Positions 1 to 64,000 of a DNA stretch of 64,000 bases are shown piece by piece; the stretch's first letter is position 1; every line of letters starts with the position of its first letter. Source of the DNA: Eledone cirrhosa (taxonomy: Eukaryota); NCBI GenBank assembly GCA_964016885.1, contig OZ024742.1, positions 275,032,001 through 275,096,000 of the forward strand. The letters run 5' to 3'. The notes under the pieces are model-generated. The model was not told the origin of the DNA, made no database searches, and saw only the letters and a program-made list of their open reading frames with translations. A program made the position numbers and the translations under genes.

Positions 1-47
1 CTCGTGTAGGACACCCCGTTTTTTTTCATTTTGTAAAAAAACCTCAC

Positions 48-172
<125 letters not shown>

Positions 173-264
173 CCATACATGTATATTTATATACATATAA
201 GAAAATAAGTTGTTTTTTTATTTAAAAATAAAGAGATGATTTACACGAGTGAAAGTATAGGGTA

Positions 265-1865
265 AAGAAATCGAAAATGAATATTTTTACCGGTTTCACC
301 TGTATTATGCTTTTCAAAAGTAGAATTGAGATGGAGGGTTTGTGGTTTTTCTCGCATATGGTTGGTGTTCGAATGTTACTTCTGTTTTTTGTGGAAAAAA
401 TTGGCTCGAATTGCTAGGTTTTAAAAAAAAGTAATTTGATTGGATCATAACTGTCACCTTAATAAGTATAACAAATGTTGCGCCAGTTCCCGTTACAAAT
501 TTCTTAGTTTATTTGCCTTTAAAAAAAGTGTCTCAAATTGTTTTTTCATATATAAGTGAAATTTGGTTGGTTGATGACAGTCACGTGAATAAGCTGATCA
601 ACTTTCCCACCAGTTCGTGTTTGAGGATTCCTTATTGTCATTTTCACGTAAAGAAGTGGCTCAAAATGCTGTTTACTATAAATGTAATTTGATTGGCTAT
701 GACTGTCACGTGAATAAGTACATTAAGTTTCGCTCCATTTTGTATTTGGGGGTTCTTTGTTGCCGTTTTTACAGTCACATAATTTGTCATAGAGAGTTTT
801 GTGCCAAACAATAGATAATGGTCAAGAAAAGGGATGGGGAGAAATCGTTCTCTTTCAGTGCTGAGGGGTTAAAATTCAGACTTTCTATTGAAATAAATTG
901 AATAGTTGTACCCATAGTGGTGTTGGCCACAGGGTAGAAAATAGAGATATATATTTATGTTTGTGTGCGGATGTATGTGTGTTTATGTGGGGGTCAGGGT
1001 GATTCCACTAGTAGAAATGGAAAAGGGAGTTATGTGTGTGTGTGTATGGGTGTTATATGTGTGTGTGTGTAAGGTATGGTTAGCATGTTAAGGTTTTAAA
1101 GTCTATTTAGCTCTGGTTTTTATTTTCGAATATAGAAGAGGGTGTTATGTGTTTGTGGGTATGTATGTGTCTGTTTGGATGGTTAGCATGTTATTGTGTT
1201 AACATATTAATGTTTATTAAACTATATTCCTTGCTGGGCTATATTTTTGAATAAACATATTTTCCTTATTTATTCGTATATGGCCTGTTCTATTGTCAGC
1301 GCATAGATAAAGAGGGAGGACTTGGAATTTGGATGTCTTATCGCTTGTGTATCTGTCTAGATGTGTACTGAGTGGTATCTGTCTCGTAATTGTTAGCGAT
1401 GAATTGTCATCCTTTTTCTGAGCGTGAGCTTAGTTTGTCCTATATAAACTTCATTGCATCCTTTACATTGCATCCTTTACATTGAAAGTACATTTTTTGA
1501 TGAGCAACTGAAGTGATTTTCTACAACGAAATTTTGTCCTGATTGAAATGTATACATGGTGCCTTCAATGAGGTGAGTGCAAGGTCCGCAATTAGAGCGA
1601 CCACATTTTTTTGACAGTTGGTTGTGGGTTTGTGATGGGTAATTTGTCATTGGTGAGTAATGTTTTTAGGGATTTAGGTTATCTTTTGCTTTTGATTATT
1701 TTGTGTGTTTCAAGGGCTTTTTTCATTCTTGGGTCTTGTTTCAATGTTCTTGTGAATAATGTTGCATGCTTCCATATTTCTTGGGTTGTGTGTTGAGATA
1801 TGTGTGTGATAGAATTTTGGACGTACCTTGAATTTGTTTCTGTTTTCGTAATTCATCAATGCTTT
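265..1865 (-). mobile_element. 5'-truncated, decayed Penelope-like retroelement (GIY-YIG end plus long 3' tail/pseudo-LTR)
   Basis: Colinear with 60950-62630 throughout (e.g. tcaaaagtagaattgagat, cagactttctattgaaataaa). The minus-strand frames at 1210-1860 give the PLE endonuclease C-terminus (YIGQTKLTL, EQAIYE*IRKIYVYSK region homologous to ORF 61972-62178). Confidence 0.85.
283..322 (-). ncRNA. degenerate minimal type I hammerhead ribozyme in PLE tail
   Basis: Minus strand reads TTGAAAA-GCA taataca GGT-GAAA-CCGG-TA. GAAACCGGT is the typical PLE minimal-HHR stem III palindrome. Stems I and II are weak. Confidence 0.45.
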
Positions 1866-1889
1866 TTATGAAACCAGAATTGATGAAAC

Positions 1890-1939
<50 letters not shown>

Positions 1940-1969
1940 ATATGTCTCATCAATTCTGGTTTCATAAAA
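1864..1969. repeat. inverted repeat (~30-bp arms) enclosing a (TA)n tract
   Basis: ttttatgaaaccagaattgatgaaacatat ... atatgtctcatcaattctggtttcataaaa, one mismatch. Confidence 0.9.
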
Positions 1970-3724
1970 GACAGAGTTGACATCCAACAGCTTCAATGTC
2001 GATGCTAGGAAAGTGGAAAAAATGTCCCAAAGTAAGCAGTTTGTTAATCTACCATTCCCAATTAATTATATACCAATTTGTTATGTATGTGTACGAAAGT
2101 GTGGTTGTTTGAATATTTGATGTATTCTATTGTTCATACACCTTCAATTCTTCACCACACACATTTCATTCTTATTATTACACAATTTCATATTATTTTC
2201 CTTCGTCACTTTTTTTCATTATATTCTATGTCTTCTTCATTTTTTAACAGCTTGGATAACAATTCCGATTTCATTGAAGACTAACAGCATAAATCATAGG
2301 AACTTTCCAATCTGATTTGTTTTCATTTCACTAACAAAGGCAAACCGATCACATATTTCCGTTTGAAAGAAAAAGAAATAACGATTTCTCATCATAAAAT
2401 GGGTAACCTCTGACCTGCAGCAGCATGATCTCAATAAAACTTATCCATAGTCTCTTAGATTTAAATGTGTAAATGGACTTAACTAACATTAAAGATATTT
2501 AAGTTTAGAAGTTCTTCATTCAGGTCAAACTTTTAAATCGCCACTATTTCTATGATAAACCCCCGCACACATGTGTTTGTGTGTATGTGTGTGTGTGTGT
2601 TTGTGTGTGTATGTGTGTGTGTGTGTGTGTGCGTGCACGTGTGGGATTATAAGATCAGATAAACTTGGATATTGTTGGTCTCAATTCACACAAACCATGT
2701 CTAAAATAATATCAACTGGTAAAGACATATAAGTCATTGCTCACTCAAAGAGGCAATCATTTTATTTCTAAATATAACTGATGTAGGTTGTTTGTGCCAT
2801 ATTTCTTCATTTACCGTTTGGGGTACATGAAGTGTTTTATTTCCTGGATATACCTCTGGATAACTTTTATAGTGTAACGTTCGTTGATATAAAACAGTTG
2901 TGGCTGCAACAGTGTTATATATATTATTTCTATGCTAGACAAACTCAGTTGATTTTCCTTTGGAAAATACTTCCTGTAATTGGCGTACTGTTCAGAATAT
3001 GGAAAATAATTCAATATGTCGAAATCGATTATTGTAATGGTCAAAAGAATGAAAAAAATTGCAAAATTAAATCAATGATAAAATTATCAAATGAATTATG
3101 ATAAAAATAATCCTTGACGTAGACAGAGATAGATATATAGATAGGAATACATAGAAACAGAATGCGTAATGTATAGATCGGAAAAATCAATATGTGTGTG
3201 TGTTGTAAAAGCATAGTGATTTATTTCGCTACCATTTCTAGCAAAACCAGTTACCATGACGTTGATGGATAGATAGATAAATTGATAGAATGATAGATAG
3301 ATAGATAGAGAAATAGATACATAGATGAACAGGAATACATAGAGACAGAAAGAGTAATACATAAATAAATACAACTCAACTGTCATTTATAGCGAGACAG
3401 GTTACCAAAACAGATCACCGTGTACGACAGAAAGGGCACACAGACAGAAAATATAGGGCCAAACGCAGACACTCTAACAGATGTATCCACACGTTTGCTT
3501 AAATGACTGCGTCATTATAGTTCTTTGTCTACCTAATCTCTTTCTGTAACTCTCTTACTAATTCTGTAGCTACCTCGCACTTATATCTATATCTATATCA
3601 ATATCTATATCTATATCTATCTATCTATTTCTCACTCTCTCTCTCTCTCTCTCTCTCTCTTTATATATATATATATATAATATAAAACGAAAAATCAGTG
3701 ATGCATCTGAACTCAATTTATTGT

Positions 3725-3762
3725 GTGTTACAATTGTTTCGCCGGCGGACAGCTCGAGACAC
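3725..3762 (-). ncRNA. hammerhead-like motif with 2-nt core deletion (left arm)
   Basis: GTGT-CTCGA-GCTG tccgc CGGC-GAAAC AATT GTA-ACAC, followed by AATAAA. The core reads as CT[GA]CGA lacking GA. Confidence 0.5.
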
Positions 3763-4392
3763 GATCATTGTGTGGATCTGTCTGATTCTGGAGCCGCAGG
3801 TTTGACGGACACGTCTAATGATTTCGGAGCAAATTCTTTCACTGAGGTGTTAGCGTCAAAAACTTCATCCTCTTCGCGCGTCCTGTTATTGGCCGCTGGT
3901 TGTCTACGTCATCATAATTCTGACCAACAGATATCACTCGGCTGACCATCAGCTGTCCTGTGTCTGCCACACTTCGATGAATTACTGCTGGGTTTGGTAG
4001 TTCACATGCGCACTCATACACACATACACACACACACACGCACAATCAAATAGATAACGACAGTCGTACGCATGGACTCCCGCTATACACGCACATTTAA
4101 GGAGAAAATATAAACCTATAAACATACGCAGACGCAGACGCCTGCCTACATGCCCGTATACTTCAACACACACACACCTACAGGCGCACACACATGCATA
4201 CGCGTATATATACCCGTATACACAAACACGTACAAACATATACATAGACACCCCTCCCCTTTCCTTTTCCCCCATGCACACACACATACACACAAAGTCA
4301 TATAAAGATGCACAATGGGTTATACATGAAAGGATGCATCTTGTTATAAACATGCACATATTTAAACAACATAACCATATACATATATGTAT

Positions 4393-4489
<97 letters not shown>

Positions 4490-5190
4490 CATATATACAT
4501 ACACATACATACACATATATAAAAGCAATATAAAATATATTAAAAGCATACATATAACGTCGCATAAAGATACACAGTGTGCTATACATGGAAGGATGCG
4601 CCCAGTTGTATGTATCTACAGAGATGTTGTTACGTTGCGAACATGGATCAAGCGACATATTGAATCTTTGCGCAAAGTCACATAATGGGCGTTCATGCTA
4701 TTACAGTAAATAGTAAATAGTATGCGCAGACCGTACATAGAAAATGCGTGCAGAAAATATAAAAAAAAAGAAAACATATATAAAAAGAAGAAAGAACGTG
4801 TATGCGTATGAGATAGTACAAAAGAGAAGTATGAGATACATACGGAAAATACAATATGTGTTACAAAATGGAATACGTGGAGAGTATGGACTCTCTATTG
4901 AAAAGATACACATGCATGGGGAGGGGGTGGACCGGCCATACTGGAGTATTTCACTGTGGTTGAGGTATACTGTCTTATAGGCGTAAGGCTTTTGACTGAA
5001 AGTCAATGGAATCCGGGTCAACCTGTCCCAGATCAGGTGATGTTCTTGCCTAGGGTGACGTGGAGAGTTGGGTATGCATCCTGGGTTATTTAAGCTTACC
5101 CCACGGGGCATATATAGTCATCAGGGTATGGTGTCTGATCCCTTGAACCCGTTTCGCCGCTCTGGTCGGTGTGCGCTCCGCCGCATGCAT

Positions 5191-5628
5191 TTACCCTGTG
5201 CTGCCCGGTGGATTCCATGCGGAGAGTGTGAACCTTCTCTGGTGTCTGCACGTCATGATTATTTCCGATTTCAGATTGACCGCATCATCCTTCAGTCTGA
5301 CTATCTCCAAGGACTCAGATACGCATAGCCTACACTTTCTATTTCCAGCCGAGTACTCATTCGCGTGCCGAACGATACTCCAGTCAAGGGCATACGGGGT
5401 GCCTTTGTTTTTCAACTCCCACACCAGGTCCGCCAGCCTAGTAGAGTGCCTCTTACTCCGGTCCTTGAAATAGTTTATGTGGTTATACATCCGCGATTTA
5501 AAGGTCGTGGATGTTGCGCCGATGTAGGTGCGCTTTATATTGTGCGTGCTAACCACACATTTATATACCAGGCCCTTCGTTAGGCATCTTCCCTGCAGGG
5601 GCACTGAGTGCCCGCTCTGCAATTGCAC
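5191..5628 (-). pseudogene. Penelope GIY-YIG endonuclease domain (5'-truncated)
   Basis: PLQGRCLTKGLVYKC...YIGATSTTFKSRMYNH...WELK...WSIV...CRLCVSE...NLKSEIIMTCRH matches the PLE GIY-YIG/CCHH signature. Confidence 0.9.
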
Positions 5629-5908
5629 GTTCTGTCGTTATGTTGTTCATTTCGGACGACTGGCCCTTGATCTGCTACGGCCCTCTCCCGATTCTCAGGG
5701 TGTTGTTCCGCCGACACGGTGGTCTCTCCTCCGCCACTGATTCCCGCCCGGCGTTGGATTGGATTTGTTCATCTTCCGCGGGCATGGCGGCCGCCGTATG
5801 AGCTGGGTTGTTTTCTTTTTTTTATGTATTTTCTGCACGCATTTTCTATGTACGATCTGGGCATACTATTTACTGTAATATATGTATATATGTATATATG
5901 TATATGTG

Positions 5909-5942
<34 letters not shown>

Positions 5943-5967
5943 TATACATGTATATATATATATATAT

Positions 5968-6055
<88 letters not shown>

Positions 6056-6927
6056 GTGTATATATATATGTATATGGTTATATTGTTTATATATGAGCAT
6101 GTTTATAACAAGATGCATCCTTTCATGTATGACCCATTGTGTAACTTTATATGACTTTGTGTGTATATCCTATTTGTGTGTATATATATATATGTATGTA
6201 TCTTTGTATGCGCGCGTGGGCCTGCATGTGAATATGCGCATATTTGTAAGAGTGTATATGAGCCAGTGTGTGTGTGTGTGTGTGTGTACAAGCACCCACT
6301 GTAGGGAAAGGGCTTGTTTGTTTGTATATATATATATATATATGGGGGGGGGGGTGCGAGCGAGTATGTATCTCTGCCTGTATATATGGACACGTGTGTG
6401 TATGTGTGTGTGCATGGGGGAAAAAGGAAAAGGAGGGGTGTCTATGTATATGTCTGTACGTGTTTGTGTATACGGGTATATATACGCGTATACATGTGTG
6501 TGTGTGTGTGTGAGAGAGAGAAGTATACGGGCATGTAGGCAGCCGTCTGGGTATGCGTATGTTTATAGGTTTCTATGTTCTCCCTAAATGTGTGTGTATA
6601 GCGGGAGTCTATGCGTACGAATGTCGTTATCTATGTGATTGTGTGTGTGTGTGTGTATGTGTGTGTGAGTGCGCGCGTGGACGTGTGAACTATCAAACCC
6701 AGCAGTAATTCATCGAAGAGTGGCAGACACAGGACAGCTGATGGTCAGCCGAGCGATACCTGTTGGTCAGAACTATGATGATGTAGAAAACCAGCGGCCA
6801 ATAACAGGACGAGCGAAGAGGATGAAGTTTTTGACGGTAACACCCCAGTGAAAAGATTTGCTCCGAAATCATTAGACGTGTCCGTCGAACCTGCGGATCG
6901 AGAATCAGACAGATCCACACAATGATC

Positions 6928-6965
6928 GTGTCTCGAGCTGTCCGCCGGCGAAACAATTGTAACAC
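6928..6965 (+). ncRNA. hammerhead-like motif with 2-nt core deletion (right arm)
   Basis: Identical to the left-arm motif: gtgt ctcga gctgtccgccggc gaaac aatt gta acac. Confidence 0.5.
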
Positions 6966-7091
6966 ACAATAAATTGAGTTCAGATGCATCACTGATTTTT
7001 CGTTTTATATTATATCATACTCTGGTCTAAGAACATAGAGTGCTCAACCGGCATACCGCCTCTGGAAGCATCTTAGCTACCATCATACACT

Positions 7092-7173
<82 letters not shown>

Positions 7174-7406
7174 TTAGAAACACACAGATACATGCGGACA
7201 TACACATATATACATGAATGCATCCGCACCCAACTGTGAGTTAAGGGTGCCAACTTCACCGATGTTGCTCAATGAATGACTGGGACAGACCAATTCAGTT
7301 GAACTAGACTGAACCAGTATCAGAGTTAAAAATACATTATGAAGAGAGAAGAAACATTTAGATATAATTAGTAATAAAATGTATCATACCTAAACTGCTC
7401 CTAAAT

Positions 7407-7496
7407 TCCTCGACTACGTAGTTTCGTGGCATAAACAAAAACAATATATCATAAAGACATAGAGTCCCTGCGAGGTCTGCCGACTTATCAAGAGGA
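7407..7496 (-). ncRNA. type I hammerhead ribozyme, U3-A8 core variant
   Basis: Reverse-complement copy of 7931-8020. Confidence 0.75.
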
Positions 7497-7930
7497 TACC
7501 TCATTTTACTAGTCTCAAGAACGCGTCTACACGACGTGAGAAAGAATCCCAAAAGGCGGAGGGGGAGATAGTCACGCGATATAACGGTCGAGAAACAGAG
7601 CTAAGCCTCTTATAACCCCGAAGAAAATACCACGGAGGCGGAGGGGGTATTTATATCGAGGCCGTAGAAGAGGTGGTGAAGAAGGCGAGAAGTATGAGTA
7701 ATGGAAGCTTTCCAGCTGTCCCCACACCTCAAAGATTGCTCGACCAGAGGGAGTTATTAACAATATATTTAGAAACACACAGATACATGCGGACACACAC
7801 ATATATACATGAATGCATCCGCACCCAACTGTTTCTCGATCGTTATATCGCGTGACTATCTCCCCCTCCGCCTTTTGGGATTCTTTCTCACGTCGTGTAG
7901 ACGCGTTCTTGAGACTAGTAAAATGAGGTA

Positions 7931-8020
7931 TCCTCTTGATAAGTCGGCAGACCTCGCAGGGACTCTATGTCTTTATGATATATTGTTTTTGTTTATGCCA
8001 CGAAACTACGTAGTCGAGGA
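7931..8020 (+). ncRNA. type I hammerhead ribozyme, U3-A8 core variant
   Basis: Stem I TCCTC/GAGGA; core TTGATAA; stem II GT(C)GGCA...TGCCAC; GAAA; palindromic stem III ACTACGTAGT; GUC cleavage triplet. Confidence 0.78.
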
Positions 8021-8092
8021 ATTTAGGAGCAGTTTAGGTATGATACATTTTATTACTAATTATATCTAAATGTTTCTTCTCTCTTCATAATG

Positions 8093-8149
<57 letters not shown>

Positions 8150-8153
<4 letters not shown>

Positions 8154-8282
8154 AGGAAAAGCGAAGTAGTTTCAGAACATCTGAAACTAGTTCGCTTTTC
8201 CTTATTCGATATTTACTCCGTCACTCCTATGTGGAAAAAGTACGTTGAGTGCTTGAATTGAATTTCATCAATGTTTACCCTA
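8150..8282 (+). mobile_element. very short PLE-type tail fragment with 5' hairpin
   Basis: Hairpin aataaggaaaagcgaagtagtttcaga-aca-tctgaaactagttcgcttttccttatt (8150-8206). The sequence is homologous to the reverse complement of 60511-60612 and is flanked by (GA)n and (TA)n. Confidence 0.7.
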
Positions 8283-8509
8283 ATATATATATATATATAT
8301 ATCCCTTTTATTTTTAATTCTATCATTGTTTTTATTTTCATTTTCTATTTTTTACTTTTTACCTCCCTCCTTAAAATCTCTCTTACTCCTCCTAACAGCT
8401 CCCGTTCTCTCTCTTTCAGAACTGTTTACATGCCAACATAATACCAAGAATGAGGGGCTCGTTCTACTGACATGGCTTTAAAAGGCTGTTTGAATAATTG
8501 CAAACGAAT

Positions 8510-8698
8510 TGAATAGTGGCAGTATCGGTAAGGGTCGGACGCCATGCTTTGAAGCATAGAGTTACCTCCCTTTATGATCTGAGTTCAAATCCCGCCGAGG
8601 TTAACTTTGCCTTTCATCCTTACGGGGTCGATAAAATAAAGTACCAGTAATGCACTGGAATAATTGCTGGCCTTGTGCCAAAAGTAGAAACAATTATT
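8510..8698 (+). mobile_element. tRNA-derived SINE, family 1
   Basis: B-box-like GAGTTCAAATCC; conserved core tttgcctttcatccttacggggtcgataaaataaagtacc (resembles a Nin/Deu-type SINE domain); tail ccttgtgccaaaagtagaaacaattatt. Five copies in the window. Confidence 0.9.
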
Positions 8699-8729
8699 GA
8701 TATTGGAAAAACTCAGATTACATTTATTG

Positions 8730-9009
8730 TATATAAATTCAGCGAGAATCGCATTTCGGCTGGTAGAAAAAGCGAAACGTAACGCAAATTCCGAGTCATG
8801 CTGGCAAGCGCTCCATGGGCTAAATAAGACTAGAGCAATAAACATAGGTTATAAACATAGGCCATACAAACTGAGGAGGCGGTAAAGGAGCCATTAACCA
8901 CCTAAACCAAAAAACAAGTCAAACAAATGACATAATCATATATATATATTTCGTTTCTGAATTTGTTGGCAACATGACCCTCCCAAAGTATAACAACATA
9001 TATATATAA

Positions 9010-9059
<50 letters not shown>

Positions 9060-9665
9060 CAAACCTGGAACCTAGGAATTGATGGTAAATCCAGTACAGG
9101 GTTTCTGTGACACCCAAATCAATAATACTGTCTGCTTAAAACAATAAGCTTTTGTTATAATGATCGAACCAGGAATATCACGTTATCAACAGGTATTTTG
9201 TTCTGCGCCAGTGTTGTGGATGACACAGTGTTTTGTAAAAGAACATGTTTAACTCACAGGGGAAAACCCCCAGATTTTGGCAAATGAAGTCAGTATGTGT
9301 AAATTCATGCAAACAATTGCATAAATAGCACAACTCGAATAAGCTCTCGACCGGGTAGTTTTTAAAATAAACTTATGCAATTAATCTGTCAATAGAATTA
9401 TTAACAGATTAATTGTAAGTTTCGGGAGATTATTACAAGTATAAATTCAGCGAGAATCGCATTTCGGCGGATAGAAAAAGCGAAACGTAACGCAAATTCC
9501 CTGTCACGCTGGCAAGCGCTCCATGGACTAAATAAGACCAGAGAAATAAACATAAGTTATAAAGGCCACATAAACTGAGAAGGCGGTCAAGAGGCCATTA
9601 ACCACCTAAGCCAAAAAACAAGTCAAGCTAAACATGTCAGACAAAATAAATGACATAATCATATA
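8730..9665 (+). repeat. diverged direct repeat pair (~210 bp; 8730-8940 and 9440-9665)
   Basis: Both copies begin tataaattcagcgagaatcgcatttcggc and end aaatgacataatcata(TA)n. Confidence 0.85.
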
Positions 9666-10269
9666 TATATATATATATGGATGAAAAAATGGCGTGCTGC
9701 GTTGTTGCGGATGTGATACATGTGAATTAAAAAATAGAGTAAGAAGCCAGGTCTGTCCATCATCAGTGATCTTCTGGCCATCATAGGTATTACTTCGCAT
9801 TAAAGATCATATACCTCAGGCCAGCGAGAACAATAACTAAATATAGTTATTGGGATAAAAATAATTGGGTGGAGAAAGAGAGACATGTAAACAAACAAGA
9901 ATGGTAAGGCAACGTAAAGGGTGAAACACCAAGTCAGTGATACAAGTGAACATAAGATCTGGCGAATCATTGACGAGAAGACGAAAGGCGCATCCAAGCC
10001 ATGCGAAATGTGAGTGAGAAAAGAATTCCACACGGGTCAGACGAGTGGAAGTGAGAGAGGATGAGTAGCAGAGAGTGAGTGAGTGAAAGTGTGAGGAAGC
10101 GGCTAGCCGAGAGAGGGTGACTAGCAGAGGGGGGTGAATGAAAGTAAGAGGTACAAGGAGAGAGAAGGGGGAGAGAGAAAGAGGATAGCAGTAAGGGAAG
10201 AGAAAGAGACAGGTCACAGCGAAGGGAAAAAGATAGGGATGAAAAATGGCATGCCACGTTGTTGCGGAT

Positions 10270-10315
<46 letters not shown>

Positions 10316-10386
10316 TACCTCTGTATTTTATTTACTTTATTCTTAACTCTGGAGCGGAGAATCATTCGGTTTCCTAGTTAGAATTT

Positions 10387-10633
10387 TAGTCTACGACTTC
10401 AGTTATACCATTTCCGTGGTTTTGTCTTTGCATGCAATTGTTCTCCACGGTCCACATATTATCTTCGTTTTTTCCGTTCAATGCCAGAGAACGTCTCTAT
10501 GAACCACCTAAGAGAATATTAGTCTACGACTTCTTTTATACCATAAACGTGGTTCTGTCTTTGCGTGTAATTGTTTTTCACGTATCATATTCGTTTTATC
10601 CCGTTCTTTGCCAGGGAACGTTACCACGAACCA
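10387..10633 (+). repeat. diverged tandem duplication, ~130-bp unit x2
   Basis: ttagtctacgacttc...ataccat...cgtggtt...gtctttgc...aattgtt...gccag.gaacgt occurs twice. Confidence 0.75.
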
Positions 10634-10773
10634 AAGTATCGTCTTCCTGTCTTCCTCCGGTTGCAACGTTTTTTGAAATATTCACTTCTGCATTTACAGA
10701 TTGACTTTGTTAGCTTCAGAAGATCCCGTTAAGGGTGAAAGCTGCGATTCTTTGCTTAAACTTTAATCTGTTA

Positions 10774-10882
<109 letters not shown>

Positions 10883-10974
10883 CAGGTATATATTCAGTTA
10901 GCAACTCAAAATAGTCTCTTACAACAAAATAGCTCTAAGAAAGAGATATTTCTGAGCCGTATATTATATTATAT

Positions 10975-11266
<292 letters not shown>

Positions 11267-11376
11267 TTGAAATAATGAAAACGAAATTTCATTTCTCACT
11301 CTTAGTATGGTACTTACTTAAATGTAAGTATGTATGTATACGTACATACATATATGTATACAGACGTACAGTAGCA

Positions 11377-11416
<40 letters not shown>

Positions 11417-11759
11417 TACATACAGGTACACATACATATATGCACGCATCAGTTTAGCGGACGCTTATTATAACGCCGCTTTGTTCGTTTGTAAACAAAC
11501 TGAACAGCCTGAATTTATGCCATACGGTGTTAAGGCAACCATGTCACCTTTTTGTTCAACACTGACACAGGAACGATGTACTAGTTTGAAGCTTGTTAGC
11601 TATCATCAGCACCGTATACCCATCTGCCAGATAGTTGAACGTTCGAAATATATATATATATATTATAGTTGCATTTATCTTGCTTTTTGTTCATACGAGT
11701 TATCACCAAGTCACAAACAGTGACCTCAAGAGACAACAAGGTCCGCCATGTTCAAGAAA

Positions 11760-14700
11760 GAACACATACACACATACATGTATTTTTAGATGTTTAGACG
11801 TGTGATGTATTTATATTGACAGAATTTTCCTTAGTATATGGGCAGTTCCTATTAGAACTATCTTTTCTATTTCTTCTATACGCGGATTTCCTGGGATTTG
11901 GGATAAGTAATCATTAGACCCCTTAGTTATCATTCCTAAAGCGCCTACAACCATTGGTATTGTTTTAGTTCTCAACTTCCACACGTTTCCAATTTCTGTC
12001 TCGAGGTCTGTATACTTGCTCAATTTTTCAAATGTATTTATAGATACATTCTTGTCTATTGGAATGGACATATCAATTAGCAGGCATACCCTCTTTATAA
12101 AGTCCTTCACTATTATATCAAGTCTATTTGCATCTATTTTTCGGTCTGTTTGGATGCTAAAGTTCAACAAGATTGAGATGTGATCTTTTTCACGTACGGG
12201 TGGAGGTTGATGCTCCGACCAATTCTTTTGATGGGGCAGGTTAAAATGCTTACACATTATCCAATGTATTTATTGTGCAGCTCTGTCGTGCCTGTTTAAG
12301 TATTCTGTTGGAGTTATAGGACTGCACATTGAAATTATATGATCAATGGTCTCTGGTAGTTTTTTACATATACGGCATAATGGGTTGTATCCATTTTTCA
12401 TTATGTTGGCTTTGATTGGTAGTATCGGTAGAGGGTCGGACGCCATGCTTTGACGCATAGAGATACGGTCCTTGCCATTCTGAGTTCAAATCCCGCCGAG
12501 GTTTACTTTGCCTTTCATCCTTACGGGGTCGATAAAATAAAGTACCAGTAATGCACTGGGTGATTGCTGGCCTTGTGCCAAAAGTAGAAACAATTATGTT
12601 GGCTTGATAATGTTTTGTTGATAGACACCGATTTTGTGCTGATATAATCAGTCTTTCAGTCTCCGATTTCAGTCCAGAGGATACCAACCACTGATGGGTT
12701 AAAGATTTGTCAAAATCAGGATTGTTAGCTCTTTCTGGGTATTTTCCATACAGAGGCTTTTCTTTCCATTTCTTAGCCAGTTTCTGTAGCAGTTCTTTCT
12801 TTGCAGTAACTTTTACCTGCTTTGATTTTTCTGTGTTTTTCATTTCAGCTGTAAATGGAACTTCTGAAATTTGTAGTTCATTACTGTATCTTTGTGCATC
12901 TTTTGTAATGGAGTATGATCTTTTGATGCTTTCATATTTTCAAAACGAGTTTCAACATACAATCATGTGATTCCCTTATATATGTAGATAATCTAATTGT
13001 TGCAGTTTTCAAATCAATATTTAACTGGATTAATCCACGTCCTCTTTCTTTCCTAGGGAGATATATTCTATCTGTATCTGAATTCGGGTGATGGATTCTG
13101 TGAATGGTTAAACATTTTTCTAATTTTTGTATCGAGCCTACGGATCTCTGTGCTTGACCAGTTGATGACATTGAAACTGTAGGTTACTACTGGTATGGCA
13201 AGCGTGTTTATCGCATCGATCCTATTCCTTGCATTCATTTCCGTTCTTAAGATTGCTCTTGCTCTGCGGTAACATTCCCTTCTTATCCTTTCCCTCATTG
13301 TCGAGTGCTTGATTCCGTCTCCTTCACAAACACCTAGATATTTGTAAGTTTTTTTCTTGATGAAGTTTTTGGCTGTTGTATATAGTGAACACAGAGGGAG
13401 GGGTTTAGGTGGTGTATTTAGGTGGTGGTTGTGAAATTGCCGTTATTTGGCTGTTCTATTTAGTGTAGAGCTCCACAAATGTTTTTTGTCTATTATGACA
13501 ATCTTCCAGTATCATTTTGTTAATCAAAAGCTGATCCTTACAGCCATACGACCCTCTTTTACACCCTTTCTGCTCATTGGGAAATAGATTATTTGTTATC
13601 AGGTGATCATATGTATATTCATTTATGACTGATGTTAAAATTTTATACATTGTGGTCAAGCAAGTTATCGGTCTGTAATGTTTAGGATTGTTTGTCTCAT
13701 CATTCTTCGGAAGTAGGAATGTAATACTAGCCATGATGGTATCTTTTCTGGTTCCTTAACCATTTCATTATAAAGTTGGGTTATCATCCCATGAGACTCT
13801 GTGAAGGCATTTATCCAAAAATTTGGTATTTTGTCTTTTCCTGAGGATTTCCATTTGCTGAATTTTCTAAGAGCTAAACGCAGATGTTCAACTGTTATAT
13901 TTCCCCATGTTTGTTCCTCAAGGTGAGCTATATCTTTCATTTGTCTGTATATCCATGGGGCATGTATAATATGAACTTTCCGGACCTTTTCCCAGAATTC
14001 TTGCATAGTTCCCTTACGTGGGGATTTAGCAGTTATTGTTGACTTGCCAATTTTTCTGTAGAAGTTATTTTGGTTGTTTTTGAACATATTATTGTCCTTA
14101 TAGAATCTAGATCGTTTTCAAAAGGTCCTTATACGAACAGCTTTGGTCGACACTTGATTATTTCTATCAGCATGTCTATGTCACTTGTTGATTTTATACT
14201 GTATTTTCTTTTCAATTTTCTAAGTTTAGTTTGTTTGACATGTTCACCTACTTTGTAGTTTGCTAAAATTTCTCTTTCAGATGGGAGAGGTTTTATTTGG
14301 CGATTGATGTTCTCTTGCCAAGTAGGTTTTTTTGTGGGAATTCCTTTGTTTTTTCATTTTCACCCCACATTAATGAGTGGTGACTTTAGCCGATGCATAA
14401 TAGAGATGATTTAGATCAGTAAGGTTTAGTGTATTGTGATGATAATGTTTTTGAGAGCTATGTTAATCTTGTGTATTATCTTTTGGTTCTGTTTGGAGTT
14501 CTGGATCTTAGAGAGAATGTCTCGTTCCTCCATGTCAGATTCTTTAATTTTCATCCATTCAATCATAATTTCATTAAGTTGGCGAGTTCATTCTCATTCA
14601 TTTCTTTATCATTGACGATCTCTTTGTTTTCCTTTTGAGTTTCATCTTGAGCATGCACTCTTTCCACTTTTTCGATCCTTTCTTTAATTTGTTCTGCTGT

Positions 14701-15420
14701 CAGTGATTCCGCCTCAACCCTGGAATTTGAAGTGTTACAATTAACCTCGTTTTCACTGACACATGTTTCCTTTTCCCTTCGCTGACTTTGTGCTAATTGC
14801 TTGATCTGATCAATTTCTATATAAGTTAGTAACTTTTTCTTTAAAATATTCCTTCGTATATTAGCTAGATTGTTATGTCAATATAGTCTCTGTTTTGGGG
14901 ATGTTTCTTTTTCCAGTTGATATATGTCTGTTCTGTATTCGATCTAATTGATGGGTAGTACATGGCAATGTAGAAAGCCTCGAGGTCTTCTTTATTGTCT
15001 TCCCTTGACAATCTTTCTATCTTTTTCTTTGGATTTCTTGTTGGTGAGCATGGAGGGGCAACAGTAGGAGTATTCCGGTTATGGGAGGTTTCCAGCTCCG
15101 AATTGATGGGAAGGTTTGAACCATTAGCTGATTTTTCGACCCCAGTTTGGTTCCTCTCTGAGGGACGCGGGGCTCTTTTTGACCCGGGTGACGGCCTATC
15201 CAGTATGAGTTTTTATCATTTGACATTCGGTTTATTTTGTTGCGTTTTATCCTTAAGTGCCAAGGGGTAATCATTTCGTGTTACCACCCCTAGGACGAGT
15301 GTCAACCAAGATTAGAGGGGTCGTCGTCCCCTAGAGACACGGCTATTCCCCGATGGCTGCCATCGCGGTATTTCTTGGTCACGGATTTTGTTTTATCATG
15401 AGTGGTTCCTTAATGTGAAC
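11760..15420 (-). mobile_element. decayed R4/Dong-like non-LTR retrotransposon (RT plus restriction-like endonuclease)
   Basis: ORF fragments: KWKSSGKDKIPNFW; PKHYRPITCLTTMYKILT...EQKGCKRGSYGCKDQLLINK (RT); RIYLPRKERGRGL; CRICKKLPETIDHIISMC...RHD (CCHC); RLDIIVKD...LIDMSIP...EKLSKY (RLE). Confidence 0.92.
12413..12592 (+). mobile_element. SINE family 1 inserted in the R4-like LINE, 13-bp TSD
   Basis: TSD attatgttggctt at 12400-12412 and 12593-12605. The LINE frame ...KHYQANI/ANIMKNG... rejoins when the SINE is removed. Confidence 0.92.
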
Positions 15421-15934
15421 CCTGCGTGGCTTAGAAAGAAATTATTAATATAATATACTTTTTTGTTGAAGTTGCTTCTGTTGTTTTTGGCTATGCCGGT
15501 AGTGCTGGGGCTTTCCAGCGGGAGGAGGAGGGGTTTTCTATTGTTGGTGGGGAACTTCAGTGCCATAGTCATTTACTTTTGACCGAGTCACTAAATCAGT
15601 CTATTTATATCTTTTCTTAGCCTTTCCCTTGTCTAGTGTTACCACCGCCTTCCCCTATCTTAAGTTAACAGAAGTTAGTGGGGGAATAGTGGTGGTAGCA
15701 ATGATGGAGTTTTGGCAGCGGTGATGGCATAGTAGTACTGTAGTGATGGTGTTGTATCTACTGATTTCTGTTGAATAGACTGTAGCTATTACTGTATTGC
15801 TTTTGTTTGATCTTTGTGTATATCTATGCGGTTTGCCGCCTATGTTTAATATACATGTTGACATATTTCGATAATACTTGAATTAAACATTTTTGAGAAA
15901 ATTTGAGATACAATAATAATAATTATTATTATTA

Positions 15935-18900
15935 TGCTGGGGTTGGTGGTGGTGAAATTGCCGTTATTTGGCTGTTGTATTTAGTGAACACAGAGGGAAG
16001 GGAGTTTAGGTAGTGTATTTAGATGGTGGTGGTGAAATTGCCGTTATTTGGCTGTTGTATTTAGTGAACACAGAGGGAAGGGGGTTTAGGTAGTGTATTT
16101 AGATGGTGGTGGTGAAATTGCCGTTATTTGGCGTAGAGCTCCATAAATGTTTGTTGTTTTCAGTTGTTTCAAATTGCCAGTTATGGAAATGTTTTGCTTT
16201 CTGAAAGAGACACTCAATAATATCAGGGCCTTGAGCCCAAAATTTAGACTTTATTTTGTCAAACAAATGTCTGTGGAGGACATTCCACTCCCCGACCTCT
16301 CACAACCGGTGACAGAATGTGACGAGGAGGAGGTGTGGGAAAATGTATCTGGAAAAAATGAAACCAGAAAATACAGTCCCGATCGGGAGGATCTCATGAT
16401 ACCGACCATCGTCCAGGAGCCAGAGGGTAAGTCGGTGGTGCTGGACGTGACCAGCAGCGAAGGCTATGATTTTAGCCTAGTGGCTGTTTATGCCCCGACA
16501 GGAGAAGGGCAGCCTGATTTCTTCAAGCAACTGGAGACCGTCCTAGGAACGTACCGCTCTTTAATGTTAAGGGAAATTGGAACGGGATCTTGGATATACG
16601 CTGGGATTGTGTGGGATTAGTGGATAGGGGAGGGGAGAGTGTAAAAGCCTCGCAAACCCGCTCAGAAGTTTCCAACTCTTTGACAGGTGCCGACTAGATT
16701 TCCCGAATATACCAATGTGGACATGGACAAACCGCATCGTCTCATCCACATCGTATCTAGAGTGTTTTGTAAGGAAATAGCTAGCTCTAGCTTAAATTGT
16801 CCACAATTCAAAATAGTCGACTACACAGATCACAGATTTGTGACCCGTGACCCGTGTGGTTGACTTAGATAGGCTTCATAGGCAGGGATCCGGTTACTGG
16901 AAGCTAAACGCGTCGTGGACAGCGCGCATAGCCTACAGAGACGGATTAGCGACTAATTAAGCGGTCGTTGACGGTGGCAATCGTCCACAACAAATGTTTG
17001 TTCGCCCTGAAAAAAGCCATTAGAATGGGGTCCATAAGGTTCAGTAAGACATGAGCAATAGCGGAAAATAGAGCAGAGGAAGAACTAGTTTCAAAATCAG
17101 ACGAGGCGCTTAGTAAGGGCATCGCGCCTGACGTGCTTGTGGCGAAATTGGCCCTCAATTCTTCAACTCAAAGCAACTCGAAGGCTGCGTTATCAGAGCT
17201 AGGGCACGTACTCTCAGAAAGGAGGGGACAAAAGCTTTTCGATAGGCCCGAGTATCGGAGGTGCATCGTGGCATCAAAGCCGCGATCCGTTCTAAGGAGT
17301 ACATCGACGGGCGCATGTTACTGGAACTCGAGCAAATGTGTTGGCAGCAATGCGTCGGATCGCAGGATGGGCTTTAGCGCCTACCACGATGGACTGCCAA
17401 GTCACTCGGCGACTGAGGCGGAGCGTTGCGAAAGGCCTATAACAGCCACTGAAATACGGGTAGCAATGACTGCTGCATGATGAGTAAATCGCCTTGTTTG
17501 GATGGTCTACCCTACGAGATTTATGTACACATGCCAGACTTGTTGGGAGACCTCTTGGCGGACGTCTACTGCAACTAGCAGCAGAGCAGGCAAATTCTCA
17601 GCTCTGTAAGCCGAGGAGAGGTAGCGCTGCTGAGAAAGGACACGAACAATACAAGATAGAAAATTTCAGGCCCATGGCTCTGCTAAGCGCAGAGTTCAAG
17701 ATGTTAGCTAAGGTGCTAGCAAAGAGGTCGGTACTTGTCGTCGGTGGTCTGGAGGGAGAAGTGCAGACACGCACAATTCCAATCAGATCCATCCCCGACA
17801 AACTCCATTTCATACGATATATCATGAAAAGAGTAGCTAACGAACATGTAACGGAAGGGACCTTAATCAATTTAGATTGGTTGAAAGCTTTCTGTAGGGT
17901 GGACCATCGTTATCTGGCGGCGGTCTTGACGGCGGCTGGCTTTGGGCCCGTCTTCAGAGGCGGGATCGCTGCCATTCATAGCGACATCTCCTCTGTGGTG
18001 AGAGTGATCCGTTACCTTTAGGAACCGTTCAATATAATGCACTCGGTCCGCCAAGTATGTCCCCTCTCGTCCCTGTTGTACGTATTGACACTGGAGACAT
18101 TACTGCAGAAACTGGATACGTTGAGGGGCGTCTCACCCGAACTAGGATGCGGGAGAACCGTGTCAGCATATGCCGACGACGTCAACATAGTGGTGTCTAA
18201 TGCCAAACATATCGAGGCGATCGGCACTACACTAAGAGAATACGAGGTGGTGACAGGAGCAATGATCAACCAGGAAAAGTCGGTGGGCCTACATCTCGGC
18301 ACCTGGAGAGGCAGTTCCATGCCGTCCAACAGCGTCGTCGGGTGCTGGTCTGTCGGACCGGTTAAATCGCTAGTGGTCTAGTTTGGTCCGGACCTCCAGA
18401 CGGAAAAAAAACTGGGACAAGGTAACGAGCAGGGTGTCCTCTCACAGCCGGAAATTTGGGGAGATGAAGCTATCATTAAAAGGTCGAGTGAAGGTGGTGA
18501 ACACGTACATCGCATCCGTTATCTACTATCGTCTGACCTAAGCATCGCCTGACTGCGCTGGAGCGTTTGCTCTTTCGCCTTTTGTGAAAGGGACGCACTC
18601 CGATGGTCAGGCGGTCCGTTTACTGTCACCCCCCGCTAAGTGATGGCTGGGCATACCGTGGCTGGTGATGTGCAAACATACACTCAGGCTACGGCATCTC
18701 CACCTTTTTCTGGACGGTGATCAGCTGTGGTCACCGTTTGCTAGACGCGTATTTTCCAAGCTCGTATCCTTGATTGAGCTACAGTCGTGGGGCAAGCGAA
18801 GACCAAGAGGGTGAGCTTGGAAACTGGATTGCCTTGAAGCGCTTACAGCCTTCGACCAATCGGGCAATGCGGTCGGTGGAAATTCCGCCTTAAGGAGACT

Positions 18901-19660
18901 GCGCGTCGACAAAAATCAATTAGCCAATCTCTTCGGGAGAACTTTCGGGCCGGAGCCATGGACAACTTCCAGAAATCCCTGGCCTGGCAGTGCTACCGAG
19001 GAGCTTTGCCATTTGGGGATAAACTCTACAGCCATGGAAATGCAGTCGGCTGGGTCTGTCCGAGATGCCCGCAGATCGAAGAAACCGTCCTGCATTCACT
19101 CGTCCAGTGTACGAACATTGCTGACTTGTGGGTTTATGTCGAACACCTGCTGTCGCAGTAGGATGGATCCGGCTATCAGCTGAGTCCATCGTGAGGATTT
19201 CCCCGCCCTCTTCCTTTAGCCAGGAACGGCAGGCACTTTTCATCTGTCTTGATGTGGTGGGTGCGTTTGAAAGGGCTGAAGACGAGCACTTACCTTTTCG
19301 GTAATGCCCTGATTAACTTTTTTAAATTTCATTTGAAAGGGTTAAATGAGGGTGGAGAGGGAAGTGCTCTCTTCCCAGTAAATTGTTGAAAGTTAGGTGA
19401 GAGGCAAGCAGGGTCTTCTGAGTATGCGCCTATAAATTGAAGGTGGAAACCTGGCTTTTTTGCATGGGCTTTCTCGACGAGTTTCCCTCGGAAGATTCGC
19501 CGCTATTGGGTAATTTTCGTTTGCTTTTTTTTCTTGGCATTTCTTTTGTTGCTTTTTTTCGTTAGACACAGAAATGCCTATCTGTACCGTCTTGACCCGT
19601 CCTGTGCTTTCCTTAATGTTATACTTTATGTCAACCCTTCATGGTTAATAAAGAAAATAC
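15935..19660 (+). mobile_element. decayed L1/Tx1-clade LINE (APE, RT, C-terminal Zn region; ORF1 mostly missing)
   Basis: EPEGKSVVLDV...LVAVYAPT (APE); ENFRPMALLSAEFKMLAKVLAKR, DWLKAFCRVDH, SVRQVCPLS, AYADDV (RT); CPRCPQIEETVLHSLVQC; 3' end ggttaataaagaaa. Confidence 0.92.
15944..16132 (+). repeat. 80-bp tandem repeat, ~2.3 units
   Basis: ggtgaaattgccgttatttggc recurs at 15951, 16031 and 16111. Confidence 0.95.
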
Positions 19661-19714
19661 TATTTTTATTACCAGCTGGTCACTATTATCGGTAGAACAT
19701 CCACCTCGGCATTC

Positions 19715-20636
19715 TAGACAGGACTAGTGGAGGGGAAGAGCGATGACGTTCTCAGGGAGACCATGGGCGTCAAAGACTATCAACTGTTCCCTCTCTTTAA
19801 GAGAACTTTCAGCCCGGGCCTATGGACAATTTCCAGAAATCCCTGGCCTATAGTATTATCGGGGAGCGTTTCCGGTTCGAGATAAGCTCTACAGGCACGG
19901 AAGTGCCGTCAGCCGAACCTGTCGGAGATGCGCACAGGACGACGAAACCGTTGTGCATGCACTGATTCAGTGTCCGAGCAATGCTGACTTGTGGAGCTAT
20001 GTTGAACAGTTGCTGTCGCGTATAGGACTGATCCGGTTATCGACTGAGTCCATTGTGCAGATGGTCTCGCCGTCTTCCTTCGCGGAGGACGGGCAGCGGT
20101 TTTTATCTGCCTGGTGGCCATGGCGAAAGAGATTGTGTGGTGAATAAGGTTGAAAGGGTTAAAGCCAGACACTTTCCTCTTCGGCGAATCCCTAATTAAC
20201 TTTTTCAAGTTTCACTTGAAGAGGAAAATCAGGGTGGAGAGGCAAGTGCTGCCTTCTAGCAAGTTTGTTGAAAGGTGGGTGAATGTAGAGAGAATGGTCA
20301 GAGTGAACAGGACCGCTCTGAATATACGCCTGTAGTTTGAGAAATTGAAAAATTGAGAGAGGGCGCTTGCCCTGGTGGTCAGAGTGGCCGTGGTCTTTTG
20401 TGTGATTTTTGCCACGAGTAACCCTCGGAGGTTTCCCCCCTATTGGGGAATTTTTCATTGTTTCAATTTTCATTTTTATTGTTTATATATATATATGTGT
20501 CTATGTCTTTTTTTTCTTTTCTTATATAAATAATAAAAATCTTTACACACACAAAACCCACATCGTACCCTCCTGTACCGTCCTGTACCGTCTGTAATGT
20601 TTTTCTTGATGTCAGCCCTTGTGGCCAATAAAGAAA

Positions 20637-20637
<1 letters not shown>
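19715..20637 (+). mobile_element. 3' fragment of L1/Tx1-clade LINE
   Basis: Homologous to the 3' ends of neighbouring copies (HALIQCP...FFKFHLKRKIRVE...). Ends gtggccaataaagaaa followed by (ATT)n. Confidence 0.9.

Positions 20638-20638
<1 letters not shown>

Positions 20639-20689
<51 letters not shown>
20639..20689. repeat. (ATT)n microsatellite between tandem Tx1 copies
   Basis: Direct tract. Confidence 0.97.
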
Positions 20690-23600
20690 GTTTTCCCTTG
20701 TTTCAAATTGCCAGTTATAGAAAATGTTGTTAAGTGTTTACAAGTTCACATATATTGCTTTCTGAAAAGGACGTTCAAAAATATTGGGGCCTTGAGCCCA
20801 ACATTTAAACATATATTTATCAAACAAAATATTTCTTTGAAAACAACATGGACGACAAATCTCCTGTTTTTAGCAGACCAACATCCCCCCCCCCACCCCC
20901 ACCACCACCACCACCAACACCATTGTAAGCCTTTCCACGGTTGCCAACACTGAAAATATAATTAATAGCAGTCTCAATTATTTAGATTTGCCGCATAAAG
21001 ACATGGATAACCATTACCAATAACTGCAGGTATTAAAGCCGCTACCCGCACGTCCACAATGTCAAAAAGAACAACGAACACCACTGATATCACCACTACC
21101 ACCACCACCACCACAGCGACGACAGAAACCCCCAAAAATAAATTATTATCTCGTGACATCGAAATGGATTTACCCAGAATCGACTCTGCCACGCCAAACA
21201 CCACTGACACAACCACCACCTCTACCACAACTGAAACTAAAAATAACAATAATAAAAATAACAATAACAACAACAGCAACAACGATAACAATGAGAATAA
21301 CAACAACAACATCAACACCAGCGCAGAATAAAAAGTGTCGTTTGCCAAAGCAGCCGAGTAAAGCGAAACAATCGAGGTAAGCCAGGATGAATTAAATGAA
21401 GCCAAGCGAATGGTAAAACAAGATGGGTACAGGGTCAACCCCCCCCCCATCTAATAAGATGTAGCATCGGCGCCTATACACCGTGTCATATCGGACAATA
21501 AACACAAAATCACGCCGAGTGGAACGGGCATCCGAGTCCCAGATACAAAAAGCTTTGGGACATGTGTGGGCGAATAAATCCCACACCAGACGTGGGCAGA
21601 AATATGGAACCATTGACATGTTCTTTGGAACACCACAGGAGGCCAGAGAGCACTCCATGGCCCCATTAAGAAGTAACGAATTCACACTCATCCCAAGCTA
21701 TTGTGGTCAGAGACTCGCGAAGATCAGGGTGCTCTACGTTCCGCCGGCCATCGAAATTCCCTGGCTAATGGCTGCCGCCCTCGCTGACATCGAGGCCAAC
21801 ACGAACATAATTGAGGTAACAAAAGAAAAGCAGGAGAACTGGTCCGGATCTGGGATGGAGCTTCTGATCCAAGCGGACCAAAAAACATTGAGGATATTCC
21901 AGAGGTGATAGACCTCAATGACGGCAGCCACCTCACCGTAATCGTTGAGGGTAGAAGGCCTAGGTGTGTCGTTTGTGGCGAAGGAACCGACCTAAAGGCT
22001 TTCTGCCCTCAGGCTAAAACGTTGAGGCCACCTCTCCTACGCACCCCAGTGACTCAACCATCAAAACCACCAGCAGTAGAAATGGCTGCAACAACTGTAG
22101 CAGCAACAACAGAAGCAACAGTAGCAGCAACAACGCCAGCAACTGTAACAAAGCCAACACCACCACCACCCACCGCGCCAGAATTAGCACCGGCGCCTCC
22201 ACCATCCACCACGCCACAACCAAAACCAACACGAGGGGACGAAAGCCGTTCAATGGGCAGAGTGGCGGAGGAGCGTCTGGCAACAAAGCCACGATCCGAT
22301 CTTTGGTGGACCACGACAAGCGCATGCTACTCGATCCCGGGAAAATTTGTGAAGCTTTTCAGAGACACTTCGCTCAGATGTTCGGGCGTAGCGGCAGGCC
22401 GGTTAGAGGGATGGATTTAGTGCCTACCTCGACGGACTGCCAGTGTTGCGAAAAGTCTATAAATGCGGCTGAAGTACGGGAGGCAATGACTGGCTGCACA
22501 AGGGGTAAATCGCCTGGTTAGGATGGTCTGTGTTATGAACGTTACGTACAGATGCCAGACGTGTTCGGAGGCCTCTTGGCAGACGTCTACTGCAACTGGC
22601 AACAGAACGGGAGAATTCCCAGCTCTGTGAGCCGAAGAGATGTGGCGCTGATGAGAAAGGATCCGAACAAGGGGGATATCATAGATAATTTCCGGCCCAT
22701 AACCATGCTAAACACAGAGTTTAAGATTTTGACCAAGGTGCTAGCAAAGAGGTTGGCGCTTGTCGTTTGGTGGTCTGGTGGGAGATGCGCAGAAATGCGC
22801 CATTCCAGACAGATCTATCCACGACAACCTCCACCTCATGCGATACATCGTGGAGAGAGTAGCTAGGGAACCTGGCACGGGTGGTTCCTTGATCAATTTA
22901 GATCAGTCGAAAGCTTTCGATAGGGTCGACCATCGTTATCTGGCGGCAGTCCTGAGGGCGACTGGCTTTGGGCTCCTCTTCAGAGGCTGGATCGCTGCCA
23001 TGCACAGCGACATCTGCTCTGTGGTGAGAGTGAAAAGTCACCTTTTGGAACCGTTCAACATCATGCGCACGTTCCACCAAGGATGTCCCCTCTCGTCCCT
23101 CTTGTACGTATTGACTCTCGAGCCATTACCGCACAAACTAGAGACATTGTGAGGAATCCCGCGTGAACTAGGATGCGGAAGATCCGTGTCAGCATATGCG
23201 GACGTTGTCACCGTAGTGATGTCGAACGCCAAACACATCGAGGCAATCGACACTACACTAAGAGAATACTAAGCGGTGACAGGAGCATTGATCAGCCAGG
23301 AAAAGTCGGGGCCTGCAGCTCGGCACCTGGACAGGAAGTTCCATGCAATCGAACAACATGGTCGGGCGCTGGATGGACGGATCGCTTAAATTGCTAACGG
23401 TCTTGTTCGGTCCTGACCTCCAGACGGACAAAAACTGGGACGAGGTGACGAGCAGGGTCGCTTCTCTCACCCAGAAATGGGCAGAGAGGAAGCTATCCCT
23501 GAAAGGTCGAGCTGAGGTGGCGAATGCATACATCACCTCCTTCATTTACTACCGTCTGACCTCCGTGCCTTGTCCTAAGCCTTGCCTCACTGCGCTGGAG

Positions 23601-24797
23601 CGTTTGCTCTTTTGCTTTTTGTTGAAGGGACGGGCTCCGATGGTCATGCGGTTTATCTGCTGTCGGCTCCCGCTACGTGGAGGGCTGGACATGCCGTGGC
23701 TGATGATGCTCAGACACGCGCTCAGGCTACGACATCTCCACCTCTTCCTCGCCGGTGATCAGGTGTGGTCGCCGTTTGCTAGACGCGTCTTTCCCCAGCT
23801 CGTCTCCTTGACGGAGCTGCAGACCTGGGTCAAGCGAAGACCGAGAGAGAGCACTTGGAGTTTGGAATGTCGTCAGGCGCTCACAGCCCTCGACCAGTCT
23901 GGCAATGTGATCGGTGGAAACTCCACCTTGTCGTACTATGGAGAGGAAGAGCGACGACGTACTTGAGGAAACTCTAGGCGCCGACGAAAATCTCCTCGGG
24001 AGAACTCTCGGGCCGGCGCCTATGGACAATTTCCAGAAATCTCTGGCCTGGCAGTGCTATCGAGGAGATTTGCCAGTTCTGGATAAACTCTACAGGCATG
24101 GAAGTGCCGTCAACCGGGCATATCCGAGATGCACGCAGAGTGACAAAACCGTCCTGCACGCACTCGTCCAGTGTTGGAGCATTGCTGACTTGTGGGCTTG
24201 TGTCGAACACCTGCTGTCGCGTGTATCATGGTTCCAGCTATCAGCTAAGTCCATCATGAGGATTTCCCCGCCGTCTTCCTTTTGTCGAGAAGGGCAGGAA
24301 GTTTTTATCTGTCTGAAGGCCATGGCGAAAGAGATAGTGTGGTGGATGCGTTTGAAAGGGTTGAAGACGAGCACTTACCTCTTCGGTGATGCCCTGATTA
24401 ACTTTTTCAAATTTCATTTGAAAAGGAAAATCAGGGTAGAGAGGGCAGTTCTCTTCTCTTTCCAGCATTTTGTCGAAAGATGGATGAAAGAGGCAAGCAT
24501 GGCCCGAATGAATAGGCCTACTCTGAGTATGCGCCTGTAAATTGAAGATGGAAAACTGGGAGAGGTCACTTGCCCTGGAGGTCAGGGTCACCGTGACTTT
24601 TTTAATGGGCTTTCTCCACGAATTTCCCTCGGAGGTCTCCCCGCCTATTGGGGAATTTTTCATTGTTTCTTTTTCTTTATTACACCTTTTGTTTTTGCTT
24701 TTTTACACGCAGAAAAGCCCATACGTACCGTGCTGTATTATCCTTTGTTGTTCTTAATGTTATTCTTTGTATCAACCCTTGTGGTTAATAGAAAAAG
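20690..24797 (+). mobile_element. L1/Tx1-clade LINE with ORF1 (zinc knuckle) and internally deleted ORF2
   Basis: 5'UTR similar to 16150-16270. T/N-rich ORF1 start; EGRRPRCVVCGEGTDLKAFCP knuckle; jump near 22260 to the pre-RT linker (no APE); RT motifs NFRPITML, DQSKAFDRVDH, QGCPLS, AYAD; 3' UTR ends ggttaatagaaaa. Confidence 0.92.
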
Positions 24798-24799
24798 AC

Positions 24800-25992
24800 T
24801 TACCTTCTACCTTCAATGTGTTAGGACTTGGGATAACACTAGCTACCAAACTCTCTAGCGTAGATTTCTTTGACATTAATTTAGACCTTCGCGCACACAC
24901 CTACAGACCCTTCCATAAGCTTAACGAAAAATTCAATTACATTTACAAGAACTCATGCCAACCTCCTACTGTTTTTAGAAACTTCGTAAATAATATCAGT
25001 ACAAGAATCTCAAACCTCTCTTCTAATAAGGCTATCTTTGACAGAGCGGCATCCTGCTATAACAGGGCGTTAGCTAACACCGGCTTCTCGCAACATATCA
25101 CTTACTCTCCCACTAACAGCAACAGCAATAGGAAAAGAAAGCGTAACACTAGACGAACTATCTGGTTCTCTCCTCCCTTCTCACACAACGTTAAAACCAA
25201 TGTAGGCAAAAAATGTCTAGCCCTCTTAGATAGACACTTTCCCATATGTCATAAATACCGCTCCATCTTTAACCGACACAAAGTAAAACCAGGATACTCC
25301 TGCGCTAAGAACATGAAGGCCCACATCACCAACAGCCCAAAGAGCAACACCCCACCAGGGTGTTCTTGCCGTAAGCCCGAAGCTTGTCCCCTTCAATAGC
25401 AATGCAACACACCCACTGTAGTTTATGAAGCTGTGATCACTTCCAACCGACCAAATCAACCACAAGAGGTCAAATCCTATGTGGGTATGGCGGAGGGCCG
25501 ATTTAAGGAACGCTTCCTGAACCACCAGTCGACCCGGACAGACGTTCATCCACGAACCTCGTGAGCCACGTATGGTCACTCAAGGACTCAAGTATAGACT
25601 ATCCCATCAAATGGAAAGCCATACGCAAGGGGCAATCCGTCATGTTGAATATGTATTGATGAAAGAATAAATATTCTAAAGAGATTACGCAATAGCGATT
25701 GCCTAAACTCAAGAAATGTATTCTTCACACGTTGTCCACAGTCTGGAAAGACCCCTTACATAACCACAAAGCTCCGGATTGAATTACAACATCCTAATTT
25801 TTTTATCAACTAGAAACTTTCGGACTTTCGCAGTTATCTCCCTTACACTTCTCGCATACAATTTAGTATTGCCTGAGGGAAGTGAGCGTTTCTGCGCATG
25901 TGCGTTCATAGGGTTGTCCTTCCTGTTCCGTATAACCATGTCTCTTACGAGCTGAGGATCCGCTAAGGTGAAACAAGTGTTCTCTGTATGGT

Positions 25993-25995
<3 letters not shown>
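24800..25995 (+). mobile_element. 5'-truncated Penelope-like element (RT C-terminus plus GIY-YIG) ending in a hammerhead
   Basis: DFFDINLDL...YRPFHK...QPPTV...RISNLSS...IWFSPPFSHNVKTNVGK...CSCRKPEACPL*; then VVYEAVI...YVGMAEGRFKERFLNH; (TA)n after the tail. Confidence 0.92.
25946..25988 (+). ncRNA. minimal type I hammerhead ribozyme at PLE 3' end
   Basis: TACGAG-CTGAGGA-tCC gctaa GGt-GAAAC aagt GTT-CTC(t)GTA. Confidence 0.72.
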
Positions 25996-26027
<32 letters not shown>

Positions 26028-26061
26028 TTACAATAATCAAAGTTCAGTTTAAATCATTTAT

Positions 26062-26110
26062 TTGCTTACAATTGTTTCCTCCAAACCGAGGTTTGGATTC
26101 TTCGGAGCAA
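26062..26110 (-). ncRNA. type I hammerhead ribozyme, C4 core variant
   Basis: Minus strand: TTGCT-CCGAAGA-a TCCAAAC ctcg GTTTGGA g-GAAAC AATT GTA-AGCAA, overlapping AATAAA. Confidence 0.72.
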
Positions 26111-26310
26111 CTATTTAGTGATCTATAACATGCTTAACCTCCTTTTCAACACAAGAGACATATAAAAACATATGCATATATTGAGCTATTTATCTTACTG
26201 GTAATAAGATAGTAATGAATGACTATCTTTCACTATTTGGGGTTTGTATATGAAAAATATATAACCATAAAAGGTTTTATTATATACATAACCATAAATA
26301 GTATCCTTAA

Positions 26311-26422
<112 letters not shown>

Positions 26423-26432
26423 GCGTGTGCGT

Positions 26433-26463
<31 letters not shown>

Positions 26464-26597
26464 CGTGTGTGTGTGTGTGTGTCGATGCAAGTATGCATAC
26501 AAATGTGCACTCACATAGATTTAGGTTATGCCGCGTGGCTAGAAACCTGAATATGAAGATAGTTTGATACAATCGTTTACAATAATATACGTTCTGC

Positions 26598-29500
26598 CAG
26601 TGGCGTAAATAGCTTTTAAAGCCAGGGGGAGGCAAATTCGATCTAAAGGGGGCCCACCAATTCCATACGCTCATTTCCATCGGCTGCAAGGAAATATGTT
26701 CATACACGCATATAGAATAGATAATAATTTATAATAGAGTAGACAGCCACATAGATTACAGAGTTAGCATGTTCCGTGAAAACTTTATTAACTGCGAAGA
26801 CGGTGGTCTATCTACAGAAAAAAAAACATTCAATAAAACTAGTTTTGCAATCGATTATTCACCAACAAAAATTCGTATGTACAACAAATCGTCCATCTAA
26901 AACTTTACTTTCACATTCGAGCACATCACTTGTTCTACAGTTCTAATTTGCGATGTTTTACTTCAGAAAATTTTTCAATCACGATGCTGAAGTCAATTTT
27001 TTCAGCCAGTTCTCGCTCTATGTACATCATTGCCAGAGCATTCAACCACTCTTCACTCATGGTACTACGCAAATAATTTTTTATCAGTTTGAGCCTGCTG
27101 AAGGTTCGCTCAGCCTGCGCCGAGCTAACTGGAATAGTTATGAACATTTTGTATAAGGCAAACACGTTCGGATAGGTTCTATCTAAGTCATTAGAAATCA
27201 TAAACGGAACGATCTCAGAACTCAATATGGATTTATCTAAACACACTTCCTTGTAAACATCTTTGAATGATAAATACTCGTCGAAGATAGTTTCATTTTC
27301 GATGTCACCCTCGTAGAATTTCACAAGATTATCGATTCTCTCTCTATTGCATGTGTCGTCGTCGTCGAAGTGCGCCGGTATCAAGCACGAAAAATCCTTC
27401 ACTAGATCGTGCAAGTCGGCAAAACGTTCGTTAAAGCTACTAATGATTCTATCTAAGATAGTGAAATAAACGTCCCGTTTAAAATGCTGACTCATCGTCT
27501 CATGAGGTTCGTCACTGGCATTTTCGTCATGAAAACGCTTCTTTTTTCTTTTTCCTTTTTCTGTTGTAAACTCTGGTTCAACTTGACATTGCTCGGCGAG
27601 ATTTTTAGCGTCTGATAATGTTCGGTCAAAATATTCATTTGAGCGGATGTCTTCAATTTCTTTTACTACATTTTTAATCATGACGTCCGCGGAATATAAG
27701 TCGATAGCATCCTTCTGCAAATATTGTGAAACAGAATGCAGCTTTTTAAGTAAATTCTGAAAAAACTTTAACATGAAAATGAATTCAAACTTGCTCACAT
27801 TTAGTAGCAAACCTCTGGCCTCGGCTAATACTTTCATAATACTTTCGATGTTGTGAACATCCCCACTTATTATCCTCTCTAGTGCACTTATTACTGCCGG
27901 TAAGTTATTAATGGTAGTCTCTACAGCCTGAATGTGACTAAACCAGCGCGTATCTGAGAGCTTTTTTAATGTTAATACCGTTGAAGTCAATAGTTTTTCT
28001 TGTTTTTCTTCGAAGATTTTCGGCCTTGGTAAGCTTGATGTTAAGAAAACATACAGGCTCTCCAATATACCAACAAATAATTTACCATACACTGACGATT
28101 GGCTAGCATCGATTAACACCAAGTTCAGGTTATGAACGTAACAATGGACATAAACATCTTTCGAAGAGCATCTCTCTTTAACTCTAGCCTGAAGCCCAGA
28201 AATATGGCTGGATATATTCGACGCTCCGTCGTAAGCTTGTCCCCTAGTATATTGAGCATCCAAGGATAGATCCTGGAAAAGAACTTTCACAAGCGTATCG
28301 TAAAATGATTCAGTGGCTGCTGATTCTAGTTCACAAAACGACAGGAAATGCTCCTGTGCGAGGCCACTTTTCGATACATATCGCAGTGACACAGAGCATT
28401 GATCCTGATGCGAAATGTCTATTGTGGAATCGACGATGACTGAATAGTATTTTGCCGCTTTCACTTCCGTGATTATTTGTTGAGTACATTCGTTTGGCAG
28501 GCATTCTATGAATTCGTTTTGTAATTTTGGACTTAACTACATAGGCTGTCTTTTAGTGCGCCCAGGCGAGAATAAATGGTTTTCCAGGATCGTATCATAC
28601 TTGGCCATCAATTTTAACAATTCAATAAAGTTTCCTTCATTTTCTGATTTGGCGCCAAGTCCAGCATATTCCCTGTGACCTCTGAAGGCCAGGCCTTGTT
28701 TTGCGAGAAATAACGTACAATCAAGCAATCGCCTCAATATCTGGCGATTTCGTTCAATTCGCTTCTTCTCTTCATGGATGAGGTTATCGATCACTGTTTT
28801 ATCTGCGTCCAAACGATATTTTGTCATGAAGTATTGCTTTTGTGCATTGATGTGAATGGCACTTTTCTCATGCTTGGCAATTTTTTCGATTCCCTTTTTG
28901 AAGTTTGCCATCCCACACTCTTAATTACCCCAAGTCTTCGAGTAAGATTCGCATTTTCATCAGCACACAGCCAACAACAAAAGCAATATAGTCTGTTGGA
29001 TTTAGGAGAGTATACTAACCAGTGTCGGTCAACTTTATGGATTCCAGCACACTTTCTCTTGTACCAACTGATGTTGAATTTTTTGTGGTTCGAGTCGAGA
29101 GGGAAATCAGCAAAATTATCTTTCAATCCTGGCTGACAAAGACCAACGGCCATGAGGGGGCGAATTAGAGGTATCGTCAATGGCCTGTTCTCGAAATGTT
29201 TCGGGTCGCTTGGATACTTCTCTTGTAAATTCAACATGCATTCTACTGGCTCATACTCTGGGATTTGTTTTGCCAATGTAGTTTCCTCTGAATCATTTTC
29301 ATTTTCAGATTCCGATACAGCCATTTTCCCCTCTATTGAATTCGGATCCCCAGTTGGAACTACATCTTCAGTGACTACGACGGTTGTTGAGATAGTCGAT
29401 GGACCTGGGGCATCTTCGACGTCAGGTTCTCCTGACTCTCCAGTGCTTTTCTGTTTCTCCAGTTCATCTGACCAGACCGACTCGCCGGAAATTCCGGCAG

Positions 29501-30030
29501 TTACGTTGCTTTGGGATGCGTCACTACTTGTTGACGAAGACTGTTGACTTTTCAGAAAACTTGTGATTAGATGACATTTCTTCGCAGATTCTTCCGTGGC
29601 AGCTTGTCTAGCTTCTCTCCTCTTTGTTGCTCCAATTTTGTAAGTTTTTTTATGCAGCATTGTTAATGAACACTATATTGACACTGTTTTCCAGTGGCTT
29701 TGTCTTAAAAAAAAATTCTTCCTTTTTCCTTTTTCTTTTTTTTTCTATAGGTCTTTAAGTGCCGAAATAGCTTGTGATTAGAAAGCCACTACACTTACCG
29801 CATTTCTTTGGTCCTGGCAAAGTCGTTGGCTGGTTTTCCTCTCTTCCACGTGTGTACAATCCAGCTCGCCGATCGCAGCCTCAAATTGCACGCCGGTCTC
29901 AGTCCGATGACCGCCGTAGAAGAGAAATGGGCCTCTCAAGCTGACGTCACATCTGCTCGCCCTTCCGGTCGAGCACGCTTCCGGTCAAGCACGCCCAGCC
30001 TCCGGCCACTACACACCACACCATACCCAC
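26598..30030 (-). mobile_element. hAT DNA transposon (Tip100/ZMYM1-like group)
   Basis: Left terminus CAGTGGCGTA (TIR-like) at 26598; internal transposase. I could not find a matching right TIR, so the right boundary is approximate. Confidence 0.8.
26935..29660 (-). pseudogene. hAT transposase split into three ORFs by frameshifts
   Basis: TTF-type Zn finger WLVYSPKSNRLYCFCCWL; LAKQGLAFRGH...NEGNFIELL (DUF4371-like); YSVIVDSTIDISHQDQ, GQAYDGAS, YVHCYVHNLNL, SDTRW; hATC dimerization PVSSAQAERTFSRLKLIKNYLRSTM. The distal 509 aa are open. Confidence 0.93.
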
Positions 30031-30435
30031 AATGAGCACTATATTGACACACTTGGAATAATGCAATTTGCTTGATTTAATATTCAACACCGAAGAATGT
30101 AAAACACGTCAAATAATCGACGAAAAACAAAACATAGAGCAAAAGTCCAGGAAATGTCGCAAATACCAAATTGTTCTAAAATATGACTAATGATAAAAAG
30201 TAACAACATAAATAAAAATATTATATATATTTTTTCTATATATACACACAATATATAGATATATATATATATTATATGCATAATTATACTTTTAATTAAA
30301 TAATAGGTTAAAAACTTGAGCATCCAGAATAACATAAGCGTGTATTACAACATTTCAAACAAATAGAATAATATGGAATTTAGATATCAAATCATTTATT
30401 TATATTTACAAATCAAAGAATATAATAATCGGTTT

Positions 30436-30685
30436 TTAATGAGATCCCTGTGATTGATGCAAGGCTATTAATTTGTCAATGTTTGGTGTGAAAGCCGTTA
30501 GAGAGAGTCGTAAATCACCTCTTCTTTCTATATCAAGACGATTTTGACTTTTTGAAAGCAGACGCATCACCTGACTGAAACCTGACTCAACTATATAAGA
30601 TGTGGGGAAAGCAAGTAAAAAAGATTTAACGTTTTTATTCGACGGAATATTGTCTACACTTCTTTTTAGATGCAGTTGCCATTTT
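30436..30685 (-). mobile_element. C-terminal fragment of a Buster/Charlie-type hAT transposase
   Basis: LLAFPTSYIVESGFS...NRLDIERRGDLRLSLT..PNIDKL...HQSQGSH* is the typical SCAND3/ZBED8/Buster C-terminus. Confidence 0.85.
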
Positions 30686-30878
30686 ATCACATGTACAAAT
30701 ACTCACAAATACCCGCGCCAGCATATACGTGTTTGACATTTTCTAAAACAAAATCAATGTACGAATTGCTATGTATCAGAAGTTCTGATACATAGCAATT
30801 CGTACATTGATTTTGTTTTAGAAAATGTCAAACACGTATATGCTGGCGCGGGTATTTGTGAGTATATGTACATGTGAT
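30686..30878. repeat. 193-bp near-perfect palindrome (96-bp arms, 1-nt centre)
   Basis: Centre ...atcagaa g ttctgat... at 30782. One mismatch seen between the arms. Confidence 0.97.
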
Positions 30879-30900
30879 TATGTATGATTGCATAAGCTTA

Positions 30901-31290
30901 TATATAGAAATGAATTAGGACCCAATATATCAAATTAATAAACGAATTTAAAGACTCATGTTAAAGAGCCCGGAATCTATCCCTGGAGCTCATTAAATTA
31001 TAGGGGATTAAATCATAGGCGGTGGATTGTCAGTATCGGTAGAGGGTCTGATACCATGCTTTGCAGCAAAGAGTTACGGCTCTTTATGGTCTGAGTTCAA
31101 ATCCCGCCGAGGTTAACTTTGCATTTCATCCTTACGGGGTCAATAAAATAAAGAACCAGTAATACACTGGGATAATTGATGGCCTTGTGCCCAAAGCAAA
31201 AACAATTAAATTATAGGGGATTAAAGTGAGTCTTTAACTCCGTTTTTATTTAATTTGATATATTGACTCCCAATTCATTTCTATATATAT
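30901..31290. repeat. fold-back unit (~58-bp diverged arms) interrupted by a SINE
   Basis: tatatagaaatgaatt...aaagactca / tgagtcttt...aattcatttctatata. Confidence 0.75.
31013..31204 (+). mobile_element. SINE family 1 with 21-bp TSD
   Basis: TSD attaaattataggggattaaa at 30992-31012 and 31205-31225. Confidence 0.92.
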
Positions 31291-31724
31291 GTAGAACATC
31301 TTTAGTTGAATGGTCCTGGGCTGCTGTTTTAGCTGTCTTTTGGTCCATTCACAACAGCATGGGCTATACATCGCACGTGTCTTCTCTCTACACCATGTGC
31401 GTTTTTTTATTTATCTGATATGGAATCTTTATATGGAATCTTTATATTTTGGAATCTTTATATGGAATCTTTATATTTTGTAGCAAAATATACTCTAATT
31501 TGAGCTTGTCTAGGTGTAATACTTATTATTGGATGGTTAGTCCACTTCAATTTATTCTTTTAATTGATATGTATTCGTCTTTCCTTTCGTAGACAATATG
31601 TTCATCACTCTGGTGGTTTTCTATCCCCTACTATGATTAAACACATACCTCTGTGTACTTCTCTCTATATACTGAAAAATATATATATATTTGTCTTTAA
31701 TCTGTGTAATAACTCCGATGATTC

Positions 31725-31827
<103 letters not shown>

Positions 31828-31870
31828 AGTAAGTCAAACATGACAAATTTGGCTTCGTTTATTATAAATT

Positions 31871-31929
31871 CTCTGCAATATATATATTTCGGTGACAGCT
31901 ATTATTGGCTGTGACCTCTTCAGGCAGAG
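31871..31929 (-). ncRNA. type I hammerhead ribozyme
   Basis: CTCTGC-CTGAAGA-GGTCACAGCC aataat AGCTGTCACC-GAAA-TATATATA-TT-GCAGAG. Confidence 0.85.
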
Positions 31930-32284
31930 GCAGTTCGAATTAATGTGGAAAAGTGGAAAAGACAGGTAAACATGTTGTTGAAGTGTGTTCCACTCTGTCA
32001 ATACATCGATATATCCAGCTCCTGGATGTGTTGTTAGTCCTCCGAGGAACTGGAATCATATCTGCATACTGAGGTGTCGGTGACCAACCAACATATACTT
32101 ACAATTTATATATATATATATATATATAATGTAAAAGTAATTGATAATAAAAGAATGTATAATTTTTCAAAAAATGAATAACTAGCGGTCGTTTCAACGT
32201 AGCAAATGGCCCGACACATCGCAGTTATTATACTGTAAAAATCATATATAGTTGTGGACAAAATTGATGCTGAAAAAATTAGTA

Positions 32285-32475
32285 TTCGAAATAAGCTTAA
32301 GGATGTATTGTATTTCGAAATTAAGCTTAAGGATTTAAGCATCAAATTAAAATCGACCATAAATTTGAGACCTGAAATCTTAATAAATTGTAGACACAAC
32401 AGAAAGAATACTTTCTCTGCCCTGATATTCGAGCAGGTGCCATGGACAAGCCATAACAACTTAAACACAACGTAG
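32285..32475 (+). mobile_element. Penelope-like element C-terminal remnant
   Basis: EIKLKD...NLRPEILINCRHNRK parallels EIVRLKD...NLKSEIIMTCRHQRR of ORF 5191-5628. Confidence 0.6.
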
Positions 32476-33229
32476 GAATAAGTACCACTATTTTCTCATA
32501 TCTCATTTCATTACCACTGTTATCCTTGTTAATCTTTAATACATAATCAGTTTTTAGTTTTGATCCTGTAAATGCTAGGTCGCATTCATTGACAAACCCC
32601 CACCACTAAACACATCACTATGCACCCACCACCACCCACACCAACACATACCACATACCACATACAATTGAAGAACACACAAACCACTAGCACCATACAC
32701 TTCAACACAACGGTTTACATCGCTCCATCTTGTATCAATAATTGCACCACATCTTCAACATCACATTTTATATACTTTCTACCATCTATTAACCCCACAC
32801 GATATCTTCTACATGCAACGCCGATGCGCGTACACCTGAACACATCTCGTGTATACACACGCGTGTGTATATGCATATATGTATGTAAGTTTATGTATGG
32901 ATTTATATATAATCGTGTGTAAGGGTGAGTGAGTGAGTATGTATGTCCATATGTGTGTGAATGCACCCCTGCATTCCTCAGATTGCGAGCACCTTTACAT
33001 CGTTGGTGTGTCCACATGGGTCATTGATTCTGAGAACTCGTACGACGCGTGGAGGCCAGTGCGGGTGTCCAGGATGACGGCATGAAAACTCCATACCCCC
33101 TTCCACGAGGAGACGCATATAACAAGGCACGTCCTTCTGACTACGTATACCTTCTACGTGTTCCTATGTGGGGTGATGTATATATGGGTGTGTGTATATA
33201 TGTAGGTGTTAGAGTCTTTTATTATTTGA

Positions 33230-33269
33230 GCCGTTATATATATTTCAATGACGATAAACTTCAGACAAC
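33230..33269 (-). ncRNA. hammerhead with deleted stem II (same family as 34611)
   Basis: Minus strand GTTGT-CTGAAG[deletion]tttatcgtcatt-GAAA-TATATATA-ACGGC. Confidence 0.55.
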
Positions 33270-34390
33270 AAAAATTGATTAAAAGGTAGCATTTCTGAGG
33301 CAATATTACTTGGAAGAGAGCGGACTAAAAAATGTTTTTGCTTTGGTTGTTCGCTCCTTCTGGTTTCAAGCCATTCAGACAGCTCTGCGCATGTTGCAGA
33401 GGTGTGTGGATGGCTGCCCCCTCACCTACACTCAGAATACTACCAACCTTGTATGTTCTCTCTATCAACTAATTTTCCACCTCCTCGACCGAAAACTCGA
33501 TATGGTCAGTGTGAGTTCAAGCCAGCCAAAATTTACTGGATAGCTTTGGCAACCTGTAGGATTTCGGTGCATTTGTACCCGCCATCCGTTTATGGCGGGA
33601 TAATCACTCCGAACGAGAAAGTTTCTTTCTGCTATGGTTAATATAACTTCTCATAGAACATATTTAAAGTTTCACAACTCGAAAACATTTCTAAATTTCA
33701 GATGCTAGGAGTCCAGACAACTAGATAACAGTCAATTTGCTAAGGATAAGAAAATATCTGGCCTCTTGTCGTGGATGACATGTTAAATTGAAAGTATCTA
33801 ATTTAACGATTGTTAAACTTTAAAATAAACGAATGTAAAAATTAAACAAATGTAAAAATTAAACAATCCTACAGTTGGTATCCCAGTGAATCCAGTGGAG
33901 ACAAAAGATACATTGATGGTTTAAGGAAAAATTTACAAGTAAGGAAGAACGGGGAAAAGGAGATTATAAATAGAATAAAATAAAGGGGGAAATATATGAA
34001 TATAGGGTAAAAAGACCTATAAAGAGAATGAAGGAAACATAGACGGAAAAAACAGAAAGAAAAATCCGTGATAAATGTCTAAGTGGGGGCGAGCTATAAA
34101 GAGTCAGTTATATTCACAGTGGTTCGGGTATTTTGGTCCGTGCAGTTGCAGCTGGGTGAACCTCGCAGGCTGTCCATGGCTATAAAAGGTGGGGTGGAAC
34201 CCGACAGGAGATCTGCCTTCTAGGGTGTTGTATGGAGAATAAGAGGTAGTAGTTGCTTTTGGGTCTCTCATTAATCCGATCGGAAGATGTTCCATTGTAA
34301 ATCGTTAGTGTCGGTGAAACCTGGGCTGTATTCTGCCTTACTTCATCGGATTGGATTGTATAAAAAAGCGCTCAATATGGGAGCTAATTA

Positions 34391-34785
34391 TATTCGGTAT
34401 ACAAAGATGCAATTGACTTCTAGCCCTCAACGCCATATGCCCAATGACAGGGTAACGGAGTATATTAATAAAGATGAAAATGCGAAATTGAAGGTGTCGG
34501 ACTCCTTTATTACTTCAGCCGTTATATATATTTCAATGACAAAGGTAACATTTCGGAGGCAATTTTATAAATAAAATTGCCTCAGAAATATTACCTTTTA
34601 ATCAATGTTTGGTGTCTGAAGAGATCACGATGTTTTATCGTCATTGAAATATATATAGCAACTCAAATAATAAAGGACTCTAACATCTTAAACTTCACAT
34701 TTTCATCTTTATTAATATACTCCGTCACCACTGTCATTGGGATTATGGCGTTGAGTACTAGAAGTCAATTCCATCATTGTATACG

Positions 34786-34790
<5 letters not shown>
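34391..34790. repeat. diverged fold-back unit (~180-220-bp arms) containing a hammerhead
   Basis: tattcggtatacaa...gaggcaatttta / taaaattgcctc...ttgtatacggaata. Centre near 34570; the right arm ends in (TA)n. Confidence 0.88.
34611..34662 (+). ncRNA. type I hammerhead ribozyme
   Basis: GGTGT-CTGAAGA-gatc ACGAT gtttt ATCGT catt-GAAA-TATATATA-GCAAC, then AATAATAAA. Confidence 0.72.
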
Positions 34791-34819
<29 letters not shown>

Positions 34820-35243
34820 ATAATGGAGCTGCGGCGTTGCAAATGGGTTACATATGAAAAAGTAAGTCCTTCATCAGTGGCCTTCCAACCGTCGTAGGCA
34901 TTTCATCACTTTAAAGGCCATATACCTCAGGTTGGTGCGAACAACGGCTAAAAAAAGTCGTTGGGACACGTAAATAAAGGGGACGCTGGGGTGAACAAAC
35001 AAAATGGTTTAAGCAACAGAAAGTGAGAAGAAAGAGACAAGTCCCAGATTTCTATGAATATAAACTCGGTGAAATCGTGAACGAGAGACTAAAGACCATC
35101 AAACCTGGTTGAAATGTGAGCAAGGAAGGAATTTCGCACATATATATATATATATGAAAATAACAGATTAAAGTTTAAGCAAAGAATCACTGCTTATCCT
35201 TATCGAGCCCTGTTTGGATTTTAGTCTTCAAATTTATTATTAT

Positions 35244-35280
<37 letters not shown>

Positions 35281-35291
35281 TGTGTGTGTGT

Positions 35292-35386
<95 letters not shown>
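35281..35386. repeat. (TG)n microsatellite
   Basis: Direct tract. Confidence 0.97.
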
Positions 35387-35389
<3 letters not shown>

Positions 35390-36028
35390 ACATCCACACT
35401 CGTGTGGATCTGTAAGCACGGACCTATGCCCCTGGGTGAGTGTGCACACAGAGTTATTTATTTATATTTTTCCTTTTTTATACTCTCTCACACAGCATGA
35501 TTTCTATAATTCTTCTTAATAGCCTTCTCTACTTTCTACAGTCTTCACAAACCTAGCTTCATACCATATTTCCTCATTCGTGTGTATATATATATATTTT
35601 ATATATATTTTATATATATTTTATATATGTTTTCATTCAATAAACTCATACCACTCCCATCACCTCATTAATTGCTTATAGCCTATATATCCTTAAACGA
35701 TGCCCAAACGCATAATAAACACAGCAGTCTTTCATCTCATATCATCCACAACCCCACCACCATAACCACACCACATACAGCACCTCAGGCTCACCATATA
35801 CTCACCGACATGCCTAGGGCTAGCCAAAGCATCACAAAATCCTCGCTACTCACATCAATCTTTGCTCCTCACCACTAACTCGTCTCTACGCTCATCCACC
35901 ACACTTATCTTACAGGCCAAAACATTCCCCATAATCAACCACCAATCAAAACAACATAAACTGACCAACATATGAATGTTAGACTTTTTATATGCCATGT
36001 ATATTCATCCTGTCAATCCTACCACAGA

Positions 36029-36094
36029 GGTCCGACGAGCTTTTGAGTCCAGAGTCGGGCCAGTGAGCTGATCAGTAGATAAACGCGCGTCACC
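36029..36094 (+). ncRNA. degenerate hammerhead-like motif
   Basis: GGT-CCGACGA-gct...agc..-(GAT)AAA-CGCGCG-TC-ACC, then TAATAAA. GAAA is disrupted. Confidence 0.45.
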
Positions 36095-36169
36095 AACTAA
36101 TAAACGTAATGAAGGCGTAACTATTCGTCCTTGTATCATATATATATATATATTTCGCTTTTGAAGTTC

Positions 36170-37645
36170 TTTTGCAAGATTTATCTGAGAACGGGTGTTG
36201 AGACAGATATTCTTATACTTTCGGTGGGTCATGCTGCCAGTAAAAACACACGCACCTGCTGGTTTTCACTTCAATTTATTATAAATTTCCAGTTGGATCA
36301 TTGGTTCGATAACTGCATGGTTGTCACACATTCTATGACCTCCTCAGTAACTGTCATTTTTTTTTATTTAGTTAGTAACTAGTAATAATAGAGCACTTAT
36401 CCTCCAATCGCATTATATTAAACCCATGACATCCAAGTACCTGATCCACAGAAACTCGGCTGTTTCGAATAACATGAAAATCAACATACTGATTACGGAT
36501 TTAGTAAGAGTAATGAGCAACGTGTCCAGCATGTCAATCCTAAAGAATTAGAGAGAAACATACAACACTTCACCCACCGCATGCAGTTCTCTGGCTACAA
36601 TCAAAGAGACAAGATTAGGGTATAAAAAGGAGCCAGGAGCAAATGGGACTTGCTCCTTTTGAATAAAATAGAAAGGTTTAAGAAAAAGGCAAATAAAACC
36701 AACTCATGGTATGATAGCAATAAATATCAGAGTGTAATGTTCATCAATGCAGCCCTCAAAGGCGAACTAGCTTATAGATTTAGAAGGGCTCTAGAAAAGA
36801 TAATATTAAATAACGATATTAAAAAAAGGTAGTTGAAAGTCCAGATATTCCTATAAAACCTAATAGGTAAAACATATCGGTTTCAAAGAACACCCTACAC
36901 TGATTGAAAATGCATAGCCTTCAAGCAAAGCTTGCAAACTAACTGCACAAATAGAAACGTAGTATATAGCATATGATGTACTGAGGGTCAGTGTAGGTAT
37001 AAGAACGCAACGTACATAGGAGAAACAGCCCGTAGCATTGGAAAAATTTTAAGTGAACATTTGCGATAACTCCAAGATGGGAAAAAAACTCATCAGAACT
37101 CCACTAACATACCAAAATAGAACATAGGGGCACATTAGAGAACATAGAAATAAAAATTATACCCACAGAAAAGATGCAACGCTCAAACAGTTCACAGAGG
37201 CGACAAACACAAACGAACTCCGAAACAAATTAATCAGAAAACATGTGTGGAATAGCAACATTAAAACTAACAGTTAAGGACAAAATGAAATATACAGACA
37301 CAGAAAAACCAAACTAAAAAAACAAATCAGACGCACACAGATAGAACAAACAACCAACTAGTGACAAGTAAATAACCACACAAATGAATAAACACAAACA
37401 CACAGATGCGGAAATCAAGCACACAGAACACAACACAAAAAACAAGATGATGTTGGGGAGATCAAAGGAGAGACACACAAAATAAAAAAACAAGGTCACA
37501 GAATGTGTGACGAAAGAGCTTTGACAATATATAAACAACCATCCGGTTGTCGAACCAACCACCCGGAAATTTATAATAAATTGAAGCGAAACCGACAGGT
37601 GCATGTGTTTTTATTGGCAACATGACCCACCCAAAATATAACAAG

Positions 37646-37650
<5 letters not shown>
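36170..37650 (+). mobile_element. decayed Penelope-like element with inverted 5' copy of its tail
   Basis: RMQFSGYNQ, WYDSNKYQSVMF and VVYSI*C...YIGETARS fragments. 36210-36340 is a diverged reverse complement of 37495-37640. Confidence 0.8.
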
Positions 37651-37695
<45 letters not shown>

Positions 37696-37806
37696 CTCCA
37701 GTTCCTCAGTGAATTAACAACCCAACAAGGAACTGGGCATATCAGAGTATTGACAATATTATACACCTAAACAACATATGTACTTGTCTATACCATACTA
37801 ATTCAA

Positions 37807-37861
37807 ACTGCCTGAAGAGGTCACAGCCAAAGATGGCTGTCACTGAAATATATATAGCAGT
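37807..37861 (+). ncRNA. type I hammerhead ribozyme
   Basis: ACTGC-CTGAAGA-GGTCACAGCC aaagat GGCTGTCACT-GAAA-TATATA-TA-GCAGT, immediately followed by AATAAA. Confidence 0.88.
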
Positions 37862-38582
37862 AATAAACGAAGCTAAATTTTAATCATTTGACTTTTATTT
37901 AACTTTATTTTACACTACTCTGGAGTAACCAAATCAACCTGCGCACTTCGTCGAGTGCTCCAGCCTGCATACTGAGGTGTTGGTATACAACCAACATAAA
38001 CTCAAAATCTATATATATATATATATATATAGGTAAATATATATAGGTAAATATAAGGTAAATATTGATGCAATTCAATTCAAGAACTCAGTTCCCCCTC
38101 TCAACCAAACAATGACCCTATTCAGGCCTGTAATATATAGCTTAGTGCTAGCCACCCCGCCAGTGGCAGTCAGTCGAAAGCTAGTGGGATTGGAAGACTA
38201 TGAGTATCAATAGGTCTCAATACTACCCTAAATTAAGCATGGACAGTAGAATTGACCATCAACCTCTAAGAGAAAATATACTTAATTCTAGGTATTATGG
38301 TTTCACAGTGGAAATTATGAATGAGAGTCGGAAATTAAAACTAAAAATTAAAATTCAAAAATCAGAAATCAAAAACTAAAAAAAATTAGAAGTGAGAATC
38401 CAGATTGAAGTGAGTAAAAAAATAAATGCACATATACTAACTAATAAGGAAGTTGACCATCAATTACCGCAGATTTCTACGAAATTTGCCTAGGCAGTTC
38501 CCCCTCTCAACCAAACAATGAAATATGTATCACAGCATTATCCTTAAAGGACCTTAACATCTGATACTACTTTGCTTTTTCT

Positions 38583-38673
<91 letters not shown>

Positions 38674-40049
38674 AGTATGTATATATGCAATATATGCTTG
38701 TATGTATATATGAATATTTGTATTTATATGTATATATTTATGAGGACATGCATATCTGTATACATGTAATTGCTTCCCATTGCTGGTCTTGTACCAGAAG
38801 TAGAAACAATTATTTCCGTACGATTAACAACATTGCGCACATTCGAAGAGGGTTGCATAATTTTATTGCGGAAAAATGCGTATTCTTGTTAAATGTTTAA
38901 ATAATCTATTAAATCAGATTCCTCCGTCGGTTTCGATGATGATTCTTTAAGTCTTTGATCTTGTGAGCGGCCTATTCCTGGTAGATTGACTTGCACTTGT
39001 TTTAATCATCTTGTAGCAGGTGAAATCTTAACAATTCTCTGGGAGATTCAGTATGAGAGAATGTGTAACAAGCCAGAAACATTGAATTAGATGTATAACC
39101 CAATCACATGATTTTCCATCTGTTTCCCTTTACCCGACTTCCCTCCTATGTGTCGAGTTTGGTCTATGGTAGAAGACACATGCAATAGATATCCCACAGG
39201 CCGAGCTTTTAATCAATCGGCCACCCTGCACCCATGACTGCATATATAATGACCAGGTACACTGAAGATAACTGAAACTTAGCATTTTAATAGTCATAAT
39301 ATTGTCGGCAGTGCTTTGCTTTGTTCTTGTATTTGGTGTTGGTCAATATTACGCTTGTACAATCACTTGAAAAGAATAATGAAGAAAACATGGAAACTCA
39401 ATTTTTTTATTTGAACTGTCAACACTGAAAATAGCTTTAAAGATATAACTAATTCGAAGTTTGAAAGCATTGACAATGTGAAATGGACGTATAAACAAGT
39501 CGGATAAACAGGTTCTTATGTGTTTTTTGCCTCAATTTATTTATGTCCTGATATTTCGAGATTAAGATCTCTTCTCCGGGGAAAATTAAAGGGACTAATC
39601 CAGTGTCCGATGAAACTCGATATACCATGCTGACAGAAGTGGTTTTATTTTTATTATTTTTTCAAATCTTTTGTTTCAATAAAATTGAAGGTATTAATAG
39701 GTCAAAAGGAGCACTGAGTTATTTTCCTTTAAATCTGCATAGATACGTTTATACAAGCTGTCACACACGTACACGCACACGTATGTCTGTGTAGGCAAGC
39801 ACACAAATACGCATACATGCATGAATATAATCGTGTAAGCACATACATGCACATACACGATTTCTTACAGATAAATAAAAACAGATAAACTCACACGTAT
39901 ACATGCACGAACGTACATGCACTCTTGCATATATTCACTTAGGCGTATAATTACGTATCTACATGCATGTATGTGAGGGTATTTGAACCCTTAAGTGTAA
40001 GGTCCGATTGTCTTCTAAGTTACGTGTTGTATGCCTAATTCTATGTTAG

Positions 40050-40420
40050 GTATTGTTTGCTTAATGCTAGTCTTAATTGTGGGTGTGTTCTGGCTATGAT
40101 TAATGCTTCCTTTATTCTAAGGTTGCCTATATTCCCTTCTATGTTTTCTGCATTTACACTTATCTTTTTGTTAGTTTTTTTTGTTGCATTTATCTAAGTC
40201 TTAATTGAATGAGGAAGCGTTAGCGTTAATGTGTTCCTTAATTCTGATATGTAGGTGTCTGGTGGTGCTTCCTATATAGAAGTAATTACATTTTTCATCT
40301 TGGACTCGGTACATGACGTATGCTTGATGGCATATGTCGGCGTTATTGATAGGGAAGTTAGCCAGTGTGCAGTGTCTCTTGTGGTGTTTAGGTCGATTCC
40401 TAGATAGTAGACTGCGTAGT
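40050..40420 (-). mobile_element. Penelope-like GIY-YIG remnant
   Basis: The minus strand of ~40225-40320 reads VMYRVQDEKCNYFYIGSTTRHLHIRIKEH. Confidence 0.8.
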
Positions 40421-41267
40421 GAAGGGCCTCAGTGAGCTAGTTGTAAATTTAGCCCTTCTCTTCGGATGGCTTTGCGGGTAGCTGTTGTCGTTTGATCTCT
40501 GAAACGTGGTAGCTTCTACCATAAATTGGTTGATGCGGCTTGTTCATGTGGAGAAATATATTCAAGCTAAATAATCATCAACAGCATCTTTCTGTGAGCT
40601 TTTTCGACTTGTTAATTTCTTAATTATTTAGACTTAGAAATATGGGCAGTGATATTTCATAAACTGACGCTATAAATATATTCCAGTGAGCATTTCTGAG
40701 AGATAGAGTTGGTGGGAATATGTAAGGCGCATCTATTAGATACGCTTTATATGTAGTTAGTTTGCATTTATGAAGTAGACATTTATGAAGTATACTGAAC
40801 GAAGAAACATAATAGAGAGTTCTAACAAGCTGGTAATTTATGGTCTAACATGATAGCTATACTGGATGCAGCATTAAATAGATGTGTGTAACAGACACAC
40901 GATCAAATGTGTGAATTTTACACTAATTTTGTCCGTGTTCAGATTTGGAGAGAATGAACAAATTTTCAAGTTGAACATATTTTCTGGCCTTCCTGTGAAA
41001 GCTGAGATTTAAGATGGAGTTTTAAGAATGACTTCCGTTTGATTCCTTTGAAGATAATCAAAACTTGGATCAGTTTCTTATCTGAATGAATAGCAATTTT
41101 TTTTATATTTATAGTAATTATGAGTTGCACTGTTGAAGGACGATTACATATGTTCTCTATTGTTTGATATATAGAACTGGTGAATTTGTTTCGCAAGGTT
41201 TTTGATATGAAATCATGTGTTGAAACAAATAGTGCTATATTTGGGGAGGACCATGTTCTGATAATAT

Positions 41268-41455
41268 TTGTTTCTACTTTTGGCACAAGGCCAGCAATTA
41301 CCCAGTACATTACTGGTACTTTATTTTATCGACCCCGTAAGGATGAAAGGCAAAGTTAACCTCGCCGGGATTTGAACTCAGACCATAAAGGGACGTAACT
41401 ATGCTGGAAAGCATGGCGTCCGACCCTCTACCGATACTGCCAATTCACCGTGCTA
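41268..41455 (-). mobile_element. SINE family 1
   Basis: Reverse complement of the 8510-8698 family. Confidence 0.9.
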
Positions 41456-44288
41456 GAAATATATAATAAAACACACCCACTGTTCGGTTTTGTTTGGTTT
41501 TCGATTTAGTATATTTTATATTTCTATAATTAATTCAACTGGCAATCGATGTTTTTCATTGATTGATTAACAGTTAAAAATATAGATATAAATATAGTAT
41601 TTCAGAGCTCTGTCGTCACACAACTGTGACATAATAAGAGATACTATTATGTTTCCGTTGTATTGCTGTAATATTTTATTTTTCTGTTTTTATTTATTGT
41701 TGTCTCTGTTTGCAAATACGTGTGTGTGCATGTTTTTCTGTTTGGTGTGTTTGTGTGTTCTTGTCAGAGTCTGTGTTTGTTTGTTTTCTATCTTTGCTTT
41801 GTGTGTTTATATGCGTTATCAAGCTACAGCCGTCATCATATGCAGATAATTCATAACAGAAATAATATTAATACACACAGGTACGTTTAAATAGGTGTGT
41901 ATGTATTTATGTTCTTCTGGTTTTATAATGTTATAAATGTTTACCAAGAGAGTGTCGGTTTCTAACATAGATACAAAACTCTTTCATTAAATTTTAAAAG
42001 AACATCAACTAGGTTGATATGTATGCATGTCTGCATACGTGTGCGTACGCGCGCGCGCGCGTGTGTGTGTGTGTGTGTGCAGGTATGGATGTATATATTT
42101 GAGTTACATGTGTCCATGTGCATATGTTTTATATAGGTAACCAGATCAAGACTTTTCTTCATCCCATTTATGTCCTTGACATAGAGTTGCAGGTCATCAA
42201 GAAAGAAATTATGGGTTAGGTTTGTATTTCTGTCTTCATGTGAGCCATTGATGTATCCATCCCATTTCTTGAGAAGAAAGGATAATGTGATTAATGATAT
42301 GATAAATAATAGCACAGAGAGAGAGTCTCCTTGAAATATACCCCTGCGATATTCTTTTTGTCAGTGGAAGTATAGTCATCCTTTTTTTCTTTTTAACTTT
42401 AGGATAGTAGTCCTAGAAGAAGATAGGTTCTCTATGATGCTGATAATAGGGTTTGGTATATTAGCAAGATGGAGGGTCTCCATGAGTAGGGAACAGTATC
42501 AAATGTTTTCCTGTAGCCCAGCGAGACTTTAACCATATTCCTTCTAAGTTGTCGTACCTCTGATATCACAGTTTTGTTAATTAGGAGTTGTTCAGCACGC
42601 CCCCAAACAACTTTCTTACTAGTTGCTTGCTCATTCGTGAGGATGTTATCACTCTCGCAAGAAAAATAACTTCAGGCTAGCTCTATACATTTCATGTATC
42701 AGGTTCTGGAATGCAATATGTCGGTAGTTTTTTGCCAGGTGAGTGTCTTTGTTCATGGTGACCAGTATTGTTTGTGCTAATATCAACCAGCCTGATATAT
42801 GTGCCCCACCCTGGAGAGCTTGGTGGTAGCGGTTGACAGAATGTCAGTTTTTTCTACAACTAACCGACAATCAAGTATCCTTCTGGTGTTTTCTTAACAC
42901 AGTCTCAAGGGAATCATCATTTATTCTGTACGTTGTTGTGGTAGTGTAGGTGCAGTAGTTATTTTGGATTTCTTTTAGTCACATTGCATCTTCTTTGAAA
43001 TTCTTCTTTCACCCCATATTTTTTCTCCAGAAAGAATCTATGTATTTCTGGGTCGGAGTCTCAGTGGCATTTATTACTTTACCTTCCATATCTCTATAAA
43101 CTGATGTTTGGTTTCTTCCGAATATTTTATTACTTATTTTTCTTTCATCTATCCTTTTCTGGTATCGAAGTTTCTCGCTGACAGCTCTCAATTCTTATTT
43201 CAGGGGGATCAGCTTATATTGAAGAGATCTGGTTGTACTATCTCCAAACATCGTTTCTATTTCATTTTTTACCCTTTGTTGGTGAGGAGTGTAGTTATTT
43301 TGTTTCCATGTAAAAAACATTGTCACTTATCCTATATTTTTCCGTAAGTCAGCAATCCTTTTCTCTATTTTAGTAATATACTAGCAGAATGGCCCGGCGT
43401 TGCTCGGGATTTGTTCTAGGGTTCTTATATATTTGATATATATTTATCCTTATCGAGCCTCGTGAAATAAATACGTTTGTTTATATTTTGTTATTGTGTA
43501 TGCAAAAATATCTGTACACGAATATATAATTATATATATATATATAAACTATAATAAAGGGAGGAGCGCGGGACTGTGTACGGTTTATAATTTGTTATCC
43601 CATTAGTAAAATAAGTTGTATTACTTTGAATAAATAAGAATGAATATTACATAATTTACCTACTAAATTTCGTGGTTGTTGATTCAATATATTTTGTTTA
43701 TTTAAAGATTCACTTTTTTTTAATTTCTGAAATATCAACACTTCCGGTGGCGATCGCTTAAATAAACATATTAATTTTCTGGGACTAATTTTCTCCTAAT
43801 GCAGTTTATATATAATATCGTCTGTTTTAATGTATCATGGATTACGTTACTGATTACATAAGTCAGTGTAACGCAGTCTTCGTTCAATTTCTATGTATTA
43901 TATATTGTCATTTACGATATCTACATATATATATATATACCTGCGTATAATATCAATATACATACCACAAATGCTAGCAGAAAACCATCCTGCTAGTATA
44001 TATTAAAATAACAGATTAAAGTTTAAGCACAGAATCGCTGCTTTCACCCTTAACGGGATCTTCTGAAACTAAAAAAAATCAATCTGTGAACACAGAAGTA
44101 AATATTTCGAAAAACGTTACACACACTATATATATATATATATATATATAGTATGTAGGAGTTGTATTTAATTTGTTGGAATTCCGACAAACATAAATGT
44201 TTATAACTGATATAGAGCACTCAACAAGTTACTGGAGTAATTATTCCAAGATAATAATAAATTGAAACTATATTTATAAAACCATATT

Positions 44289-44353
44289 TATTTTATTATA
44301 TATATTTCAAGGGCGACCAAGCAAACCTTGGTGCGCTTTCATCAGATAAAATA
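44289..44353 (-). ncRNA. type I hammerhead ribozyme
   Basis: TATTTTAT-CTGATGA-AAG cgc ACCAAG gtttg CTTGGT cgcc CTT-GAAA-TATATA-TA-ATAAAATA. Confidence 0.85.
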
Positions 44354-44489
44354 CAAAATTTGTTCTATAAATAATGACATACCCATGGAAATCACACCTT
44401 AACGGTCCGAAAATTAGGTGGATAACGAATTTTCGGACCGTTAAGGTGTGACTTCCATTGGTATGTCATTATTTATAGAAAAAATGTTG

Positions 44490-44554
44490 TATTTTATCTG
44501 ATGAAAGTGCACCAAGATTTGCTTGGTCGCCCTTGAAATATATATAATAAAATA
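44490..44554 (+). ncRNA. type I hammerhead ribozyme
   Basis: TATTTTAT-CTGATGA-AAG tgc ACCAAG atttg CTTGGT cgcc CTT-GAAA-TATATA-TA-ATAAAATA; 8-bp stem I overlapping AATAAA. Confidence 0.87.
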
Positions 44555-44613
44555 AATATGATTTTATAAATATAGTTTCCATTTATTATATATCTTGTGC
44601 CTAAAGTAGAAAC

Positions 44614-44676
<63 letters not shown>

Positions 44677-44687
44677 TAGTTTCCATT

Positions 44688-44747
<60 letters not shown>

Positions 44748-46167
44748 TATATATACATATATATACACACACACACACAGCTACGTCATAATGTCGTAAT
44801 GCAGACAGCCAGGCATACAGACAGATATTATAAGGGCGCAACGTTATATCTATGTATCTATCTAAAAAGAGAAAGACTAAGACTTATAGAGAGAGATCGC
44901 TAAATTGCCTAATGCGGTCCGTAGGGCATTGACAATTTGAATTTATTTTTGCTCGAAACACTCACAGGACCATAAGTATTACATGTGTAAAGTTTGAAAA
45001 CAATCGGTTGGGTGGTTCTCGAACTTTAGTGATCGGACAGACAGACAGACAGACAGCCATTCTCTGTTTTAGATATATAGATGATGGTGATTTTTGGCAG
45101 TATTTTGTTCTTCTTAACATCTCCTTTATCACCAAGATAATGCTTCACTGTCGTTGCCAGTGTATATAACAGACGTTGATTTGCCAAAATGTAGAGGTTT
45201 AAATTCGTCGTAAATATTCACCCACTATTTCATCAATAGCACGTACGATTTCATTATTTGGTTTCATTTTGTTTCGAACTGTTGTTTTATTACGTTTCAC
45301 AAGGGAAATGTTTATACTTGAATTAATTTTTCTCTGGAAGATTTCGTTGCGCGTAAATTTCAGTTGTTTATAATAATGGGAGGTGTATTATTATTAACAG
45401 TGTTTTCCACAACAGTCGAGGTAGAATCAGTTGAGACACTTGGTATCAAATTTATCAGCGGCATAGTTGTTTCAAGGGACTGTTTGGCCTGGCTGCTAGA
45501 AAGTCTAGTAGCATGGCAACTGTAGCACCTGTTGTTGATTACATGTTTGATCTGGGGTACCTACAATGAATAATATTCATTAGTTATTTTTACGTTCAAC
45601 AAACGTTGCTTGTTAGCGTAATTGTTTAGCTGTGAAGTGTTTTAGTTCCGGATGTATTTCATCCCAGTACAACTAGATTCTGTTCATACAGCAAACAGAA
45701 GGGTTATTTTTGCTAACAATTAAATATATCATTTTTAAGCTCATAACTCCAAGAAAAATGTGGTTTATAATTTCGGTTTCTTCTGTAGCTACAACTAATT
45801 AAATTCTTTAACTTTCACATTGTTTTTTTCTCCAGTACATTAATGTTGATACTGTTTTCAGCGATGCTGTTTGTAGCAAATGCTTGTAAAATAAATTTAG
45901 TGCTTACTAGGATATCTCTAAGAATTCGAATAAAAAGTTTATTTAGTGGGTGTTATCAGAGCTGAGATCTATCTTTATTAGCCAAGCATATAATATCGAA
46001 TTATTAGAAGTAAACATACACACACACATACAATTAGACGAATATCCAGTTATTCAACGCTACTGGTACTTGTAGCATAACTGTCGGAGATAATATTCAT
46101 CTTAAATTTGATGAGTCGTCTCCCTAGACAAAATATGCGACTGCTTTTATGTATGTATATATATAGA

Positions 46168-46492
46168 TGCGAAGGCATGTGGCTTTGTGGTTAGGGTATT
46201 CGGCTCACAATCGTAAGTTTATGAATTCGATTCCCGGCAGCGTATTGTGTCCTTGAGCAAGATACTTTATTTCATGTCGCTACAGTCCACTCAGTTGACA
46301 AAACTGAGTTGTGCCCGTAATTCGAAGGGCCAGCCTTGTCACATTCCGTGTCACTCTGAATCGCCCTGAGAACTGCGTTAAGCATACACATGTTTGTGGA
46401 ATGCTCAGTCACTTGCACTTTAATTTCACGGGAAGGATGTTATGTTGATCGTATTAACTAGAACACTCGTCGTCGTAATCGACGAAGTGCCT
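46168..46492 (+). mobile_element. tRNA-derived SINE, family 2
   Basis: A-box TGGCTTTGTGG, B-box GAATTCGATTCCC, then a CORE-like ttgtgtccttgagcaagatacttt. Confidence 0.8.
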
Positions 46493-46645
46493 TAAAAATA
46501 TATGAATTTATAATCTCTGCGCATCCAAAATGGATAAAGAATTATGGAACATTCTATTGTCTAACACTGTCCAACTTAATTAATCACTAGAACTTGTTTA
46601 CCTAATTTAGTGTTCTACACGCATATAAACGGCTTCGTCCTCGTA

Positions 46646-46752
46646 ACAGCAGCAACAGCAGCAGCAGCAGCAGCTGCAGTAGTAGTAGTAGTAGTGGCGG
46701 TGGTGGTGATGGTGGTGGTTGTGTTGTTTTGCAGTTGTTGCTGCTGTTGTTT
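46646..46752. repeat. compound trinucleotide repeat (CAG)n(TAG)n(GGT)n
   Basis: Direct tracts. Confidence 0.9.
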
Positions 46753-47099
46753 TTCAAGTTGCTAGCTGCAAGTTGAGTTCGAGATTAGTCAATTATAATA
46801 TTAATCTGAAAATAGATGCAGACCAAGTCTGGGTGAAATACATTAAGGAAAGGTCACTCGGCTGGTGTAAACAACTCATACCACATTTGTAGCTTTGCTA
46901 TATTAAGGAGCAAAGGTTAACATTTATTTTCGTCTTACAATATCCTGATCGGAATCTTACATACTATGTATGTTTCTGTTAGTCTGATGGTGCCAATTCA
47001 ATAAATAAAACGTACTGAATGTAGCTGATTAGTTCTGTGTAATGTAAAGTATTCATATGAATATTTATATATTAATGTATGTATTAGTGTTTCGAGATG

Positions 47100-47730
47100 A
47101 TTGAAAAGCGGGAGACGGAAGTGGTCAACGGAATCATAGTGGATCTATGTGTTTGTGTGTAATGTTTTAAATTGTGACCGTCAGATTTTTGAAGAAATTT
47201 ATTTTGCTGCCGATTTATCTATCGAATGGTCGTCCGCATGAGCTGGTGAGAGGAGCGGGTAAGGATGGACTCAGTGGTGAGAGCAGATTAAGAGGTGGGA
47301 TGAAACTTGAGGCGGAAACCGCAAGGAATCAGGTGGTGGTGGAGACTGACTTAAAAATGTGATGTGACTGTTGTATCGTGTTTTAGTGAAGATGAGGTTG
47401 GAGAGATGCAGGGAGGATTGGATGCATATAGGGAGGGAGAGGCTGGAGGAAGCGCTTGAGAGTAGAATGGAGCTGGCGGAGAAAAGATTTGAGATTGAAG
47501 GCACTAGGGTGGGAGTGAAAAATAGACGGGTGAGAAGAAGGTGGTGTAAGAAGATTGTAGTAGAGGAAAAGTGGTAGAGAGTCGTGGAATATTTAAATGC
47601 AAGAAGCAAAGAAAATTTCAAAGATACGAAGATGTTCTCGTGGAAGTTAAGGTGTACTCCGAGTTGGTATCCAGTTTCGAAATGAAAGTCCAATCAGAAA
47701 ATCCAACGAATTTTGAGAGTTCCCCGTAAG
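47100..47730 (-). mobile_element. probable N-terminal remnant of a Penelope-like ORF
   Basis: LHLSNLIFTKTRYNSHITFLSQ followed by HLIP..GF...FHP resembles PLE N-termini from memory; no catalytic motif is present. Confidence 0.5.
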
Positions 47731-47733
47731 CGT

Positions 47734-47789
<56 letters not shown>

Positions 47790-48121
47790 ATGTAAAAGGT
47801 AAACAGAAATAACAACACAATTATATATATATATAATAGTAAAAAAGAAAACCTAGAAAATGCTAAAGGGATTTTCTCTCAGAATAACATCACAACATTT
47901 ATTTACAAAATAGGAATTTCAGCATTATTTGTTTCTGTTTCAGTTTGTAGGCTTAATTAAAAACATTTACTTCCTCTGTCAACTCTTAGGCCACTCAATC
48001 ATTTAAACCAATCCCACGGACAGCTCCTTTTAACACCTCCCCGTCGCCACTTCTGCTTCGCCCACTTCATCTCCGTCTTCCACTTCCTTGCCATTCACTG
48101 TCTCTCATTCTTCTTCTTCTT

Positions 48122-51100
48122 GTAGATCTAAATTGATCAAGGCCCCTCTCGTGCCAGGTTCGTTACCTACCCTATCCACGATGTATCGCATGAGGTGGAG
48201 TTTGTCGTGAATGGATCTGTCTGGAATGGCGCATGTCAGCACCTCTCCCACGAGATCACCGATGACAAGCGCCAACGTCTTTGCTAGCACCTTCACCAAA
48301 ATCTTGAACTCTGCGTTGAGCAGTTATGAGCCTGAAATTATCTATCTTGTCCCTATTGTTCAGGTCTTTTCTCAGCAGTGCTACCGATTCTCGTCTCACA
48401 GAGCTGGGAATTTTCCGGTTCTACTGCTAGTTGCAGTAGACATCCGCCAAGAGGTCGCCTAACCAGTCTGGCATGCGTACGTAAAGCTCGTAGGGCAGAC
48501 CATCCAATCCAGGTGAATTACCCTTCGTGCAGACAATCATTGTTGCCGGTATTTCAGCGGCTGTTATCGGCCTTTCGCAAAGCTCCACCTCAGTGTCCGA
48601 GAGCTACGGCATTTTGTCGAGGTAGGCTCTAAAGATGCGATGCCTTTACTAAGCGCCTCGTCTAATTTTCTAACTAGTTCTCCATCGGCTCTATGTATCT
48701 CTATTCCTAACGCCTTACTAAAACTAATTGACTTCATTCTAATCGCCATTTCAGGTCGAACCACCATTTGTTGTTGACGATTGCCCCCGTCAACGCAGGC
48801 TTAACTAGTTCGCTAATTCGGTCTCTGTAGGCTTTGTGCGCTGTTGACGTCGCGTTTAGCTTCCAGTAGCCGGGTCCCTATCTATGAAGTCTATCTAAGT
48901 CAACCACACAGGTCACGAATTTGTGGTCTGTGTTGTCGACTATTTTGAATTGTGGACAACCTATGCTAGCACTATCTTTTTCCTTCAAAATATTCTATCT
49001 AGATACGGTCTGGATGACCTGATGTGGGTTGTCCATGGCCACATGGGTATATTTGGGAAATCCAGTCAGTATTTGTCAGACAGTTGGACATGTCGGAGCA
49101 GGTTTGCGAGGCTTTTCCACCCTCACCCCTATCCGCTAATCCCACGCAATCCCAGCGTGCATCCAATATCCCGTTCCGATCGCTCACTCGCGTTAAAGAA
49201 CGAGACGTTCCTAGGAAGGTCTCTCGTCGCCTGAAGAATTCAGGCCATTCTGCCTTTGTCAGGGCATAAACATCCACTAGCCTAAAAGCATAGCCGCCGC
49301 TGCTGGTCACGTCCAGCACACCCGATTTACCCTATGGATCCAGGAAGATGGACCGTATCACGAGATCAATGCCACTCCGAAACAAAACAGCATATCCGCT
49401 TCCAGATCTGGGCCGGCTTGGAGATGCGTACACAAAGTACCCGCCGAAGATGGGGGCGAAGACATGTGCCTCGGAAATTCTGGTCTCGCTGATGGCCACC
49501 ACATCTATGTTCATTGACCTGAGGTCGTTGAGCAAGTTACCCTGCTTCCGAGAGGACCCCAATCTACGTGCATTTATGCTACCTATCCTGAGAGAGGCCA
49601 TGTTGGCTAAGATAGGAGGAAAAAAAGTGAGAGCGAAAAGGCAAACAAACTTTAACTGTGGCTCTTTTTTAGTCAGGGGGTGGGTGATCCACTCCTCCGA
49701 CCAGCGGTGGGTTTCTCAACGAGAATGTCTGAGAATATTCTTTTAGTGATGTTCTCTCAGTAGTCTCCAATGGAAGTGAGAAACATTTTTTTTTTAAATT
49801 ATGTAATTTTTGGGGCGTGATTTCGATTACTTTTATGTGTCTGGTCAGTATGTGGTTTGTTACTGTGATGTTGGTGTTGTGTTGAATGTAATTTAAAAGC
49901 CTTGTGTTGTCTGTGTCTATGGCTGTGTATGGTGACTGCTGTTGTGATGCTGGTGCTTTGTGTTTGCTGTGGTATTGTTGGAGGTGACGATGGGGTAGAT
50001 GCTAACGGTGGTGATGGTGGTGTTGGTAGTGTTGGTGGTGATAGTATAGGTGGTTGTTGGGTTGTGGCAGTTGATGGTGGTGGATGTAGGGTCGTTGAAT
50101 TTTTCATTATTTTTTTGTTTCATTCTTCCTCTTTCGTTTTTGAGGGCGAAGGTACGGAGTTCTTCCTTGTTTTTACTGGGATCGTTTTCCATCCTTCGGC
50201 GTCATTGCACTCCTTGTCCGATTTGTCAATATCTGACAAGGGCATACTGTACCTTGGTCTGGTCAATGGTGGAGGTGGTGGTGTCTTTGTTGTTGGTGTC
50301 TGTAATTTTCCTTCTGCCACTGTGTTCTTGGTTGGTTTGTCCACTCCAGTCGTGTGGCACGGTGTAGGGAGAAAGGGGGAGCACGTGCCCTCTTGGTGAG
50401 TTTGGAGCAGAAAACATTAAGGTTCATCTTGTCACCGCACCTTTGATTATAATTACCGACACTTTGGGCGCCTACCTTCGACAGTCACGAGTAGATGGCT
50501 GCCGACGTCCAGGTCGATCACATCAGGGATGGCCTCTACGCTCTCATGGTCTGCTTGAATGATTAGCTCCATCTCCGAGCCTGTCCAGATTTCCTGTCTC
50601 ATCCGTATGTCGGTGAGGATAGTTGCTGACTCCTCGACGTCAGCGAGGATGGCTGCCATCAGCCACAGGATCACCACTGAGGGAGAAACCTGGGTCATTC
50701 GGACCCTCTCGACTCTCTGGCCGCAGAATGTGGGTATCATTACGATTTCCTCACTGCGGAGTGTTGCAATGGAGTGTGCTCTGATTTCTTCGGCTGTAGT
50801 GATGAGAACACCCACAGTGCGATACATCGATCCCCGTTTCTATATATGTTTTCTGTAACCAGAGGGCACCCATATCCCTTTGGTCCTGCAAATCGCTTGC
50901 TCTTTCGCCCCGGCTCGATTTTATTCCAATTGTGCGGTAACTGACCGAAAACAAAAGCTTTTTTTTTCATTATATTAGGTGCGCGGGTGAAACTTACCCA
51001 GTGTACGCTCTTCGACTGCCTCATTTCCGTTTCATTGGCGTGTACACGTTCGATATTTTTTGCAGCTTTGGCGTATTATATGGCTTCTGTTTGCTGTGTT

Positions 51101-51600
51101 GGTTCATCGTTACTGCTTTTGGTGTTTTTGGTGGTAGGGGTGGGCTGGTCTTGTTTTTTGTTAGTTTTTCTTGTGTTGTTGTTGTTACGGTTGTTCTTTG
51201 AGCTCTTTGTGGCTTTTGCTGCTGTTGTTGTTATGAAGATGGCTGTGGTGCTGGTGTTTGTTGATTTTTTTAGCGAGGGGAAATTAGTGTCGTAATAATT
51301 TGGCGCTGTACTACTACTGATAATTTTAAAGCCGATGTTTTTAGTGTTGCTACTGCTGCTGCACTGTAGCTGCTGCTGTTTCTGTTATCGTTGCTTCTAC
51401 CTTTCGATAGGACGAAATCGGCTGTTCCACTTTCTGAAGAACACGCTGTTCTTCCCTGTGGACAATCATTTCCGCCCGTCATTTTTTTTTCAAACAAAAA
51501 ATTGAGGGATGTCACTGTAAATAAACATAAATTCAACTCATAAGGGAGCCAGATACAGTTAAAAAAACAACTCCTTTGAAAGGGGTGTTCTATAGCAAGA
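48122..51600 (-). mobile_element. decayed L1/Tx1-clade LINE (ORF1, APE, RT start; 3' part lost)
   Basis: ORF1 IIQADHESVEAIPDVIDL...VEGRRPKC; ORF2 start MASLRIGSINARRLGSSRKQ...IDVVAISETR (APE); CAIPDRSIHDKLHLMRY...LINLD, then broken at (TTC)n. Confidence 0.9.
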
Positions 51601-51697
51601 CAACAATGTAAAATATGCTATATAAATGTTTCAAAGACACATAAAAATTAAGTGACTTACTCCGTCTTAGTTACACACGTCTAGAGAGATGCAGCAC

Positions 51698-51746
<49 letters not shown>
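51698..51746. repeat. (AAT)n microsatellite
   Basis: Direct tract; it produces the poly-N start of ORF 51689-52690. Confidence 0.97.
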
Positions 51747-52765
51747 TAAAGAGATCTGAAGGTGGAAGAGGTCTTATCAGCATCGAGGACTGTGTTCAGA
51801 TGGAGAAAAACAACCTGCACAAATACGTGACTGACAGTAAGGAGCCAATGCTCAAAATTGTACGGAAGGAGAAGACAATTGACGAGGGGATGTCCAAGGA
51901 GGAAATAACAACAAGGAGGAAGAGCAACCTTCATGAAAAATCCCTTCATATTAACTTCTTTAAGAAAACTGAATTTAGAGATCCACAGACATGGAACTGG
52001 TCAAAAAGAGGAGACCTTAAAAATGCTACAGAAGGAATGTTAATGGTTGCGCAAGAGCAGGCCCTCAGAACGAAGTGGGTGAAACACCATATTTACAAGG
52101 AGGAGGCTAGCCCACTGTGTAGGATCTGTGGAGAGAGAGAGGAGACTGTGGCTCACATTGTATCCGAGTGTAAACACCTAGCCAAGACTCACTATAAAGG
52201 CTGGAGACATGATGTGATGGGCAGGGTGATCCACTGGCACCTATGCAAAGTAAACAATTTACCACATTCTGAGAAGTGGTATGAGCATAAGCCAGAGTCG
52301 GTGATAGAAAACGATCAGGTGAAGGTGCTATGGGATTTTAGGATACAGACGGACAAGAAATTAGAACACAATAGGCCTGACCTGGTGGTTTTGGACAAGG
52401 AAAAAAGATCGTGCCTGATTGTAAATGTAGCCTGCCCATTTGACACGAGAGTGCAAGAAAAGGAGAGTGAGAAAATTAACCAATACCAGAACTTAAAGTG
52501 GAAGGTAAAAAGGATTTGGAACCTTCATGAAGTCAAGATCGTCCCGATTGTCATAAGCGCACTAGGTACTATCTCAAAGAGTTTCGAAGGATGGTTAAAT
52601 AAAATTAGTCCAGCCCCGCTTTTTGGAACACTTCTAAAGGCATGCCTGCTGGGAACAGCAAGAAACCTCCGATACGTCCTGAATATCTGAGGCTGCATGT
52701 AGCGGCTTGATATTCATTTCAAGAAACTTTCCAGTTAAATAACATCAATAACTGAGACTCAAAGA
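51747..52765 (+). mobile_element. 5'-truncated R4/Dong-like LINE in (TAA)n; C-terminal ~314 aa still open
   Basis: KRSEGGRGLISIEDC; AQEQALRT; CRICGEREETVAHIVSEC; WRHD; HNRPDLVVLD...VNVACPFD...EKINQY (RLE). (AAT)n on both flanks. Confidence 0.93.
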
Positions 52766-52780
52766 ATAATAATAATAATA

Positions 52781-55700
52781 TTGGTTTCTTTATTGACCAC
52801 ACGGGCTAACACGAAGAAAAACATTAGAGACGGCACAGAACGGTACATGGCGATACAAAGTGGGTTTTGATCGTGCAAACAGATTATAACAAAATCGGGC
52901 TAGAAATCAAAAAAGTTGAAACAACAATTCCCCAAAAAGGGGGAAACCTCCGACGGTCACTCGTGGCGAAAACAAGACAAAAAAGACAACGGCCACCCTG
53001 AACACCAAGGCAATCACCCTCTCTCAGTTTTCACACTACAGACGCATACTCAGAGCGGGCCCGTTCACTCGGACCAGTCTCGCCACTTTCACCCACCTTT
53101 CAACAAACTTACTAGAAGAGAGCACTTGCTTCTCCACTCTGATTTTCCTCTTCGTGTGAAACTTGAAAATGTTAATCAGGGATTGGGTGGAGAGGAAAGT
53201 GTCCGTCTTCAACATTTTCAACCTTGTCCACCACACAATCTCTTTCGCCATGGCCACCAGGCAGATGAAAACTGCCAGCCCTTCCTCCTCTTTAAAGAAG
53301 GATGGCGGGGGTATCTGCACAATGGAATCAGTCGATAACCGGATTCGTCCTACACGTGACAGCAGCTGTTCGACATAGCTCCACAAGTCAGCAATCCTCG
53401 GGTTTTGAACGAGTGCGTGTAGGACAGTTTCGTCGCCCTGCGCGTATCTCGGACAGGCTCAGCAGACAGCACGTCCGTGCATGTAGAGCTTATCCCGAAC
53501 CGGCAAAGCTCCCCGGTAGCACTGCCAGGCCAGAGATTTCTGGAAGTTGTCCATAGGCCCCGGGCTGAAAGTTATCTTGAAGAGAGAGAACAGCTGATCG
53601 TCTTCGATGCCCAGGGTCTCGCTGACAACGTCGTCGCTCTTTCCCTCCACTAACCCTCTATAGAACGCGAGGGGGATGTTGCACCGATACTAGTGCCCAG
53701 CTGGTAGAGGGCGCTGAACACTTGGAGACATTCCAGCTTCCAAGCACTATCCCTCGGTCTTTTCCTGATCCAGGACTGCAGCTCCGTCAATGAGACAAGC
53801 TGGGGAAAAGCGCGTCTGGCAAACGGCGACCACACGTGTTCACCGTCAAGGAAGCACCAGAGATGTCGCAGCCTCAGCGCATGTTTACGCATCATCAGCC
53901 ATGGCATGCCTAGTCATCCAGGTAACTGGTGTTGACAGCAAATGGATCGTATGACCATGGGAGCACGTCCCTTTCACACAAATCGGAAGAGAAGGCGCTC
54001 CATTTTGGTCAGAGTCGGGTGGGGCAAGGTACGACTGTCAGGCTGTAGCAGATGACGGATGCAATGTACTCATTCGCCACCTCCACCCTTTCAGAGACAG
54101 CCAGCCTCCTCTCGGCCCATTTCTGGATGCGAGAGGCCACCCTGCTCGTCACCTCCTTCCAGGTTTTCTCCATCTGGAGGACCGGACCGAAGCAGACCCC
54201 GAGCAATTTAACTGGTTCTTTCGTCCAGGGCCCCACGACGCTGTCGGACGGCATGGACTTGCCTCTCCAGGTGCCGAGTTGCAAGCCCACCGACCTTTCC
54301 TGTTTTATCTTTGCCCCTGTCACCATATTCCTTGAGAGCGGTGCCGAGCATCTGGACGTGTTTGGTGCGCGACACCACCACGGTGACGTCGTCAGCGTAA
54401 GCTGACACGGATATCCCACATCCCAGTTCGCGTGGGACCCCCTTCATCGTCTCCAATTTGTACAGTAACGGCTCTAGGGCCAGTACGTACAAGAGGGACA
54501 AGAGGGGGCAACCCTGGCGTACCGAGCCCATGATGCTGAAAGGCTGCGACAGGTGACCATTCACCCTCACAATCGAGCATATATCGCTGTGCATCGCAGC
54601 GATCCAGCCCCTGAAAACCAGCGCGAAGCGGCCGCCTCGAGGACCGCAGCCAGGTACCGATGGTCGACCCTATCAAATGCTCTAGATTGATCCAAGTTGA
54701 TCAGGGCCCCACGCGTGCCAGGTTCCTTAACCACCTTCTCTATGATGTATCGCATGAAATGGAGGTCGTCGTGAATGGATCTGTCCGGAATGGCACATAC
54801 CTTGGCCTCTCCCACCAGATCACCGACGACAAGTGCCAATCTGTTTGCCTAGCAGTGTTATGGGCCTGAAGTTGTCTATAACGTCCCCCTTTTTCGGGTA
54901 TTTTCTCAGCAGCGCCACCGCTCCCCGGCTCACAAATCTGGGAATGTTCCCGTTTTGCTGCCAGTTGGAGTAGAGGTCGCCGAAGAGGTCGCCGAACAAG
55001 TCTGGCATATACGCATAAAGCTCGTAAGGCGGACCATCCAAACCTGGCGATTTACCCCTCGTGCTGTCAGACATCGCGCCTCGTACTTCACCAGCTTTTA
55101 ACGGCTTTTCGCAGAACTGCGCTGCGGTTGGCAAGAGCCGCGGCCGTCCGTCGAGGTATACACCGAAACCCATACTCCGGTCCGGCCCACCGCCGCTCCC
55201 GAACAGATCGGTGCGAAAGCTCGTGCTTCGGAGATTCTGGTCTCGCTGATGGCCACCACATCTATGTTTAGTGACCTGCGGTCGTTGAGCATGTAACCCA
55301 GCTTCCAAGATGACCCCATGCCATGAACATGTATACTGACTATTCTAAATATGGCCATATTGAATGAGAAACGGGGTAAGTGAGAAAGGATCACCTACCC
55401 TGATCGTGTGGTGAAGGGACAGTAGAACCCTACATTTGGTTGGTCATGGCTGTTTCCAAGAGGATGTCGGTGTAAATCCTCTTGGTAACCGACCCTTTGA
55501 AGTCTCCAAATGCGTTGGGGAATTTTTCTTTTAAAAGTTTCTAATGTTCTATTTTGATATCAATAATGCTTATGTTTTTTGGGTAGAGTTCTTGGTGTTG
55601 GTGGGGTGTAGTAATTTTTTTCTGTGATGTCTGTGTGCTGCTGTATATGTTGTAAGAGTTCTTTGTTTGCCATGTTTATGGCTGTGTACTTTTTGGGGAG

Positions 55701-57520
55701 CGGGGCTGATTTTGTTGCTGGTTTCTTGTTGTTGCTGTTGGGTGTGTTTTGTTTTGTTTGCGATGTTGGTGTTTTTGGTGATGTTGGCGGTGTGGTTGTT
55801 GTTGGTGGTGATGCTTTTGGTGGTGTTGGTGGTTGTGTTGCTGCAAGTTTCTTTGAGGCCTTTACCCCCCCCCCCCCCATTTGTTCGCCTTCGCTTCTGG
55901 AGGTTTTTTTCTTTTTTCTTTTTTTGTGGCAGACCGTTTGCCACTTCCCTCCTCATACTCCATATCGGATTCCGTGGTGTCTGGGACGGGTATGAGTTCC
56001 ACTGCTGTTGGTGATAGTAGTGGAGCCCGCTCCGGCGTTTTTGCCGCCAGTATAGCTACTGCGACTCTTGGTGTTGCTGCCGCTGTTTTAGTTGTCCGTG
56101 GGCTTGGTATGGTGCCATGGGTGTTGCCCTCCTACTCACCAATGAAGGGTCTTCTGCCTCTGTTGCCTGCCCTGCTTTTGGTAGCAGCGGATCAGGCGTC
56201 GGAATGATGGGAGCCCTCTTCTTGGCTGTCATCTGCGGACAGAAGGCCCTGAAGTGACCCTTCTGCCCACAGAGATAGCACTTTGGGCCGGAGTCCTTCT
56301 TCGATGTCTATGATATCTGGGATGGCCTCGATGCACTCCTGGTCAGTCTGTATTAGCATTTGCATGCCTATTCCTGACCAGTTCTCTCTTCCCATTCTCT
56401 GTATTTGCAGTATGGTTGTCATCTCCTCGATTCCAGCCAGTACAGACGCGGCCAGCCAAGGTATGGGCACGTCGGGCGGGACCTGGGTCACTTTGACCCT
56501 CACAATTTTCTGCCCGCAGTAGGAGGTCACCAAGACTATCTCCTCACTCTTTAGTGTTTCTAAATTGTGAGACTACGCCTCTTGGGGGTGGCGAAATGTA
56601 CGTCTACTGTGGCGTACTTTTTGATTCGGGTCATGTGGGGTTTGCGCAACCAGACGCACCCCAATGCCTTTTAGACTTGAGGCTCCATGGCTCTCTCCAC
56701 CCGATGTGACATTTTGCTTACGGTGCGGTAAGTCACTGTTTGCAGCTGCTGGTCTTTGAAGAAATCGGTTGGAGGTTTCAGGGAAACTCTATTCTCATTT
56801 AATATCACCATGTCTCTTGCGACTGCCATCTCTTCCTCCGTGACTAGCACTGTCTCTATATTTCGGGCTATACCTGCGAAAGAAGTGGCTCCTTTTTCAG
56901 CGGCACAATTATTGCTGCCGCTACTTCTGCTACTGGTCTTGTTGTTGGTGCTGTTGCTGCTGCTACTGCTACAAACGGTGTTGTAGTGGGTTGTGTTTTT
57001 TGTGCCACCGTTGTTGTTGTTTTCGGTGTAATTTGTATAGTTGCTGTTGGTGTTGTCGTTTATTTTCTTGTTAGTGATGTTAATATCGTTGTTGCATTTG
57101 CTCTCATTTTTTTCTGTTGTCTGTATTTTGGTTGTCACTGTTATTGTTGTAGTCGTGGTTATTTTTTTAAATTTAGTGTTCTCCGCGTTGTTGTCTTTGT
57201 TCACGTTGTTTGTGGAGGTGTTTGTTGTAATAATTTCTGTAACCCTCCTCTCAACTTTTACGCCTTTGTCACACGACAGTAGACATATTGCTGGAGGGCG
57301 TGGCTCAGCCATGTTGTTTTTTTTTATTTTTTTTAAATAAATGTTCAAATATTGTTCAAATATTTGGGCCAAAAGGCCCAAATATTATACTTTCCCCTTC
57401 ACAGGGCAAAGTTCAAGGGCTTATATCCCTTACACATAAATAACAATTAAACAAAAAATAATTATAACAGGTAAATAAAGCAACTTACTGGGAGCGAGCA
57501 AAAAGACGTCCGAACAGATC
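52781..57520 (-). mobile_element. L1/Tx1-clade LINE with both ends, internally deleted in APE
   Basis: 5'UTR gggccttttggcccaaat; ORF1 MAEPRPP...; ORF2 start IDVVAISETR fused near 55205 to the pre-RT linker; NFRPITLL, DQSRAFDRVDH, SVRQGCP, AYADDV; 3' end gtggtcaataaagaaa. (ATT)n on both flanks in element orientation. Confidence 0.92.
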
Positions 57521-57530
57521 AATAATAATA

Positions 57531-57630
57531 ATTGTTTCTACTTTTGGCACAAGACCAGCAATTACCCAGTAAAATACTGGTACTTTATTTTATCGACCCC
57601 GTAAGGATGAAAGGCAAAGTTAACCCCGGC
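57531..57630 (-). mobile_element. 5'-truncated SINE family 1
   Basis: Core and tail of family 1 with an (ATT)n tail. Confidence 0.88.
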
Positions 57631-57900
57631 ATAATAACTGAATAGTTAAGTTTCCATCCTCCATCTAACTCTACAGTGTCAGTGCCACGGAACTTTGTAC
57701 AGGAAACCCATACTATATCTAGCAGGTCGCATCTACCATCCTCTACTACATCCTGCTCCTTATCTGTAAGGGTTGTGATATCCAGGTTCCAGCTGTTACG
57801 GTTTTTCCCTTGCTCTTTCGGGTCTCGGATACGCAACCATTTTGCGTCCATTCAAAGCCTCCCAAGACAGGTCGTAGGCCCATCGCCAGTTTTTGCGGCG
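57631..57900 (-). mobile_element. RTE-clade LINE endonuclease N-terminal fragment
   Basis: (GTW)DITTLTDKEQDVV...LDIVWVSCTKFRGTDTVELDGGWKLNYS resembles the start of an RTE APE. Confidence 0.7.
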
Positions 57901-58335
57901 GCATGAATTTGAAACTGTAATATAGTTTTTGACGGGCCCCTATATCTAAAGCCTGGATGCGCTCCGTGTTATCCAGCACGAAGGACGATGCGGTATTGTT
58001 TTTCTTTCTTTTCCTCACCCTATTGCAGTTGCAGTTGTCTTATTCACATTCACACCAGTCACCAATTTGGTACTTTCTCAAAACTGCGAATTTAGATGCC
58101 GCATTAACTCACTTTGTCGTATTGTCGTAGCTATGTTCCTGGGTCGTGAGAGTTTTCTTGTGAGCCGCAGGTGCCGCCCATCGCACCATCTTCTCTAGTA
58201 TCTTATAACTCTTGGTCCGGGATTGTTTATTTGTCCGGCTTTTGCCCGTTTATACCGCGACTAGCCATCACTCTGGTTGCCGAACCGCTATCTGTCACCT
58301 GCGACCCGTTCTCAGGAAGAACAGCTCGGCCGAGA

Positions 58336-58418
<83 letters not shown>

Positions 58419-58423
<5 letters not shown>

Positions 58424-58595
58424 ACAGTATATAGAGATAAATACACAAAGAAGTATATATCCAATTGTACAGGATAGAATACCAGCAGACTGAAAACATA
58501 TCGTCTACTAAATATGTTTTTCACTCTGGTGGTATTCTAGACCTATAATTGAACACATACCTCTTTTGTGTATTTTTCTCTATATACTGTCTTAT
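58419..58595. repeat. fold-back unit (~80-bp diverged arms) next to (TA)n
   Basis: ataagacagtatatagaga...tgaaaacata tcgtctactaaa tatgtttttca...tctctatatactgtcttat. Related to 31585-31675. Confidence 0.88.
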
Positions 58596-58787
58596 AAAAA
58601 GCCCGGATTCCGTCCTTGAGCTCATAAAATTATAGCGGATTAACTTGAGTCTTTAACTCGGTTTTTTAATTTGATATATATATGTGTGTGTGTTTTGTGT
58701 TTGTGTGTGTGTGTGTATGTGTGTGCTATTATGCACGTTAGTATAATCGATGCTGGTTGAAGTACTCGATGTTGTTACGATGGAAAT

Positions 58788-58879
58788 TTGCATATCTGAA
58801 GAGGTGCCGAATAAGCGTCGGTATCCGATCACCTGATCAAACCCGAGCTTAATAATGTAGAAACAGTTGTAATATGCAA
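58788..58879 (+). ncRNA. type I hammerhead with enlarged (57-nt) stem II region
   Basis: TTGCATAT-CTGAAGA-[ggtgccga ataagcg tcggtatc; gatca cc tgatc; ...]-GAAAC AGTT GTA-ATATGCAA, overlapping AATAAA. Confidence 0.65.
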
Positions 58880-58934
58880 TAAAGTTTCATAACAAGCTGC
58901 AAATCGGATTTCCACTTGTCACTTTATACATGTG

Positions 58935-58982
<48 letters not shown>

Positions 58983-59511
58983 AATATCGCAATGCCATTG
59001 ATAAAAAGTCTGCTCAAATTTGATATGAAACTAAAACAACAATACCGTGTATAACTTCTACTCTGTTTATATTTTATTTGTGTCATGGGTGCAACAGTAT
59101 TATTCTATATAATCCATTATCAATGTATTCAACTACTTTCGTATACATGCCTGTTATTCCGGTTGAAACAAAGGTTGAAATATAAGACGCTTCATAGAAA
59201 TCGTGATGTACCAATCTTGTCAAAGTTTCTAATTATATTTATAATAAGAAATAATGTTTTTGTTGTTAATCTTCTATTTGTTGAATATGTCTAGCTGCAG
59301 ATCACGCTCCGCTGTTTGAATTTTATAGAACATGTTTTTTGTTATGTGTATATGAGTGTATATATGTGTATTTGCATATAAATATATGTAAGTGTGTATA
59401 TGTGCGTTCCCTCCTACCAAAGTCGAGAATATGAAAACAATACTCATTATACGTATGATTCCATTGAAAGGTGGATGGCTTCTAGCTTCAAGGGTAATTC
59501 TACATACAGAC

Positions 59512-59589
<78 letters not shown>

Positions 59590-60461
59590 AGCGTCTGTTC
59601 ATATGTGTGTGTGTTATGTGTGGGTGCGCGCGTATGAATGCATATATACATTTCTATGTATGAATACTAGTCTTAAAGTGGCTCTAAAAGTGGGTTGCTT
59701 GAAACAAAGCAAAACAACATTAATGCTTGTAATATGAGCGAAAGAACACAGCATGGGTTTTTTGGAAGATAAAGGAGAAGGGCATTGATATAAAAATCTG
59801 TTGTGCAGCGTCAAATTTTACGGCCTTTTGTTCACCCAAAATATCATTACTTTGTTTTGTTTTTGCCAATAGAGAGTAGAATGTATAAACGATGTCAGGT
59901 TTTATTGGATCTACAAGCAGCTGTATATGTGAAGGTGACTGCTACACTGGAACACATGAAGTTTCTAGAAAAGGTGAATTGAGCGTTGTCTGTTTAGTTA
60001 GCTTGGCACGACTGCTATACATCTTTGTTGCGTTCGCAAAACAAAGGAAAATACTAGCGTTCTTGCTGGAACAATGATATTTGTTTTTAAATCGACGCAC
60101 ACTACTGCACATCATAGGTAGACGTGGTCATTAAAAGCATACAGCACTTATTGCGGGTGCAACGAGCCAATAATATGTAGATATAGCTACTCTCAAAGAG
60201 ACATGACTGGTATATGAATGGTGGTAGTCATGCACTTGTCGAAAAGGCAAACCAGATGAAGCATGTCTGGAAACCTGTAATTTATTTTTGAAACTAAGCA
60301 CATGCAAACGTCAGACTGCGAGTGCTTGTGTAAAAGTATTGCGCCTAGATATGTTCTTTTTTGCGTAGTGTTCGCACGAACACATATAAATACTGTATGA
60401 ATATAAGTACACACACACACATAGATACACACTAATATCCACATGCATGCACATACATACT

Positions 60462-60507
<46 letters not shown>

Positions 60508-60633
60508 TACGGTAAACATTGATGCAATTCAATTCAAGCACTCGACGCATTTTTTTCTACATAGGAATAAGAGTATATTTAGAATGAGAAAATGCTAAGT
60601 AGTTTCAGATGTTAAAGTCTTTTATTGATAATT

Positions 60634-60706
60634 CTGTGATATATATTTCAATGACGACAGTGGCCAGACGATTCCGTGTACCCAGTGTCGTGACATCATC
60701 AGACAG
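60634..60706 (-). ncRNA. type I hammerhead ribozyme with long stem II
   Basis: CTGT-CTGATGA-tgtc ACGACA c TGG...CCA c TGTCGT catt-GAAA-TATATA-TC-ACAG, with AATAAA shortly downstream. Confidence 0.75.
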
Positions 60707-60810
60707 CTTCTTATATAATAAGGTTACGTTCCCAAGGCAATCCAAACAGAAAGGACAAGGGTACTGACATATACATATATATATATATATTATATACACA
60801 CACAGACACC

Positions 60811-63660
<2,850 letters not shown>

Positions 63661-63669
63661 GAATCATTT

Positions 63670-64000
63670 TCCTACACAAACACAACAAATATATATATTC
63701 TCTCCATCTTAACATGCTAACCATGCTCCCCCCCCCCCCCACACACACAACACCCATACACACGCACACGCAACTCCCTCCCCATTTCTACTAATAGAAT
63801 TATCTTCCTACACACACATACACCAGCACACAAATAAACATACATACCTCTACTTTCTTTATTTCAATAGAAAATCTGAATTTTGACACCCCAGCACACC
63901 AGCCATATTCACTGAACCAGAACAATTCTCCCCATCCCGTTTTTCTTGACCATTATCTTTTGTTTGGCACAAAATTCTCTAAAAGGCTACAAAAGAAATT
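63670..64000 (+). repeat. inverted copy of the PLE 3' tail (pseudo-LTR) at the element 5' end; runs off the window
   Basis: ccagcacaccagccatattcactgaaccagaacaatt...cccatcccgtttttcttgacc is the reverse complement of ~61503-61562; homology spans ~61455-61750. Confidence 0.9.

Follow-up and report, generated by a model that had tools for sequence, protein, structure and literature searches.

The hammerhead motifs of Penelope-like elements (PLEs), as far as the available text of PMC4209133 describes them, have a palindromic helix III and occur as opposite-strand pairs 100–700 bp apart. In S. mansoni, PLE hammerheads with a U3–A8 core account for about 1,300 hits and share the UUGAUAA heptamer that is found here (PMC4209133). 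Covariation to U3–A8 is also reported for natural hammerheads, in which it is known to be active in vitro, in the accessible part of PMC3088659. The standard arrangement of PLE insertions is a partial tandem with an adjacent inverted 5′-truncated copy in a microsatellite target, in the portion of PMC8557442 that is available. For one PLE investigated in vitro, the available portion of PMC11167929 describes internal priming, targets that are AT-rich, and hammerhead cleavage with the assistance of protein; that cleavage was unnecessary for insertion. Non-LTR retrozymes have been described (Cervera and de la Pena, 2020, PMC7229834; PMC7761336, each as partly accessible). In the accessible part of Li et al. 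(bioRxiv 10.64898/2026.07.22.740005), retrozyme units are 51–972 bp, a PLE origin is argued, and one of nine predicted retrozyme dimers was active, with the other eight being uncleaved.

The 64,000-nt stretch of Eledone cirrhosa DNA analysed here (the window) is microsatellite-rich animal sequence. It contains at 7167–8095 a young insertion of an abundant, non-coding, 595-nt head-to-tail repeat with a U3–A8 type I hammerhead motif; the repeat is likely to be a non-LTR retrozyme that PLE enzymes copied from RNA into a (TA)n tract. The insertion has (TA)n at both sides; to its left lies (CA)n(TA)n and to its right (TA)n(GA)n, which makes the target one compound (CA)n(TA)n(GA)n microsatellite, and both ends show AT-rich microhomology to this target. 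Read on the minus strand from 7832 to 7167, the sequence is a more-than-unit copy of 666 nt, made up of a single 595-nt unit (7238–7832) and a 71-nt overshoot. This partial tandem, 1.12 units within the window, was recognised by self-comparison as a direct repeat of 71 nt with one mismatch and a spacing of 595 (7167–7237 and 7762–7832). At 7829–7832, a 4-nt microhomology that the right arm shares, at its start, with the 71-nt repeat, seen as the overlap of the BLAST pieces 7762–7832 and 7829–8095, marks the inversion point at which an inverted, truncated 267-nt piece of the unit is attached. This right arm (7829–8095, plus strand) ends in (TA)n and corresponds to the part of the unit at 7332–7598 (minus strand), the left arm; the arms are 267 nt each, 230 nt apart, and 99.6 % alike, with a single mismatch at 7587/7840. 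The first-pass annotation had described near-identical inverted arms with one mismatch at 7333–8094. The arms were as described, but the insertion itself is larger, and the 71-nt direct repeat had been missed. Its view that the insertion is recent is supported by the finding of two mismatches in 338 duplicated bases.

No reverse transcriptase or GIY-YIG frame is present within 7167–8095, and the longest ATG-started frame is 76 aa when the unit, which has 42 % GC, is doubled. A coding role for the insertion was also considered and was dropped, because a Pfam search of 7575–7964 returned no match. The combination of a partial tandem and an inverted 5′ arm is known PLE anatomy, and it supports, together with the (TA)n target, the link to PLEs that had been suggested from the sequence.

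Each arm carries one hammerhead motif. The first is a type I motif at 7407–7496 on the minus strand, with U3 at 7491, A8 at 7486, the palindrome at 7413–7422, and a predicted cut after C17 at 7412. Comparison of the arms shows that the second, at 7931–8020 on the plus strand, is identical: stem I is assigned to 7931–7935 with 8016–8020, the core lies at 7936–7942 (U3 at 7936, A8 at 7941), G10.1–C11.1 is 7943/8001, GAAA is at 8002–8005, and the 10-nt palindrome of stem III (8005–8014) is followed by C17 at 8015 in a GUC site. The core fits the pattern (C/U)UGAN(G/A)A ... GAAA ... UH with a Watson–Crick 3–8 pair, here in its U3–A8 form, and the hammerhead, palindrome, and GUC site proposed in the first-pass annotation are thus borne out in both arms. 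G10.1 comes directly after A9, with no unpaired base between 9 and 10.1 and a bulge at 7945 instead. What had been read as an unusually long stem II loop of about 45 nt is probably largely paired: the approximately 46 nt at 7950–7995 are predicted to form mostly a 14-bp helix with five G·U pairs and a 5-nt terminal loop (7435–7471 on the minus strand, 7956–7992 on the plus arm; pair probability >0.8). Since the two hammerheads are on opposite strands, no single transcript can bring them together as dimer partners.

A strict descriptor that accepts any Watson–Crick 3–8 pair found just these two matches in the 64 kb, and none in 60 block-wise dinucleotide shuffles. The Rfam hammerhead models gave no match at gathering score in the window, and were absent among the 52 matches with E ≤10 within 7000–8400.

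To survey the family, contigs of four sequencing runs (X1, X5, X17, and X22) were matched to the unit, with thresholds of 80 % likeness and a 5 % share. Part of the unit is contained in 20 of the 24 listed runs (17 organism codes, 16 studies), and no RNA runs are among the listed runs that contain it. In X1, 1,593 contigs match the unit, 621 at ≥99 %, 403 at 95–99 %, 272 at 90–95 %, and 297 below 90 %. The joint 7832 to 7238, which goes back 595, is present in three of the four runs (X1, X5, and X17), and in X1 its depth is 20,208, compared with 5.6–14.9 for the eight diverged X1 contigs listed. The unit therefore closes head-to-tail and is very abundant; a figure of thousands of copies is a rough inference, sequencing depth being no copy number. 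No run of two consecutive units that each bear a hammerhead was seen: the window holds 1.12 units, and no listed contig spans the unit.

Both arms of the insertion carry letters that are rare in the family, at 7458 (about 1 % of X1 depth) and 7468 (23 %), the right arm having the left arm's minority letters at the matching sites. It is likely, because these rare letters are shared, that both arms were derived from one template in one event. In eight X1 contigs, (TA)n forms a loose end before 7332, and this locus may account for one of them; none of the joints listed for the four runs is the inversion joint. Long predicted hairpins have their bases at two of these positions: 7332, where the (TA)n end recurs, and 7832, the inversion point.

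Traces of the unit are also present in contigs filed under other organisms. X17 has three contigs of 151 nt with a depth of 2–2.6, and X22 has five reads, less than 90 % alike and covering only the CA/TA-rich part, in 1,938 million letters. Horizontal transfer was considered for these and was set aside, residence in those organisms being without support and cross-contamination being likelier; at such trace depth the unit is likely a marker of cross-contamination. A metagenome scan with an 18-mer gave seven loci, all seven of which match over just 18–24 nt, as expected by chance. An intron just downstream of the hammerhead, suggested by donor-, branch-, and pyrimidine-like stretches seen by eye, was also rejected, as no skipping joint was seen in the four runs.

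The U3–A8 pair is family-wide among relatives at least 80 % alike. At U3 (7491) and A8 (7486), no other letter reaches 5 % of depth in X1 or X5, the summed depth in the bin with both positions being 484,350 and 175, respectively, and neither run has a variant at ≥5 % anywhere in the core, stem I, or palindrome. A family of mostly CUGAUGA paralogues, which the first-pass annotation had named as evidence against its reading, was not what was found. The same annotation had argued from the double change, together with the palindrome and the GUC site, that there is selection on function. This argument is weaker than claimed: only 16 of the 595 positions vary at ≥5 % in X1, the other 579 being as invariant as U3 and A8, and just 1.2 variants would be expected in the 44 nt of the core and stems. 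For these reasons, the fixation shows descent from a U3–A8 master without showing selection on the pair. Twelve of the 16 variable positions are in the 163-nt middle part of the unit (P=1e-4). Nor is the swap itself a surprise, since it has been described in nature and in PLE hammerheads in the accessible parts of PMC3088659 and PMC4209133, which were the only reports naming U3–A8 in a hammerhead in a literature search with thin coverage of subscription papers.

Folded as a circle, the hammerhead strand of the unit has a predicted free energy of −182.5 kcal/mol with 64 % of bases paired, and z scores of −6.1 and −6.6 against two shuffle sets, compared with −0.5 for the opposite strand and −3.0 to +0.8 in all 25 control windows. 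The unit is thus predicted to fold strongly only on the hammerhead strand. Thirteen of the 16 common variants are at paired sites, nine keeping the pair and four breaking it; among transitions at paired sites, pairing is kept in nine out of ten, against 59 % expected (P=0.04). The three common substitutions in the stem II extension all toggle between A–U and G·U, and there is a 2-nt deletion in its loop. This pattern supports an RNA phase, but is not proof of selection, because the tally uses the structure predicted from the window copy and because A-to-G editing gives the same pattern. On the hammerhead strand, all seven common A/G differences are in predicted helices, six opposite U and one opposite C, a distribution that RNA editing would produce. 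Minor letters of the A-to-G kind outnumber those of the U-to-C kind by 6 to 2, which is not significant (P=0.14).

Predictions for the motif itself differ between settings. Every pair of its three helices is possible, and stems I and II are predicted to form in the isolated motif and in a dimer; co-folding of two isolated motifs gives a double hammerhead (−60.1 versus 2 × −23.2 kcal/mol), with a palindrome duplex of −12.9 kcal/mol against +1.5 kcal/mol for the monomer hairpin. In native context, the predicted probability of stem I is ≤0.07 in all 33 prefixes, and a co-transcriptional window with an actively folding monomer found no support. The hammerhead is predicted to be blocked in the circle by the strand 7345–7333 (7333–7345, minus strand), which would pair with the 3′ half of the motif (7420–7407) and whose helix end adjoins the recurrent (TA)n junction at 7332; the active fold would cost 8 kcal/mol in the circular unit. 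The hammerhead would likely cleave as a dimer. A transcript of either strand that reads through both arms is predicted to fold back on itself over 267 bp. The two hammerheads at the locus would therefore not be a working pair, and the inverted pair is best viewed as a predicted by-product of insertion rather than a two-ribozyme device.

In many respects the unit resembles metazoan non-LTR retrozymes as described in the available parts of the literature: it is non-coding, is arranged head-to-tail, and has a type I hammerhead, its GC content is below 45 %, its circle is predicted to be highly self-paired, and PLE origin and mobilisation have been proposed for such elements. At 595 nt it is within the 51–972 bp range given in bioRxiv 10.64898/2026.07.22.740005, but exceeds the 150–450 bp given in the accessible part of PMC7229834, and it differs in having a U3–A8 core and an inverted 5′ arm. 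Most animal retrozymes have, in the same part of PMC7229834, a hammerhead that is predicted to be free in the circle, whereas here it is predicted to be blocked. The likeness to PLE hammerheads, as they are presented in the accessible text of PMC4209133, extends to G10.1–C11.1, the palindromic helix III, a 5-bp helix I, a bulge within helix II like that of D. virilis, and opposite-strand pairs 100–700 bp apart; the S. mansoni Cercyon variant has the same U3–A8 core and, in family 3, the same UUGAUAA heptamer. Relative to that text, the palindrome here is 10 nt rather than none or a few, there is no unpaired base between 9 and 10.1, stem II has a long extension, and the element is without a reverse transcriptase–endonuclease frame. 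The insertion likewise matches those of PLEs in the available portions of PMC8557442 and PMC11167929 in its partial tandem, inverted 5′-truncated copy, (TA)n target, and ends inside the RNA downstream of the hammerhead. It differs in having no coding sequence, and its outer ends differ by 165 nt, by which the left copy extends beyond the arm end, in place of a 30–40 bp tail at one end. By description only, in the accessible part of PMC2837043, the pDo500 repeat of Dolichopoda is a hammerhead-bearing unit of similar size, described there as satellite DNA. A literature search with thin coverage of subscription papers, which is weak evidence of absence, turned up neither the 595-nt family nor any retrozyme unit bearing an inverted arm. 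With the core swap already described, the repeat is a further retrozyme-type member and not a new system.

The element is likely to be non-autonomous and of retrozyme type, with a PLE reverse transcriptase as its mobiliser. Two hammerheads, joined via the 10-nt palindrome or aided by protein, would cut multimeric transcripts after GUC, giving 595-nt monomers that may circularise and whose ribozyme is predicted to be locked by a strand lying downstream. The (TA)n tract would then be nicked by a PLE reverse transcriptase/endonuclease, with priming inside the RNA at AT-rich microhomology; copying of more than one unit, followed by a strand switch at the 4-nt microhomology, would produce the inverted arm. 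A more far-reaching version of this reading is doubtful at present. It holds that a viroid-like circular RNA of 595 nt has copies in the genome by the thousand, and that its U3–A8 hammerhead is locked, like those of plant retrozymes and viroids, by a complementary strand of its own and is freed only in dimers. The copies would record PLE reverse transcription round the circle, with more than one unit copied, ends at hairpin bases, an inverted 5′ arm, and a (TA)n target, and the A-to-G changes in helices would come from RNA editing.

Several other elements are present in the window. A separate PLE-type element at 3675–7015 has long inverted arms, 88–94 % alike, around a GIY-YIG-like frame at 5191–5637 (minus strand; 5194–5637 in the Atlas lead), which has an Atlas lead score of 0.95 and a cysteine-rich CxC...CP linker just upstream in a different frame. 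That frame has no Pfam match, and none of 126 candidates among longer proteins was found to be a homologue; a relaxed scan found no hammerhead in the element. At 44247–44597 there is a fold-back element, 92.6 % self-inverted, with an opposite-strand pair of hammerhead-like motifs with a C3–G8 core and an AT palindrome as stem III, found with a loose descriptor without a shuffle control; related C3–G8 hammerhead-like motifs, also from the loose descriptor, are at 37807–37861 (plus) and 31872–31928 (minus) in repeats 72 % alike. Frames at 24758–25399 (plus) and 63337–63663 (minus) resemble PLE fragments by eye, the former having PF26215 HTH_animal clusters in Atlas and a cysteine-rich motif at its end. 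Nearby PLE-like remnants are possible helpers for the unit and share no sequence with it; the autonomous PLE with this tail that the first-pass annotation had envisaged was not found, no PLE in the window sharing sequence with the unit. A 59-nt hairpin at 8149–8207 adjoins a (GA)n tract and has related pieces elsewhere in the window, and frames of 533, 127, and 282 aa at 26935–29672 (minus) resemble a hAT-type transposase by eye. The SINE-like stretch at 8520–8660 presumably resembles an octopus SINE.

The anatomy and the type of hammerhead are the same as at PLE ends, and the window has other hammerhead-like or inverted PLE-type elements (44247–44597 and 3675–7015). Both points favour an alternative in which the locus is an ordinary 5′-truncated PLE copy with an inverted end and the sequence is an autonomous PLE's terminal repeat (pLTR). 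This explanation is nevertheless unlikely. The unit closes on itself at high depth, with 30 of 30 bins covered in both X1 and X5, and is without a long frame; the share continuing into unlike sequence in X1 is zero, and the best-supported loose ends, among the 16 of 125 listed, are TA/CA repeats or short. Another alternative is a satellite-like repeat that was amplified at the DNA level. The hammerhead of such a repeat would be an inherited, non-cutting relic, with U3–A8 fixed only by descent from one master, in keeping with the 579 of 595 positions that are as invariant as the pair, the absence of predicted stem I in native context, and the inactivity of most predicted retrozyme dimers in one assay, in the accessible part of bioRxiv 10.64898/2026.07.22.740005. 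A satellite does not account as well for folding that is confined to the hammerhead strand, while the (TA)n ends, the inverted arm, and the copying of more than one unit are in line with retrotransposition, and amplification of this kind is judged improbable.

It is also conceivable, though very improbable, that a fold-back artefact, of the assembly or of the library, gave rise to the inverted repeat in this repeat-rich region, given that arms 99.6 % identical lie between microsatellites and that their inversion joint is not listed in the runs. Against this, the arms are separated by 230 nt and have one difference, (TA)n ends at 7332 recur in eight X1 contigs, and older inverted elements, with 88–94 % identity, are found in the same window; the hammerhead family is real even if the inverted repeat were an artefact. 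Retrotransposition of a retrozyme-type unit from RNA by PLE enzymes is therefore the preferred explanation of the locus.

As U3–A8 was already known, the finding is a modest one. The locus is a young natural substrate for tests of the U3–A8 core and of dimer cleavage, and if the reading of a locked circular RNA copied by PLE enzymes is true, it would be direct insertion-level evidence for the proposed mobilisation of animal retrozymes by PLEs. Neither Rfam nor CUGANGA searches detect this very abundant family, and retrozyme counts in genomes of this kind are therefore underestimated. The locus joins a retrozyme-type unit to a PLE-type insertion anatomy, and so bears on the still indirect claim that the retrozymes of animals are mobilised by PLEs.
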